A program made the position numbers and the translations under genes. This document shows, piece by piece, positions 1-64,000 of a DNA stretch of 64,000 bases. The notes under the pieces were generated by a model, which saw only the letters and a program-made list of their open reading frames with translations, searched no databases and had not been told where the DNA came from. The DNA is from Campylobacter sp. Lineage in GTDB: Bacteria; Campylobacterota; Campylobacteria; Campylobacterales; Campylobacteraceae. The stretch spans positions 9,974-73,973 of the forward strand of contig NZ_JAUMZG010000001.1 in assembly GCF_030528245.1 (NCBI RefSeq). Direction: 5' to 3'. The number at the start of each line of letters is the position of its first letter. Within the stretch, counting starts at the first letter, position 1.

Positions 1-408
1 CGCCCCAACGCAAGGGGCCAAATCGCTGCCAAAGCTTGAAATTTCGCCCACCGTGCCCGTGCCTGATCGGAGCATGCCTTGCAGGGTTTTTAAGAGCAGT
101 GCGTCCTTGGCCTCTTGGCTCAAATTTTGCCGGTGCGCCATCACGCTTTTGAGCCAGGGTAAAAATTTGCCAAAATGCAGGGTGTAGGAATTGGCGCTGA
201 ACTCTAAATGCGTGTGAGAGTTGATGAAGGCGGGGAGTATGAGGGAGTTGGGAGGTGTTGGGATGATTTTGGCTTGGGGGTATTTTTGCCTGAGGTGCTT
301 GGCTGTGCCAAATTCTAAGATTTTCTCGTCAAAAACGAAGCCCTGATTGTCCAAAATGCTGAAATTTTCATCGCATAAAAATAAATATCTCGCAGAAACG
401 ATAAACAC
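1..408 (-). CDS. Amidohydrolase-family metal-dependent hydrolase (aminofutalosine deaminase MqnF-like, Cj0067 homolog), 5' part; runs off the window start
   Basis: Manual translation from GTG at 408: (M)FIVSARYLFLCDENF...PAFINSHTHLEFS (HxH metal motif)...GTGTVGEISSFG. GAAAGGA RBS upstream; divergent from aroQ. Confidence 0.8.
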   Translation of the reverse strand, partial: MFIVSARYLFLCDENFSILDNQGFVFDEKILEFGTAKHLRQKYPQAKIIPTPPNSLILPAFINSHTHLEFSANSYTLHFGKFLPWLKSVMAHRQNLSQEAKDALLLKTLQGMLRSGTGTVGEISSFGSDLAPCVGA

Positions 409-432
409 GATTTTCCTTTCCAAAAGATACCC

Positions 433-466
433 ATTGTAACAAAAATTTATTTTTAAATGCTACAAT
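433..466. promoter_or_regulatory. Back-to-back sigma70 extended -10 elements: TGtTACAAT on - strand (433-441) and TGcTACAAT on + strand (458-466)
   Basis: Both match the Campylobacter TGnTAnAAT consensus and lie in the AT-rich gap between divergent genes. Confidence 0.6.
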
Positions 467-501
467 GTGGGCTTGAAGCTAGAATTTTAAGGTTGGCAAA
501 G

Positions 502-975
502 ATGAAAATTATGGTGATTCAAGGACCCAATATCAACATGCTCGGGCTTAGAGAGGTGGGGATTTATGGGGCGATGAAGATGGAGGAGATCCACGATCAA
601 ATGAGGCTTGCCGCCTCTCAAAATGGCGTGGAGCTTGATTTTTTTCAAAGTAATTTTGAGGGCGAGTTGGTGGATAAGGTGCAGGAATGTCTGGGAATTT
701 ACGAGGGCATCATCATCAACGCCGCCGCCTACACGCACAGCTCCATCGCCCTGCGTGATGCCATCGCTGCGGTGGCTTTGCCGACCGTTGAGGTGCATAT
801 TTCCAACATCCATCGCCGGGAGGAATTCCGGCAAAAAAGCCTTCTAGCGCCCGTGTGTGCGGGCTCTATCGTGGGCTTTGGTCCCTTTGGTTATCATCTG
901 GCTTTGATGGGGGTGATTCAAATTTGTCAGCAGGTGAAAAATTTAAAATCCTTGCAACAAAATGCTCAAAATTAA
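502..975 (+). CDS. aroQ: Type II 3-dehydroquinate dehydratase
   Basis: [36 protein letters not shown] motifs; start placed at MKIMV. Confidence 0.97.
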
Positions 976-1477
976 GGGAGCGAGGCGGCTGGAAACGGGC
1001 CGCTTTTTTCCCTTTGAAAGTGGAGAATTTAGAACCTTCAAATACCTCGCTTGGGTGGGACTTGGGAGCAATATCAAGGATGAAAAAAAGCGTTTCTGTG
1101 CTTTGTTTAGAATTTTAATGGACGATAGGAGGCTTAAGGTCATCGCAACTTCGCCTTTTTTGATCAATGCGGCCTTTGCTTACGAGGCACAAAAGGACTT
1201 TACCAACGCTGTGATGGTGGTGCAAACCAATTTGCACGCGAGGGCATTTTTAAAGGTTTTGCTTTATTATGAGCTTAAATTTAAGCGCGAAAGGACCTTT
1301 AAAAATGCTCCAAGGACGCTTGATTTGGACCTTTTGTATTTTTCGCAAAAAAGCAAACAGGACGCTTGGTGCAGAGTGCCTCACATCGGGGCTGGAGAGA
1401 GGATTAGCGTGATTTTGCCTTTGGGCTTACTGAAAGGGAGAGCAAGTGGGTCAGCTTATTTACACCTTTACCGTTGA
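962..1477 (+). CDS. folK: 2-amino-4-hydroxy-6-hydroxymethyldihydropteridine diphosphokinase
   Basis: [23 protein letters not shown] motifs. Confidence 0.95.
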
Positions 1478-2792
1478 GGATACTGAGGAAATCATACCAA
1501 AGGTCAAAGAAGACTACGGCGATAAGGCTTTGATCATTACCAACAAGCAAATTCGTCCCAAAACCATCAATCGCAAGGGGCTTTATGAGGTGATGGTCGC
1601 GATAGAGGAGGCCGATTATAAGGAGCATCTTAAGGCTATGGGTAAGCCTATGCCGAGCAAAACGGCCAAAAAACCAGCCCCAACTCACGAGGCGCAAAAG
1701 GACGAGGATGTGGTTTTGGATCTTTCTAGTGCCCTGAAAAACAGGCCCCAATCGCAAACGAATCCTCCTCAAAGCAGGCCCAGCTTTGATGATTTTAAAG
1801 AAAAGCTTTCGGAGGTGAGTTCTGAGATTACGAAGGTTACGGGGGTGAATTTACCCGAGACAGACCTCAATTACAACAAAAAAATAGAAGCCTTTGAAAA
1901 GCAAATCAACAAACTCAGCGATAAGATGAATTTGCTCGTGGATATGATGTGGGATGAGAAGGCCGAAGCGAGGAAAAACCTCATCATCCCGCCTGAATTT
2001 GCGAGTATCTACAAGCAGGCTAAGGAAAGTGGCATGCTTGAAAATCATCTCGAGGCCATCATGAAGGCGACCATTGAAAACATGCCAGCGAGCATGAAGA
2101 CCAACAAAGAAGCGGTGCAAAGGTATTTTTACTCACTTTTGCGCAATATCCTGCCCTGTCGTGTGGAGGGGGAGCTTAAAAAGCAAAAAATTATGATGCT
2201 CGTGGGACCTACGGGCGTGGGGAAGACGACCACGCTTGCCAAGCTTGCCTTCCGCTATGCCTACGGGGACAAACGCTACAAAACAGGCATCATCACCCTA
2301 GACACTTACAGGATAGGCGCGGTTGAGCAGCTTTTTCAGTATGCGAAGATGATGAAGCTACCCATCATCGATAGCATAGAGCCTAAGGACTTGGACGAGG
2401 CGATAAAGAGTCTTAGTAGTTGTGAGGTGATCTTGGTCGATACCATAGGAAATTCACAATACGATCAAAGCAAGCTCGCAAAAACGAAGGAATTTTTAAC
2501 GCACGCCAATGCTGAGATCGATGTCAATCTCGTCATCTCGGCCAATACCAAATTTGAGGATTTGATGGAGATTTATAAAAATTTTTCCTTTCTTGACATC
2601 GACACGCTCATCATCACTAAATTTGATGAGAGTAAGCTTTTTGGTAACATTTTCTCCCTCATTTACGAGACAAATATACCCCTTAGCTTTTTTTCTGTGG
2701 GGCAGGAGGTGCCCGATGATTTGGAAGTGGCCAATAGTGATTTTTTAGTGCGCTGCATCTTGGAGGGATTTGATAGGAAAAACCATGGATAA
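1446..2792 (+). CDS. flhF: Flagellar biosynthesis SRP-family GTPase FlhF
   Basis: [33 protein letters not shown] motifs. Confidence 0.97.
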
Positions 2793-3651
2793 TCAAGCAA
2801 ACAAATTGCGAAATTTGATGAATAAAAACGAAGAAAAAGCGGGCAAACGCACCCATTTCATCGCCATCACGAGCGGTAAGGGCGGTGTGGGTAAAAGCAC
2901 CATCAGCGCGAATTTAGCCAATGTTTTAGCGGGTAATAATTACAAGGTCGGGCTTTTTGATGCGGACATTGGGCTTGCGAATTTGGATGTGATTTTGAAT
3001 GTGCGCGTCCAAAAAAACCTCCTACATGTCCTAAGGGGGGAGTGCTCTTTGGAGGATATTTTGATCGAGGTTAAGCCCAATTTATGGCTCATCCCCGGCG
3101 AGAGTGGGGATGAAATTTTAAAATACAACGACAAAAATATTTACGAGCGCTTTTTGAATCAGGCGAGCATTTTGGACGGACTTGACTTTCTCATCATCGA
3201 TACAGGGGCTGGCATCGGGGGAAATATTTTAAATTTCTTAGAAATGGCGGATGAGGTTGTGGTCGTTACTGTGCCTGACCCTGCGGCGATCACCGATGCC
3301 TATGCGACCATCAAAACCACCTCCAAAACGAAGGAAAATTTGCTGATGCTTTTTAATGTCGTCAAAAGCGAAAATGAGGCCTTGAGGGTTTTTGAAAACA
3401 TCAAAAAAGTAGCCAGTGCTAATATTAAAAATCCCTTAAATTTAGAATTGTTGGGGCATCTGAGTGCCTCCAAAGAGGTGAGTGCGAGTATCAAAAAAAG
3501 GACCCTTTTTAGCGATGAAAATACCAACGCGAGTGATGAGGTGAAAGCCCTAGCTTCCAAGCTTTTGTATAGGTTGGAACAAAAAGTGCTTGATGATGTT
3601 TCAAATCGTAGTTTTTCAAGCTTTTTTAGGAAAATTATCGAGAGATTTTAG
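2785..3651 (+). CDS. flhG: MinD/ParA-family flagellar ATPase FlhG
   Basis: [22 protein letters not shown]; N-terminal NQA..LR motif; follows flhF. Confidence 0.95.
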
Positions 3652-3666
3652 CAGGAAGTTGGATAG

Positions 3667-4023
3667 ATGAGACCTGAAAATTATGTGGCCTTTTTTACCG
3701 TGTGCGGCTTTTTTATAGGGCTTGCCTTCAGTGTGGTGAGTGTGGAGGAGGCCTTTGATATTTTACTTTCTACTTGTTTTATAACCTTTATGTTTTATGT
3801 TTTTGTGCACATTATCATTATGAATTTTATAGACCTTAAAAAGATCAGCGGCAGAATTTTTAATAAAAAAGATTACGAAAGAACGAGCAATAGCATCATC
3901 AATGATCTAGTCATTCGAGAAAAGAAAATGGATATGATCCTAGAAAAGCTCAATGAAGAAAGGGAGGAGCTTAAGAAAAACGAATCCCGAGAAAGACGCA
4001 AAAATGCTAAAAGAGCCGCCTAA
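3667..4023 (+). CDS. Conserved membrane protein (Cj0062c-like) in the flhF-fliA operon
   Basis: Two N-terminal TM segments and a charged coiled-coil tail; syntenic position. Confidence 0.8.
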   Translation: MRPENYVAFFTVCGFFIGLAFSVVSVEEAFDILLSTCFITFMFYVFVHIIIMNFIDLKKISGRIFNKKDYERTSNSIINDLVIREKKMDMILEKLNEEREELKKNESRERRKNAKRAA

Positions 4024-4696
4024 AGCCTATGCGGACATGATGAAAAAGGAGCAAGATGAGCTCGTGATGTCCTACATGCCAGCCCTTAGAGCTATGGCGT
4101 TTCGTCTCAAAGAGCGTCTGCCCGCAAGCATCGATGTGAATGACTTGATCGGCGTGGGCATAGAGGAGATGATCAAGCTCTCACGTCGCTATGACAAGGA
4201 GCAAAACGATAATTTTTGGGGCTTTGCGCGAAAGCGAGTCTATGGCTCGATGCTGGACTTTTTGAGAAGCCTTGATGTGATGAGCAGGAACAATCGCCGC
4301 ATCTTGAAGGACATTGACAATATCGTGGATGAGTATTACAGGGAGCACGAATGCGAGCCTGATGATGAATATTTGGCGCAGAGGTTGAATTTAGAGCTTG
4401 AAAAGGTCAAGGAGGTCCGCGCCGCCTATGCCATCAGCTACACCCTGCCCATTGAAGAGCAAATGGAGCTTTACAGCGAGGACGATACCCTAGAAAAAAT
4501 AGAAAAGGACGCTTTGCTTGAGAAAATTTCTGAAATTTTAGAGACGCTCAAGGAGCGCGATCAGCTCATCATCCAGCTTTATTATTACGAAGAGCTTAAT
4601 TTGAAAGAAATCAGCGAAATTCTAAACATCAGCGAAAGTCGCATTTCACAACTGCACAAAAAGCTTCTCAAAAAGCTTAGAGAAAGGTTGGCCTGA
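4004..4696 (+). CDS. fliA: RNA polymerase sigma-28 factor
   Basis: DLIGVG, RVYGSMLDFLR, LYYYEELNLKEISEILNISESRISQ (region 4); start at MLKEPP. Confidence 0.97.
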   Translation: MLKEPPKAYADMMKKEQDELVMSYMPALRAMAFRLKERLPASIDVNDLIGVGIEEMIKLSRRYDKEQNDNFWGFARKRVYGSMLDFLRSLDVMSRNNRRILKDIDNIVDEYYREHECEPDDEYLAQRLNLELEKVKEVRAAYAISYTLPIEEQMELYSEDDTLEKIEKDALLEKISEILETLKERDQLIIQLYYYEELNLKEISEILNISESRISQLHKKLLKKLRERLA

Positions 4697-5778
4697 TGGC
4701 AGAGATACTCTCTCAAGAAGAAATCGACGCCCTCTTGGAGGTTGTTGATGATAACGCCGACTCTAACATCAGCTCCAATGCCAAAGAAGAAAAAGACGAG
4801 CGCAACATTGTCGTTTATGACTTCAAGCGCCCCAACAGGGTCTCCAAAGAGCAACTGCGCACCATCAAGGGCATACACGATAAATTGGCCAGAAATTTAG
4901 CCTCTCAAATTTCTTCAATGATGCGCAGTATCGTCGAAACCAAGCTCCACTCGGTCGATCAAATGACTTATGGGGAATTTTTGATGTCCCTGCCAAGTCC
5001 TACAAGCTTCAATGTCTTTTCTATTAAGCCTCTTGATGGAAATTGTGTTCTAGAGATTAACCCAAGCATTGCTTTTCCTATGATAGACAGACTTTTAGGA
5101 GGGCAGGGCGATAGCTATGAGGCGAGTCGTGAGCTTACGGACATAGAATTAAATTTGCTTGATAGTATTTTGCGTATCATCATGCAAAGGCTTAAAGAAA
5201 GCTGGTCATCCGTGACTGAAATTTATCCCAGCATCGAGGCTAAGGAGAGCAGCCCCAATGTCGTGCAAATCGTCTCTCAAAACGAGATTATCATTATGGT
5301 GGTGATGGAGATTATCATAGGAAATTCAAGCGGTATGGTAAATATTTGCTATCCTGTCGTGCATTTGGAGAGTATTTTGAGCCGCCTTGCAAACCGCGAT
5401 ATCATGATGGGTGAAACCTCAGCGAAAAAATCGAGAAACAAGGAGCTTAAAACCCTCATCGGTCGCGCGGAGGTTGTTTTTGAGGCGATCTTGGGCAAAA
5501 CCCTCATCAATGTCCATGAATTCTTGGAGCTTAAGCAGGGTGATATTTTAAGGCTTGATAGAGAAGCGGACGATAAGTCCATCGTAAGCATCGATAAAAA
5601 GGATGTCTTCCTCGCGCAAATCGGTCTGCATCGTTTTAGAAAGTCCATTAAAATCATAGAACTCATCCGCACCGACAAGGATGAAATCAAAGAAATTTTA
5701 GAAAAATACGAAGAAGAGAGAAAGGCGAAGGCGAGTGTTTATGATGAAATTGAGGATTTGGAGGATGAGGAAATATGA
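4696..5778 (+). CDS. fliM: Flagellar motor switch protein FliM
   Basis: LSQEEIDALL CheY-binding peptide, YDFKRP motif. Confidence 0.97.
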   Translation: MAEILSQEEIDALLEVVDDNADSNISSNAKEEKDERNIVVYDFKRPNRVSKEQLRTIKGIHDKLARNLASQISSMMRSIVETKLHSVDQMTYGEFLMSLPSPTSFNVFSIKPLDGNCVLEINPSIAFPMIDRLLGGQGDSYEASRELTDIELNLLDSILRIIMQRLKESWSSVTEIYPSIEAKESSPNVVQIVSQNEIIIMVVMEIIIGNSSGMVNICYPVVHLESILSRLANRDIMMGETSAKKSRNKELKTLIGRAEVVFEAILGKTLINVHEFLELKQGDILRLDREADDKSIVSIDKKDVFLAQIGLHRFRKSIKIIELIRTDKDEIKEILEKYEEERKAKASVYDEIEDLEDEEI

Positions 5779-6602
5779 TGAATGAATTTTTGAAACTATT
5801 TACGAATGAGTGTGCCAGTACCATCGAGGGCTTGACGGGGAAAAATGCTGAATTTAGCGAGTATAAAGAATTTGATGTGGGCAGCAGCGATACGCTCAAG
5901 CCGCCTTTGGTTTATGTGAGCTTTACCACGAATACCGGCGGGAAAGTGGGCATTTTGGCCACCTCTGTGCTGATGAGTGCGGTGGGTGAGTGGATGATGG
6001 GTGAGGAGCAAATCAGCAAAAAAGCCGAGCTCGGGGACGATGAGATGGATGCGGCCAAAGAAGTGGTGCAAAACATCATCTCCGCCCTCACGACCAGTCT
6101 TGGCGCGCAAAAAGAATTGCCAAAGATGGAATTTAGCCTTGCGAGTTGTGAATTTGTCGCCGAGCAGCTTGATTTGAAAGGCTTTGCAAAGCTTTATCAG
6201 TTTGATGTGAAGATTGATGATTTGAGCGAGCAGCTTTCTTTGGCGATGGATGAAAAGCTTCACAAGCAGCTCACGCAAAGCGGCGATGAATCTCAAGAAT
6301 CAAGCAACGCAGAAGAAAAACCTCACCCCGTCAGTGAGGAGCTCAAAAATATCAACCTCATCATGGATGTGCGCCTACCCGTGCGAGTGCGCATAGGCAA
6401 CAAAAAAATGCTTCTTAAGGATGTGCTGACGATGGACATAGGCTCTGTGGTCGAGCTCAATCAACTCGCCAACGATCCGCTGGAAATTCTCATTGGAGAT
6501 AAGAGAATCGCCTACGGGGAGGTGGTCATCGTGGATGGAAATTTCGGCGTGCAAATCACAGAAATCGGCACAAAAAAAGAAAGACTGGAGCAACTGCGTT
6601 AA
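5775..6602 (+). CDS. fliY: Flagellar motor switch protein FliY
   Basis: CheC-like N-terminus and C-terminal FliN/SpoA domain (GEVVIVDGNFGVQI). Confidence 0.93.
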   Translation: MMNEFLKLFTNECASTIEGLTGKNAEFSEYKEFDVGSSDTLKPPLVYVSFTTNTGGKVGILATSVLMSAVGEWMMGEEQISKKAELGDDEMDAAKEVVQNIISALTTSLGAQKELPKMEFSLASCEFVAEQLDLKGFAKLYQFDVKIDDLSEQLSLAMDEKLHKQLTQSGDESQESSNAEEKPHPVSEELKNINLIMDVRLPVRVRIGNKKMLLKDVLTMDIGSVVELNQLANDPLEILIGDKRIAYGEVVIVDGNFGVQITEIGTKKERLEQLR

Positions 6603-6691
6603 ATTCACATCCGCATTCAACCCCCCCATAGGCTTGTAAGGCCTTTGATTTTATTTTAAAATCTCGCAAAATTCATTTTGAAAGGAAGAGG

Positions 6692-8227
6692 ATGTTGCGA
6701 ATTTTGGCCTTGATTTTGTTTTTTGCTTTTTTTCTTCACGCGAAAACCCCCAAGGATACTTTGATTATAGGCGTTGAGAGCGAGGTGGCGAAAATCAATC
6801 CCGCTTACAGCGAGGATCACGATGCGGCGGTCGCTTTGGTATTTTCTGGCTTGGTGCGCATGGATGAAAATATGCAGCCCCAGCCCGATCTGGCGAAGGC
6901 TTGGAGTGTGAGCGAGGACGGCTTGGAATATGTGTTTGATCTGCGCGAGGATGTGCTTTGGCACGATGGCAAAAAATTCAGCGCCGCAGATGTGAAATTC
7001 AGCATCGAGGCCTTTAAAAATCCTCAAACCAACGCCTCCATTTATGTGAATTTTGAGGATGTGAAGGGCCTTGAAATCCTCAACGACTATAAAATTAAAA
7101 TCACGCTCAAACAGCCCTTTCCAGCTTTTTTGGACGCCTTGAGCGTGGGGATATTGCCCAAGCATTTGCTTGAAAATGAGGATCTCAACACCGCTCCCTT
7201 CAATCAAAACCCCATCGGCACGGGACCCTTTAAATTTGAAAAGTGGAAAAAGGGCGAGTATGTGAGCTTCGTGGCGAATGAGAATTATCATTTGGCGAGG
7301 GTGGCTAGCAAGAGGCTGATTTTAAAGAGCATTAGCGATTTTAATGTGGCTGCGGTGGAGCTTAAGGGGGGTAAGATTGATGCGGCTTTGATAGAGCCTG
7401 CCTTGCTGAAAAATTTTGAAAAAGATCCTCAATTTAAGATTTTGCGCGAAAAATCCGCCGATTACAGGGCACTGATGTTTAATTTAAACAACAAATTTTT
7501 CAAGGACAAAAGGGTGCGCCTTGCCCTAAATCATGCGGTCAATAAACAAGAAATCGCAGATAAAATCCTCCACGGCTACGGCTTTGCCGCTTGGCATCCT
7601 TTGCAAAATTCTTGGGCAGCGCCGCAGGATTTTAAGGGCCCGGCCTACGATGCGGCTAGGGCGGAGCAGCTTTTGAGAGAGGCGGGTTTTGTGAAAAATC
7701 CTTCAGGCTTTTACGAAAAAGACGGCAAGGCTTTGGAATTTGAGATGTATGCGTTCAGCTCGGACCCTTTGCGCGTGAGTTTGGCGGGCATCTTGCAGAA
7801 TGAATTCAAAAAAATAGGCGTGCAAACCAAGGTCATCGTCAAGCCAGCAGGAAGCTTTGATCTCTCCAAAGTGGATAGCTTTTTGATCGGCTGGGGGAGT
7901 CCGCTGGATCCAGATTTTCACACCTTTAGGGTCTTTGCCAGCTCGCAAGATAGCGCCCTCAATCCTCAGGGCTGGAATTTTGGACACTACCAAGACGAAA
8001 GGGTCGATGAGGCCCTGCTAAAAGCCAGAAATTCGCTGGGGCAAGAAGAGAGAAAGGGGTATTATGCGAATTTCATCCGCGCCCTGCAGGAAAATCCGCC
8101 CTTTCTTTTCATCGCGTATTTGGATTTTGCCCTGGTTTATGATGCGGCTTTGCAGGGCGTCAAGCCTCATATTTTGGGGCATCACGGCGTGGGCTTCACT
8201 TGGAATGTCCATGAGTGGAGCAAATAG
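6692..8227 (+). CDS. nikZ: Nickel/peptide ABC transporter substrate-binding protein (family 5)
   Basis: Signal peptide, PDLAKAW, WHDG, PIGTGPF, GHHG; position upstream of nuoA as for C. jejuni Cj1584c. Confidence 0.8.
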   Translation: MLRILALILFFAFFLHAKTPKDTLIIGVESEVAKINPAYSEDHDAAVALVFSGLVRMDENMQPQPDLAKAWSVSEDGLEYVFDLREDVLWHDGKKFSAADVKFSIEAFKNPQTNASIYVNFEDVKGLEILNDYKIKITLKQPFPAFLDALSVGILPKHLLENEDLNTAPFNQNPIGTGPFKFEKWKKGEYVSFVANENYHLARVASKRLILKSISDFNVAAVELKGGKIDAALIEPALLKNFEKDPQFKILREKSADYRALMFNLNNKFFKDKRVRLALNHAVNKQEIADKILHGYGFAAWHPLQNSWAAPQDFKGPAYDAARAEQLLREAGFVKNPSGFYEKDGKALEFEMYAFSSDPLRVSLAGILQNEFKKIGVQTKVIVKPAGSFDLSKVDSFLIGWGSPLDPDFHTFRVFASSQDSALNPQGWNFGHYQDERVDEALLKARNSLGQEERKGYYANFIRALQENPPFLFIAYLDFALVYDAALQGVKPHILGHHGVGFTWNVHEWSK

Positions 8228-9159
8228 TGCTAAAACGCCTCGTTTTTGTCGTTTTCATCGCCTTTTTCAGTTCGTTTTTGTGCTTTGTGATGCTGCATTT
8301 TAGCAAGGCAAGCGCGGCCTTTGCCAAGAGGGGCAATGCCGTGAGCCTTGAGGCCAGACAAAGGCTCGAGGCGACATTTGGGCTTGATAAGCCCCTGATG
8401 GAGCAGTATGTGGCGTGGATTTTTAGGGCTTTGAGGGGGGATTTGGGCTTTTCACTCATCAGCGGGGAGAGTGTTTTGAGCCTCGTGAAAGAGCGGATCT
8501 TCAACACCCTTATCCTAAGCCTGAGCGCCTTGATGCTTTTGTTTTTTCTTTCTTTGACCCTGGCTTTGCTTTGCTTGCTTTATGAAAATTCCCTCTTGGA
8601 TAGGGCGTTGAGCTTCATTTGCATGAGCTTTCTTGCCCTGCCCAGCTTTGCCCTATCCCTGCTTTTCATTTTATTTTTCGGTGCTTTTTTGCAAATTTTA
8701 CCCACCTCTGGCACCAGCGATATAAGCCTTGAGAATGATTTTTCCAACCGCCTAAGCCACCTCGCACTCCCCCTTAGCGTCTTGGTGCTTTCTCATTTGG
8801 CGGTTTTCATGCAAGTGGCGCGCAATGCCTTGATCGAAAGCCATCACAAGCCCTTTATTTTAAACGCCTACGCGCGGGGACTCAGACGGAGGCGAATTTT
8901 CTTGCACCTCACGCTAAAACACGCCCTAACGCCCATCATATCATACTTTGGCGCCTGTGCCTTGAGTTTCATGATGGGCGCTTATGTGGTGGAGAGCGTT
9001 TTTTCCTACGCAGGGGTGGGGAATTTAATGATACAAAGCATCCTTTATAAGGACTATCCCGTGGTTTTGGCCCTCGTTTTCATCAGCGTTTTGCTGGCGG
9101 GATTTTTTACTTTCACGGCGGATTGTTTATGCAGGCTCATCCATCCAAGCATCGAATAA
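8215..9159 (+). CDS. nikY: ABC transporter permease (OppB/NikB family)
   Basis: GLDKPL..QY, GDLGFS, ARGL EAA-like loop, VESVFSYAG.G. Confidence 0.8.
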   Translation: MEQIVLKRLVFVVFIAFFSSFLCFVMLHFSKASAAFAKRGNAVSLEARQRLEATFGLDKPLMEQYVAWIFRALRGDLGFSLISGESVLSLVKERIFNTLILSLSALMLLFFLSLTLALLCLLYENSLLDRALSFICMSFLALPSFALSLLFILFFGAFLQILPTSGTSDISLENDFSNRLSHLALPLSVLVLSHLAVFMQVARNALIESHHKPFILNAYARGLRRRRIFLHLTLKHALTPIISYFGACALSFMMGAYVVESVFSYAGVGNLMIQSILYKDYPVVLALVFISVLLAGFFTFTADCLCRLIHPSIE

Positions 9160-9935
9160 AATTTTCGCTCTTTTTAGCGCCCCTATTTACGTTGGCATTC
9201 TTGGCGTTTTTCATCCCCCATTTTAGCCCTCATGATATCAACCTCGCCTCCCTATCCGCACTTTATCAAGCGCCCAATTCAAAGCATTTTTTCGGCACCG
9301 ATCATTTAGGACGCGACCTTTTCACGCGCCTTTTTTACGCCCTGCGCTCCTCCATTTTCATAGGCCTTGCCGCGTCTTTTTTGACGCTTTTATTCGCGGT
9401 TTTTTATGTGTTTTTGGCGCGCTTTTGTGATGTTTTGATGCGTTTTTTGGACATGTTTTTGGCCCTGCCTTTTTTGCTTTTGATGATGTTTTTTCAAAGC
9501 TTTGTTGCCGGAGGATATGCGAGCATGATCATCCTCATCGCCCTGACCCACTGGCCCTTCATCGCCAAGCTCCTTGCCAGCGAGCTTAAGAGGCTTGAGG
9601 GTTTGGAATTTTATCAGGCGGCTTTGGTGCTTGGCAGCTCAAGGACTCGGGCCTTTTTTTGTGAGCTTTTGCCGCCTTGTTTTTCCATTTTGACGGTGCT
9701 TTTCATCCTAAACATCATCCACGCCATAGGCACGGAGGCGACCCTGAGTTTTTTTGGGCTTGGCCTTGCCTTTGAAATTCCAAGTCTTGGCACCATGCTA
9801 GCAGAGGCCTCTGGGGCCGTTTTTATGGGAGCGTGGTGGCTCATCATCCACCCCCTTTTAGCCCTACTTTTGCTCATCTTGCCGCTTTTGGCCCTGAGTG
9901 CGCATTTGCAAAAGTATTTCGGGATAAAATTGTGA
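9123..9935 (+). CDS. nikX: ABC transporter permease (OppC/NikC family)
   Basis: HFFGTDHLGRDLF, EATLSFFGLG, PSLG; exact start uncertain (9123 or 9129). Confidence 0.8.
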   Translation: MFMQAHPSKHRIKFSLFLAPLFTLAFLAFFIPHFSPHDINLASLSALYQAPNSKHFFGTDHLGRDLFTRLFYALRSSIFIGLAASFLTLLFAVFYVFLARFCDVLMRFLDMFLALPFLLLMMFFQSFVAGGYASMIILIALTHWPFIAKLLASELKRLEGLEFYQAALVLGSSRTRAFFCELLPPCFSILTVLFILNIIHAIGTEATLSFFGLGLAFEIPSLGTMLAEASGAVFMGAWWLIIHPLLALLLLILPLLALSAHLQKYFGIKL

Positions 9936-10669
9936 TAGAGGTGCGAAATTTGAGCCTCAGTCTTGGGGGAAAGGGGCTTTTGGAAAATATCTCTTTTTCC
10001 TTGAAAAGCGGACAAAATCTCGCCATAATGGGCGAAAGCGGGAGCGGGAAGAGCCTCTTAGCACGAGCACTCATCGGGCTTTTTGGGACGCAGTATGAGC
10101 TCAGTGCAAAAACCTTGTGCGTGGATGGTGAGGACGTTTTGGGGATGGGGGCTGAGGATTTGCGGCTTTTTAGGGCTAAATTTGCCCTAGTTTTGCAAGA
10201 AGCGAGCGATAGCTTTTATCCCTACTTAAATTTAGGCGATATGTTTCATATCGTCCTTAAAACGCACACAAAGCTTAACGCCGCGCAGAGGAAGCAAAGG
10301 GCCTTTGAGTGCATGAGGAGGCTTGGATTTGAGGATTTGGAGCTTTTGTGGCACTCTTTTGCGCATCAGTTAAGCGTGGGAATGGCAAGGAGGCTTGGCC
10401 TAGCCCTTGCCCTTTCAAGCTCCCCAAAATACTTAGTTTGTGATGAAATCACCACTTCGCTGGATAGGGAAAATGAGAAAAAAATCATCCATTTTTTGAA
10501 AGAGAAAAAAAATTTAATCCTCATCACGCACGATTTGAATTTGGCTAAAGAATTGAGCGATGTGATTTTGATTTTAGAGCGTGGAGGGGTGGCGCAATTT
10601 TGCAAAAGCGGCGAATTTTTTAGCGAAGATAACGCGTGGCTGAGGGCTCATGGGAGGGTTTATGCTTGA
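9932..10669 (+). CDS. nikW: ABC transporter ATP-binding protein
   Basis: GESGSGKS Walker A, LSVGMARR signature, CDE Walker B, ITHD; GTG start overlaps upstream TGA. Confidence 0.8.
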   Translation: MIEVRNLSLSLGGKGLLENISFSLKSGQNLAIMGESGSGKSLLARALIGLFGTQYELSAKTLCVDGEDVLGMGAEDLRLFRAKFALVLQEASDSFYPYLNLGDMFHIVLKTHTKLNAAQRKQRAFECMRRLGFEDLELLWHSFAHQLSVGMARRLGLALALSSSPKYLVCDEITTSLDRENEKKIIHFLKEKKNLILITHDLNLAKELSDVILILERGGVAQFCKSGEFFSEDNAWLRAHGRVYA

Positions 10670-11321
10670 GGTGAGGGGACTGGCGAAAAGCTACGCGCTA
10701 AGGCGACACTGGTATGTGAGGAAAGAGGAGCGTTTGATTTTTGAAAATATCAATTTTTCTTTAAATCTTGGAGAAAATTTGCTCATCATTGGGGAGAGCG
10801 GCAGGGGAAAAAGCACTCTGGCTAGAATTTTATGCGGTCTGCAAAGGCCCAGCTCGGGGGAGGTTTTATACGAGGGTGAAAACATCCACACGGCGCGGAA
10901 TTTTGGGCGTTTTAAGCAAAATATCCAGTATGTTTTTCAAAATCAAAAACTCGCTCTCAATCCCTACAAGAGCATCGACACGCTCATTTATGGCGTTTTT
11001 TCAAATTTTAAGATGAAAAAAGATAGGAGCTGGGTGGAGAAAATGCTTGGTAATTTCGCGCTCAAGGAGAGCATTTTGACCCTAAAGCCAGCGCAGTTAA
11101 GCGGCGGGGAGGCTAGCAGGGTGGGGATTTTGCGCGCGCTCATCCCCTCGCCTAAAATCCTCATACTGGATGAGCCAACCAGTGCTTTGGATATTTTAAA
11201 TTCCATGAGGATTATTGATTTTTTAAAAGCCTATCAAAAAGAAAATTCGATCGCTTACATTTTTATCACGCATCAGGAGGAATTTTTTAAGGATCTTGCT
11301 CATTCTATTTTTAAAATTTAA
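10662..11321 (+). CDS. nikV: ABC transporter ATP-binding protein
   Basis: GESGRGKST, LSGGE, ILDEPTSALD, ITH. Confidence 0.8.
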   Translation: MLEVRGLAKSYALRRHWYVRKEERLIFENINFSLNLGENLLIIGESGRGKSTLARILCGLQRPSSGEVLYEGENIHTARNFGRFKQNIQYVFQNQKLALNPYKSIDTLIYGVFSNFKMKKDRSWVEKMLGNFALKESILTLKPAQLSGGEASRVGILRALIPSPKILILDEPTSALDILNSMRIIDFLKAYQKENSIAYIFITHQEEFFKDLAHSIFKI

Positions 11322-11427
11322 TATTAATTTAAGTCATCGCTTTAATTCGCATAATTTTTATCTTAATATAAGTTTTGATTTTAGAAATTTTATGTAAGAT
11401 TTTTGCGAAGTTAAAAAAAGGATAAAA

Positions 11428-11817
11428 ATGACCCACTCAAGCCCCATCCACCCTTATCTAGGCATTTTTGTCATGCTTGTTTTATCAAGCCTGATTTTTT
11501 TCGGCTTGGTTTTTTTGGCTTCAAAAATCGGCAATCATTTCGCCGCCAAAAATCGCAAAAAACTGAGCTCAGGCATTTACGAGTGCGGTCCTATCCCCGT
11601 CAAACAAGCCAATAAAATCAACTCCCAGTTTTTCATCACGGCGTTGGTCTTCATTCTTTTGGATATTGAGGTGGTGTTTTTATTCCCTTGGGCTTTGATT
11701 TTTAGGGATTTGGGCTGGTTTGGACTTTGGGAAATTGTCATTTTCATCTTGCTTTTGGGCGTGGGATTCATCTACGCGTATAAAAAAGGAGCGTTTGCGT
11801 GGCAGAGCATCAGGTAG
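11428..11817 (+). CDS. nuoA: NADH-quinone oxidoreductase subunit A
   Basis: [19 protein letters not shown]. Confidence 0.96.
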
Positions 11818-12302
11818 ATTATGCGAGCGGTTTGCCCGTGGTTTTGACAAGCGTAGATAAGCTTGTGCAGTGGGGCAGGAGTAATTCTTTGTGGGCCCTG
11901 TCCTATGGGCTTGCTTGCTGTGCGATTGAGATGATGGCGGCGGGAGGTTCGCGCTATGATTTTGACCGCTTTGGGACGATTTTTAGGGCTTCACCGCGTC
12001 ATAGCGAGGTGATGATCATCGCGGGCACGCTTTGTAAAAAGCACGCCGAATTCACACGTCGCCTCTACGACATGATGCCCGATCCCAAGTGGGTGATTTC
12101 CATGGGCAGCTGCGCCAACACGGGCGGTATGTTCAACACCTACTCCACCGTGCAGGGCGTGGATAGGATCATCCCCGTGGATATTTACATCCCAGGCTGC
12201 GCGCCCCGCCCCGAAAGCTTTCAATTCGCTTTGATGATTTTGCAGAAAAAAATTCGCAGGGAAAAAGCCTCACGCAAAATCCCTCCCAAAAGGCTCGTGT
12301 GA
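11799..12302 (+). CDS. nuoB: NADH-quinone oxidoreductase subunit B
   Basis: [23 protein letters not shown]. Confidence 0.97.
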
Positions 12303-13093
12303 TGCGAAAGTATAGCGATAAAAAAAACGCCCAGCTTCAAAACTACTACAAAGATAGATTCTACCACGCTCCACACACGGCAAAGCAAGCAGTGGAGGGC
12401 AGCGTTTTTGCGGAATTTTTAGCCGCCGTGCAGGATGAAATCACTGTGATGAATTCTTTCGTGGAGCTTGATTTTTGGGTGGTAGAAATTCAAAAAGAGG
12501 ACAATGTCAAAGCCTTACAATGCCTCAAAAATCTAGGCTTTCAAGTCTTCACTGAGGCGAGTGCTATTGATTTTGTGGCTCAAAAGCAGGGTTTTGAGAT
12601 TTTTTATCAGCTTTTGAATTTGGAGAAAAAGCTAAGGGTGCGCGTGAAGACCTTCGTCGGCGTGAAGGAGCGTTTGAAGAGCGTTGTGAGCGTGTTTAAG
12701 GGGGCCAATTGGAGCGAGAGGGAAATTTATGACATGTTTGGTGTTTTCATCGTGGGGCATCCTAATCTCAAGCGAATTTTAATGCCTGATGATTGGTTCG
12801 GGCATCCTTTTTTAAAGAGCTATCCCTTGCAGGGTGATGAATTTGCAAGGTGGTATGAGATCGATAAAATTTTTGGCAAAGAGTATCGCTCTGTCGTGGG
12901 TGAGGAGCAGAGGGATCCTGGCTTTGCGGACGATAAGGACACTTTAAATTTTGCCAGGCTGTATCACGAAAATCCTAAGGGAGAGCCGCGCAGTAGGGCA
13001 TTTTCGAAGCAGGAGTATCAGGAGGAGGGAGGCGTTGCTTTCGTCAAAAGAGCCACGCGAGATGGGGCTAAAATTTTAGAGAAAAGGCGATAA
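12299..13093 (+). CDS. nuoC: NADH-quinone oxidoreductase subunit C
   Basis: [30 protein letters not shown]. Confidence 0.96.
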
Positions 13094-14320
13094 ATGCAAA
13101 TTCCTAGCAAACTGAAGCCCTATTACGAAAACATCGCCTTCGAGCGCGAGGATTCAACGATGATCATCAATCTTGGCCCCCAGCATCCGTCCGCGCACGG
13201 GAATTTACGACTCATTTTGGAGCTTGATGGGGAGCAGGTTGTCAAGGCGCGCCCCTGCATAGGCTACATGCATCGCGGGATGGAAAAGATGGCTGAGAAT
13301 ATGATTTATCAGGAGTTCATCCCCACTACTGATAGGATGGACTATATCGCTGCTTCGGCAAATAATTACGCATATTGCGCGGCGGTTGAAAAGCTTTGTG
13401 GGCTTGAAATTCCACGCCGCGCAGCGGTGATCCGCATGATACTTTTGGAGCTCAATCGCATCGCCTCACACCTGCTTTGGCTTGCCACGCACGCCTTGGA
13501 TATTGGGGCGATGAGCGTGTTTTTGTATTGCTTCAGAGAGCGCGAATATGTGCTTGATTTGATAGAGCGCTATTGCGGGGCGCGGCTTACGCACTCTTCC
13601 ATGCGTATCGGTGGGGTGATGCTTGACTTGCCCGAGGGTTTTTTGCAGGAGCTTTTGGCCTTTTGTGCGAAATTTCCAAACGATGTCAAGGACTATGAAG
13701 CCCTTTTGGATGACAACAGAATTTGGCGCTTGCGGACGGAAAATGTCGGCGTGGTGAGCAAGGAGCAGGCGATGAATTGGGGCTGCTCGGGCGTGATGCT
13801 TCGGGGCAGCGGGGTGTGCTATGACATCCGCAAAGAAGAGCCTTATTTGCTTTATGCCGAGGTGGATTTTGCCGTGCCTTACGCCACTCAGGGCGATTCT
13901 TATGCCAGATATAAGGTCTATATGCAGGAATTCAGGCAAAGCGTCAAAATTTTACACCAGTGCGCCCAGCTCTACAAAGACACACCGCCTGAAATTTTAG
14001 CCCATCATCCTGAGTATGTCAGCGCTTCTAAGGAGCAAATTCTCACGCAAAATTACTCTCTAATGCAGCACTTCGTCCTCATCACTCAGGGGCTCAAACC
14101 CCCAAAAGGCGAGGTTTATGTGCCGACTGAAAGCCCTAAGGGTGAGCTTGGTTTTTTCATCCACAGCGATGGCACGGGTAGGCCCTATCGCCTCAAGGCG
14201 CGCACTCCTAGCTTCTGGCACTGTGCGTTTTTTGAGGAGATGCTTGTGGGGACTTATTTGGCCGATGTTGTGGCGATTATGGGGAATGTGAATATCGTTT
14301 TGGGTGAGATCGATCGATGA
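13094..14320 (+). CDS. nuoD: NADH-quinone oxidoreductase subunit D
   Basis: [28 protein letters not shown]-terminal GEIDR. Confidence 0.97.
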
Positions 14321-14541
14321 GACGGGTGGATTTGAGAAAGAGCGAGGATTTGTTTGCAAGCCTCAAGGAGCTTATCGCGAACGCGCAGGTGGGCGAGGTT
14401 TTGGTGGTGCTTTTTGAAATTGGCGATTTTACGGCAGTGGAGCAAAGCTTTGCCTTTGTGCAAGAACACAATTGTGAGCTTTTAAATTCCTTAAAATTTA
14501 ATCAGGTCGATTGGACCATAGTGATTAAAAAGGTGGGCTAA
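14317..14541 (+). CDS. Epsilonproteobacterial complex I small subunit in the NuoE position (Cj1575c/NuoX-like)
   Basis: MRRVDLR...[12 protein letters not shown]; between nuoD and nuoG; no Fe-S cysteine cluster. Confidence 0.85.
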
Positions 14542-15233
14542 TGCGGTATCAAAACGCGCTTTTTTTGATGGATATGCCCAGCCTTAAAAATCCTTCTTTT
14601 TGCGAGAAATTCAGCGGGGAAAATGTCCTCATTTCTTGCCTTGAGGATAAAAATTTACCAGCCAAATTTTACAAATGCGAAATCGCCAGCCTTAGCTTTG
14701 TCCTAGCCCTGCTTTGCAAGATGAGCGATGCGGATGCGTTTGGCGACTTGGACGAGGGCTATTTGAGTGCGGAGTCTTGCTTGGGCGAGGAGGAGGCGGC
14801 GGAGATTTTAAGCTTTTTGCAAACGGCGAAGTATTTGGTGGTTGATGAGAATTTAAACGCCACTAAGGACGGTGAAAATATAAAGTATTTTTTAAATTTT
14901 CTCAGTCAAAAATTCCAGCTCGAAATTCTCAATAGCGGGGGGGAAAGATGCGATTTTAAAAATAGCAAACGCGCTGCCCTAAAGGAGCTTGATAATTACG
15001 ATGGCTTGGTGCTCTTTAAGGTGCCCTTGCAGGATGGGTATTTGCACTGCTCGCGGCAGTTTTTGAGCCTCGCAAGATGTCAGGATAAAAGCGAGGTTGA
15101 AGTGGAGGCTGGGGGTTTTAAATTTAGGGCACTTTTAAAACTGGATGAGGCCCTGCAGGGCACTATTGCCCTTTTGGATAATGAAAAATTGGGCTTTGAC
15201 TTCACTCAAATCCGCATAAAGGAAGCAAAATGA
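14541..15233 (+). CDS. Epsilonproteobacterial complex I subunit in the NuoF position (Cj1574c/NuoY-like)
   Basis: DEGYLSAESC, ELDNYDGLV; no NADH/FMN motifs; operon position. Confidence 0.8.
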   Translation: MRYQNALFLMDMPSLKNPSFCEKFSGENVLISCLEDKNLPAKFYKCEIASLSFVLALLCKMSDADAFGDLDEGYLSAESCLGEEEAAEILSFLQTAKYLVVDENLNATKDGENIKYFLNFLSQKFQLEILNSGGERCDFKNSKRAALKELDNYDGLVLFKVPLQDGYLHCSRQFLSLARCQDKSEVEVEAGGFKFRALLKLDEALQGTIALLDNEKLGFDFTQIRIKEAK

Positions 15234-17695
15234 CGATACAAATCAATGGCAAAATTTGCACCTTTGACGAGGGCGAATACATCCTCAATATCGCTAGACG
15301 CAACGACATCTTCATCCCGGCCATTTGCTACCTTTCAAACTGCAGCCCGACCCTAGCCTGTCGCATGTGCATGGTGGAGGCGGATGGCAAAAAGACCTAC
15401 GCCTGTAATACCAAGGCCAAAGAGGGGATGGTGGTGGAGAGCGATTTGCCCGCTTTGTGGAGTGAGCGGGATGAGATCATGCAGGCCTACTGCATCAACC
15501 ATCCCCTAGAATGCGGCGTTTGCGATAAATCGGGCGAGTGTGAGCTCCAAAATTTCACGCACAAGGCTCGCGTTGATACGCAAAAGCACTGGATCAGGGA
15601 CACGCACAAGCCCCATCAGCACTGGGGACACATCAATTACGACCCCGCTCTTTGCATCGTTTGTGAGCGCTGCATCACGGTGTGCAAGGATAAAATCGGC
15701 GAAAGCGCTCTAAAAACGACCCCAAGAGGCGGCGATGGCATTGACAATAGCTTCAAAGAAAGCATGGGAAAGGACGCTTTTGCGGTGTGGAGCAAATTTC
15801 AAAAAAGCCTCATCGCGCCCGCCACAGGAGGCGAGAAGCTCGACTGTGAGGGCTGCGGAGAATGCACGAGCGTCTGCCCCACAGGCGCCTTAATCGGGGC
15901 CAAATTCCAATACACCTCAAACATCTGGGAGCTGCATCGCATCCCCGCTTCCAATCCACATTCTAGCGATTGTGAGCTGCTTTATTATGATGTGAAGCAA
16001 GGCGGGATCGCCCTGCAAAAGCCTAAAATTTACCGCGTGAGTAATGATTTTGCCTTTGCACCGCTCAACCGGGCGGCACGCTTTGGATTTGACACGCAAA
16101 ATGAGGCCAAAAAGGACGAGGCCGCTTTTGGGCGGCTTGTGGAGGGGCTTAAAAATGGGGTGTTTAAGAATCTTAAATTCAATAGCTTTATCACCAATGA
16201 AGAGGCCTTGATTTTGCAAAATTTGAAGGAAAAATTCAAGCTCAGGCTCATCAACGAAGAAGCCTTGAAATTCAAGGAATTTTTAGAGGAGTTCATCGCC
16301 CATTGTGGTGCGCTTTACAATGCCACGAGTGAGGATGTGTCGGGGAGCGATTTTCTGGTCGTTGCGGGCACACTTTTGCGCTATGATGCGCCAACTTTGA
16401 GCTATAAAATCAACAACGCCCTCGTGATGAACAAGGGCGCGGGGCTTTATTTCCATCCGCTTAAAGATAAGGGCGTGGAAAAATACGCCAAAAATTTCAT
16501 CACCCACACGCACAAAAGCGGGGATGAGGAGCAAATTTTGTATTTCATCCTGCAAAAATTCAGCACCGATGAGGGCTTGAGGGCGCAGCTTGAGGAATTT
16601 TTCACGCAGGAGGATAGGGAGCTTGAGGAGAGCGTCAGTGAGGAGGTTATCGAGCTTGTGAGCGAAAAGGACGAGGCGGGAAATGAAATTCAAAAAGAGG
16701 TCAAAAAAACCATCAATAAAAAGGTCAAAAAAATCGTCCCAGTAAAACGCAGCATTTTTGCTAAAAATTTAGGAGTGGATGAGGACAAATTGCAGGATTT
16801 GCTGCTGAAAAAGTCTAGTTTTACCCTCGTGGTGGGGAGTGATTTTTATTTTCATGCGCGGAGTAAAAAACTCGCCCGCCTCCTAGCTCTCGTGCAAAAA
16901 ACGACGCCCTTTAAGGTCTTTTTAAACCCCACCCACACGAACACTTTGGGCGTGGCTTTGATTTGTGATTTGGATACGGAGGCACAGGAGGGTCAAACTT
17001 TGGGCTATAACGAAGGGGGCGATTTTAGCTTTTCTTACGAGGAGGGAAGCGATTTGGCTAGCGCTAGCCTCAATCAGCAGGAGGGCACCTTTCTAAACTA
17101 CGATAAAAGGGTCGTTCCAACCAATGCGGCCTTGGAATTTGAAGGCTATTTTCTCAACGATCTCGCGCAAAGCTTGGGCTTTGATGAAGAATACACCATC
17201 GATCACACCCCGAAACTGCCGAGCGATAAAGGCTTTTTGCCCCTTGAATTTGACAGCCTTGAAAACCACTACACCAACGGCGGCGCCAACAAAAGGGGCT
17301 ATGCTCTAAATTTAGCCTGTTTTGAGGGGGAGGCGCGTTTGCGGTTTGAAGAGCCTGAATTTGCAAATTTAAATTTGAAAGAAGATGAAATTTTGCTCCA
17401 CAGCGCTAATCCCAGCCATCATTTTGGACGCTTTTCAAACAGGGCCAGCGCGATCAAAGAAGAGCTTTTTTTGGGCCTGAGTGAGGGCTTGGCGAAGGAG
17501 ATGGGGCTGCAAGATGGCGATGAAATTCGCCTCACAATCAAAAACGAAAAGCTAACCCTAAGCCTTAGGGTGGATAAAAATTTGAGCAATGGCGCTTACT
17601 TGCCCTATTTTGACGCGAGTTTGGATACCTTGAAATTTTTTGACGAGAGGTTTGTGGCGGCAAAGCTAGAAAAAATAGGAGCAAAAAATGAGTGA
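15230..17695 (+). CDS. nuoG: NADH-quinone oxidoreductase subunit G
   Basis: IPAICY..CRMC, HPLECGVCDKSGECELQ, CIVCERC, CEGCGECTSVCP. Confidence 0.97.
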   Translation: MTIQINGKICTFDEGEYILNIARRNDIFIPAICYLSNCSPTLACRMCMVEADGKKTYACNTKAKEGMVVESDLPALWSERDEIMQAYCINHPLECGVCDKSGECELQNFTHKARVDTQKHWIRDTHKPHQHWGHINYDPALCIVCERCITVCKDKIGESALKTTPRGGDGIDNSFKESMGKDAFAVWSKFQKSLIAPATGGEKLDCEGCGECTSVCPTGALIGAKFQYTSNIWELHRIPASNPHSSDCELLYYDVKQGGIALQKPKIYRVSNDFAFAPLNRAARFGFDTQNEAKKDEAAFGRLVEGLKNGVFKNLKFNSFITNEEALILQNLKEKFKLRLINEEALKFKEFLEEFIAHCGALYNATSEDVSGSDFLVVAGTLLRYDAPTLSYKINNALVMNKGAGLYFHPLKDKGVEKYAKNFITHTHKSGDEEQILYFILQKFSTDEGLRAQLEEFFTQEDRELEESVSEEVIELVSEKDEAGNEIQKEVKKTINKKVKKIVPVKRSIFAKNLGVDEDKLQDLLLKKSSFTLVVGSDFYFHARSKKLARLLALVQKTTPFKVFLNPTHTNTLGVALICDLDTEAQEGQTLGYNEGGDFSFSYEEGSDLASASLNQQEGTFLNYDKRVVPTNAALEFEGYFLNDLAQSLGFDEEYTIDHTPKLPSDKGFLPLEFDSLENHYTNGGANKRGYALNLACFEGEARLRFEEPEFANLNLKEDEILLHSANPSHHFGRFSNRASAIKEELFLGLSEGLAKEMGLQDGDEIRLTIKNEKLTLSLRVDKNLSNGAYLPYFDASLDTLKFFDERFVAAKLEKIGAKNE

Positions 17696-18686
17696 TTTTG
17701 CCTTTTTACTGCTAGAAATTTTCATAAAATGCCTACTGGTTTTGGCGCTTTTAGCGACTTTGGCGGGTTTTGCGACCTATGCAGAGAGGAAGGTTTTGGC
17801 TTATTTTCAAAGGCGCATAGGGCCCGATATGGTAGGCCCCTTTGGGCTTATCCAGCTTGTGGCGGATATGATCAAGCTTTTCACAAAGGAGGACATCATC
17901 CCCTCAAATTCACAAAAGCTCATCTTCGCCATCGCCCCGCTTATCGCGGCCATTTGCGCCTTCGTATCCCTAGCCGCCATTCCCATGCTGCCTGAATTCA
18001 CGCTCTTTGGCCACACCATAAGGCCCATCATCGCTGACATTAATGTCGCCCTGCTCTTTGTCATCGGCACCTCAGGGCTGTGTTTTTATGCGATATTTTT
18101 GGGCGGACTGGCAAGTAATAACAAATACTCCATCATCGGCGCCGCAAGGGCTCTTGTGGCCATCATTTCCTACGAAAGCGTGAGCGCGCTGGCCCTGGTG
18201 GCTGTGGTGATGCTGGTGGGATCCTTTTCTTTGATCGAGATCAATAATTATCAAAGCGAGGGAATTTTTTCGTGGCTCATTTTCAAGCAGCCCCTAGCTT
18301 TTGTGCTTTTCATCATCGCGCTTTTCATTGAGACAAACCGCACCCCGCTTTGCCTCACTGAAAACGAAGCCGACATCGTCTCAGGCTATGGCACGGAGTA
18401 TTCGGGGCTTCGCTGGGGGATGTTTTTCATCGGCGAGTACACCTCGATGATGGCTGGGGCGATCTTGGTAACGCTTTTATTTTTGGGGGGATTTAATGCA
18501 TTTTGGATCATCCCGGGCTGGGTGATGATGATCTTAAAAACAAGCTTTGTTTTCTTTTGGTATTTTTGGGCGCGGGCGGCTTTTCCGCAGTTAAGACCCG
18601 ATCAGGTGATGAAAATGTGCTATTTGATTTTAATCCCCCTAGCGGTTTTAAATCTTTTACTAACGGCCTTGGCCGCATTGGTTTAG
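17688..18686 (+). CDS. nuoH: NADH-quinone oxidoreductase subunit H
   Basis: ERKVLA.FQRRIGP, AD.IKLFTKE, ETNRTP, GY.TEYSG. Confidence 0.97.
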
Positions 18687-18691
18687 GAGCG

Positions 18692-19351
18692 ATGATGAAA
18701 AACTATTTTTTAGTGGATGAAAAGAGAAAATTAAAACTCAGTCCCGGTGAAAAATGGGCTAGAGTCATAAAACGCAGCGTGAAACTGGAGCTTTTTGTGG
18801 GCTTGTGGGTGGTGATGCGAGAGCTTTTGAAAAGGGGAAATTCCGCCACGATCAAATACCCCTTTGAAAAGGTCAAAACGGACAATCGCTACCGCGCTGT
18901 GCATCGCTTGATGCGTTTCATAGAAAGCGAAAATGAAAGGTGCATAGGCTGCGGTTTGTGCGAAAAAATTTGCATCAGCAACTGCATCAGAATGGAAACC
19001 TCACTGGACGCAAACGGACGCAAAAAAGTGGGCAATTACAGCATCAATCTGGGGCGTTGTATTTATTGTGGATTTTGCGCGGAGGTCTGCCCCGAGCTCG
19101 CCATAGTCCACGGCACAGAATTTGAAAACGCCGCCGAGCAGAGATCGTATTTTGGCTATAAAGAAGATTTTTTAACGCCCATCGACAAGCTTAAAAATCA
19201 AGTGGAATTTGAAGGAGCGGGGAGTTTGAGGGAGGATGCGGATGCCTTTGTGAAGAAAACGCCCCAGTACTATGAAATTTTGCAAAGCAGGGAGCGGGAT
19301 TTATGCGATGAGGAAAAATGCACCCTGCCTAAAACTGAGGGAGAAAAATGA
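18692..19351 (+). CDS. nuoI: NADH-quinone oxidoreductase subunit I
   Basis: [11 protein letters not shown] and [12 protein letters not shown] ferredoxin motifs; AGGAG RBS before ATG 18692/18695. Confidence 0.96.
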
Positions 19352-19869
19352 TGATGGAGCAGCTTTCTTTTGTGTTTTTTAGCGTCATAGTTTTGGGCTT
19401 TTTTGCCGTGGCGGTGTGGAGCAAAAATATGCTCCATGCGCTTTCAGCTTTAGCGGGGGGGATGGTGTTTTTATCGGGCTTTTATTTCTTACTGGATGCG
19501 GAATTTATCGGCGCGATACAAATCATCGTCTATAGCGGAGCGGTGCTTGGAATTTACAGCTTTGCGATGATGTTTTTTGATGCTTCTGCGGATTTTAAGG
19601 AAAAAATCAGGGCCAAAAAAAGCTTTTTTCTCCTCATTTTCTCCAGTCTAGCCCTTCTCTCCTCGACGCTTGTGGGATTTAGGTGGGTTGAGGGCGGTGG
19701 GAATTTGCCCCTTAGGGCGACGAAATTTTTTGACTTCAACGAGCAGCTTGCTTTGGCCATTTTTTCAAAATTCCTCCTCGCCTTTGAATTTGTAGCCATC
19801 TTGCTTTTGATCGCCCTAGTTTGCGCGGTGGTTTTGACGCAAAAGGACCTTGCGGGAGAAAAACGATGA
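19348..19869 (+). CDS. nuoJ: NADH-quinone oxidoreductase subunit J
   Basis: [26 protein letters not shown]. Confidence 0.95.
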
Positions 19870-20162
19870 TAGAAAAATATTTTTTCGTAGCGTTTTTGAT
19901 GTTTGTTTTGGGACTGGTGGGGATTTTAAAGCGGCAAAATCTCATCATGCTTTTCATCGCCACAGAAATTTTACTCAACGCCGCCAACCTCGCCCTCATC
20001 GCCGCCTCAAAGCTTCACAACGACCTTGGCGGACAAATTTTTGCCCTTTTTGTGATGGCGGTGGCAGCATCTGAGGTGGCTGTGGGCGTGGCCCTGTGCG
20101 TGCTGTGGTATCGAAAAACGGGCTCTTTAGAGCTTAAAAGCCTGAAAGAAGAGGGGGCTTAG
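19866..20162 (+). CDS. nuoK: NADH-quinone oxidoreductase subunit K
   Basis: EILLNAANL, VAASEVAVG; start at MIEKY. Confidence 0.95.
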   Translation: MIEKYFFVAFLMFVLGLVGILKRQNLIMLFIATEILLNAANLALIAASKLHNDLGGQIFALFVMAVAASEVAVGVALCVLWYRKTGSLELKSLKEEGA

Positions 20163-21965
20163 ATGCAAAATTTAGCCCTCATCGCCCTTTTTGCGCCGCT
20201 TCTTTCCTTCGCCCTTGCGGCTTGTTTTGCTCTGCGTCCTAAAAATCTCCTCATCGCCACGCTTTGCTCCCTGCTCATAGGACTCAGTGCCCTTTCCTCG
20301 CTTTATTTGCTTTGGCACGATCAAAGCTTCAACCTCACGCTTTTTGAGTGGTTCATGGGGGTGAATTTTGGCTTTGATATCGATGCACTTTCTTTAGTGA
20401 TGATGAGTGTTGTGGGCGTGGTCGCGACCTGCGTGCATTTTTATAGCATTTTTTATATGGAAAAGGACGAGGGCTTTAATAAATTTTTCGCCTATTTGGG
20501 GCTTTTTGTTTTTTCCATGCTATTTTTGGTGATGAGTGATAATTTTCTCGGGCTCTTCGTGGGCTGGGAGGGCGTGGGGCTTTGCTCGTGGCTACTCATA
20601 GGCTTTTGGTATCATAACGACAAATATTCTTTTGCTGCAAACGAAGCCTTTATCATGAACAGAATCGCCGATTTGGGCATGCTTTTGGGGATTTTTTGGC
20701 TCTATTTGCAGGTGGGCACGCTCAAATACGAGGAGGTTTTTGCTCTCTTACAGGGGCTAGATCACGGTGCTCTCCTTTTGATCGCCGCTTGTCTTTTCAT
20801 CGGTGCGATGGGAAAATCCGCCCAGTTCCCCCTCCACACTTGGCTAGCCGATGCGATGGCAGGCCCCACACCCGTCTCCGCCCTCATCCACGCCGCGACT
20901 ATGGTAACGGCGGGGGTTTATCTGGTCGTGAGGGCGAACCCTCTTTATGATTTGGTGCCAGAATTTTCCTATCTCATCGCCCTGATAGGCGCTTTTGTGG
21001 CTCTTTTTGCCGCCTCGATGGCCTTGGTTGCGAGGGATTTAAAGCGCATCATAGCCTACTCCACCCTTTCGCAGCTTGGCTATATGTTCGTAGCTGCAGG
21101 GCTTGGGGCCTATTCTTTAGCGCTTTTTCACCTCACAACCCACGCCTTTTTCAAGTCCCTTTTATTCCTAGGCGCGGGGAATGTCATGCACGCGATGAAC
21201 GATGAGCTAGACATCAAAAAAATGGGCGGACTTTTCAGTCCTCTCAAAATCACGGCGATTTTTATGAGCATCGCAAGCTTGGCTTTGGCTGGAATTTATC
21301 CCTTGTCCGGCTTTTTTTCTAAGGATTTGATTTTAGGCTACGCTTTCATCTCCTTTCATCACGGCATTTTTTTGACGCTTTTAATCGCCGCTTTTATGAC
21401 GGCTTTTTATAGTTTTAGACTTTTGATGCTTGTCTTTTTCACGCCAGCACGCCACAGCGCCCATCCTCACGAGGCAAGCAAAATCGCCCTTTTGGCGATG
21501 AGTCCTTTGCTTGTTTTGGCTGTGATTGCGGGATTTTTTGAGCATGGTTTTTTTGAATTCATCCGCACAAAGCTAGTCCTTATCGACGCGGAAAATTCTT
21601 TGGTGATGATTTTAGCAAGTATGGCGAGTGGACTTGGGATCTTTTTGGCGATTTTGGCTTACGGTAGGGGCTGGTTTAGGGAGAGCGTGGAGCAAAATTT
21701 CTTTCACAAACTTTTGAGCAATGATTATTTTATTCCGCATTTTTATCATCAAATTTTAGTGGCTTGGTGCGTGAGATTTTGTGAATTTGTGAGGCATTTT
21801 GACAAGAGGGGCCTAGACCTTTGCGTGGAGAAAATCGCCACATCCTGCCTCCTGCTTTCCTCAAAAATCATCGTCCCCAATAGCCTGAATTTAATGCTTT
21901 ATTGTTTGGTGGGCGGCTTTGTGATTTTAGGCGTCTTGTGCGTTTTATTTTGGGGAGGCTTGTGA
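20163..21965 (+). CDS. nuoL: NADH-quinone oxidoreductase subunit L
   Basis: GWEGVGLCS, GKSAQFPLHTWLADAMAGPTPVSALIHAATMV, HAFFKSLLFL. Confidence 0.97.
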   Translation: MQNLALIALFAPLLSFALAACFALRPKNLLIATLCSLLIGLSALSSLYLLWHDQSFNLTLFEWFMGVNFGFDIDALSLVMMSVVGVVATCVHFYSIFYMEKDEGFNKFFAYLGLFVFSMLFLVMSDNFLGLFVGWEGVGLCSWLLIGFWYHNDKYSFAANEAFIMNRIADLGMLLGIFWLYLQVGTLKYEEVFALLQGLDHGALLLIAACLFIGAMGKSAQFPLHTWLADAMAGPTPVSALIHAATMVTAGVYLVVRANPLYDLVPEFSYLIALIGAFVALFAASMALVARDLKRIIAYSTLSQLGYMFVAAGLGAYSLALFHLTTHAFFKSLLFLGAGNVMHAMNDELDIKKMGGLFSPLKITAIFMSIASLALAGIYPLSGFFSKDLILGYAFISFHHGIFLTLLIAAFMTAFYSFRLLMLVFFTPARHSAHPHEASKIALLAMSPLLVLAVIAGFFEHGFFEFIRTKLVLIDAENSLVMILASMASGLGIFLAILAYGRGWFRESVEQNFFHKLLSNDYFIPHFYHQILVAWCVRFCEFVRHFDKRGLDLCVEKIATSCLLLSSKIIVPNSLNLMLYCLVGGFVILGVLCVLFWGGL

Positions 21966-23449
21966 TGCTGAATGCTTTGATTTTTTTCCCGCTATTCATT
22001 GCCCTTGCGATTTTGCTTTTAGATCATCGCGGGGCGAGGTTTTTTGGGCTTATAGCGAGTTTGGCGATTTTGGGGCTGAATTTTAAAATTTTCCTTGCCT
22101 TTTTGGACGGGGAGCTTTTTGATCACCGCATTTTTTTTAAATTTTTTAGATTTTTCACTTATCATGTCGGCGTGGATGCCATTGCTTTGGTGCTGATGCT
22201 GCTTTGCTCCTTGATGATTTTTCTCACCTTGCTTTTTTTAAGGATAGAGCGAAAGGCCATCATCGCTTCGATTTTTTTCCTGCAATGGACCATGATGGGG
22301 CTTTTTAGCGCTAAGGATGCCTTGCTTTTTTATATTTTTTGGGAGCTTTCTTTGCTGCCCCTCATTTACATTTTGGGCCTTTATGGCGAGAATTTTAAAG
22401 CGGGGATTAAATTTTTCATCTACGCCTTTGCGGGCTCGGTTTTGATGCTTGTAGCGATGATTTGTCAGGCCTATTTGAATTATCAAGTTTTGGGAATTTT
22501 CAGCTTTGATCTGGACCTTTGGAAAAATAATGTCTCCGCCACACCGCTCTCTTGGCAAATTTTACTCTTCGCCCTCTTTTTCGCCGCCTTTGCCATCAAG
22601 GCGCCTTTGTTTCCCCTGCACACTTGGGCGCCAAAGGTTTATGCGCGCTCGCCCATAGTCGTCTCTGTCATGCTTGTAGCCTTTAAGATGGCGCCTTTTG
22701 GTTTTTTGCAGTTTTGTTTGCCCCTTTTCCCCGATGCTAGCGTGTATCTTGCGCCCTTTGTGATGACACTTTGCATAATCAGCGTGCTTTATTGTGCCCT
22801 GATCGCCTTTAGGGCTAGGGATCTCAAGGAGCTCATCGCCTACAGCTCCATCTCCCACATCGGCATCATGGTGCTTGGGATTTTTTCTTTCAGTGGTTTT
22901 GGCATTAGCGGAGCGGTTTTTTATATGTTTGCGCATGGACTGGTGACGGGAGGCTTGTTTTTGATGGCTGAGGTTTTGGAGCAACAATACGGCTCTGTGC
23001 GCCTTGATGACCTGCATTCCCTTGCAAAAAAGGCGCCCGGCTTTAGCATTTTCTTCGCCCTTTTGCTTCTTGCGGGGGTTTCTCTGCCGCTGACCCTTTC
23101 TTTTGTGGGGGAATTTTTAGTCCTTTTGGCCCTGGCTAAGGTGCATCTTCTTTATGCTTTGTTGGCGGGGCTTGTGGTGATTTTGGGCGCGGTTTATATG
23201 CTCGCTGTATTCAGGAAAATTTTCTTCATGCAAACATCAGTACCGCTTAGTGCTTTCAGACTCAAAGCGCGACAAATTCTAGCCCTCTCCCCTATGGTTT
23301 TTTTGATTTTTTATTTGGGCATCGCTCCAAAATTCTTGCTTGAGCCTTTGGAAAATGAAAGCAAAAATTTGCACAAGGTGATGCACTTAAGGGCGATTGA
23401 AAAAGATACTTTGGACTTTTTATCCCAGCTTGGAGCCTACAATGAATGA
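21965..23449 (+). CDS. nuoM: NADH-quinone oxidoreductase subunit M
   Basis: FYIFWE, KAPLFPLHTW, IAYSSISH, FVGEF. Confidence 0.96.
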   Translation: MLNALIFFPLFIALAILLLDHRGARFFGLIASLAILGLNFKIFLAFLDGELFDHRIFFKFFRFFTYHVGVDAIALVLMLLCSLMIFLTLLFLRIERKAIIASIFFLQWTMMGLFSAKDALLFYIFWELSLLPLIYILGLYGENFKAGIKFFIYAFAGSVLMLVAMICQAYLNYQVLGIFSFDLDLWKNNVSATPLSWQILLFALFFAAFAIKAPLFPLHTWAPKVYARSPIVVSVMLVAFKMAPFGFLQFCLPLFPDASVYLAPFVMTLCIISVLYCALIAFRARDLKELIAYSSISHIGIMVLGIFSFSGFGISGAVFYMFAHGLVTGGLFLMAEVLEQQYGSVRLDDLHSLAKKAPGFSIFFALLLLAGVSLPLTLSFVGEFLVLLALAKVHLLYALLAGLVVILGAVYMLAVFRKIFFMQTSVPLSAFRLKARQILALSPMVFLIFYLGIAPKFLLEPLENESKNLHKVMHLRAIEKDTLDFLSQLGAYNE

Positions 23450-24827
23450 ATTTTTCACCCTAACCGATCTGCGTATGGATTTGGCTTATCCTTTTTTATT
23501 TTTAATCCTTGCGGCTCTTGTGCTTTTGCTTTGCGTGGCCTTTTGTAAGCTCAGCTCTAAATTTTATCTTAGTAGCAGTCTTTGGGCCCTGCTTGTGAGC
23601 TTTTTCCTCAGCCTTTCTAATGTCAATGCTTTCGGACTGCAAAGCAGGGCTTTTTTTGGCACTTTAAACAACGACATCGTAGCTTTTTGCGCCATTTGTG
23701 TGATTTTGCTTTTTTCCTTTCTTTATCTTTTGATGGACAAGCAAGAGCACAGGGGCGAATTTTACACGCTTTTTCTCTTCATGATCGCCTCTTTGATGCT
23801 GATGGTTTCAAGCTCAAATTTGGCCCTCATCTTCATAGGACTTGAGGCCTCATCCCTGGCACTTTACACGCTCATCGCGATGCAGGGTAGTAAAAACGCC
23901 ATCTCTTCAGCCCTCAAATATTTCAGCGTAGCGGCGGTGGGGAGTGGGTTTTTCGTCCTAGCCTCCGCTTTGATTTATGCTCAAACGGGCAGTCTTAGCA
24001 TTCGTGTTTTTTTTCACTACGCCGAAGAAAGCATTTTGCTTTCAGGCTCCAAAACGCTCATTTTGGTGCTATGCGCCATCAAGCTTTCTTTAGCGCCCTT
24101 TCATTTTTGGCTGAGGGATGTTTACTACGCTTCAAATTCCAACCTAGCCGCCTTCATCTCAGTCGTGCCAAAGATTGCCATATTGGTCGTTTTGCTGAGA
24201 ATTTTTTCTTTTTACCCACACGGCGCCATCGTCATTTGCGCCCTAGCGATTTTTTCCATGCTGGTCGCTGCCCTTGCCGCCCTCGCCCAAAAGGATGCGA
24301 AAAAAATGCTCGCCTACTCCTCTGTGGTGCAGTCTTCATTGCTTGTCCTTGCTATGGTGCCGATATTTTTGCATGCGGAGTATGTGGAAAAGGGCATAAA
24401 TTCAGCGCTTTTTTTAGTTTTTGGATACTGGGTTTTGTTCGCCTTTGCCAATTACGGACTCTTCCTCATTTTAAGCCTCTTTGAAAAAAGCGATTTCAAC
24501 AGCCTCAACAATCTTTTCGCAAAAAATCCCATCGTAGCTTTCGCTTTGGCCACTTGCGTGCTTTCTTTGGCTGGGGTCGCGCCCTTCGGTTTATTTTGGG
24601 GTAAATTTATGATCTTTCAAACCCTTATTCTTAGTAAGTGGTGGTATTGTGCGCTTGTTGTGGCTTTGACCTCTGTGCTGATGCTCGGTAGTTATTTGAG
24701 GCTTATCATTCATGGTTTTTTTGTGAAGAGCGAGGCGAATTTTACCCTCAAGCTTCACCCGAGGCAAAAATTTGTCCTCATTGTTTGTGTTTTGGTAAAT
24801 ATTTTCGCCCTGTTATTAATGCTATAA
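23442..24827 (+). CDS. nuoN: NADH-quinone oxidoreductase subunit N
   Basis: LEASSLALY, KLSLAPFHFW, MLAYSS, SLAGVAP; start at MNEFF. Confidence 0.95.
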   Translation: MNEFFTLTDLRMDLAYPFLFLILAALVLLLCVAFCKLSSKFYLSSSLWALLVSFFLSLSNVNAFGLQSRAFFGTLNNDIVAFCAICVILLFSFLYLLMDKQEHRGEFYTLFLFMIASLMLMVSSSNLALIFIGLEASSLALYTLIAMQGSKNAISSALKYFSVAAVGSGFFVLASALIYAQTGSLSIRVFFHYAEESILLSGSKTLILVLCAIKLSLAPFHFWLRDVYYASNSNLAAFISVVPKIAILVVLLRIFSFYPHGAIVICALAIFSMLVAALAALAQKDAKKMLAYSSVVQSSLLVLAMVPIFLHAEYVEKGINSALFLVFGYWVLFAFANYGLFLILSLFEKSDFNSLNNLFAKNPIVAFALATCVLSLAGVAPFGLFWGKFMIFQTLILSKWWYCALVVALTSVLMLGSYLRLIIHGFFVKSEANFTLKLHPRQKFVLIVCVLVNIFALLLML

Positions 24828-24851
24828 AAGTGTTTTGTTATCATTGAGTTT

Positions 24852-27221
24852 ATGAAAGTCATCCCTTTTATCCTACTCAGTTTTTCTTATCTTTTTGGTT
24901 TCGAGCTTGTTTTAAACGCAGGACGCGAGGCGAATGAGCCTTTCAGCGTTTTGCATGCTAAAAATGACGAGCCCTTTATTTGTGCGCAAAAAGAAAGCGA
25001 CAACAAGCCCTATTTTGAATGCGAAATCAACGGCATGGTTACCAACACGCTAAAAGATCAGTCCTTTGCCCTTTTTGACCTCCGTTTTCTTAAAGAACCT
25101 CAAAAAATCAAAATGCTCATCCTCCCCAAAAGTGCGGCTAAAATGTTTGATTTGTCTCAGGATATCTACAAGGATAAAGAGCTTGAGGCCTCCAGCTCAC
25201 ACCAATCAAAGGGCTTCACCTTTATCTTTTCTTCCCAGCTTGGCAGGGAGGATGAGGGGGATGGCCTGAATTTTAATGTCATTTTCCCGCACGAAACCCT
25301 GCCCTTCGTGGGGGCGCTTGATCTAAACTCAGATCCTGTCATCATCCCGCAAAGCGCGGACATTAACACCTACCTGCGCATCAAAAGAGAATACGAAAAG
25401 CACAATTATCCTCAGGTTGTTACGGATGCGCAAAATGCCATCACGCGCTACAAGGGCAGTATTTTCATGAGTGAGTTCATCCTCTACAAACTCAGAGCGC
25501 AAAATGAAATTCACACAGCCGACCCCAGCATCAGGGATCAAAAAATTTTAGAAAACATGATCGATGAGCTCAAGCACTACACCAGAACCTTCACCAGCGA
25601 TAGAAATTACGCCGAGGTGCTCTACATGATGCTGAGGACTTACATCGCCCTCTCGCAAAGGGCGGATGTGGACTACACGATGTCGATTTTGAATAATGAA
25701 TTCGTGCGCAATGATTTCACCCAGCTTGCACGGCTTGAATATGCCGATTATATTTATCACCTCAATGAAAAAGAGGCGGCGGTTTTGATTTATGAGGATA
25801 TTTATTTCAATACGAAGGATTTGAATTTAGCCTCCAGAGCGGCCTTGTCCCTAGCCAAAGATGAGCTCCTTAATGAAAATCCCAGCGAGGCTGTGGAATT
25901 TGTCAACACGGTTTTGAGAGCCAATGGCGATTATTTTGGAGAGGATATAACGAAGGCTTTGGAGCTGGCCAAACTTTTCGACAAGCATCATGATGTCCAC
26001 ACCAGCTCTCAAATTTATGAAAGAGCCTTTTTGAAAATGCCAAAAATTGACGAGCGCTATGAGGAGACCTTGAAAAATGTAGCCCTCACTCTGGCCCAAG
26101 ACGGCAAGGCGCAGCAGGCGAAGAAGTATATCGATTTATATTTGAACGAATTTCATGATGGTAATTATTTGGATGCCCTCAAAAAGGCGAACGATGAGGT
26201 GTTTTTTTATGTCGGGGAAAATAATGCCACCCTTTTGCACGAGCGCTATCAAAGCCTGATGAAGGACTACAAAGACACGGATGAAAAGCTTGCAAACCGG
26301 GCCCTAGAGGAGGATGTGAAGCTGTATTTTAAGGAGCAAAATTTCCCCGCGATCTTAGCTTATAAGGCGCAGATTGAGGAGGGTAAGATCCCTGCAGCGC
26401 TCAAGCTTTTGGAGCAGTCTGCGACCCTAGCCTTGAAGGAGGAGCTAAAAGCCGATGAGTGCATCAAAGCGGTGAAAACTTTCAATGAATTTAGCGCCTA
26501 TGCGATCGGACAAAAAATCGAGGATAAAAAGCAAATGCTATCGTGCCTGCAAAGGACCTCGCACAATCAGCAGGCCCTAGAATACATCGACAAAAATATG
26601 CCAGAAGATGAGATTTTTTATAGCTTAAAAAAAGCTGAAATTCTGCTGGAAAATAAGCAATACCCTAAGGTTATAAGCCTTTCCAAGCACATCATTGCCT
26701 CAAAGATACTCAAAGAAGAAGCAGAAAATTTCAGGGCCTATTATCTGCAGTTTATCGCGCTTTTGCGTCAGGGCGAGTACAATGAGGCGATTAAAATTTT
26801 GCAAATTTTAGAAGGCTTTCCCATGAATTTTACTATGGTGGAGGCTTATGACGCTCTGGTTTCTTACGCGCAAGATCACAAAATGACGACCAGTATTTTA
26901 AATTATGCGCCCAAGGCTATTGATTATCAAAATTTCAAGGGCATCAATCTTTTCAGCCCGAATTTAGAATTTATCTATCTCGAAGCCCTGCAAAACACAG
27001 CCCAGCACGAAAAAGGACTGGAGCTTTTAAGGGACCTGCTAAAGCTCAAGCAGCTCTCCACGGGCGACAGGGCGCGCGCCCTTTATGCTCAAAGTCAAAT
27101 TTATGAAAGCCTCAAAGACACTCAGGCGCAAAGGAAAAGCCTTGAGGAGTGCCTGAAACTGGGAGAAAATTCTACTTGGCAGGATTTGTGCAGGGAAAAA
27201 AACGCTCTTTTATCACAGTGA
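24852..27221 (+). CDS. pflA: Paralysed flagellum protein PflA (periplasmic TPR scaffold)
   Basis: Signal peptide, PFVGALDLNSDP, long TPR-like helical region, 789 aa; directly after nuoN as in C. jejuni. Confidence 0.85.
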   Translation: MKVIPFILLSFSYLFGFELVLNAGREANEPFSVLHAKNDEPFICAQKESDNKPYFECEINGMVTNTLKDQSFALFDLRFLKEPQKIKMLILPKSAAKMFDLSQDIYKDKELEASSSHQSKGFTFIFSSQLGREDEGDGLNFNVIFPHETLPFVGALDLNSDPVIIPQSADINTYLRIKREYEKHNYPQVVTDAQNAITRYKGSIFMSEFILYKLRAQNEIHTADPSIRDQKILENMIDELKHYTRTFTSDRNYAEVLYMMLRTYIALSQRADVDYTMSILNNEFVRNDFTQLARLEYADYIYHLNEKEAAVLIYEDIYFNTKDLNLASRAALSLAKDELLNENPSEAVEFVNTVLRANGDYFGEDITKALELAKLFDKHHDVHTSSQIYERAFLKMPKIDERYEETLKNVALTLAQDGKAQQAKKYIDLYLNEFHDGNYLDALKKANDEVFFYVGENNATLLHERYQSLMKDYKDTDEKLANRALEEDVKLYFKEQNFPAILAYKAQIEEGKIPAALKLLEQSATLALKEELKADECIKAVKTFNEFSAYAIGQKIEDKKQMLSCLQRTSHNQQALEYIDKNMPEDEIFYSLKKAEILLENKQYPKVISLSKHIIASKILKEEAENFRAYYLQFIALLRQGEYNEAIKILQILEGFPMNFTMVEAYDALVSYAQDHKMTTSILNYAPKAIDYQNFKGINLFSPNLEFIYLEALQNTAQHEKGLELLRDLLKLKQLSTGDRARALYAQSQIYESLKDTQAQRKSLEECLKLGENSTWQDLCREKNALLSQ

Positions 27222-28139
27222 GCCAAAAAAATCCTCGATCATCATCCGCATTTGATCGGCATCATTGATGCGATTTATGGCATCTCTAAAAACCGAAGCG
27301 TCCTTTTGCCCTCTGGAGTATTCGTGCAGATGCTTTCTAAAAATTCCCACCCCAGAATTCCCATAATGGCGCATCATCTCCTCAAAATGGCTCAGGATGA
27401 TGGTTTTTTTCAGCGCCCCATCCACACTCTCGCCCCTTTTAATCTCATAAAAAATCCAAGGCCGCCCCACGCTAGCCCTGCCTATCATCAAACCATCGCA
27501 AGCGGTGATTTTATAAACCTCATCCGCGTTAGTAGCATCGATGTCCCCGTTGGCGATGACGGGGATACTCACGCAGGCCTTCGCCCTAGCGATCGCCTCA
27601 TAATCAGCCCTTCCGCTGTAAAGCTGCTTCCTCGTGCGTCCGTGTATGCTGACAAAATCCACCCCCAGCTCCTCGCAAATTTTGGCGATTTTTTCGGGAT
27701 ATTTTTCGTTAAAGCCCAAACGAAATTTCACGCTCGTCAAGGGCTTTTTGTTGTATTTTTTGAGGGTGAAAATGAGTTTTTTAAAAAGCTCTAAATTTTC
27801 AAGCAAAGCACTGCCAGCGCACTGCTTGAGGACCTTATTGACCGGGCAGCCGCAGTTGAAATCGATCCCATCAATAAAATCAAAATCATTCAGCATCAAA
27901 ACCGCCCTTTTGACGACCTCCTCATCACCCCCTGCGATTTGGACGATGTAGGGCTTTTCAAGCTCCGCTTTTTCCAGCATTTGCAGGGTTTTAGCGCTCT
28001 CATAAACGAGGGCGTTGGAGCTTATCATCTCACTCACCGTTACATCCGCGCCAAATTTCTTCACCACATTGCGAAAGGGCCGGTCCGAAAAACCCGCCAT
28101 CGGGGCTAAAAACAGGGGCTTTTTGTTAAAATTTATCAT
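27213..28139 (-). CDS. dusB: tRNA-dihydrouridine synthase
   Basis: LAPMAG, NCGCP, SVKFR, HGRT, ANGD, MIGR. Confidence 0.92.
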   Translation of the reverse strand: MINFNKKPLFLAPMAGFSDRPFRNVVKKFGADVTVSEMISSNALVYESAKTLQMLEKAELEKPYIVQIAGGDEEVVKRAVLMLNDFDFIDGIDFNCGCPVNKVLKQCAGSALLENLELFKKLIFTLKKYNKKPLTSVKFRLGFNEKYPEKIAKICEELGVDFVSIHGRTRKQLYSGRADYEAIARAKACVSIPVIANGDIDATNADEVYKITACDGLMIGRASVGRPWIFYEIKRGESVDGALKKTIILSHFEEMMRHYGNSGVGIFRKHLHEYSRGQKDASVFRDAINRINDADQMRMMIEDFFGSL

Positions 28140-29125
28140 TGGATGAGATGATCGGGTTTGATTTTGATATTTTTCTCCCGCAAAAGTAGCAGGGCCTTAA
28201 AGGGGGTGAAATCCTCATCTGCGTTTCTTATTTGATTTTCAAGCTCCTCATACATGGAAAACTCAGCCAACAAATACAAATAGCCCTTCAAGGCTTCGTT
28301 ATTTTGGCTTTTAATCTTTAAAAAAATGTTGAGGATGGCATCGGGGGTAAAAAAATTCACGCTCATCTTAGCGAGGCTCAAATACTCCGCTTCGTTAAAA
28401 CGAGTCTGCAAAATCAAAACCTCAAATTCGCTCAAAGAAAGCTCCAAATCCCCCCTTTGAAAGCGGGCGATGAGGCTTAAAATTTGCTGGGGATTTTTTG
28501 CGATTTTGATGGATTTAATCTGCTCATAAGTGCCCTTTTCTAGCACATTCTCAAAGGCAAGATCCTCCAAATCATCGTTGATTTGATGGACATTTTTCAA
28601 ACGAGCATGGGCGTGATTCACATCGTTTTTGATGCGATTTTTTTCATTTTGGATGGATAAAATGTTCTTCGCCTCAAGCTTAAATTTGCCAAGATTTAGC
28701 ACCTCCCCCCGCCTTAGGCCATCGAGCAAATCAAAAATTTCATTGATCTTGGGGTGATCGGGAAGTTTTTGCTGGGTCCTCAAGCTCCTGCTCAGCTCGC
28801 CAACCTGCTTGAATTCTTTGGTTTGAAAGGCAATTTTGGGATTTTTTTCCAAGAGTAAATCCTTCGTAAAATCTTCAAATTTTTTCGCATCCTTAAAAAA
28901 ATGCTTGAATTTGAGATGGTTCAAAAAACTATAAAAACTCAAATGCAAAAGGGCAAACACAAAATAAAGCGCAAGGGGCGCAAGCATCCAAACCACCACA
29001 GGAAGCTTGACATCGATAGCTCCCAAAACCAGCTGATAATCGCCCAAGTCCAAGTAAAAAACACAGGCCGCCGCCACCAAAGCACCATAAATCAAGCTCG
29101 CCACAATGAACAATCTGATCCTCAT
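28136..29125 (-). CDS. Conserved membrane-anchored protein (Cj0124c-like)
   Basis: Two N-terminal TMs; AGGAAGG RBS before MRIRLF; syntenic between dksA and dus. Confidence 0.75.
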   Translation of the reverse strand: MRIRLFIVASLIYGALVAAACVFYLDLGDYQLVLGAIDVKLPVVVWMLAPLALYFVFALLHLSFYSFLNHLKFKHFFKDAKKFEDFTKDLLLEKNPKIAFQTKEFKQVGELSRSLRTQQKLPDHPKINEIFDLLDGLRRGEVLNLGKFKLEAKNILSIQNEKNRIKNDVNHAHARLKNVHQINDDLEDLAFENVLEKGTYEQIKSIKIAKNPQQILSLIARFQRGDLELSLSEFEVLILQTRFNEAEYLSLAKMSVNFFTPDAILNIFLKIKSQNNEALKGYLYLLAEFSMYEELENQIRNADEDFTPFKALLLLREKNIKIKPDHLIQ

Positions 29126-29475
29126 ACCTTCCTCCCTTCTAAACTTTGCCTGCATGCGAAACAATACCTTGCGTGGGGCTTGATTTTAAGCCGCTTGATG
29201 TCGATAAATTCATCACAAGCCTCACAGATACCATAAAGGCCCTGGGTGATTTTTTGAAGCGATTCTTCGATGTCTTTTAGCTCTTGTTTGAGGTTGGCGC
29301 TGATGGCAAGATCGATTTGCGAATTGCTTTCTATGACTGAAAAATCCACACTATCGCTGGGCGCTGAGTTGTGCAGGGCCTTGATTTCCTCAAAATTATT
29401 CTGCAAATTGTCCAAAATAATCTTTCTTCTATCCCTCAAAAATTTTTCAAAAAAGTCAAATTCCTTTTTTTTCAT
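29122..29475 (-). CDS. dksA: RNA polymerase-binding protein DksA
   Basis: DxxD (DSVD) coiled-coil tip; C4 zinc finger YGICEAC...RL...PHARYCFAC. Confidence 0.93.
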   Translation of the reverse strand: MKKKEFDFFEKFLRDRRKIILDNLQNNFEEIKALHNSAPSDSVDFSVIESNSQIDLAISANLKQELKDIEESLQKITQGLYGICEACDEFIDIKRLKIKPHARYCFACRQSLEGRKV

Positions 29476-29482
29476 AAAAATC

Positions 29483-29932
29483 CTACTTATGATACGGATG
29501 ATTGTGCTGCAAACAAAAGGCACGGTAAAGCTGCTCGAGCAAAAGCACTCGCGCAAAATGATGCGTCAGGGTGAGGCGACTGAGGGCGAGACTGAGGTCA
29601 AATTTTTTCACAAATTCCGCGCCCAAGCCATAGGCCCCGCCGATGAAAAAGCTCAGCCCGCCCCTATCTGCGATCAGTCTTGAAAATTCCACACTCGAAA
29701 ACTCCCTACCGCCCTCATCAAGCACGATACAAAAGCCCTTTTTGTAGGGCATGAAGGCCTCTTCGTAGCTTTTTTGTGCCTCATTGGCGCCTTGACTTTG
29801 CGCGGCGGCGATCTTTTTGCTGAAGAGATTTTTTTCTCTCAGCTGGGCGTATTTTGCGAGGAGTTTTGCGTATTTTTCGCTCAAAAAGGGCAATTCATCG
29901 CTTTTTTGGATGTAAAAAATATGTATCCGCAA
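29483..29932 (-). CDS. rlmH: 23S rRNA (pseudouridine1915-N3)-methyltransferase
   Basis: [24 protein letters not shown]; TTG start at 29932. Confidence 0.95.
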
Positions 29933-29933
29933 T

Positions 29934-30776
29934 TTATTTTCCGCTAAAAAATTTAAAGGCATCGCTGATAAATTTTTTCTGCTCACCGCGCTCAACAATC
30001 GCATCGATAAGCCCGTGCTCGAGTAAAAATTCCGCCCTTTGAAAGCCCTCAGGCAAATCCGCCCCTATGGTTTGCTTGATGACCCTAGCGCCCGCAAAAC
30101 CCACCAATGCGCCCGGCTCTGCGATGATCAAATCCCCAAGCCACGCAAAAGACGCCGAAACTCCCCCCATAGTAGGGTCTGTCAAAACGCTGATGTAGGG
30201 CAATTTTTCCTTGCTCAGTAGCTTCAGGGCCGCGCTCGTTTTGCTCATCTGCATGAGCGAGTAGGTGCTCTCCTGCATCCTCGCGCCCCCGCTAGCGCTG
30301 ACGATGAGCAGGGGGGTTTTGCCGCTGATGGCCCTTTGCACGGCGCGGACGATTTTTTCGCCCTCCACCGAGCCCAAACTCCCACCCATGAAGGCAAAGT
30401 CAAAAACCACAAGCTGAATTTTTAGCCCGTCCATCTCGCACTCCCCGCTGATGAGGGCACTTTTTCTGCCCGTTTTATGCTCCCCCTCAAGCAGGCGTTT
30501 TTTGTAGGACTTGCTATCTACGAATTTGAGCGGATCGACGGCTTCCAAATTTTTATCATACTCCGTAAAACTCCCCTCATCGCTCAAAAGCTTGATGCGA
30601 TCCAGGGGCGAAATTCTCATGTGATGGGAGCATTTTGGGCAGACATTGAAGCAAAACTCGATTTCTTTATAATACATCAAAGCGTGGCAGCTTTGGCATT
30701 TGACCCAGTGGTTGGGCGCTTCGGCGGGGCTTGATTGCTTTTTTCTGATCTTGGAAAAAATGTCTGCAAAATTCAT
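29934..30776 (-). CDS. accD: Acetyl-CoA carboxylase carboxyltransferase beta subunit
   Basis: WVKC..C zinc finger, [23 protein letters not shown]. Confidence 0.97.
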
Positions 30777-30785
30777 GCCCACCCC

Positions 30786-33002
30786 TTAAAATCGTGTCCC
30801 AAGACTGAACTCAAACGAATTCGTATCATCGCCCTTTTTGTCGTTGAGGGGCTTGGCGAAAACAAGCTGCAAAGGTCCTATGGGCGTTATCCACTCCACC
30901 CCAAGCCCCGTGCTCATCCTTTGAATTTCGTCCAAATTCTTTTTGCCGATCATCCCGTAGTCGAAAAACATACTCCCGCGCAGCTTGATCCTGTCGATTA
31001 AGGGAAAACTAAGCTCGGCAGAATTTGCAAAGGCGATTTTCCCGCCTATCTCGTCATCATACTCGTTTTTAGGGCTCACGGTGCGATTTTCAAAACCACG
31101 AATGGAGCGAATCCCCCCCAAAAAAATCCTCTCATTTATCGGCAAATATCCCCTATCCCAAACCTTATAAAAACTCGCCTTATAGCGATAAATCAAATCG
31201 TATCCTATGTAATCCTCCAGTCCCTGATAAAAATTGAATTTAGAATTGGAGTATAAAAATTTCTGATCCCCGCCAAGCCCTGCAAATTCTAGGCTAGTGG
31301 AGGCGATGACGCCTGAGCGTGGCAAGTAATAGTCATCGGTATTATTGAAGCTAAGGGCTGGAGTGATGGAGCTTTTAATGCTCTCTCCCAGTTGATAGCC
31401 CGTTCTCTTCAGGGTCTCACTCAGGGAGTAAATGTCGCTTTGCTCTAAATTGTAGGTGATGTTGGCGTTGAAATACCTTGCAAACTGCCTTCCCAGCGTG
31501 ATTTCAAAGCCGTAGTTTTTCTCAGAATAATCATTCCAATCGTAATCGCTAGAGTAAAGCACCCCCCCCAAACTGTAAGCGCTGTCTAAAATTCTAGGAT
31601 TTTCAAGGCTGATCCTACCCGATAAGGTATCATCGTCCTTATCCACGCTCACGGAGCTTTTAAGGCCTGAGCCGAAAATATTGCTATCAGAAAGCGAGGC
31701 GTTGAGGAGTAGGCCGCCGCTTGAGCTGTAGCCTATCCCGCCAGAAATTGAGCCCGTGGAGGCTTCTTTCACCTCGACGATCAAATCCATATGCGTATCA
31801 TCAACCCTCTCCTCCCTGATGTCGACATCTTCAAAATAGGAGGTTCGCTTGAGGGCGTTGATGGACTCTATGAGGTCGGTGCGGTGGTAAAGATTGCCCT
31901 CGGTGAGGAAGAGCTCCCTGCGCACCACCCTATCCACAGTGCGCAAATTCCCAGAGATGATGACATTCCTGATGGTAACCTTTTCATTCGGGATAACCCT
32001 AAAAACGACATCGGCCTCCTGCGTTTGGCTATTTTTTTGGATGTCGGGGATAACCTCCACGAAGGCATAGCCCAAATCCGCAATCTGCGTTTCTATGCTT
32101 TTGATGTCCCTCCTAACCTTCTCTATATTGATGATGTCGCCGACCTCTGATTTTAAATCACTCACAATTTCCTCATTAGCCTCTGCGTCAAAAAGAGGAT
32201 TTTCAATGCTGATATTCGTGATTTTATAGGGCTGCCCCTCTTTGATAACATAGGTCAAATCCGCCCTGTAAGAGTCGGTATAGGCCTTAAGCTGTGGCGG
32301 GGACACTTGCACATCCAAATACCCCCGCTTCATATATTCATCGCTTATTCTCGAGCGGTCATTATCAAGCTCAAAAATTTTCAGTTTGCCATCATTGCGC
32401 CCCCACATCCAGCCCATAAATTCCTGCTCTTTGTTGACAATGGCAGGCTCGATGTCCGCGTAGGAAAATTTCTCCCCCCCACTAAGATGGACGCTATCGA
32501 TGATGATATTTTCACCGCGATTGACGATAAATTCAAGCTCCAAGCCCTCAGTGTTTTCAAGATTTTTTTGCTCGGTCTCAACCACAGTGTCAAAATAGCT
32601 CTTCGCCTCGTAGTAGCCCCTGATCCTCTCCTTAGCCTCCCTTATCGTCGCCTCATCAAGCAGGGCCCCCCTCCTGATGCCTAAAATCCCCTCAATGTGC
32701 TTTCTGTCGTTGGAGGCTATGCCCTTGATCGTGATTTTAGCAATGCTTGGCTTTTCGCTGAGATTGAAAGATAAAATTCCATCGTTTTCTTCCACAACGA
32801 TGTTTTTAAAATAATTTTGCCTATAAAGGTTCAAAATCGCCGCGTTGATCTTGGCCGCATCGATCTCTTCGCCGACCTTGAGACCGCTAAGCCTCAGCGC
32901 CGTCTCGTAAGAAAGATGCTGCAGTCCGTTGAATTTTATTTCCTTGATGTGTGCCGCATTTAAAAGTGAGCAAAATGCGCAAATGCTCATAACTTTCTTC
33001 AT
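30786..33002 (-). CDS. bamA: Outer membrane protein assembly factor BamA
   Basis: POTRA repeats, IRGF motif, TPIGPL, terminal FSLGTRF. Confidence 0.96.
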   Translation of the reverse strand: MKKVMSICAFCSLLNAAHIKEIKFNGLQHLSYETALRLSGLKVGEEIDAAKINAAILNLYRQNYFKNIVVEENDGILSFNLSEKPSIAKITIKGIASNDRKHIEGILGIRRGALLDEATIREAKERIRGYYEAKSYFDTVVETEQKNLENTEGLELEFIVNRGENIIIDSVHLSGGEKFSYADIEPAIVNKEQEFMGWMWGRNDGKLKIFELDNDRSRISDEYMKRGYLDVQVSPPQLKAYTDSYRADLTYVIKEGQPYKITNISIENPLFDAEANEEIVSDLKSEVGDIINIEKVRRDIKSIETQIADLGYAFVEVIPDIQKNSQTQEADVVFRVIPNEKVTIRNVIISGNLRTVDRVVRRELFLTEGNLYHRTDLIESINALKRTSYFEDVDIREERVDDTHMDLIVEVKEASTGSISGGIGYSSSGGLLLNASLSDSNIFGSGLKSSVSVDKDDDTLSGRISLENPRILDSAYSLGGVLYSSDYDWNDYSEKNYGFEITLGRQFARYFNANITYNLEQSDIYSLSETLKRTGYQLGESIKSSITPALSFNNTDDYYLPRSGVIASTSLEFAGLGGDQKFLYSNSKFNFYQGLEDYIGYDLIYRYKASFYKVWDRGYLPINERIFLGGIRSIRGFENRTVSPKNEYDDEIGGKIAFANSAELSFPLIDRIKLRGSMFFDYGMIGKKNLDEIQRMSTGLGVEWITPIGPLQLVFAKPLNDKKGDDTNSFEFSLGTRF

Positions 33003-33083
33003 AAATTTTCACCTAAGAGCGTTGATTGAATGTTTTGTATAATAACCGAAAATATTTAATGATTCACATTTTTAGGATGGACG

Positions 33084-33911
33084 ATGCGGGTAGCGATTAT
33101 AGGACTTGGACTGATGGGGGGTTCTTTGGGGCTTTGTCTGAGGGAGAATAAGCTCATCAGCGCCGTTTATGGCTTGGATGCGGACGCAGAAAATGCAAAA
33201 GAAGCCCTAAATTTAGGTCTCATACACGAGCTTATTACCTTTGAGGGCTTGAAAAACTGCGACATGATCTTCATCGCCACGCCCGTGGATGCCATCATTA
33301 CCATCCTGCAAAATTTGCAGGGCCTAAGTTCAAGCACCACGCTTGTGGAATTTGGCAGCACCAAGAGAAAAATCATAGAAAATCTACCCCCCAGCCTCGC
33401 GAGGCAAACGATTTTTGCCCATCCCATGGCGGGCACGGAAAATAGCGGCCCTAAAGCGGCCTTTAAGTTCCTTTACAGAGATGCGGTTTGTGTGCTTTGT
33501 GATAGCGAGGTGGCTGAGGATCTGCATCAAAAAAGAGCGGTGGAAATTTTCTCACATCTTGGCATGCGCATCGTTTTTATGGACAGCATCGCTCACGATC
33601 ATCACACGGCCATCATTTCGCACCTGCCCCACGCGCTGAGTTTTTCTTTGGCGAATTTTGTCATGCGCGAGGAGGACAAGCGCAACATCGCCCACCTTGG
33701 CGGCCCCTCTTTCAAGGATATGTGCCGCATCGCAAAGTCCTCGCCGCTGATGTGGGGTAGCATTTTTTTGCAGAATAAAAACAACATTTTAGCCTCCATC
33801 GAGTGCTTCCAAAAGGAGCTGGAATTTTGCAAGGAGTTGATAAAAAATAGCCAAGAGGATGAGCTCAAGGAGTGGATGCGCAGGGCCAACGCTCTAAGGG
33901 AGATATTGTGA
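33084..33911 (+). CDS. tyrA: Prephenate dehydrogenase
   Basis: GLGLMGGS, HPMAGTE, HD...ISHLPH; TATAAT at 33038-33043. Confidence 0.94.
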   Translation: MRVAIIGLGLMGGSLGLCLRENKLISAVYGLDADAENAKEALNLGLIHELITFEGLKNCDMIFIATPVDAIITILQNLQGLSSSTTLVEFGSTKRKIIENLPPSLARQTIFAHPMAGTENSGPKAAFKFLYRDAVCVLCDSEVAEDLHQKRAVEIFSHLGMRIVFMDSIAHDHHTAIISHLPHALSFSLANFVMREEDKRNIAHLGGPSFKDMCRIAKSSPLMWGSIFLQNKNNILASIECFQKELEFCKELIKNSQEDELKEWMRRANALREIL

Positions 33912-33980
33912 TTTGCTGGATATTTACTCAATTGATATTAAATTTTTGCCTCGGGTTTGAATTGGGGGGATGTTGAACGG

Positions 33981-35336
33981 ATGAAAAAAAGCAAAAGTAT
34001 CGGCCTCATGCTGATCCTCATCGCTATGGCTGTGTTTTTCGCGTCAAATTTGAGCATTTTCGAGAGAAATTCCCCGCAAATTCTGGTCGATGATGTGCTT
34101 TATACGGACTTGAAAACGCCCATTTGGGTGCGCATCAAGGACGAGGAAAGCGGAATGAAAAATATCAAAATCACCCTCAAAAAGAGCGCAAATGACCCCG
34201 GCACGGTGCTAGCCGACGGGAGGGTTGGGATGAAGAAAGATTTGAGCTTGCAAATCAACCTACCCAAAGCGGGCTTTAAGGAAAAGATAGAGTCCTACAC
34301 TATGGAAATTTGGGCGAAGGATTCTAGCCTGTGGAATTTGGGCAACGAAAGCAAAAAGCAGGTTTTGATCATCACCGATACCACCAGGCCCAAGGTTGAG
34401 GTCCTAAGCCACTCCCGACAAATCGAGCAAGGGGGGGCGGGGAGCGTTGTTTTTGAGGCCAGTGATGCGAATTTGGCGCGGGTTTATATCCAGACAAAAA
34501 AGGGTAAAATTTTCAAAGCCATCCCCTACCTCAAGGAGGGCTATTATGCGGCCCTGCTTGCTTGGGATGCTAAGGATGAGGAATTTGAAGCCTTCATCAT
34601 GGCTGAGGACAGGGCGGGTAATGCCACAAAAGAGCGCATCAAGTATCAGGCCTTGAAGCGAAAATATCGCATTTCTAACATCAAGCTCAGCGATAAATTT
34701 TTGGATGGCAAGATAGAGAGCCTAGCCCATCAATATGCCCCGCAAAGCAGTAATTTAACGCGCTTTGAGAAATTTAAATTCGTCAATGAAACCCTGCGCG
34801 ATGATAACGAAAAGCTCATTCGCGAAATCACCGCGCAAGTGCCCGAGGAGAAGATTGAGAATTTCAGCATCCATCTGTTTTTGCCGCTCAAAAATGCGAT
34901 GAAAGTGGCTGATTTTGCCGATCATCGGTATTATTCTTACGAGGAGGAATTCATCAGCGACTCGTATCATATGGGGCTTGATTTGGCCAGCGTGGCGCAA
35001 GCGCCCATCATCAGCAATAACGCTGGAAGGGTGGTTTTTGCGGAGGAAAATGGAATTTACGGCCTCAATCTCATCCTCTACCACGGCTTTGGGCTTTATA
35101 GCCTCTATGGGCACTGCTCCTCCAAAAGCGTGGAGCTTGGGGAGATGGTGAGCGCTGGAAGCGTCATCGCGCGCACGGGTCTTAGCGGCCTGGCCCTGGG
35201 GGATCATCTGCATTTTGGCGTTTTGGTACAGGGCGTGGAAACGCGACCTGAGCAGTGGCAGGATAGGAAGTGGCTTGAAAATAATATTTATAAAATTCTC
35301 AACGAGGGCAGAAGAGCCATTTTAGGAGGAAAATGA
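33981..35336 (+). CDS. M23-family zinc metallopeptidase (Cj0131-like)
   Basis: HMGLD (HxxxD), YGHC, DHLHF (HxH); N-terminal TM; start 33957 or 33981. Confidence 0.9.
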   Translation: MKKSKSIGLMLILIAMAVFFASNLSIFERNSPQILVDDVLYTDLKTPIWVRIKDEESGMKNIKITLKKSANDPGTVLADGRVGMKKDLSLQINLPKAGFKEKIESYTMEIWAKDSSLWNLGNESKKQVLIITDTTRPKVEVLSHSRQIEQGGAGSVVFEASDANLARVYIQTKKGKIFKAIPYLKEGYYAALLAWDAKDEEFEAFIMAEDRAGNATKERIKYQALKRKYRISNIKLSDKFLDGKIESLAHQYAPQSSNLTRFEKFKFVNETLRDDNEKLIREITAQVPEEKIENFSIHLFLPLKNAMKVADFADHRYYSYEEEFISDSYHMGLDLASVAQAPIISNNAGRVVFAEENGIYGLNLILYHGFGLYSLYGHCSSKSVELGEMVSAGSVIARTGLSGLALGDHLHFGVLVQGVETRPEQWQDRKWLENNIYKILNEGRRAILGGK

Positions 35337-36220
35337 TGCGACAACTCACGCTAGCAAAGACGGTCAAAGGCACGGGGATAGGGCTTCACAAAGGCGAGCC
35401 CATCGATATCATTTTAGAGCCGCTGCAAGCAGACAGCGGGGTGGTATTTTTCAGAAGCGATCTCAACGCCAGCTACAAGGCAGAGCCTCGCAATGTCATC
35501 AACACGCGCCTTGCTACGGTCATCGGTGATGAGAGGGGCTTCATTTCTACCATAGAGCATTTGATGAGTGCGATCAATGCCTATGGCATCGATAATGTGC
35601 GCGTGGTTTTAAATTCCAACGAAGCGCCCGTGATGGACGGCTCGAGCATTAGCTTTTGTATGATGCTGGATGAGGCGGGCGTGGTGGAGCAGGACGCGGC
35701 GAAGAAGATCATGGTGATCAAAAGGGCCATTGAGGTCAGAGACGGGGAGAAATTTGTGCGCCTTGTGCCGAGCAAAGAGCCTAAAATCAACTACACGATT
35801 AAATTTGACCATCTGCTCATCGGCAAGCAAAGCTATAGTTTTGAATTCAGTAAGAAAAATTACATCGAAAACATCGCCCGGGCTAGGACCTTTGGATTTT
35901 TAAGGGAGGTTCAGGCCCTAAGAGCGGCGAATTTGGGACTGGGCGGGAGCCTAGAAAACACCATCGTTTTGGATGAAAATCGCATTTTAAACCCCGAAGG
36001 ACTGCGCTTTAAGGACGAATTTGTGCGGCATAAAATTTTAGACGCGATTGGGGATTTAAGCCTGCTGGGGTATAGAGTTTTTGGGGACTACATCGCTTAT
36101 GCGGGCAGCCATCATCTCAATCATCTTCTAACAAAAGAGGTGCTGAAAAATAAAGACTGCTACGAGCTTGTAAGCCTTGAAAAAGGCACAGAAAAATCCT
36201 ACGAAAGGGTCTTTGCCTAG
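35333..36220 (+). CDS. lpxC: UDP-3-O-acyl-N-acetylglucosamine deacetylase
   Basis: GIGLH.G, TIEHL, ARTFGF, HKILDAIGD. Confidence 0.97.
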   Translation: MMRQLTLAKTVKGTGIGLHKGEPIDIILEPLQADSGVVFFRSDLNASYKAEPRNVINTRLATVIGDERGFISTIEHLMSAINAYGIDNVRVVLNSNEAPVMDGSSISFCMMLDEAGVVEQDAAKKIMVIKRAIEVRDGEKFVRLVPSKEPKINYTIKFDHLLIGKQSYSFEFSKKNYIENIARARTFGFLREVQALRAANLGLGGSLENTIVLDENRILNPEGLRFKDEFVRHKILDAIGDLSLLGYRVFGDYIAYAGSHHLNHLLTKEVLKNKDCYELVSLEKGTEKSYERVFA

Positions 36221-36661
36221 ATGCACACGCTTTTGCTCAACGCCCTTTCTAAGCCCATGATGCTAGGAATTTACGCGCAGGACAGGCTCATCAAAACATA
36301 CGAAAGCTGGGCGAGGGCGAGTGAGTTTGTCCCTCAAGTTTTGCAAGAAGTGCTGGAGAAATTCAGCCTCTCGCGGCTCATTTACGCCAATGGGCCCGGC
36401 TCTTACATGGGGATTAAAATTTCTTACATCAGCCTTAAAACCCTCAGCATCGTTAGGGGCATTCCCCTTTTTGCCGTTAGCGCCTTTGCCCTCAATAACT
36501 TCGCTCCCATAGCGGCGAATCGGCATTTTTGCTTCGTGTATGATGGGGGTGAGATTACCCTGAAAAAGGACGTCGCTGGAGAATTTCATCTGCCCCTGAG
36601 CCTGCAGGAGCTCGCCCTGAGTGGGGACAATTTGCCCTTTTATTTTTTGGATGTGATTTAG
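36221..36661 (+). CDS. tsaB: TsaB-like tRNA t6A biosynthesis protein (Cj0133-like)
   Basis: YANGPGSYMGIK motif. Confidence 0.75.
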   Translation: MHTLLLNALSKPMMLGIYAQDRLIKTYESWARASEFVPQVLQEVLEKFSLSRLIYANGPGSYMGIKISYISLKTLSIVRGIPLFAVSAFALNNFAPIAANRHFCFVYDGGEITLKKDVAGEFHLPLSLQELALSGDNLPFYFLDVI

Positions 36662-36669
36662 GATAGGTT

Positions 36670-37548
36670 TTGAAAATTTTAACCCCAGCCACGAGTGCGA
36701 ATTTGGGACCGGGATTTGACTGCTTGGGACTTGCTTTGAAATTTTTTAACGAAGTGCGCGTGGAAAAAAGCCCCTTTTTTAGCATCAGTATCAAGGGCGA
36801 GGGCAGTGAGAGTCTCTACCTCAAAAAGCAAAATATTTTTGTGAAAATTTTTAATGAAATTTATGAGAGATTGAACGGAAAGCGGGATAATTTTCGCTTC
36901 ATTTTTCAAAACAACATCCCCCTTTCAAGGGGGCTTGGGAGCTCTTCGGCCGTGATAGTGGCAGCGATCGCGGCGGCCTTTCACATGAGTGGCTTTAGGC
37001 CTGAAAAGGAGAGCATTTTAAACGAGGCTCTCCTTTATGAAAATCACCCCGACAACATCGCCCCCGCCACGCTTGGGGGCTTTGTTTGCTCTGTGGTGGA
37101 GAAAAACCGCGTTCATAGCATCAAAAGGGACATCGATGAGGATTTGCGCGGGGTGATCGTCGTGCCTAATGTATCGATGAGTACCGAGAAGAGTCGCAAT
37201 GTTTTGCCCAAAAATTTGAGTTTTGATGATGGGGTTTTCAACCTCACGCACGCTTCTTTTTTGACGGCGTGCTTTTTGGAGAAAAGATACGAGCTTTTGC
37301 GGCTTGCCAGCAGGGATAAACTGCACGAATTCAAACGCATGCAAACCCTGCCGGAGCTTTTTGAAGTGCAGAAATTTGCCCTGCAAAATGGGGCCTTGAT
37401 GAGCACTTTGTCGGGTTCGGGCTCAAGTTTTTTTAATCTAGCCTACAAGGACGGGGCAGAATTCCTCGCCAAAAAAATGCGGGATAAATTTAGGGACTTT
37501 CGCACGATGTGCTTGGAATTTGATAACGAGGGGCTTGAAATTTGCTAA
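36670..37548 (+). CDS. thrB: Homoserine kinase
   Basis: PATSANLGPGFD, PLSRGLGSSSA, HPDN, SGSGS. Confidence 0.97.
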   Translation: MKILTPATSANLGPGFDCLGLALKFFNEVRVEKSPFFSISIKGEGSESLYLKKQNIFVKIFNEIYERLNGKRDNFRFIFQNNIPLSRGLGSSSAVIVAAIAAAFHMSGFRPEKESILNEALLYENHPDNIAPATLGGFVCSVVEKNRVHSIKRDIDEDLRGVIVVPNVSMSTEKSRNVLPKNLSFDDGVFNLTHASFLTACFLEKRYELLRLASRDKLHEFKRMQTLPELFEVQKFALQNGALMSTLSGSGSSFFNLAYKDGAEFLAKKMRDKFRDFRTMCLEFDNEGLEIC

Positions 37549-37826
37549 AAGATGCAAAAAAAAGTATAATCACGCCCAAACGCAGGCCTGTTAGGATGTG
37601 TATTCTATGCAAAAATCGTTTCAAGCAAAAAGAACTTTATCGTTTTGTCGTTCAAGATAATGCGCTTTGTTTTGGTGTGAAATCAGGACGGGGGGTTTAT
37701 TTGTGTGGAATTTGCATTGAAAATACGCATAAAAAATGGCACAAGGCACTTTCAAAGGCGTGTAAAAGCACGATAAAAACTTCGCAACAGGATTTGAAGG
37801 AGATGGTTTTCAATGGCAAAAATTAG
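37542..37826 (+). CDS. YlxR/DUF448-family RNA-binding protein
   Basis: [19 protein letters not shown]; upstream of infB; start uncertain. Confidence 0.8.
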
Positions 37827-40383
37827 AATACACGAAATCGCAAAAGAGCTCGGCTATGACAGCAAGGACATCATCCAAAAGGCTAATGAGCTAGGGCTTG
37901 GCATTAAAACCGCTTCAAACGCCGTGGATGCTGAGATCGCGGCGGGGATTTATGAATACATACAAACAAAGATCGTCCCAGAAATTTTCAAAAAAGTTAA
38001 AAAAACAAGCGCGGACAAAAAGCCCAAAAAAACAGAAAAAACCCCCGCCAAAGAAGTGAAAAAAGCCACTGCGTCAAAAAAAGAGCCCGATCCTAAAGAA
38101 GCGGAGCCTGCAAAGGAGGTCGCCGCTGAGCAAACCGCGCAAATCCCACCCAGCCAATCGCCTCAAAGCCTCGCCAGTGCGACCCTAGCTAAGAGGCGCG
38201 GGCTTGTCATCGTCAAAAAGAAAAGGGATGGTGAGCAAAGGCTAGAAGAGCCGAAGCCAAGCCCTTCGGCGACAAATTCTGAGCGGCCAAGTTTGTCGAT
38301 GATTTTTTCCCATACTGATGAGAACTTGAAAAAAAAGAAGAAAGAAAAAAAGCCCACTCAGGCGACAAAAAAAGAAAGCGCTGAAAAGATGGATTTTTTG
38401 AGCGATCATGATTTTGCCGATATTTCGCTTGAGGATGAGGATGAGGTGGTTTTGCCAGACTTTAGCGTCAGGGAGCAGCCTCAGGTGCAAAACACCATCA
38501 AAAAGCCGCCGAATTTTTTACGCCAAGCTGTGGGGAATTCTGCAAATTTCACTGAGGGCGGCATACAAAGAAGGGGTCGCAAAAAGCCGCCAAAACGCGT
38601 GGAAAAAAAGGAAAACGAGGCCATCACAAGGGTGGAAATTCCTAAAGAAATTCGCGTCTATGAATTTGCCGACAAGCTTGGAAAAAACACAAGCGAAATC
38701 ATCTCAAAGCTTTTCATGCTGGGCATGATGACGACTAAGAATGATTTTTTGGACGAGGCGGCGATTGAAATTTTAGCCGAGGAATTTGGCGTGGAGGTGA
38801 GCATCATCGATGAATCGAGCGAATTTGACTATGTCAAGGACTATGATGCGCAGAGTGAGGCTGAGGATTTGGAGGCTAGGGCGCCGGTTATCACGATAAT
38901 GGGGCATGTGGATCACGGCAAAACCTCACTTTTAGACCACATACGCAATAGCCGCGTAGCAAGCGGCGAGGCGGGGGGCATCACGCAGCATGTGGGCGCT
39001 TACATGGTGGAGAAAAATGGGCGCAAAATCACCTTCATCGACACTCCCGGACACGAGGCCTTCACGGCGATGCGTGCGAGGGGGGCTAGCATCACGGACA
39101 TCGTGATCATTGTCGTGGCGGCTGATGATGGGGTCAAGCCTCAAACCAAAGAAGCGATCAATCACGCCAAGGCCGCAGGAGTGCCGCTCATCATCGCCAT
39201 CAATAAAATGGACAAAGAAGCCGCTAACCCGGACATGGTAAAAACGCAGCTTGCCGAGCTTGAAATCATGCCGGTGGATTGGGGCGGGCATTACGAATTC
39301 GTGCCCGTATCGGCCAGGACGGGTGCGGGGATTGAGGATTTGCTGGAAATCGTGCTTTTGCAAGCCGATCTTTTGGAGCTTAAAGCGAGTCCTAAGAATT
39401 TCGCCAAGGCTAGCATCATAGAAAGCTCTGTGCAGAAAGGCCGCGGCGCGGTGGCCACGCTCATCGTGCAAAATGGCACACTCAAGGTGGGAAGCACCGT
39501 CGTGGCGGGGACGGCCTATGGTAAAGTCAGGGCGATGAGCGATGATAGGGGCAGGGCACTGAAAGAAATCCGCCCCGGAGAGTGCGGGGTCATCGTGGGG
39601 CTTAGTGGCGTGGCGGAGGCGGGTGAAATTTTAATCGCCGTTAAAAGTGATAAAGAGGCGAGAGAATACGCAAGCAAACGCCAAGAATACAACCGCCAGA
39701 GAGAATTGAGCAAATCCACAAAGGTGAGCCTTGATGAACTTGGAGCGAGGATCAAAGAGGGCAATCTCAAGGCCCTGCCCGTGATTTTAAAAGCCGATGT
39801 GCAGGGCTCACTGGAGGCACTGAGGGCGAGTTTGGAAAAGCTTAAAAACGATGAAATCAAGGTCAATATCATCCACAGCGGCGTGGGCGGCATCACACAA
39901 AGCGATATCGAACTGGCTAGCGCGAGTGAGGACTCCATCGTGCTGGGCTTTAACATCCGCCCGACAGGAGAGATGAAGGAGAAGGCTAAGGACAAGGGCG
40001 TGGAAATCAAAACCTACAATGTCATCTACAATCTCATCGATGATGTGAAGGCCCTGCTGGGCGGGATGATGAGCCCGGTCATTTCTGAGGAGCAGTTGGG
40101 GCAGGCTGAAATTCGTCAGGTCATTTCTGTGCCAAAAATCGGTCAAATCGCGGGCTGTATGGTTACAGAGGGCGTGATAAACCGCGGGGCTAAAATCCGC
40201 CTCATCCGTGAGGGAGTGGTGGTTTTTGAGGGCAATGTCAGCTCACTCAAGCGCTTTAAGGATGATGCCAAAGAGGTCGCTAGGGGCTATGAATGCGGCG
40301 TGGGCATAGAGGGCTGTGAGGATATGCGCGTGGGGGATTACATAGAAAGCTATAAAGAGGTGGAAAATCAGGCCAGTCTATGA
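37813..40383 (+). CDS. infB: Translation initiation factor IF-2
   Basis: [34 protein letters not shown]. Confidence 0.98.
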
Positions 40384-40733
40384 GGGCGGACACGCTAAAG
40401 AGGCTTCGCACTGAAAGCGTTTTGAGGGAGCTTATCCCTGAGGCTTTGGCGCACTTGGACGATGAGAATTTAAAAAATCTTTGCGTGGTGGATGTGGAAT
40501 GCAAAAGGGGGCGCTATGATGCCTTTGTATATTTGGATAAGATGTTTTTCAATACGCAGGAGCAGGAGCGAATTTTAAACGCACTCAAAAAAGCCTCCAA
40601 GGCCTTGCAAAATTATTGCATGGGGGAGCAGGGCTGGTATCGCTGCCCGAATTTTCACTTTAAATTTGACGATAGGCTGGAGTACCAAAATCATTTGGAT
40701 GCGCTTTTTGAGAAGATAAAAAAGGAAAAATGA
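40380..40733 (+). CDS. rbfA: Ribosome-binding factor A
   Basis: Follows infB; epsilon-type RbfA (V.DV.C.RGRYDA.V, P.FHFKFD). Confidence 0.9.
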
Positions 40734-41149
40734 TGGATTATGAAGCCTTGTGCCGCGAAGCAGGGGTGGAATTTTACGACCATGAGCTAGCGAATGAAAG
40801 CGGCAAAAAAATTTTTCGCATCTTCATCACGAAAAAAGGCGGCGTGAATTTGGACGACTGTGCGCGTTTGAGTGAAATTTTATCGCCCATTTTTGATGTC
40901 TGTCCGCCCGTGTCGGGGGAGTATTTTTTGGAGGTGTCCTCACCCGGACTGGAAAGGAAACTCAGCACCTTGGAGCATTTTCAAAAAAGCATCGGAGAAG
41001 GGGTCAAACTCAGCCTAGAGGATGAGAGCAAAATTTGCGGAAAGCTTTTGGCCGTGAGGGGGGAGGAGATAGAGCTTGGGGTCAATGGGAGCAAAATTTG
41101 CATCGCTTGGGAGCGGATCAAAAAGGCTAAAACCTTCATAGAATGGTGA
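40730..41149 (+). CDS. rimP: Ribosome maturation factor RimP
   Basis: GVNLDDC, YFLEVSSPGLERKL. Confidence 0.95.
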   Translation: MMDYEALCREAGVEFYDHELANESGKKIFRIFITKKGGVNLDDCARLSEILSPIFDVCPPVSGEYFLEVSSPGLERKLSTLEHFQKSIGEGVKLSLEDESKICGKLLAVRGEEIELGVNGSKICIAWERIKKAKTFIEW

Positions 41150-41187
41150 TTTCACGGACCCAATCAGCATCCGCGCGAGGGTCTAAA

Positions 41188-41203
41188 GTTTCTAAAAAGT
41201 TTC
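41188..41203 (+). promoter_or_regulatory. PhosR (pho) box GTTTCTAAAAAGTTTC upstream of phoX
   Basis: Exact match to the recalled C. jejuni consensus GTTTCNAAAANGTTTC, about 55 bp upstream of the phoX start. Confidence 0.8.
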
Positions 41204-41257
41204 CAAAAATCTTTAAAATTTAAGTGCAAAATTTCATTTCATAACAAAAGGATAAAT

Positions 41258-43042
41258 ATGCAAAGAAGGACTTTTTTAAAGGGTTCGGCTGCTTCTATGG
41301 TGGCTTTTTTGGGTGCTTCTAGCCTGAGTGCTGCAGTGAGCGGGGGCAAGGATTTGCTCGGCTTTAAGGCTGTGGGTATTAGCACGGAGGATAATTTTGT
41401 CGTGCCTGAGGGCTATGAGGCTAAGGTTTTGGTGAGCTGGGGCGATCCGCTTTTCAGTAAGGCTTTGCCCTTTGATGAGGCTAAAAATATCAGCCCCGCA
41501 TACGCTAAAAACGCCCAACTTGTCTTCGGCGATAATAATGACGGGATGAGCTATTTTCCGGTTTCAAAAACGCGGGCGATTTTGGCGGTTAATAATGAAT
41601 ATGTCAATCCCGAGCTTATGTTCAATCACAATGGTAAGAATTTAACCAAAGATGATGTGGCTTACGAGCAGGCTAGCCTTGGCGTTAGCATTGTGGAAAT
41701 AGAAAAAAAGGGCGATGTGTGGAGCGTGGTCAAGGACTCCAAATACAACCGCCGCATCGATGCGAACACCAAAATGACCGTGAGCGGAGGGGCCAAAGAA
41801 GCCGTGCTTAAGGGCGAGAAATTTGTCTATGGGACCCTAAACAACTGCGCGAATGGCCAAACGCCTTGGGGCACCTACCTAACCTGTGAGGAAAATGTCG
41901 ATACCTTCTTTGGAAGCTCGGATGAAAATATCAGCTTTGATGAGGGGCAAAAGCGCTTCGGCTTTAAGACAAAAAGCGCTTACGGCTGGGAAAAATTTGA
42001 CGCGAGATTTGACTTGGCTAAAAACCCTGACGAGGCCAATCGCTTCGGCTGGGTTGTTGAAATCAATCCCTACGATGCCAAAAGCACCCCTGTGAAAAGG
42101 ACGGCTTTGGGACGCTTCAAGCACGAAAATGTGGAGCTCATCGTGGAAAAAGACGGCTCGGTCGTTGCCTACATGGGCGATGATGAGGCGGGTGAGTTCA
42201 TCTATAAATTCGTAAGCAAGCACAAATATCAAAAGGGCAAAGATGCGAGTAAAATTTTGGATGAGGGAACTTTGTATGTGGGGCAGTTTAACGGCGCTGT
42301 GGGCGATATGAAGGGCAGTGGAAAGTGGATCGCCCTAGAATTTGGCAAAAACGGCTTGGATGAGAGCAAGGGCTTCAAGTCTCAGGCGGATATTTTGATC
42401 AATCCAAGACTGGCAGGCTCCATTGTCGGCGCGACTCCTATGGATAGATGTGAGTGGATAGCCAGCCACAAGGAAAGCGGCTCGAAAGAGGTTTTTGCCA
42501 CCCTCACAAACAATAAAAGCCGCAAGGAGCCAAACGCAGCAAACCCTAGAGCGAAAAATGTTTACGGGCAAATCATCAAGTGGGGCCCTAAAAATTCACA
42601 CAAAGATGAGGATTTTAGCTGGGAAATTTTCGTCCTAGCAGGCAATCCTGACAATCAAAGCACCCTCAACAAAGGCTCTAGCAATATCACCAGTGAGAAC
42701 AAATTCAACTCCCCAGATGGCCTTGGTTTTGACAAGGATGGCAGGCTTTGGATACAAACGGACGGGGCCTACTCAAACAAGGACGATTACGAGGGTATGG
42801 GAAATAATCAAATGCTAGCCGCCGACCCCAAAACAGGCGAAATCAAGCGCTTCTTAACCGGGCCTGTGGCGAGTGAGATCACGGGGCTGGCCTTCAATGA
42901 GGACTACACGACTATGTTTGTGGGCATCCAGCATCCGGGCGAAAAGCTCATAGAAAGCCATTTTCCAGGCGGGGGCAACACCACTCCAAAAAGCACAATC
43001 ATGCAGATCAGAAAGCTTGATGGCGGCGTGATAGGCAGCTAA
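41258..43042 (+). CDS. phoX: Tat-exported alkaline phosphatase PhoX
   Basis: RRTFLK twin-arginine signal, [40 protein letters not shown]. Confidence 0.95.
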
Positions 43043-43896
43043 AATTTGCTCCTTAGGATTGTCAAAGCGTTTTGATGATTGAGGGGCTTGGCGGAGAATT
43101 TTTTGTTGAAGGTTCTCTGCCTTTTTGCAAGCTGCGCGGTGTGAGTGTTGATGCGGATTTCAAGCTCATCGCGAGAAATTTTACCCTCCAAAAAATCCCT
43201 ACTTTCTTTTAGACCTATGGAATTTAGCGGCTTTAAATTCCCATCAAAATTTTTAAAAAGATAACTAGCCTCCTCGAGCAGCCCGTTTTTTAACATCATT
43301 TTCGTGCGTTTGGCGATCTTGTTTTTCAAGTCCTCCCTCTCCCAAAGCAGCTCGTAAATTTCTATACCCTCAAGCACCCCTTTTTGACGGGTATTTTGCA
43401 AAAATTCACTGGGGATTTGACCCGTGCTCTCGTAGATGTTGAGCCATTTTTTCAAGCGATAGCTGTCGTTTTTCTCCACCCTAAAATGAGGATCCAGCTC
43501 ACAGCGCAGCGCGTAAATTTCATCATTGCTTAAAAAAACGGGACCTTCTTCTACCTTTTCACTCAGGCCATCCAGCATCGTTTTGAGATAAAAACCCGTC
43601 CCCCCCGTGATGATGAGAGCCTTGCCTTGCGCCCTAGCGTGGCGTTTAGCCCTCTCATACTCCTTGATGAACAAGGCCACATTAAAGCGCTCCCTCACGC
43701 TTAAAAGATTCACGCCAAAATAATCCATCCGCGCTAAATCCTGTGGCGAAGTTTTGGCGTTGGCGATGTTGATTTCCCGATAAACACAGAGGCTATCCAG
43801 ACTCAAAACCACAGCCCCAAATTCCAAGGCTAAAGCGTTGGCAAGGGCGGTTTTTCCGCTTGCGGTGGTGCCGATGAGGGCGAGTTCGAAAAACAT
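43039..43896 (-). CDS. miaA: tRNA dimethylallyltransferase
   Basis: [27 protein letters not shown]; start at MFFEL. Confidence 0.95.
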
Positions 43897-43960
43897 CGTG
43901 CTTTTTCCTAAAAATTTATGAAATTCCTGTAAAATTATAACAAAAAGCAAAAGGGCAAAG

Positions 43961-44836
43961 ATGGCAAAACTATGGCTCAAATTCAAGGACATTTTAGAGC
44001 TTGTGGTCTTCAAACACTCCATTTTTGCCCTGCCTTTTTTATTCGCGGCGATGGTTGTGGCCTCGCAAATTCAAAACGGCAGTACTTGGTTTGGCCTCTC
44101 ATCTTTGATTTTAGGGGCGCTTTGTGCGGTGAGTGCAAGGAATTTCGCCATGGCGGTCAATCGCCTCATGGATGAGGACATCGACAGGGACAATCCCCGC
44201 TGCAAGGACCGCCCCAACATCAGCGGCAAGATAGGGCGCAAAAGTGTCGTGCTTTTCATCCTAGCCAACGCCGCCATTTTCGTGCTTTGCAGCTCTTTTA
44301 TCAACGCCCTAGCCTTTTACCTTTCTTTTCCCGTGCTTTTCATCCTAGCTTTTTACTCAGCCTTCAAGCGTTTTAGCGCTTTGGCGCATCTGGTTTTAGG
44401 GCTTTGCTTGGGACTTGCACCCATCGCGGGCAGTGTGGTGGTGCTGGGTGAAATTCACATCTTCAGCGTGGTTTTGTGCTTGGGCGTTATGTTTTGGACC
44501 GCAGGCTTTGACCTGCTTTACGCCCTGCAGGATATGGAGTATGACAGGGCGAGGGGTCTGCACTCCATCCCGGCGAAATTTGGCGCCCCAGCCACGCTCT
44601 TCATCGCAGCCCTTTGTCATCTCTTGGCCGTGCTTTTTTGGCTTTTGTTCGTTTGGATGGCGCCGCTTGGGTTTGTGGCCTTTGTAGGGGTTGGGATTTG
44701 CGGGGGGATTTTGTTTTTTGAGCACTCCATCGTGCGGAAGAATTTCGCCCACATTGACAGGGCCTTTTTCACGCTCAATGGCTACTTGAGTGTGGTGTTT
44801 TTTGTCTTCATTTGGATGGATTTATTATGGAGTTGA
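43961..44836 (+). CDS. mqnP: Menaquinone (futalosine pathway) prenyltransferase, UbiA family
   Basis: [31 protein letters not shown]. Confidence 0.88.
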
Positions 44837-45321
44837 AGCTTTTTGCAGCAGGACTGGAGGTGGATTTAGAGTGCTGCGAGCTCGAAAACAACCCCTTCTC
44901 GCAAGAATACCTAAAACTCTCCGCCCTCTCGGCCCTTAGCAAGTGGAAAAAACTTGCCGCACGGGTGGAATTTGAAGAGGGAGAGAGGATCATTTTTGAC
45001 CTGCTTTTGAGTCTGAAGGAGGACATTTTGAGGCTTGAAAACGCCTTGAGTGCGGATAGGGAACTTTTACCCCTCAAACAAAGAGCAGTGATTAGGGCCT
45101 TGAATTTTGAGCATTTTGATTTTGCCGAGGGGGTTTTGGAAAGGGATAAAATTTATTATTTGAGAGCGGGGCTTAATCATCAAATTTTAGCCCTTTTCAT
45201 CAGGGCAGAGAGTGAGAATTTGGCGAGAATTGTGAAGATCAAGCCCGAAGATAGGGCAGTGTTTGACGCCTTTGTCGTGGCGATTCAGAGGGAAAATATT
45301 ATCAATAGCAGGGGAAAATGA
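44827..45321 (+). CDS. Conserved hypothetical protein (Cj0163c-like)
   Basis: ORF overlapping its neighbours in the operon; syntenic. Confidence 0.7.
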   Translation: MELKLFAAGLEVDLECCELENNPFSQEYLKLSALSALSKWKKLAARVEFEEGERIIFDLLLSLKEDILRLENALSADRELLPLKQRAVIRALNFEHFDFAEGVLERDKIYYLRAGLNHQILALFIRAESENLARIVKIKPEDRAVFDAFVVAIQRENIINSRGK

Positions 45322-45827
45322 TGGAAGATGTGCTTTACTGGGTCTTTAGCCTTGTGTTGTTGGGGGCGGTTTTTGCTTACATGTATATCAAGGACAAAGA
45401 GCAGAGCGTGAGAGTGGCGAAATTTGTGAGTGCGGTTGAGGATATGAGTAAGGAATTGCACTACATCAAAAAAGAGCTTTTGAGCAGGGAAAATTTGGAC
45501 GAGGACTATAACAACGAGCTTTTGAAAAATGAAATGCAAATCATGCTGGAAAAGGAAGTGGCGGGTAAAATTTTGCCGATCTTGAAAAGTTTGCAAGGGA
45601 TGGAGCACATCATCGAGCGCTTTCAAAACGAGCAGCAGGAGCGGATTTTAAGCCTCGAGCAAAAGGCGCAAAGCATGAGCAAACTCACACCCAATTATGA
45701 CGCTGAGGAGCAGAAAATCATTGATTTGTTTAAGGCGGGCAGGAGCATCGAGCAGATCGCCAAAGACTTACGCATAGGCACGGGAAATGTGGAGCTCGTG
45801 CTGAAATTTAAAAAAATCATCAAGTAA
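45318..45827 (+). CDS. Membrane-anchored coiled-coil protein with C-terminal HTH (Cj0162c-like)
   Basis: N-terminal TM; C-terminal [22 protein letters not shown]. Confidence 0.75.
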
Positions 45828-45832
45828 AACGC

Positions 45833-46793
45833 ATGCTAGTCGATGCTCATGGTAGAGAAATCAATTATTTGCGCCTTTCTGTTACGCAAAAATGCAATTT
45901 CCGCTGCCTGTATTGCATGCCAAAAATACCCTTCGACCACGTCCTGCAAGAGGATCTTTTGAGCTTTGAGGAGCTTTTTATCTTCGTGCGCGCCCTCATC
46001 GATAGGGGGGTGGTAAAATCCGCATCACAGGGGGTGAGCCCCTGCTGCGTAAGGATTTGAGCGCTTTTATCGGGATGATAAAAGCCTACAAGGCCGATAT
46101 CGATCTGGGTCTTACGAGCAATGGTTTTTTGCTGAAAGATTTCGCCGAGGCGCTTTGGGATGCGGGGCTTGAGCGCATTAATATTTCTTTAGACACCCTC
46201 GATGCCAAAAAGGCAAAAATTCTCGCGCAAAAAGATGTCCTTCCTAGCGTTTTGGCGGGGATTGAGGAGGCTGAGAGGCTGGGCTTTAAAATCAAGCTCA
46301 ACACCGTAGCCCTCAAGGGTCTCAACGAGGACGAGCTGGTCGCGCTTTTGGACTTTGCTAGGCGAAAAAATATCCAAATCCGCTTCATTGAATTTATGGA
46401 AAACACCCGCGTTCACAGGGCTTTGAGAGGCTTAAAGAGGGATGAAATCCTTCAAATTCTAGCCCAAAAATACCCCATCACCCCCATCCAAAAAGCCACC
46501 AAGTCCCCTGCGAGCCTGTATGATGCTGGAGGCTATGAATTTGGCATCATCGACCCGCATAGCGATGCTTTTTGCACGACTTGCAACCGTCTGCGTTTGA
46601 GCGCTGAGGGCTTGCTCATCCCCTGTTTGTATCACGATGAGGCCCTAAGCATCAAGGGAGCCATGCAAAAAAGGAACCTGAGTAAGGCTTTGGAAATTTT
46701 GATGCGGGTTTTACAAAACAAGCCCGAAAAAACGCGTGGAGGGAGGTGGGCAACGAAATTTCTCGCCGCGCCTTTTACCAGACGGGAGGCTAA
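45833..46793 (+). pseudogene. moaA: GTP 3',8-cyclase MoaA interrupted by two 1-bp deletions
   Basis: CNFRCLYC in the first frame; IRITGGEP resumes in another frame after about 46011-46018; C..CNRLR...PCL follows; the terminal AFYQTGG* (TAA 46791-46793) lies in a third frame after the A6 run at 46727-46732. Restoring 2 nt gives 320 aa. Confidence 0.88.
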
Positions 46794-46796
46794 ATT

Positions 46797-46925
46797 TTCG
46801 TTGAGGATTTTTTGAGCGTGCGAGGGGGCGGGGGCGCTTGTGATTTAACCCCGCGGACCCTGGGCACGAAAGGGGGAAGGCCGGGAATTTTGCTGTGAGG
46901 GGCTGCGGGGTTTGCGCGGGTGTGA
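46797..46925 (+). pseudogene. queE: Degraded 5' relic of 7-carboxy-7-deazaguanine synthase
   Basis: [12 protein letters not shown] resembles the QueE N-terminus (LVESFLSIQGEG) at the syntenic position after moaA; no start codon, and stops follow. Confidence 0.5.
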
Positions 46926-46929
46926 AGCG

Positions 46930-47195
46930 CTTGGATCGCGGAGAATTTAACCGCTGGAATTTGTCGCGCTTTGGATCGATGGCCTATTTTCCAAAATGAC
47001 AAAAGCGAATGGGATCATCACAAGAGCGAACGGGCCATGCATAGGGCTTTAAGGAGGATGCTTGGGTGAATTTTAATAAAAATTTTAAACTTGAGAGTGT
47101 AGAATTGGCACCAGAAATCAAGACGAAGCAAGACGGGGCTGGCTCCTGTGAAAAGCCTTATAAGAGTGGCGTTTACCGATCCTAAGGAGTTGTGA
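46930..47195 (+). pseudogene. queD: Degraded 3' relic of 6-carboxytetrahydropterin synthase
   Basis: Fragments IDGLFSKMTKANG, RTGHA*GFKEDAW (TAG 47042-47044) and FTDPKEL* match the recalled C-terminal half of Campylobacter QueD (RTGYAQGFREDAY...FINPKEI). Confidence 0.7.
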
Positions 47196-47372
47196 GTGAG
47201 AATTTTTTTGGTTTTGGTGGGTGTTTTGTTTTTCTTAGCGTGTGGCGAGAGGGATGGAGAATTTTCAAAGAGCGAAAAGCCAAAAGAGAAGGCGGTGCAA
47301 ATCGAGCAGAGTGATGCAAAAATAGACCTCAACGAGACAAATTTACCCCTGCCTGTCGAGGATGGCTCTTAG
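47196..47372 (+). CDS. 58-aa lipoprotein; truncated homolog of the cytochrome c lipoprotein Cj0158c (not in the ORF track)
   Basis: AAGGAG RBS, GTG start, MRIFLVLVGVLFFLAC lipobox, DLNET N-glycosylation sequon, LPLPVED, then TAG abutting the next ATG; no CxxCH. Confidence 0.7.
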   Translation: MRIFLVLVGVLFFLACGERDGEFSKSEKPKEKAVQIEQSDAKIDLNETNLPLPVEDGS

Positions 47373-47774
47373 ATGGATAAGAATTATGAATTGTTTCTGG
47401 CCGTGCATCTTTACACGCTCTATGCGAGTGGCTTTTTGATGACTTTTTACTTTGCACTCACGCAGGGCGATTTCAAGACCGAATTTGACTTTGTTCGCAG
47501 AATTCGTGTTTTTCTGCCCATTTATTATCTTTTTTTGGCTTTGATTTTCTTCACGGGCCTCCTGCTTTTAGCCCTGAATCATTTCACGATGCGGGGCGAT
47601 TTTTGGCTGATGATTGCGGCTTGGCTTGGGATTTTTGCTTTGGCTATTTTTCATTTCATACTTTTCAAAAGGGCTAGAAGAGCTAGGCAGTATAAGGCTT
47701 TTCGCTGGATGAGTGTGGTGATTTTGCTCACAGAGCTTGTCTTGCTACTTCTTCCTTTTTATCTCAAATTTTAA
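47373..47774 (+). CDS. Integral membrane protein (Cj0157c-like)
   Basis: Four TM segments, RRIRVFLPIYY; syntenic before rsmE. Confidence 0.8.
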   Translation: MDKNYELFLAVHLYTLYASGFLMTFYFALTQGDFKTEFDFVRRIRVFLPIYYLFLALIFFTGLLLLALNHFTMRGDFWLMIAAWLGIFALAIFHFILFKRARRARQYKAFRWMSVVILLTELVLLLLPFYLKF

Positions 47775-48427
47775 TGCAGTTTTTGTTTCATAAGGATGCG
47801 GGCGAGGCATTTTTAAGGCTGGAAAATGAAGCCTTGAGGCATCTTAAGGTTCGAAGATTGAAGGTCGGCGAGCCCTTAAGCCTGCGTAATCTTGAAGATA
47901 ATTTTTTATACGAGTATGAAATCACAGAGTTTGCAAGGCATTTTTGCGTGCTAAAATTTTTGAGCAAAAGGCAAAACCCTCAGCGACGAAGCGATTTTTC
48001 TTTGGCCTTAGCGGTGATTGATTCTAAGGTTTTGGAAAAAATTTTGCCCCCCTTGAACGAGCTTGGGGTGGGGCGCTTGATTTTGGTTTATAGTGAATTT
48101 TCTCAAAAAAATTTCAAGGTGGATTTTGAGCGCTTGAGAAAAATCCTCATCGCCTCTTCGCAGCAGTGTGGGCGTGGGGATTTGATGGGGCTTGAGCTTT
48201 TTGAAAGCGTGGATGCGTTTTTGATGGCTTATCCCGGGGTTATTTTGGTGGATTTTGGGGCCAAGCGGGGTGAATTTAAGAAAGAAAGGCTTTATTTTAT
48301 AGGACCTGAGGGTGGGTTCAGTGCGGAGGAGCGGAGAAAATTTAAGGAAAAAATTTCTCTTACAAGTCAAAATATCCTAAAAAGTCAAACCGCGGCCTTG
48401 GCCTTGGCTTCAAAAATTTTGCTTTAG
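47774..48427 (+). CDS. rsmE: 16S rRNA m3U1498 methyltransferase
   Basis: [28 protein letters not shown]. Confidence 0.94.
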
Positions 48428-48504
48428 ATTGGCTTAAATTAATCTTTTTTTTATCTTGGATCTTTTACAATCAAGCCCTTACTTTAAAAATTCAAGGAAT
48501 CCCA

Positions 48505-48705
48505 ATGAAAAAAGAAATCCATCCAGAATATGTAGAATGCAAGGTCAGCTGCGCTTGTGGCAATACTTTCACAACAAGATCCAACAAGCCCGAGTTGCGC
48601 TTGGATATTTGTTCAAACTGCCATCCTTTTTTCACGGGCAGTGAGAAAATCGTCGATGCGGCGGGTCGTGTGGAGAAATTTAAGAAAAAATACGCAATGC
48701 AGTAA
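48505..48705 (+). CDS. rpmE: 50S ribosomal protein L31
   Basis: [28 protein letters not shown]. Confidence 0.98.
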
Positions 48706-48706
48706 A

Positions 48707-49531
48707 ATGCTCTATTTCATTCCTACCCCCATAGGAAATTTAGCCGACATCAGCCTCCGATCTTTAGACATTCTTAGCACTTGTGAGCTTGTATTTTGCG
48801 AGGATACGAGGGTCAGCAAGTGCCTCATTTCTTTACTCAATGCCAGATTTGACGCTCAAATTCACATCAAAAATTTCATCCCCCTCCACAGCCATAACGA
48901 AAAGCAGTTTTTAAAGGATGTGGATGTGAAAATTTTTGAAAAAAATGTCGCCTACCTGAGCGATGCGGGGATGCCCGGCCTTAGCGATCCGGGGCTTGGT
49001 TTGGTGGAATTTGCCCTCAAAAATCACATCGCTTATGAGGTTTTGCCCGGCGCGAATGCCGCCCTGGTGGCCCTTGTGAGCTCAGGCCTGTGCCGCAAGG
49101 AATTCACTTTTTTGGGATTTTTAGCCAACAGGGGGCAGCAAAGGCAAAAGGAGGTGGAGGGGCTTTTGAAAAGCCCCCACCCCAGTGTGGTGTATGAGTC
49201 GCCTAGGCGCATTTTGTCTTTGGTGGAGTGCATTTTTGAGCGTGAGCCCGCTAGGGAGCTTTTTGCGATGAAGGAGATTTCTAAAAAATTTCAAAAGTCT
49301 TTCAAAGGCAGGGCGGAGAGTGTTTTAAGCGAGCTTAAAATGGCGAATTTGAGTGGAGAATGGGTTTTGGTGGTCGCAGGATCTGAGGATGAGGCGGGGG
49401 GAAATTTGCTTTGCGAGAGGGACATTTTAGAGCTGCCTCTGCCGCTGAAAACCAAGAGCAAGCTTTTAGCAAAATTGAATGGAAAAAATCCAAAAGAGCT
49501 TTATAAAAAACTGCTTTTAAGTCAAAATTAG
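48707..49531 (+). CDS. rsmI: 16S rRNA (cytidine1402-2'-O)-methyltransferase
   Basis: PTPIGNLADIS, CEDTR, SDAGMPGLSDPG, YESPRR; start at MLYFIP. Confidence 0.95.
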   Translation: MLYFIPTPIGNLADISLRSLDILSTCELVFCEDTRVSKCLISLLNARFDAQIHIKNFIPLHSHNEKQFLKDVDVKIFEKNVAYLSDAGMPGLSDPGLGLVEFALKNHIAYEVLPGANAALVALVSSGLCRKEFTFLGFLANRGQQRQKEVEGLLKSPHPSVVYESPRRILSLVECIFEREPARELFAMKEISKKFQKSFKGRAESVLSELKMANLSGEWVLVVAGSEDEAGGNLLCERDILELPLPLKTKSKLLAKLNGKNPKELYKKLLLSQN

Positions 49532-49544
49532 ATAAAATCAAACG

Positions 49545-50234
49545 ATGATAATTTACGGAAAGCAAGTATTTTTTTACCTTTTGCGAAGGCACAGGGAGCT
49601 TGTCAATGAGCTTTACTTGGCTAAGGAGTGCGATAGGCTTACTTTTTCTGAGTTGGCAAAAAGTGGCCTTAAGATAAAAAAGCTTGATTTTAAAACGGCA
49701 CAGGCCTATGCAAAAGGCGGCAACCATCAGGGCTTTTTGATGGACATTAAAGAGCCTTCCCTCGCGACCTTGCAGGCGGTGAAAAAGGGCAAATTCCTCG
49801 CGATGCTTTGGGGTGTGAGCGATATGGGCAATAGCGGCGCCATCATCCGCACGGCCTATGCTTTGGGTGTGGATGGCTTGATTTTTGTCGCTCCTAGGCT
49901 GAATTTACAAGCCCTGCTTCGCACCAGTAGCGGGGCGGCGGCTAGTTTGCCCATCGTGTTGGCTGAGGATGGTTTGAGCGTGCTTAATGAACTCAAGCAG
50001 GTGGGTTTTAGCCTTTACGGTGCGCACAGCGGTGGGGGTGCGATTCATAATTTCAAGCCGGGTGCGGACAAAAAGGTCCTGATCATGGGAAGCGAGGGCG
50101 AGGGCTTGAGTCAAAAAATAATGCGAAAATGCGATGATTGCGTGGGCATAGCGATGAAAAACGATTTTGATAGCCTCAATGTCAGCGCGGCTTTTGCGAT
50201 ACTTTGCGATAGGATGATGCATGCAAAATTATAA
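49545..50234 (+). CDS. rlmB: 23S rRNA Gm2251 methyltransferase (SpoU family)
   Basis: NHQG, GAIIRTA, GSEGEG, SLNVSAA. Confidence 0.9.
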   Translation: MIIYGKQVFFYLLRRHRELVNELYLAKECDRLTFSELAKSGLKIKKLDFKTAQAYAKGGNHQGFLMDIKEPSLATLQAVKKGKFLAMLWGVSDMGNSGAIIRTAYALGVDGLIFVAPRLNLQALLRTSSGAAASLPIVLAEDGLSVLNELKQVGFSLYGAHSGGGAIHNFKPGADKKVLIMGSEGEGLSQKIMRKCDDCVGIAMKNDFDSLNVSAAFAILCDRMMHAKL

Positions 50235-51117
50235 AAAATTACAGGATTTGAATTTAAGAGAGGTTTCCAACAAAACGCAGATTGAGCTTGAATTTTTGCA
50301 GGCCTTGCAGGATAAAAATTTTAAAACCTTAAATCGCTTCAATGTGAAGGGCTTTTTAAAAATTTTAGAGCGCGAATATGGACTTGATTTTAGCGATTTT
50401 AATGAGGAATATGAAAATTATTTGAACGAAAATCGCCTCCATTCACAAGAGGGCAAGCCAACCACCCCCCCGCTGATCTCCTACACCCACAAAGGCTCTG
50501 CCCTGCCCTTGATTTTGGGCGTTGTGATGGTTTGCGTTTTGGGATTTGGGGCCTATTATTTTGAGAGCATCAAGGCATTTTTTCTCAACGACCTAGAAGA
50601 TAATGCCAACATCGTAAGCATCAACGTCCTCAAAGAGGCGGAGCAAAATTTGCAAGATTTGGAAAAAAGCTCTGTGATTTTAGTGGATAATGACGAGAAA
50701 AATGCGAGCGCGCCAGAGTCTGCGCTTAATCATCAAGAAGAAAATAACGCAAGCGCGCAAGGATCAAATTCGATCGATCAAGAGGATGCTAGCGATGATG
50801 AAATTTCTGCGGCCCCAGAGCAAGATACCAAGGCCAGTGAAGCGATCTTTAGGGTCAAAAATAAGGTTTGGGTGGGGGTGATAGAGCTTAAAAATTTGAG
50901 AAAAACGACCTGGGTCAAAGAGGCGGATTTTAACATTTCCCTATCGGAAGATAAGCTTATTTTAGCGGGTGCGGCGGCCTTTAGCGTCGTGGATGAGGAG
51001 GGCAGAGAGCGGAGCTATCCTGCGGGTGCGTCCAAGCGCTTTCTCATCAAAGAGGGCAGGATCACGAGCATCGACACGGGGGAATTTAGGCGCCTCAACG
51101 GCGGGAAAGACTGGTAG
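50221..51117 (+). CDS. RodZ-like membrane protein (Cj0152c-like)
   Basis: N-terminal HTH-like region, single TM, acidic periplasmic linker with D/E-x-N-x-S sequons (EKNAS, ENNAS, DFNIS). Confidence 0.75.
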   Translation: MQNYKKLQDLNLREVSNKTQIELEFLQALQDKNFKTLNRFNVKGFLKILEREYGLDFSDFNEEYENYLNENRLHSQEGKPTTPPLISYTHKGSALPLILGVVMVCVLGFGAYYFESIKAFFLNDLEDNANIVSINVLKEAEQNLQDLEKSSVILVDNDEKNASAPESALNHQEENNASAQGSNSIDQEDASDDEISAAPEQDTKASEAIFRVKNKVWVGVIELKNLRKTTWVKEADFNISLSEDKLILAGAAAFSVVDEEGRERSYPAGASKRFLIKEGRITSIDTGEFRRLNGGKDW

Positions 51118-51918
51118 ATGAAAATCGCGCTTTTTTTTGTTGTGTTTTGCTCCCAAATTTTTGCGCTTTCTGGCTTGGATCTGGCGAGAAACATCGTAGG
51201 GGATGCTAAATCTTCGCAGCTTAATCTTTTATTCGCTCATCAAAATCATACCGATGGCAATGGAAATTTGGACCTTGATAAAATTTCTAGAATCCTCAAA
51301 ACAAATTCCCTACTCAACCTCACCCTGCCAAGCTCCAGAACTTTGACGCTAAATTTCAAGGCCAAAGGCGATGCGGTTTTGTTTTTTAAGATCATCAACG
51401 AGGCCCTAAGCGATGCGGGGTATGTGTATTTCACCCCGACGGATTTGAATTTAATGCAAGACTCCATCGACTACACCATACAGGTCGAATCGCAATACAT
51501 CCTAGATCCGGGCACATTTTACAGGCTTTTAAAATCAAGCTCTGTTTATATCACAAATGTCAAAGCCCTTTCAAAATACGACTACGCATACGAGCTTGAT
51601 TTTGGCGATGCAAGGCTCAAAACCAACACCAACCTCCCGCTCAATACCCCCACAAAGCTCGAAAAGCCTTTTAAGGATTATGTTTTGAATTTAAAAGGGG
51701 CCTCAACACTGCTTGTCGAGGCAAATGCGGCGGATAATTGGTTCGCTAAGATTTTGTTTTTGGATAAAAATTTAGGCTTGATCAAAGCGATCAAAAGCAC
51801 AGAAAAAAGCAACTCCCTCTCCCAGACCATCCCCAGCGGCGCGATTTATGCCATCATCAGCGACATGTATAATTTGGACAACATCCGCCGAGGACTGACC
51901 ATCACACTTAAAAAATAG
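51118..51918 (+). CDS. Conserved periplasmic protein (Cj0151c-like)
   Basis: Signal peptide; C-terminal NIRRGL.I; syntenic. Confidence 0.75.
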   Translation: MKIALFFVVFCSQIFALSGLDLARNIVGDAKSSQLNLLFAHQNHTDGNGNLDLDKISRILKTNSLLNLTLPSSRTLTLNFKAKGDAVLFFKIINEALSDAGYVYFTPTDLNLMQDSIDYTIQVESQYILDPGTFYRLLKSSSVYITNVKALSKYDYAYELDFGDARLKTNTNLPLNTPTKLEKPFKDYVLNLKGASTLLVEANAADNWFAKILFLDKNLGLIKAIKSTEKSNSLSQTIPSGAIYAIISDMYNLDNIRRGLTITLKK

Positions 51919-51926
51919 GAGCGCAG

Positions 51927-53132
51927 ATGTTTGAGGAAATCACCTTTCACACCATAGAAAGACTGCCCAACTATGTCTTTGCGGAGGTTAATGCCATCAA
52001 AATGGCCGCGCGCAGAGCGGGGGCAGACATCATTGATTTTTCCATGGGAAACCCAGACGGCAAAACCCCGCAGCACATCATCGACAAGCTTTGCGAAAGC
52101 GCCAACAAAGAAAAAACTTCAGGCTACTCCACCTCCATGGGAATTTACAAACTCCGCCTTGCCGTTTGTAACTGGTACAAGCGTAAGTATGGCGTGGATT
52201 TGGACCCTGAAAGCGAGGTCGTAGCGACCATGGGAAGCAAGGAGGGCTTTGTGAATTTAGCCCGCGCGGTGATCAATCCGGGCGATACTGCCATCGTGCC
52301 CACCCCTGCCTACCCCATCCACACGCAGGCCTTCATCATCGCCGGGGGCAATGTCGCCAAAATGCCCCTTCGCTACAACGAAAATTTCGAGCTGGATGAG
52401 AATCAATTTTTCGCGGATTTAGAAAAAAGCCTCAAAGAGAGCCTGCCTCGGGCGAAATATCTGATCGTAAATTTCCCGCACAATCCCACCACCATCACCT
52501 GCGAAAAAAGCTTTTATGAAAGGCTAGTCGCCCTAGCCAAAAAAGAGCGATTTTACATCATCAGCGATATCGCCTATGCGGAATTGACTTTTGATGATTA
52601 CAAAACGCCCTCCATTTTGGAAGTGGAAGGAGCTAGGGATGTGGCGGTGGAAATTTACACTCTCTCAAAATCCTACAACATGGCAGGTTGGCGCGTGGGC
52701 TTTGTCGTGGGAAACAAGCGCCTCATCAGTGCCCTTAAAAAAATCAAATCCTGGTTCGACTACGGGATGTACACCCCCATCCAAGTGGCGGCTACCATAG
52801 CGCTAGATGGGGATCAGGAGTGCGTGGAGGCCATCAAGCTAAATTACGCAAAAAGGAGGGAAATTTTACTCGAAGCCTTTGCGAATGCGGGCTGGAGCTT
52901 GAAAAAACCTCGCGCGAGTATGTTTGTGTGGGCGAGATTGCCCCAGAGTAAGATGCACCTTGGCAGCCTAGAATTTTCCAAGGAGCTTTTGCAAAAGGCT
53001 TGTGTGGCGGTCAGTCCGGGCGTGGGTTTTGGAGAGGCGGGGGATGCCTTCGTGCGCATTGCTTTGATTGAAAATGAAAACCGCATCCGTCAGGCGGCGC
53101 GAAATATTAAAAAATACCTTAAGGAAAGTTGA
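51927..53132 (+). CDS. PLP-dependent class I/II aminotransferase (LL-diaminopimelate aminotransferase/AlaC-like)
   Basis: SMGNPD, GSKEG, NFPHNPT, DIAY, SKSYNMAGWRVG. Confidence 0.88.
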   Translation: MFEEITFHTIERLPNYVFAEVNAIKMAARRAGADIIDFSMGNPDGKTPQHIIDKLCESANKEKTSGYSTSMGIYKLRLAVCNWYKRKYGVDLDPESEVVATMGSKEGFVNLARAVINPGDTAIVPTPAYPIHTQAFIIAGGNVAKMPLRYNENFELDENQFFADLEKSLKESLPRAKYLIVNFPHNPTTITCEKSFYERLVALAKKERFYIISDIAYAELTFDDYKTPSILEVEGARDVAVEIYTLSKSYNMAGWRVGFVVGNKRLISALKKIKSWFDYGMYTPIQVAATIALDGDQECVEAIKLNYAKRREILLEAFANAGWSLKKPRASMFVWARLPQSKMHLGSLEFSKELLQKACVAVSPGVGFGEAGDAFVRIALIENENRIRQAARNIKKYLKES

Positions 53133-54379
53133 TGCAAATTGCGTTATTGGGTTATGGCACGGTCGGCTCTGCTGTGGCGAGGGTTTTGCTGGAAAATCAA
53201 AAGATCATCCGCGCAAGGTGCGGAGAGGAAATCAAGCCCATCATTGCCCTTACCAAAAGTCCGAAAAAACAAGCTCTCATCCCCATCACGCAGGATTTGG
53301 GTGCGGTTTTGGAGCGTGAGGATATTGATGTTTATGTGGAGCTTATGGGGGGGGTTGAGGAGCCGTTTAGGATAGTGCGGGAGCTTTTGAAACGGGGCAA
53401 AAATGTCGTCACCGCCAATAAGGCCATGCTGGCCTACCATCGCTATGAGCTTGAGGCTTTGGCGGAGAATTTGGCCTTTGGCTATGAGGCGAGTGTGGCG
53501 GGGGGGATACCCATCATCAAGGCCCTCAAGGAAGGCTTGGCGGCGAATAATATTTTAAGCATTAAGGGCATTTTAAACGGCACGAGTAATTACATCTTAA
53601 GCGCGATGCAGGGGGGGATGAGCTTTGAGGCTGCCCTGAAAAAAGCTCAAAATTTGGGCTATGCGGAGGCGAATCCTTGCTTTGATGTCGGGGGGATGGA
53701 CGCTGCACACAAGCTTTTGATTTTATCATCTTTGGCTTATGGCATCCGTGCCTTGCCTGAGGAAATTTTATGCGAGGGGATCGAGGGCATAGGCGCTGAG
53801 GATATGTATTTTGCGAGGGAATTTGACCTCTGCATCAAGCTTTTGGGCGTAGCGAAGGCTAAGGGCTATGAGGTGGAGCTTCGGGTGCATCCTGCGATGA
53901 TAAGCAAGGATACGATGATCGCTAAGGTCGATGGCGTGATGAATGCTGTAAGCATAGTGGGGGATATGCTCGGGGAGAGTCTTTACTACGGCGCGGGAGC
54001 GGGGGGGGAGGCTACGGCGAGTGCTGTGGTGGCCAATCTCATGGAGATAGCCAGAAAGGAGCTTCAATCGCCGATGCTGGGCTTTAAAAATCCTAGCTCT
54101 TATACCCTGCTGGAAAGGGAGAAAATTTATACCAAGTATTATTTGAGGCTGAAGGTTGAGGATAGGATAGGCGTTTTGTCTAAGATCACAAATTTAATGA
54201 GTGAAAATAACATTTCTATCGATAGCTTTTTGCAAAAGCCTAAGGCGGACGGGGACTATTGTACCCTGTTTTTTACCACGCATAAAAGTTATGAAAAAAG
54301 CATTCAAACTCTGCTTCAAATCCTCAAAAAACAAGAATTCATTAAAGACGAGCCTTTTAGGATGCGCATTGAGGATTGA
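53132..54379 (+). CDS. hom: Homoserine dehydrogenase
   Basis: GYGTVG, VVTANK, EASVAGGIP, NGTSNYIL, GAGG.ATASAV, C-terminal ACT domain. Confidence 0.96.
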   Translation: MQIALLGYGTVGSAVARVLLENQKIIRARCGEEIKPIIALTKSPKKQALIPITQDLGAVLEREDIDVYVELMGGVEEPFRIVRELLKRGKNVVTANKAMLAYHRYELEALAENLAFGYEASVAGGIPIIKALKEGLAANNILSIKGILNGTSNYILSAMQGGMSFEAALKKAQNLGYAEANPCFDVGGMDAAHKLLILSSLAYGIRALPEEILCEGIEGIGAEDMYFAREFDLCIKLLGVAKAKGYEVELRVHPAMISKDTMIAKVDGVMNAVSIVGDMLGESLYYGAGAGGEATASAVVANLMEIARKELQSPMLGFKNPSSYTLLEREKIYTKYYLRLKVEDRIGVLSKITNLMSENNISIDSFLQKPKADGDYCTLFFTTHKSYEKSIQTLLQILKKQEFIKDEPFRMRIED

Positions 54380-54720
54380 TGGGGCTTAGGTCGTATTTGG
54401 GCGGAATTTTAGGCGAGAATAGAGCCTGTGCCTTTTTGAAAAAGCGCGGCTTTGAGCTTGTGGAGAGGAATTTCCGCTCTAGGATGGGCGAGATAGACAT
54501 CATCGCCAAAAGGGATGCGATCTTGCACTTTGTGGAGGTGAAATTCACGCAAAAAGCGGACCATGAGCCCTACGAAAGACTGGATGGCAAAAAAACCGAA
54601 AAACTCCTCAAAACCATAGAATTTTATAAGCTTGACAGGGGCTTTGATGGGGATTTTCAGCTGGATTTGATTTGCATTTCTGGGGATGAGATACAATTTT
54701 TTGAAAACATTAGTTTTTAA
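54379..54720 (+). CDS. YraN/UPF0102 family endonuclease-like protein
   Basis: GE..A..FL, ERNF...GEIDIIA, FVEVK. Confidence 0.92.
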   Translation: MGLRSYLGGILGENRACAFLKKRGFELVERNFRSRMGEIDIIAKRDAILHFVEVKFTQKADHEPYERLDGKKTEKLLKTIEFYKLDRGFDGDFQLDLICISGDEIQFFENISF

Positions 54721-54781
54721 GTTAGAATTTTATTTATTCAAATAAAATACTGGCTTTTTATTTATTTTCAAGGAGAACAAA

Positions 54782-55096
54782 ATGGGAAAGTATGTTGAAC
54801 TGACTTCAGAAAATTTTAGCACGGCTAAAGAAGGGGTGGCTTTGGTGGATTTTTGGGCGCCTTGGTGCGGACCTTGCAGGATGCTTGGTCCAATTATCGA
54901 TGAATTGGCCAATGACTTTGAGGGCAGGGCAAAAATTTGCAAGGTCAATACCGATGAGCAGGGGGATCTGGCCGCTGAATACGGGGTGCGATCCATCCCT
55001 ACTTTGATCTTTTTCAAGGACGGACAGGTGGCAGGGCAATTTGTCGGCGCACAGTCCAAGCAAAACATCGCCGACAAGCTCAATTCTCTTCTTTAA
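54782..55096 (+). CDS. trxA: Thioredoxin
   Basis: DFWAPWCGPC, SIPTL. Confidence 0.97.
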   Translation: MGKYVELTSENFSTAKEGVALVDFWAPWCGPCRMLGPIIDELANDFEGRAKICKVNTDEQGDLAAEYGVRSIPTLIFFKDGQVAGQFVGAQSKQNIADKLNSLL

Positions 55097-55100
55097 AAAT

Positions 55101-55127
55101 TTCAAGGCTGGGGATTCCAGCCTTGAA
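55101..55127. terminator. Probable bidirectional intrinsic terminator
   Basis: Perfect 11-bp stem TTCAAGGCTGG / CCAGCCTTGAA with a 5-nt loop, between converging trxA and the Hpt-like fragment. Confidence 0.75.
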
Positions 55128-55140
55128 GTTATCTTAAGTT

Positions 55141-55320
55141 TCAAGCCGTATTATGCGCTAAGGTATCAAGCTCCTTTATGGCCTCTTTGTATTTTATTTT
55201 ATCGCTACCCAGCTTGACAGTAAGGGGCTCAAATTCATCGCAGAATTTTCTAAAAAAGTGCAAAAATTTCTCCACCGCCTCGCCCTCATACTCAAGCTCT
55301 AATTTTGTCAAAATCCCCAT
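55141..55320 (-). pseudogene. Truncated Hpt-like (histidine phosphotransfer) protein, Cj1361c homolog
   Basis: MGILTKLELEYE...AIKELDTLAHNTA* matches the N-terminal half of the gene normally divergent from ruvB; stops where homologs continue with W. Own TGcTACAAT -10 at 55347-55355. Confidence 0.65.
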
Positions 55321-55358
55321 TTTCACCGCTTTAATTTTTTAGCACGATTGTAGCAAAT

Positions 55359-55961
55359 TTAAGCTAACACCTCCGCATAAGCCTCCCTCTCCCTCTCCTG
55401 CCATAACACCACGCTTTTTATACACTCTTTTTGGATAGCTTTGATAAAAGATTCTATAAAGTCAAAATCAATATTATGAGAATCTAAAACAGGCAGTAAA
55501 ATCTCTGTTTTATTGAAAGTCTTCTCAAAATCTCTCACTAAAACACCTTGAAAAATCTTTTGATTTTTATTTAGCCAAGCGATGAAAAATTGTGCGATTG
55601 TAGTATTGAGCCCATTAAATTTTGGATATAAAGTTTTAGTAAATTGCCCTGCATAAAAGTCCTTTTGCATATAGAAAAACTGCATTCCAAGCATACCTAC
55701 GGCTATGCTTTCTCCCTTGATTTTATGCTCCTCGTCCAAATACTCCACATAACCTGCTATGCCATTATTTAAACAAGTGCGCGTAAAGTAAGGGTATGGG
55801 GCATTTTCGCTAAAACTAAAACTATCCTTATTTAACTGCGGATTAGACTTCACACTAAAAAGCTCTTCACATTTAAAGCTTTTCCACTGAAGAGATGAGT
55901 GTGTAGAATCTGTGCTATAAGTTTTGCAAAACGCTTCATACTCACTAAGGGTAAATCTTAC
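55359..55961 (-). CDS. Out-of-frame third specificity module (TRD plus C-terminal helix) of the RM enzyme, reachable only through G-tract slippage
   Basis: Frame open from the last G of the tract: VRFTLSEY...QWKSFKCEELFSV...YPYFTRTCLNNGIAGY...IDFDFIESFIKAIQK...*; a stop lies just upstream of the tract in this frame. Confidence 0.8.
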   Translation of the reverse strand, partial: VRFTLSEYEAFCKTYSTDSTHSSLQWKSFKCEELFSVKSNPQLNKDSFSFSENAPYPYFTRTCLNNGIAGYVEYLDEEHKIKGESIAVGMLGMQFFYMQKDFYAGQFTKTLYPKFNGLNTTIAQFFIAWLNKNQKIFQGVLVRDFEKTFNKTEILLPVLDSHNIDFDFIESFIKAIQKECIKSVVLWQEREREAYAEVLA

Positions 55962-58900
55962 CCCCCCCCCCCGTTAATCACGGCATCATAAGCTTTTAGC
56001 TTAGTCTCCCAAAAAGCATAAATTTTTTCAATGTGCTGTTTTTCTATGGCTTTGATGAAAGTTTCCATAAAGGTAAAATTTATCGTGCCAGAATTTAAAA
56101 TAGGCAGCAAAACGCACACATTTTTTAAAACCCCCACATTAAAAGAGCTACTCCCCCAGCTAAAACTAGAAAAAGCCCTTTTCATCACAGCGATAAGAAA
56201 ATTTGCTTTATATCTATCTAAATTACCCTTTTTAAAAGTAAAGATTTTGATTTTATCACCTGTAAAATAGGGGCTTGTTTGATAAAAAATCGTAGCCGTA
56301 TCTTGCCCAAAGCTTATCGTATTTGCTTCGTTTAAAAAGGCTTCATCTTTATCAATATACCCACGAATTCCATTATTAGAATCCCCTCTTGCCACATAAG
56401 GATATTTTCCATTAAACCTAAGTTCATTAGCATTAAATTTTTTCTTAGGTGTGCTTACCTCAAACAACTCCCCAAGCTTAAATTCCCTCCACTCTATGCC
56501 CTCTTTTGCACTGCTAGATTCTAGCTCTTTTTGTGCGAGGGTGCTTAGGGCAGTGTTAGCAAAGCTCTGCCACTCTCTAGAATCTGTAAGCGTAGAATCT
56601 TGTAAGGCTTTAATCGGCATTTCGTGTGAAATGCCGATTACTCTCTCGTTTGGTATGCTTAGATTCTCAAAAGCTTTTAAGGCTTCTTTTTCTTTTTGCG
56701 TTAGGGTGTAATCATCTAAGCCTGTAACCTTAAGATAGGCTTCAAGTTCTTGAAGACGCTCGGCTTCAAGTTCTTTAATGTAGCTTTCCATAAAGTCAAA
56801 AGCGATTTGCTCGTTTAAAACGGGCAGGGTTATAAACTCCTTGGAAACCTTAGCCCAGCCTGATTTGTTGTTCCAGTTGTATTTTTGCAAGATTTTTTGC
56901 AAAAGTGAGGTAAGGTAAAGATAGCAAAGTGAGCTTAACTCCGCACCATCTTGCATAAATTCACTCCTAAAACGCAAAGCATACGCATCCTGCAAGATAG
57001 CAAATTCGTGCGGCTGATAAAAGGCCGGCGCATCGCCGTTTGCCGCTACTGAAATGACATTTTTTAAAATTTTTGCCCCGCCGCGTGGCATATAGCAGGC
57101 TATGCCTTGATTTACACTTGTGCAAGTAATGGCGGGTAGGTCGCACTCTGCACTCGGCTCTGTGGGTAAATTTCCCTTCGCGTAAGCGTGTTTTGTAGGT
57201 TTGATGTGCTCAAACAACTCCCCAAGCTTAAATTCCCTCCACGCGCCCCCGTTTTGCTTGAAGTCGTTTTCAAGCTTTGCTAAACGAGGGCTAAGGGCGT
57301 TTCCCTCCGTCCCACCTTGTGTAGAATTTTTCAGCACATTGCTTACTTCCCACGCTAGATACTCACTCACGCATTTTTTAAAGTCCGCCAAAGTGGGCGT
57401 TGTGTCTATCTTTTTATGCTGGTCAAAGTTCCAGTCCGCCCCACTTTCACTAATGAAATCTTCTACATACACTTCGCTTAAGTTAATGGGCTTTTCATAC
57501 GCATTATTGTCAATCTTGGCGTTCAAGCCCTGCTTGTAGATTTTAAGAATGTCTCGGTATCTTTGGGTGGGGTTATCCACTTCTTGCAAGCTTCTTTTTG
57601 TGCGTTTGTAGCCGTCATTTCTAAAGTCTATAAATTTCACAGGCTTTTCAAAATCGTGCGGGATTTTGGCCTCAAAGATATAAATGCTTGTTTGCACACC
57701 TGCCATAGGCTGAAATAAATCTATGGGCATTTTGATGCTAGCCTTTAGCGTGTGCTTTGTGAGTATGGACTGCGTGATGGGGGTGGCTTGTCCATTGCCC
57801 GCGCTATCTTGGATGATGATAGCTCCTAAGCCATGACGCTGCATCCTATCGAGTCCAAATTCTATAAAGGGCAGTCCGTTGTAATCCCAAGTGAAGGGGG
57901 GATTAAGCAAGATTCTCGTGGGGGCAAAGTTTAGATAAAGCGAGTCCTCTGTCTCAAAGGTATTGGCCTTATAAATTTTGCTCGAGCCATCCCCGCGTAA
58001 AATCATATTTGCAGTAGCTAGGGCAAACATCTCGGCGTTATACTCCACGCCTAAAAGCTGCTTGGTCTTAAGCTCTAAAATGGCTTTATTTGCCTGCGTG
58101 CTGTGCTTGCTGTGCTTTTTATAGACATCTTCTATCATTTGCTCCATACTGGAGATGAGAAATCCAGCTGATCCTGTGGCTAAGTCCATAACCCTATCTT
58201 CCTGTGTGATGTCTAGGATTTGAGTCATCATTTTGGTAACATAAGGGGGAGTTAGGACTATGCCTAGCTCCTTGCCATCGCCTAGGGCGTATTTTAAAAA
58301 CTCACTGTAACACTCACCCATAATGTCCAAATGCCCATTAAGCCCATCAATCTCTTTATAAATATGCGTGTAAATGTAGGCGAAAATCTGCTTATTGATA
58401 CTTGAGGGCTCTTTGAGAATGTGGGCTATGATTTTGTGGTTTGGATTTTTCTTCTCGCCCTCTTTGTAAGTGAAATTTTTAGGAATTTTATCCCTGTCGC
58501 TATCTTTTCTAATTTCATTGAAAGAATCTAACATAAGCTTTCTTTTTGCACCATCTGGGACCTTGACCTCTAAAAATTCTTTAATGCGCTCAAACACTCG
58601 CTCCCCATCTCTTAGCCCCTCATCTTGTCGGCCATGCAAATCATCCGGGCTTAGCCCCTTGGTCGGGATTTTATACTCGCTACGCATCACGCTTTGCATG
58701 GATAGAATCATACCTGCGATGTAAAGCACTCTTTGGGGGGCAGTGATGTTGTGATTGTGCATAAGCTTATTGAGCTGGGCACTATGGTAGGACAAATGCC
58801 CCTTAGCTCTTAATAATAGCTTATGCTTGTCCGCTTCTGTGAGCCTACACTCTTGCTCGTAAAAATTTGCAAAGCTGTGTGAATTTTCTAAAAAGTCTAA

Positions 58901-59398
58901 ATTCGCACCTTGTGTCTCCTTGTAGGAGAGCGAAGAGTCCGCAAAGACGCAAGCGATTTTTACCCTTACATTTTGCGCGCTATCGCCTGCTATGCCTATG
59001 GCGATGATTTCTTTGTAGGGATTTTGCTTTTGACTTTCATTTTGCAATGCCACCCTTGCATAATGCAAGGCCCCATTTAGGGCGTATTTGCTAATGGCAT
59101 CATTAGAAAAATCTAGAGCTTTTTCATTATCCTTTGCGTATTTTTCAAGCTTGCCAGCACCCAGCTTACACTCAAAAATAATGGGAATAATCCCATCATC
59201 AATCTTGTATTTTTCTATCACAAAATCAGGCACTCCCGTGCCGCTTTGCTTTTTAGTCTTGCTTGCGCCTTTTAGGGCGTCTTTGAGATAGGCGCTTGCA
59301 TCTTTTTCTAAAAAATCCTTGCCAAATTTCAACCCGATGGATTTTAGCCTACATCGCACCCACTCATCAACTAAAATTTCTTTCTTCCACGCGTCCAT
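55958..59398 (-). CDS. Single-chain restriction-modification enzyme: PD-(D/E)xK nuclease, gamma-class N6-adenine MTase and two TRDs (BcgI-like type IIB/IIG)
   Basis: PD...ECK nuclease motif, GIVLTP, DLATGSAGFL (motif I), NPPF (motif IV), two WREFKLGELFE-initiated TRDs separated by the ELEAERLQELEAYL helix. Confidence 0.9.
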   Translation of the reverse strand: MDAWKKEILVDEWVRCRLKSIGLKFGKDFLEKDASAYLKDALKGASKTKKQSGTGVPDFVIEKYKIDDGIIPIIFECKLGAGKLEKYAKDNEKALDFSNDAISKYALNGALHYARVALQNESQKQNPYKEIIAIGIAGDSAQNVRVKIACVFADSSLSYKETQGANLDFLENSHSFANFYEQECRLTEADKHKLLLRAKGHLSYHSAQLNKLMHNHNITAPQRVLYIAGMILSMQSVMRSEYKIPTKGLSPDDLHGRQDEGLRDGERVFERIKEFLEVKVPDGAKRKLMLDSFNEIRKDSDRDKIPKNFTYKEGEKKNPNHKIIAHILKEPSSINKQIFAYIYTHIYKEIDGLNGHLDIMGECYSEFLKYALGDGKELGIVLTPPYVTKMMTQILDITQEDRVMDLATGSAGFLISSMEQMIEDVYKKHSKHSTQANKAILELKTKQLLGVEYNAEMFALATANMILRGDGSSKIYKANTFETEDSLYLNFAPTRILLNPPFTWDYNGLPFIEFGLDRMQRHGLGAIIIQDSAGNGQATPITQSILTKHTLKASIKMPIDLFQPMAGVQTSIYIFEAKIPHDFEKPVKFIDFRNDGYKRTKRSLQEVDNPTQRYRDILKIYKQGLNAKIDNNAYEKPINLSEVYVEDFISESGADWNFDQHKKIDTTPTLADFKKCVSEYLAWEVSNVLKNSTQGGTEGNALSPRLAKLENDFKQNGGAWREFKLGELFEHIKPTKHAYAKGNLPTEPSAECDLPAITCTSVNQGIACYMPRGGAKILKNVISVAANGDAPAFYQPHEFAILQDAYALRFRSEFMQDGAELSSLCYLYLTSLLQKILQKYNWNNKSGWAKVSKEFITLPVLNEQIAFDFMESYIKELEAERLQELEAYLKVTGLDDYTLTQKEKEALKAFENLSIPNERVIGISHEMPIKALQDSTLTDSREWQSFANTALSTLAQKELESSSAKEGIEWREFKLGELFEVSTPKKKFNANELRFNGKYPYVARGDSNNGIRGYIDKDEAFLNEANTISFGQDTATIFYQTSPYFTGDKIKIFTFKKGNLDRYKANFLIAVMKRAFSSFSWGSSSFNVGVLKNVCVLLPILNSGTINFTFMETFIKAIEKQHIEKIYAFWETKLKAYDAVINGGGG
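55961..55972 (-). repeat. Homopolymeric G12 tract (contingency/phase-variation locus)
   Basis: C12 on + strand immediately before the RM stop codon; longest G/C run noticed in the window. Confidence 0.9.
56459..57242. repeat. Exact 34-bp direct repeat (56459-56492 and 57209-57242), 750 bp apart
   Basis: CTCAAACAACTCCCCAAGCTTAAATTCCCTCCAC occurs twice and encodes WREFKLGELFE on the - strand. Confidence 0.92.
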
Positions 59399-59494
59399 TC
59401 TTCTTCCTTTCCAAACAAAGCCCGCATTTTACCAACCTAAAACCAAGTTTCGCTAAACTCTCACCTTGTTTCCAAGCGTTTTAAGAGAGTAAAA

Positions 59495-60502
59495 ATGGAC
59501 AGAATCGTAGAGCTAGAAAAATTCTCCCCCGATGAGACTTACGAGACCTCTCTAAGGCCCTCAAATTTTGAAGGCTACATCGGGCAGGAGGGCATCAAAA
59601 AAAACCTCACCATCTTCATCGCCGCGGCCAAAAAGCGCAGCGAGTGCCTAGACCACATCCTCTTTAGCGGCCCAGCAGGGCTTGGCAAAACCACCCTAGC
59701 CAACATCATCGCCGCGCAAATGAGCGCTAGCATCAAAACCACCGCCGCTCCTATGATAGAAAAAAGCGGCGATTTGGCGGCGATTTTGACGAATTTGAGC
59801 GAGGGCGATGTGCTTTTCATCGATGAAATTCACAGACTTAGCCCCGCCATCGAGGAGGTGCTTTACCCTGCGATGGAGGATTACCGCCTTGACATCATCA
59901 TCGGAAGCGGCCCGGCCGCTCAAACGATAAAAATCGACCTTCCCAAATTCACCCTCATCGGCGCGACCACCCGCGCTGGCATGCTAAGCAACCCCTTGCG
60001 CGATCGCTTTGGGATGCAGTTTCGCCTTGAATTTTACAGCCACGAGGAGTTGGCCGAAATTCTCAAAAGAGCAAGCATAAAGCTTCAAAAAATTTGCGAG
60101 CAAGACGCCGCCCTTGAGATTGCCCGCCGCTCTCGTTCCACGCCCCGCATCGCCCTGCGGCTTTTAAAACGCGTGCGCGACTTTGCCGATGTGAGCGATG
60201 AGGAGCGCATCACCCTAGCTAGGGCGCGGGAGGCTTTGAATTCCTTAGGCGTCAATGAACTGGGCTTTGACGGGATGGATTTGCGCTATTTGGAGCTTTT
60301 GACAGCCCACCGGGGCCGGGCCCTGGGGCTTGCTAGCATTGCGGCGGCTTTGAGCGAGGATGAAAACACAGTCGAGGATGTGATCGAGCCCTATTTGCTA
60401 GCCAACGGCTACATCGAGCGCACGGCTAAGGGCAGGGTGGCGAGCGCGAAGAGCTACCGCGCCCTGAGGCTTGAGTATGATAAAAATTTATTTGAGGATT
60501 GA
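59495..60502 (+). CDS. ruvB: Holliday junction branch migration helicase RuvB
   Basis: [35 protein letters not shown]...RT.KGR. Confidence 0.98.
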
Positions 60503-60505
60503 GCC

Positions 60506-61549
60506 TTGAAAAACGGGAAATTTTTTTTGATTGCCTTTATTTTGGTGGTTTTAGCCCTTTTGCTTTATCTTTTTAAAGATTTTTTGATGGTCATTACAAT
60601 CGCGAGTTTGATGGCGGTTGCTACGGCGAATTTGAACGCGAAATTTTTAAGCCTCGCCAAGGGGCAGCGCGTGGTCGCAGCAGCTGCGACGACGCTTTGC
60701 GTGATCTTGCTTTTTTTCGCGCCCTTCGTTTATACGGCGGTGGAGCTTGTCAATGCCCTGAAGGACTTTGATTTCAACCTCATCACGCAGACCTTAGAAT
60801 TTGTAAAAAACTACCACTTCTCCCTGCCCGAAAGCCTCAGTTTCCTAGAGCCCAAGATTAAAGAATTTCTAGCCGGGCTTGATCTTGGTAGCCTCTACAA
60901 ACAAGCGCTTGGCTTTGTTTCAAGCTTCACCAAGTCGGGTGCGAAATTTCTCATCGACATGGTGCTCATTTGCATTTTTTATTTCTTTGCGAATTTATAC
61001 GGCGCGCAGCTTGTCATCTACCTCAAATCCATCATCCCCGTGGAGAAAAAGGAGCTGGACGAAATTCTGGGCGAGGTGGGCAATGTGATGGCCGTGGTGC
61101 TTTATTCTATGGTGATTGTGGCGATTTTTCAGGGCGCCTTGTTCGCGCTTGTTTGTGCTTTTTATGGCTATGAGGCGCTTTTGATGGGCGTGGTTTTTGC
61201 GGTCAGCTCCCTCATCCCTGCTGTGGGCGGGGCCTTGATTTATGTGCCGGTGAGCCTTTATGAATTCGCCACAAATGGCCTCAGCGCGGCGGCGGGGATT
61301 TTCATTTATTGCGTGGTGGTGATTTCCTTCATCGCCGATACCCTCATCAAGCCCCTCATCATCAAGTGGATCAACGAAAGGCTTGTGAAAACCCCCACGC
61401 AGATCAACGAGCTTTTGATCTTCCTCTCCATGCTAGCAGGTATTTCAAGCTTTGGCTTTTGGGGGATCATCCTAGGCCCTGCGATTTTGACCTTTTTCAT
61501 CTCTACCATCAGGCTTTGGACGATTTTGAAGGCCAAGAATTTGATCTAG
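60506..61549 (+). CDS. AI-2E family transporter (AmaA/Cj1363-like)
   Basis: Multi-TM protein; IPAVG, D.LIKP, GFWGIILGP motifs; follows ruvB. Confidence 0.88.
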   Translation: MKNGKFFLIAFILVVLALLLYLFKDFLMVITIASLMAVATANLNAKFLSLAKGQRVVAAAATTLCVILLFFAPFVYTAVELVNALKDFDFNLITQTLEFVKNYHFSLPESLSFLEPKIKEFLAGLDLGSLYKQALGFVSSFTKSGAKFLIDMVLICIFYFFANLYGAQLVIYLKSIIPVEKKELDEILGEVGNVMAVVLYSMVIVAIFQGALFALVCAFYGYEALLMGVVFAVSSLIPAVGGALIYVPVSLYEFATNGLSAAAGIFIYCVVVISFIADTLIKPLIIKWINERLVKTPTQINELLIFLSMLAGISSFGFWGIILGPAILTFFISTIRLWTILKAKNLI

Positions 61550-61620
61550 CTCCGCACCCGCCGCGACAGTGAAATTTGCCCCCAGCACAAACCCTTCCCA
61601 GCGCATCCTGCGCGAGGAGG

Positions 61621-62322
61621 TCAGTGGATTTCAATCCCCCTATCGTTTAAATTTTTATAGGCCGCGCAGGCCTCTTGGTGCTTTTTATCACAAGCCATCC
61701 CAAAATAGCGCTTGGCCCTTTGCAAGTCCTTTTTTTCAAGCTCCTCATAGCGCCCCAGCTTGTAGCATGCCTCCCCAAGCCCCAAATTGCAGGAATTTGA
61801 GTAAGAAGCTAGAGCCTTTTTGGGGTTGGCCCGCACCCACTCACCTCGCTCATAGAGCAGTCCCAGCTTGTAGCAGGCCCTTGGGTCCTTGAGTTTGCAG
61901 GATTTTTGGTAAAAATACAGGACCAGCTCACCATCCCGCTCCCCCTCATAAAACGCGGCCAATGTGTTGCAGCTTTGAAAATCGCCCAACTTGCAAGCCT
62001 CATTGAAGGCCAAATTCGCCTCATTTTTCCGCCCCTCCTCCTCAAAACTGAGGGCCAAATTTGAACAAGCCTTTTTGAGGCCCAGCCTACAAGCCCTGCC
62101 GTAAAAATGCCGCGCCTTTTGCGCATCCTGCCCCACACCCTGCGCCTTCTCGTGCATCACGCCTAAGGAAAAGCACGCTTTGGGGCTATTTTTTTGACAC
62201 AAGGCCTCAAACATCGCGTAAGCCTTAGTGAAATGATTGTTCTCATAAAGCCCCAAGGCCCTCTGCAAATCGGCCCCCAGGGCTAAATTGAGGATAAAAC
62301 ATAGCATCAAAATTTTTTTCAT
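61621..62322 (-). CDS. Secreted Sel1-like repeat cysteine-rich protein (Hcp/Cj0413-like)
   Basis: Signal peptide; repeated AC..LG..Y..G...D..KA..YY.KAC units. Confidence 0.9.
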   Translation of the reverse strand: MKKILMLCFILNLALGADLQRALGLYENNHFTKAYAMFEALCQKNSPKACFSLGVMHEKAQGVGQDAQKARHFYGRACRLGLKKACSNLALSFEEEGRKNEANLAFNEACKLGDFQSCNTLAAFYEGERDGELVLYFYQKSCKLKDPRACYKLGLLYERGEWVRANPKKALASYSNSCNLGLGEACYKLGRYEELEKKDLQRAKRYFGMACDKKHQEACAAYKNLNDRGIEIH

Positions 62323-64000
62323 AAACACTCCACTTTCTTTTCAATGTCTAAAACCCGACTCACGCGCTTTTGAATTTCATCCCTTTTCGTGGCGATGAGG
62401 GATTTTTTTTGGGCGCAGAGGCTGAGATTTTTTTCCAGTAAATTTTTTATGATTTTGTTGATGAGGGGCTTGTTGATGAGGAAATTTTCAAACTCATAAA
62501 CGCAAAGCTCGCTTAAAAGTCTCTCATCAAGCTCGGTTTTTTGCGGGGTGAAGAGGGCAAATTCGGTGCTGTCTAGCTCGTAAAGCGCGCGACTTTCGTT
62601 CATTTTGCGCTCGAAAAAGGCTAGGCTGAGTTTGGCGGCGTTTTCGTAATTGCTAAGGGTCTTGCTTTTGAGTTTTTCAAAAAAAAGCTCAAGCTCTAAG
62701 GTGCTTTTAAGCAAAGCGTTTTCAAAATCCCTCAAAAAATGCTCCTCGCTAGCACTCGCAAAGGCACGCAAATGGGCAAAATTCGCCTCGCTTTGCAGGG
62801 GGCTGTCTTTTTGGATGTTGGAAAATCTAGCCTTGAAAAGCAAAATTTCCCTTTGCAGCCTCTCAAAACCCGCCCTCAAATCCTGCTTTAAATTTTCAAA
62901 AGAATTCTCAAAATCTCTTTTGATTTTTTGAAATTCCTTACGCAAAAGCTCGGAGTGATAAAAAAGCGCCAAAAAGGCATCATCGCCTGAAATGAAGGGC
63001 GCTTTGTAGGGGTATTTTTGGTAGAGATTTTTTTGAAAAAGGCCCTTCGCCTTCCTGTAAAAGGCGCATTCTTTTTCCTTAATGTGCCCAAAAAGCTCCG
63101 TGCTGATCCTCCCCGCTATGCCTTTGAGTTGGGTCAAAATTTCGTGCCCCAAAAGGGTGCTTTTGTGTAAAATTGCCTCAAAATGCTGCCCCAAATAGCC
63201 CTCATAATTTGTAAATTTTTCTTCCAAAAGCTCAAAGGCTCCAATGAAAATTTGATTTTCTTCTTGGAGACTTTGGCAGTATTTGTGCATTTTTTTGCGG
63301 ACAAAATTTTGCTTGATTTGGTCCAAATTTAGGCCTTGTAAATGCTTGATAAGGGCTGGGAGGTTGGATTTTTCAAGCTGTCCCTGGGCTGCTTCCTTGC
63401 AAGAAAGTGCGATGACATCCTTAAAATAGCCTGAAAATACGCCCTTAGCATAGTTTAAAACCCGCTCAAGCTCCTCAGGGCTGACTTTGTCCTTTTGATT
63501 GAGGATGCAAAGGCTGCTATCGCCCAGAAGCTCCAAATTCGCCCTGATGGCGTCCTCCTCGCTTTTTTTGCCCGCATTGTCGATGAGGCTAAGCCAAATG
63601 ACGCTGTGGAGATTTTCAAGCTCGCCGAAGGTCGTGAGGCTGTCGTTTTCGTTGGCATTCAGGCCCGGGGTATCGACTAGAGTGAGCTTGGAAAGTAGCG
63701 GCACGGGGGCGTAGATGTGGAGTTTTTTTGCTTCTTTGATGCTTTTTCTTTGGTCGGTGTAGTTTTCAAGCTCTTCAAGATGGGTGATGAGGTCGCTGCC
63801 GTCGTTAAATTCCACGCGCAGAAAATATTCCTTGCCGTAGTGCAAAAAAGTGGGCTTGAAGGTTACGGGCACGGCGCCTGTGGGGAGGCAGGGTCTTTTT
63901 AGGATGAGGTTGAGGAGGCTTGATTTACCGCTTGAAAACTGCCCGATAATGCCCACTTGAATGTTTCTATCCAGCGAATTTTGCAGGTCGTGCAAGAGGG
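62319..64000 (-). CDS. Bacterial dynamin-like GTPase (Cj0412/DLP2-like); 5' end lies beyond the window
   Basis: GQFSSGKSS G1, PVT G2, DTPG G3, NQKD G4, long helical stalk. Confidence 0.88.
   Translation of the reverse strand, partial: LLHDLQNSLDRNIQVGIIGQFSSGKSSLLNLILKRPCLPTGAVPVTFKPTFLHYGKEYFLRVEFNDGSDLITHLEELENYTDQRKSIKEAKKLHIYAPVPLLSKLTLVDTPGLNANENDSLTTFGELENLHSVIWLSLIDNAGKKSEEDAIRANLELLGDSSLCILNQKDKVSPEELERVLNYAKGVFSGYFKDVIALSCKEAAQGQLEKSNLPALIKHLQGLNLDQIKQNFVRKKMHKYCQSLQEENQIFIGAFELLEEKFTNYEGYLGQHFEAILHKSTLLGHEILTQLKGIAGRISTELFGHIKEKECAFYRKAKGLFQKNLYQKYPYKAPFISGDDAFLALFYHSELLRKEFQKIKRDFENSFENLKQDLRAGFERLQREILLFKARFSNIQKDSPLQSEANFAHLRAFASASEEHFLRDFENALLKSTLELELFFEKLKSKTLSNYENAAKLSLAFFERKMNESRALYELDSTEFALFTPQKTELDERLLSELCVYEFENFLINKPLINKIIKNLLEKNLSLCAQKKSLIATKRDEIQKRVSRVLDIEKKVECL

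What the first reader, a model, noticed from the sequence alone, without database searches (positions are those of the whole stretch)
55359..59398. Single-chain RM enzyme whose G12 tract can add a third target-recognition domain (specificity switch rather than ON/OFF)
Seen: a 1146-aa nuclease+MTase+TRD1+TRD2 protein ends ...VINGGGG* directly after G12. At G10 or G13 the frame continues (VRFTLSEY...QWKSFKCEELF...) through a complete third TRD with its own terminal helix to 55359, about 1346 aa in total. G11 stops after 4-5 extra residues. Every tract length keeps the catalytic domains and TRD1-2, so slippage does not inactivate the enzyme. TRD2 and TRD3 both end in a homologous I(N/D)F.F(M/I)E.FIKAI.K helix, so they look like alternative C-terminal partners. 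Known: poly-G tracts are hypermutable in Campylobacter, and frameshift-mediated specificity change is described for Helicobacter pylori RM enzymes. Inference: a population-level switch between two- and three-TRD forms, with different bipartite methylation motifs, acting as a bet-hedging anti-phage system or phasevarion.
Basis: partly seen in the sequence, partly recalled or inferred. Interest (0 to 1): 0.85.

Follow-up and report, generated by a model that had tools for sequence, protein, structure and literature searches.

The report
Poly-G switch adds third recognition domain
A run of 12 G's at the end of an all-in-one restriction-modification enzyme of a Campylobacter decides whether a third DNA-recognition module is attached; this slippage switch is already described for separate specificity genes, but here it sits in a single-chain enzyme shared among Campylobacter and Helicobacter.

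Summary
The 1146-aa gene (55958-59398, minus strand) encodes a PD..ExK nuclease motif, an N6-adenine methylase and two HsdS-type TRDs. It stops at a TAA directly after a G12 tract (55961-55972). G13 or G10 would read on through a third Methylase_S module (Pfam E 5.8e-14) to 55359, giving 1346 aa.

Relatives carry the same junction with G8, G10, G12, G13, G14 and G15. Both the stopped form and the read-through 3-TRD form occur in nature, for example Campylobacter upsaliensis (1353 aa) and the Helicobacter canis type strain (about 1409 aa). Two relatives encode three TRDs in frame at this junction; one has no G run there. TRD3 is under strong purifying selection (dN/dS 0.05-0.10). The short form models as a complete HsdS-like unit.

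The change of methylation motif is inferred from precedent only. Variation within one clone could not be tested.

It is not a new principle. Atack et al. 2020 (PMC7383803) described 'extended' phase-variable three-TRD hsdS genes. Krebes et al. 2014 (PMC3936762) described a three-TRD HsdS and a homopolymer-added recognition domain. What I found no description of is the fused R-M-S setting and a second repeat, (AG)n or poly-G, at the TRD1/TRD2 junction in relatives. This scan has noted similar switches on other DNA.

The parts
55958..59398 (-). Single-chain R-M-S gene, short (G12) form, 1146 aa
   Evidence: ORF list and translation; Pfam N6_Mtase plus 2x Methylase_S
59165..59236 (-). N-terminal nuclease motif: PD (residues 57-58) ... 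E-C-K (residues 76-78), PD-(D/E)XK type
   Evidence: Seen in the translation. Relatives carry precomputed VRR_NUC hits. No Pfam hit for residues 1-360 of this protein.
57455..58327 (-). N6-adenine methyltransferase domain (residues 358-648; NPPF at 57893-57904)
   Evidence: Pfam PF02384, E 4.9e-27; motif position
56717..57241 (-). TRD1 plus first connector helix CR1 (residues 720-894)
   Evidence: Pfam Methylase_S; AF2 model and match to HsdS structures; coordinates
56639..56650 (-). Codons N-E-R-V, which hold the (AG)3 remnant of the dinucleotide repeat. Relatives carry (AG)6 to (AG)12 here, and it frameshifts some of them after TRD1.
   Evidence: DNA comparison; truncated proteins P0013, P0015, P0023, P0077, P0085, P0106
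55976..56491 (-). TRD2 plus connector helix CR2 (residues 970-1141)
   Evidence: Pfam Methylase_S 969-1126; C-terminal helix 453-486 of the model; coordinates
55961..55972 (-). G12 homopolymer (codes GGGG), followed at once by TAAG. The stop is in frame at G12.
55362..55958 (-). Linker, third TRD and CR3 (199 codons). Read only at G10, G13 or G16; the stop is at 55359-55361.
   Evidence: Pfam Methylase_S E 5.8e-14; alignment with TRD2-CR2; 93-94% nt identity to TRD3 of relatives; dN/dS 0.05-0.10
55101..55127 (-). Terminator-like hairpin (11 pairs). It lies between the convergent trxA and the R-M-S gene and is the first such site downstream of the tract on this strand.
   Evidence: trxA assignment

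Best explanation
The gene encodes a single-chain restriction-modification-specificity enzyme: an N-terminal PD..ExK nuclease motif, an N6-adenine methylase, then HsdS-like TRD-helix modules. It looks like the AloI/CjeI type of Type IIB enzyme. The poly-G tract at the end of the second connector helix is a slippage-prone contingency repeat. At G12 or G15 translation stops on the TAA that directly follows the tract. The product is then a complete two-TRD enzyme. At G10, G13 or G16 translation continues through a short linker into a third TRD with its own helix, giving a 1346-aa three-TRD enzyme. At G11 or G14 four junk residues are added before a stop. The catalytic domains and TRD1-TRD2 are present at every length. 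The switch is therefore expected to change or add a bipartite recognition sequence for both methylation and cleavage, not to turn the enzyme off. Shown here: the architecture, the length polymorphism between strains and species, the natural occurrence of both forms, and selection on TRD3. Inferred: high-rate reversible switching in this strain, and a different motif for the long form.
For: Anatomy of the locus.

The same junction, with near-identical flanks, has different tract lengths in relatives:
- G12 in the window and in another species of the same genus that carries a different but open TRD3 allele.
- G13 in C. upsaliensis (1353-aa fused protein P0025), in the H. canis type strain (fully open, about 1409 aa) and in H. 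bilis.
- G15 in an ENA contig.
- G14-type and G10-type protein ends.
- G8 in an uncultured Campylobacter.

Among full-length proteins with this junction, 5 member sequences read through and 26 stop at it.

Three-TRD relatives in frame at this junction: P0046 reads ..RGGAEF.., so no long G run; P0128, DNA not fetched; a 68%-identical relative has G8 there. So a three-TRD chain is a viable form.

TRD3 shows dN/dS 0.05-0.10 at dS 0.13-0.39, including between two alleles that are both currently out of frame.

The short form ends at the position homologous to the natural C-terminus of two-TRD relatives. Its S region aligns end to end with a solved HsdS (1ydx, Z 14.3, rmsd 6.8 A, 335 residues).

No terminator-like site lies between the tract and the TRD3 stop.

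The genome has 56 G/C runs of 9 or more. No MutS_I or MutL domain was found in the 88%-complete assembly.

Precedent: in the Mannheimia haemolytica hsdS, G[n] between TRD2a and TRD2b gives CAACN4GT for the two-TRD form and CAACN5TC for the three-TRD form (PMC7383803). The H. pylori JHP1422 three-TRD HsdS methylates two motifs (PMC3936762).
Against: - No methylome or cleavage data exist for either form.
- No raw reads of the source were available, so length heterogeneity within a clone is untested.
- The assembly's count of 12 in a homopolymer could be off by one.
- TRD cassettes move between positions and genomes. This TRD is the second TRD of some two-TRD relatives, for example L007. Purifying selection may therefore partly reflect time spent in always-translated positions.
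- The AF2 model of a three-TRD S region has only moderate confidence (pLDDT 69, pTM 0.43). It does not say which TRD pair acts.
Confidence: 0.62

Rival explanations
1. It is an ON/OFF switch in disguise. Only one of the two products is active: either the three-TRD chain is the working enzyme and G12 is OFF, or the extra module poisons the enzyme. The tract would then toggle activity rather than specificity.
For: Most poly-G tracts in Campylobacter genes act as ON/OFF switches. The C. jejuni cj0031 Type IIG enzyme is the described case (PMC4889913, listed). The relative arrangement of the three TRDs in the AF2 model is not canonical (rmsd 10-14 A to whole HsdS chains).
Against: The short form ends exactly where two-TRD relatives end and models as a complete HsdS unit. 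Three-TRD relatives in frame at this junction exist; one has no G run there. The TAA immediately after the tract gives a clean C-terminus. Published three-TRD HsdS proteins are active with altered or added motifs.
Confidence: 0.17
2. TRD3 is a silent cassette or a leftover of a domain duplication (DoMo-type recombination at the repeats flanking the TRDs). It would be used, if at all, as a donor for recombination. The poly-G tract would be incidental.
For: The three helix-coding segments share 74-79% identity over 34 nt. The starts of TRD1 and TRD2 share a 52-nt stretch at 87% identity. Alleles are mosaics: TRD2 is followed directly by the CR3-type end in P0002 and P0003, and this TRD occupies the second position in two-TRD relatives. 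The TRD2-TRD3 stretch has 36-37% GC against 46% for the genome. Furuta et al. 2011 describe changes from two to three TRDs by such recombination (PMC3077401).
Against: The linker and TRD3 are open in one continuous frame that joins the main frame by a one-base change in a tract. That tract is kept at this exact spot across species with varying length. Fused proteins exist. No stop has accumulated in TRD3 in alleles that are currently out of frame. The two explanations are not exclusive.
Confidence: 0.13
3. It is an assembly artefact. The true tract in this strain is G13, or a mixture collapsed to G12, so the split is not a property of the cells.
For: Homopolymer lengths of 12 are error-prone in most sequencing chemistries. 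The assembly is a 62-contig draft at 88% completeness. Another note on this window reports frameshifts in moaA.
Against: G12 is also found at this junction in an independent genome of another species. An isolate run's contig spans the tract with no gaps (run X1). Several independent assemblies stop here. Even if the count were wrong, the switch reading would stand.
Confidence: 0.06

Closest known systems
'Extended' phase-variable hsdS genes of Mannheimia haemolytica (G[n]) and Fusobacterium nucleatum (AAGAC[n]); Atack et al. 2020, FASEB J, PMC7383803
   Same: A simple repeat lies exactly between a complete TRD1-TRD2 unit and a third TRD. One repeat length gives a two-TRD product and another a three-TRD product. 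REBASE motifs differ between the two Mannheimia forms. The third slot has several alleles.
   Different: Those are separate HsdS subunits of classical Type I systems, with hsdM and hsdR as other genes. Here nuclease, methylase and all TRDs are one polypeptide, so restriction and modification specificity would switch together in cis. Relatives of this gene also carry a second repeat at the TRD1/TRD2 junction.
JHP1422 three-TRD HsdS of Helicobacter pylori J99 (M.Hpy99XV system); Krebes et al. 2014, PMC3936762
   Same: Three consecutive TRDs, each with a helical connector. It was shown experimentally to give two recognition sites by using different TRD pairs.
   Different: No repeat controls the third TRD there. 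TRD2 and TRD3 are identical duplicates. It is a separate S subunit.
JHP1272 / HP1353-HP1354 Type IIG enzymes of H. pylori (Hpy99XIV, HpyAXVI); Krebes et al. 2014, PMC3936762
   Same: A single-chain restriction-methylase in which a C-terminal homopolymer decides whether an extra recognition domain is appended, which changes the motif. An upstream homopolymer gives a second switch.
   Different: Those are MmeI-like enzymes with one TRD and a small 94-aa extra domain that alters two base positions. Here the modules are full Type I-like TRDs with coiled-coil connectors and, presumably, bipartite targets.
NgoAV hsdS poly-G switch of Neisseria gonorrhoeae (as summarised in PMC7383803)
   Same: A poly-G tract at a TRD border yields products of different TRD number, both active and with different specificity. 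This matches the (AG)n or poly-G switch at the TRD1/TRD2 junction in relatives.
   Different: NgoAV toggles between one and two TRDs in a separate S subunit. The window toggles between two and three.
AloI / CjeI / TstI-type single-chain Type IIB R-M-S enzymes (recalled from the literature, not tested by sequence here); the BsaXI S subunit is among the structural matches (8w0p_C)
   Same: The same domain order: nuclease, gamma-type N6-adenine methylase, two HsdS-like TRDs with connector helices, about 1150-1250 aa.
   Different: No repeat-controlled third TRD is described for them, to my knowledge. Cleavage on both sides of the site is untested for this protein.
DoMo, domain movement at repeats flanking TRDs; Furuta et al. 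2011, PMC3077401
   Same: TRDs are flanked by repeated 'handles'. Alleles have one, two or three TRDs, and TRDs move between positions and loci. This fits the mosaic relatives and the repeats.
   Different: DoMo is recombinational and slow. The poly-G tract adds a fast, reversible frame switch on top of it.

Membership tests
SSR-switched 'extended' three-TRD specificity genes (Atack 2020) | Three consecutive TRD-plus-connector modules in one reading direction | tested here: met
   Two Methylase_S stretches in the short ORF plus one in the downstream frame. Three stretches in the fused relatives P0025 and the H. canis ORF.
SSR-switched 'extended' three-TRD specificity genes (Atack 2020) | Simple sequence repeat placed exactly between the second connector and the third TRD | tested here: met
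   G12 at 55961-55972, directly after the CR2 helix and before the linker to TRD3
SSR-switched 'extended' three-TRD specificity genes (Atack 2020) | Repeat length varies among strains and yields both two-TRD and three-TRD forms | tested here: met
   G8, G10, G12, G13, G14 and G15 at the same junction; both forms occur among natural proteins
SSR-switched 'extended' three-TRD specificity genes (Atack 2020) | The two forms have different methylation specificity | not testable with these tools
   Needs SMRT or nanopore methylomes of locked alleles
SSR-switched 'extended' three-TRD specificity genes (Atack 2020) | A separate hsdS gene within a Type I hsdR/hsdM/hsdS system | tested here: not met
   The TRDs are fused to the methylase and to an N-terminal nuclease motif in one 1146-aa ORF. 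It therefore works like this family but is not a classical member.
Single-chain Type IIB R-M-S enzymes (AloI/CjeI type) | Central gamma-type N6-adenine methyltransferase with NPPF/NPPY | tested here: met
   PF02384 E 4.9e-27; NPPF at residues 499-502; best PDB sequence hit is the StySJI HsdM
Single-chain Type IIB R-M-S enzymes (AloI/CjeI type) | C-terminal HsdS-like region with two TRDs and two connector helices | tested here: met
   Pfam. The AF2 model of residues 656-1146 aligns end to end with HsdS 1ydx (Z 14.3, rmsd 6.8 A, 335 aa).
Single-chain Type IIB R-M-S enzymes (AloI/CjeI type) | N-terminal PD-(D/E)XK endonuclease domain | tested here: inconclusive
   The PD...ECK motif is visible and relatives carry VRR_NUC hits. 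No Pfam family reaches E 0.01 for residues 1-360.
Single-chain Type IIB R-M-S enzymes (AloI/CjeI type) | Cleavage on both sides of a bipartite recognition site | not testable with these tools
   Biochemical property
MmeI-like Type IIG enzymes with an appended C-terminal recognition domain (JHP1272 type) | MmeI-type methylase and single MmeI-type TRD | tested here: not met
   The MmeI_Mtase hit is only E 0.032, 13.8 bits, against a cut-off of 27. The TRDs are Methylase_S type.

The most novel reading that the evidence does not exclude
The connector-helix / poly-G / TAAG / 'TL' linker unit may be a portable switch cassette. Recombination appears to have placed it at either inter-TRD junction of single-chain R-M-S enzymes exchanged between Campylobacter and enterohepatic Helicobacter. 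Together with the (AG)n repeat it would let one polypeptide exist as a one-, two- or three-TRD enzyme. Restriction and methylation specificity would then change together in cis. The three-TRD form could use two TRD pairs at once, as JHP1422 does, which would protect the genome at both motifs while the population switches.
Probability: 0.3. Interest if true: 0.65.

Novelty: new variant of a known kind. Interest (0 to 1): 0.45.

Why it matters
If the two forms differ in motif, one base of slippage would re-aim both the cutting and the marking activity of one protein. That would give heterogeneous phage and plasmid barriers within a clone, and possibly heterogeneous methylation-dependent gene expression. 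The family offers a compact natural system for asking how a three-TRD chain chooses its working pair. Atack et al. explicitly left that question open for the Mannheimia hsdS. It also matters for annotation. In these genomes the third module is called as a separate 'restriction endonuclease subunit S' gene or ignored. Truncated 912-954-aa 'N-6 DNA methylase' entries are repeat-shifted states of the same gene.

Tried and rejected
- Reads. No public run holds more than half of the sampled words, so the source's own reads were not available. The only raw-read run offered (X23) laid nothing. Run X15 holds contigs with G12 and with G14. The G14 contig has a different TRD3 body, so these are two alleles or strains, not phase variants of one clone. 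This gives no evidence about within-clone variation.
- AF2 of a three-TRD S region (P0025:628-1353; pLDDT 69, pTM 0.43). Whole HsdS chains align either to TRD1-CR1-TRD2-CR2 or to TRD2-CR2-TRD3-CR3, both at rmsd 10-14 A. The model does not tell which pair is used.
- NCBIfam gives only a far sub-threshold MADS2 methylase hit (58 bits against a cut-off of 720).
- Pfam finds nothing in the first 360 residues.
- The PDB sequence search finds only an HsdM.
- Flanking genes are not shared with any related locus, so synteny could not be used to compare 'the same' locus across strains.
- Naming the organism through cluster members failed, because no names were returned. The genus was inferred from identities to the flank genes of named loci instead.
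- An independent start for TRD3 was considered and rejected. There is no in-frame ATG near its beginning, and the first in-frame start (GTG at 55853) would remove the first strand of the TRD.


Full report
**What is there.** On the minus strand an ORF runs from 59398 to 55958 and encodes 1146 aa.
- It has a PD...E-C-K nuclease motif near the N-terminus (59165-59236).
- It has an N6-adenine methylase domain (Pfam PF02384, residues 358-648, NPPF at 499-502).
- It has two Type I-style target recognition domains (Pfam Methylase_S, two stretches), each followed by a long helix.
- The protein ends ..AVINGGGG.
- The four glycines are coded by a G12 run at 55961-55972, the only G/C run of 9 or more in the window. 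The run is followed at once by TAAG.
- With one more G, or two fewer, the frame continues V-RFTLSEY... for 199 further codons to a stop at 55359-55361, giving 1346 aa. With G11 it ends after KIYP.
- The extra 199 residues are a third Methylase_S domain (E 5.8e-14).
- They align colinearly with TRD2 and its helix right to the C-terminus (30% identity over 187 aa, E 5e-24).

**Context.** The gene lies between a divergent ruvB and a convergent trxA.
- A strong hairpin terminator candidate (55127-55101) follows TRD3. No such site lies between the tract and the TRD3 stop.
- The genome is a 1.42-Mb, 62-contig draft with 46% GC and 88% completeness.
- Its housekeeping proteins are 60-95% identical to those flanking the C. 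upsaliensis locus and only 40-54% identical to Helicobacter ones. It is therefore a Campylobacter, but not C. upsaliensis itself.
- It holds 56 G/C runs of 9 or more.
- No MutS_I or MutL domain was found. The assembly is incomplete, so this is only consistent with the mismatch-repair-poor, poly-G-mutable biology known for the genus.
- The TRD2-TRD3 stretch has 36-37% GC. No relative shares the flanking genes. The cassette was probably imported.

**Relatives.** The family is common in C. upsaliensis, C. helveticus and enterohepatic Helicobacter. The DNA around the tract is nearly identical in several of them, but the tract length differs:

| Source | Tract at this junction | Outcome |
|---|---|---|
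| Window | G12 | stops |
| Another species of the same genus (G018) | G12 | stops; carries a different but open 202-aa TRD3 allele |
| C. upsaliensis | G13 | fused 1353-aa protein P0025 with three Methylase_S stretches |
| H. canis type strain | G13 plus (AG)12 | about 1409 aa, fully open |
| H. bilis | G13 | TRD3 in frame, but (AG)8 breaks the frame upstream |
| ENA contig | G15 | stops |
| Further proteins | G10-type | in frame |
| Further proteins | G14-type | ends GGGGGKLYP |
| Uncultured Campylobacter | G8 | out of frame |

- Among full-length proteins with this junction, 5 member sequences read through and 26 stop. That is roughly what two stopping frames out of three would give.
- Two relatives have three TRDs in frame at this junction: H. 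himalayensis P0046 reads ..RGGAEF.., so no long G run; for P0128 the DNA was not fetched, and a 68%-identical relative has G8 there. So a three-TRD chain is a viable form.

**Is TRD3 alive?** Pairwise dN/dS for 162 codons of TRD3 among six alleles is 0.05-0.10 at dS 0.13-0.39. This includes the pair window (G12) versus L004 (G15), which are both out of frame now. A dead remnant would not look like this.

One caveat applies. The same TRD occurs as the second TRD of two-TRD relatives. Part of that selection may therefore act elsewhere and be carried in by recombination.

**Is the short form whole?** Two-TRD relatives such as P0003 end with the CR3-type helix directly after TRD2. The window's CR2 helix is homologous to it and ends at the same position. 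An AF2 model of residues 656-1146 (pLDDT 75, pTM 0.57) aligns from residue 55 to 486 with residues 5-366 of the 374-residue solved HsdS 1ydx (Z 14.3, rmsd 6.8 A, 335 residues). The G12 product therefore carries a complete specificity module.

**The long form.** Its model (pLDDT 69, pTM 0.43) has three well-predicted TRDs. Whole HsdS structures fit either modules 1-2 or modules 2-3, both poorly (rmsd 10-14 A). Which pair acts stays open.

**A second switch in the family.** In the TRD1-TRD2 linker, relatives carry (AG)6, (AG)8, (AG)9 or (AG)12, again followed by TAAG.
- Multiples of three units are in frame.
- One extra unit stops at once; two extra units stop after ten residues.
- Six database proteins of 912-954 aa end exactly there.
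- In three C. upsaliensis alleles the poly-G plus 'VRFTLSEYEEFC' linker itself sits between TRD1 and TRD2.
- In an uncultured Campylobacter both junctions carry G runs (G9 and G8).
- The window has only (AG)3 (56639-56650), so here only the poly-G switch is likely to be active.
- The immediate TAA after both repeats gives clean C-termini. This fits selection for functional truncated products.

**Comparison with what is known.**
- Atack et al. 2020 (PMC7383803) describe 'extended phase-variable hsdS genes'. In Mannheimia haemolytica a G[n] tract between TRD2a and TRD2b gives a two-TRD HsdS (CAACN4GT) or a three-TRD HsdS (CAACN5TC). Fusobacterium nucleatum has the same design with AAGAC[n].
- Krebes et al. 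2014 (PMC3936762) showed that the three-TRD HsdS JHP1422 methylates two motifs by using different TRD pairs. They also showed that a second homopolymer in the Type IIG enzymes JHP1272 and HP1353-54 appends a small recognition domain and changes the motif.
- Furuta et al. 2011 (PMC3077401) explain one-, two- and three-TRD alleles by recombination at the repeats flanking the TRDs. Such repeats are present here.
- The principle is therefore published. I found no description, within the searched library, of its occurrence in a fused nuclease-methylase-specificity chain, where cutting and marking would be re-aimed together. I also found none of the paired junction switches in this Campylobacter/Helicobacter family.
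- This scan has itself noted comparable switches on other DNA.

**Verdict.** The functional outcome is inferred from close precedent. Within-clone switching is untested, because no reads of the source could be laid. I rate it a new variant of a known kind, of moderate interest.

Noticed in passing
window 56441-56492 and 57191-57242; 55439-55472, 56050-56083, 56773-56806: There are direct repeats at the starts of TRD1 and TRD2 (52 nt, 87% identical, with a long exact core). There are also repeats in the three helix-coding segments (34 nt, 74-79%). These could act as DoMo-type recombination handles that delete, duplicate or swap TRDs. They agree with the other note on this window.
   Followed up: partly
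window 55200-56600 versus the rest: The TRD2-TRD3 part has 36-37% GC against 46% for the genome and 40-46% for the 5' part of the same gene. TRD3 is 93-94% identical in DNA to the H. canis, H. bilis and other loci. This suggests recent lateral import of the 3' cassette.
   Followed up: partly
relatives P0025, P0002, P0003, P0125, P0222, P0223: Many alleles carry 30-50-aa low-complexity insertions (..CHTEPLGEVS.. or ..SLRGSETSEAIH.. types) just before a connector helix or in a linker. They look like in-frame translations of a small repeated DNA element inserted in either orientation. The window's own gene has none.
   Followed up: no
G000 contigs C6, C8, C29, C32, C54: Clusters of long G/C runs (G11 to G21) lie on a few short contigs, several per 5-10 kb. 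These are probably surface-glycan or other contingency loci. Several contigs end near such runs.
   Followed up: no
L006 (H. bilis) 5566-5578: A second G13 run lies about 200 nt downstream of the R-M-S gene's stop, outside any frame I examined.
   Followed up: no
L011 (Helicobacter sp. MAG) about 4850: The TRD homologous to the window's TRD3 loses its frame in an A-rich stretch after 116 codons. This is either real decay or a MAG homopolymer error.
   Followed up: no
window 55141-55326 (-): A 61-codon ORF with no Pfam match fills the roughly 230-nt gap between the TRD3 stop and the shared terminator with trxA.
   Followed up: no
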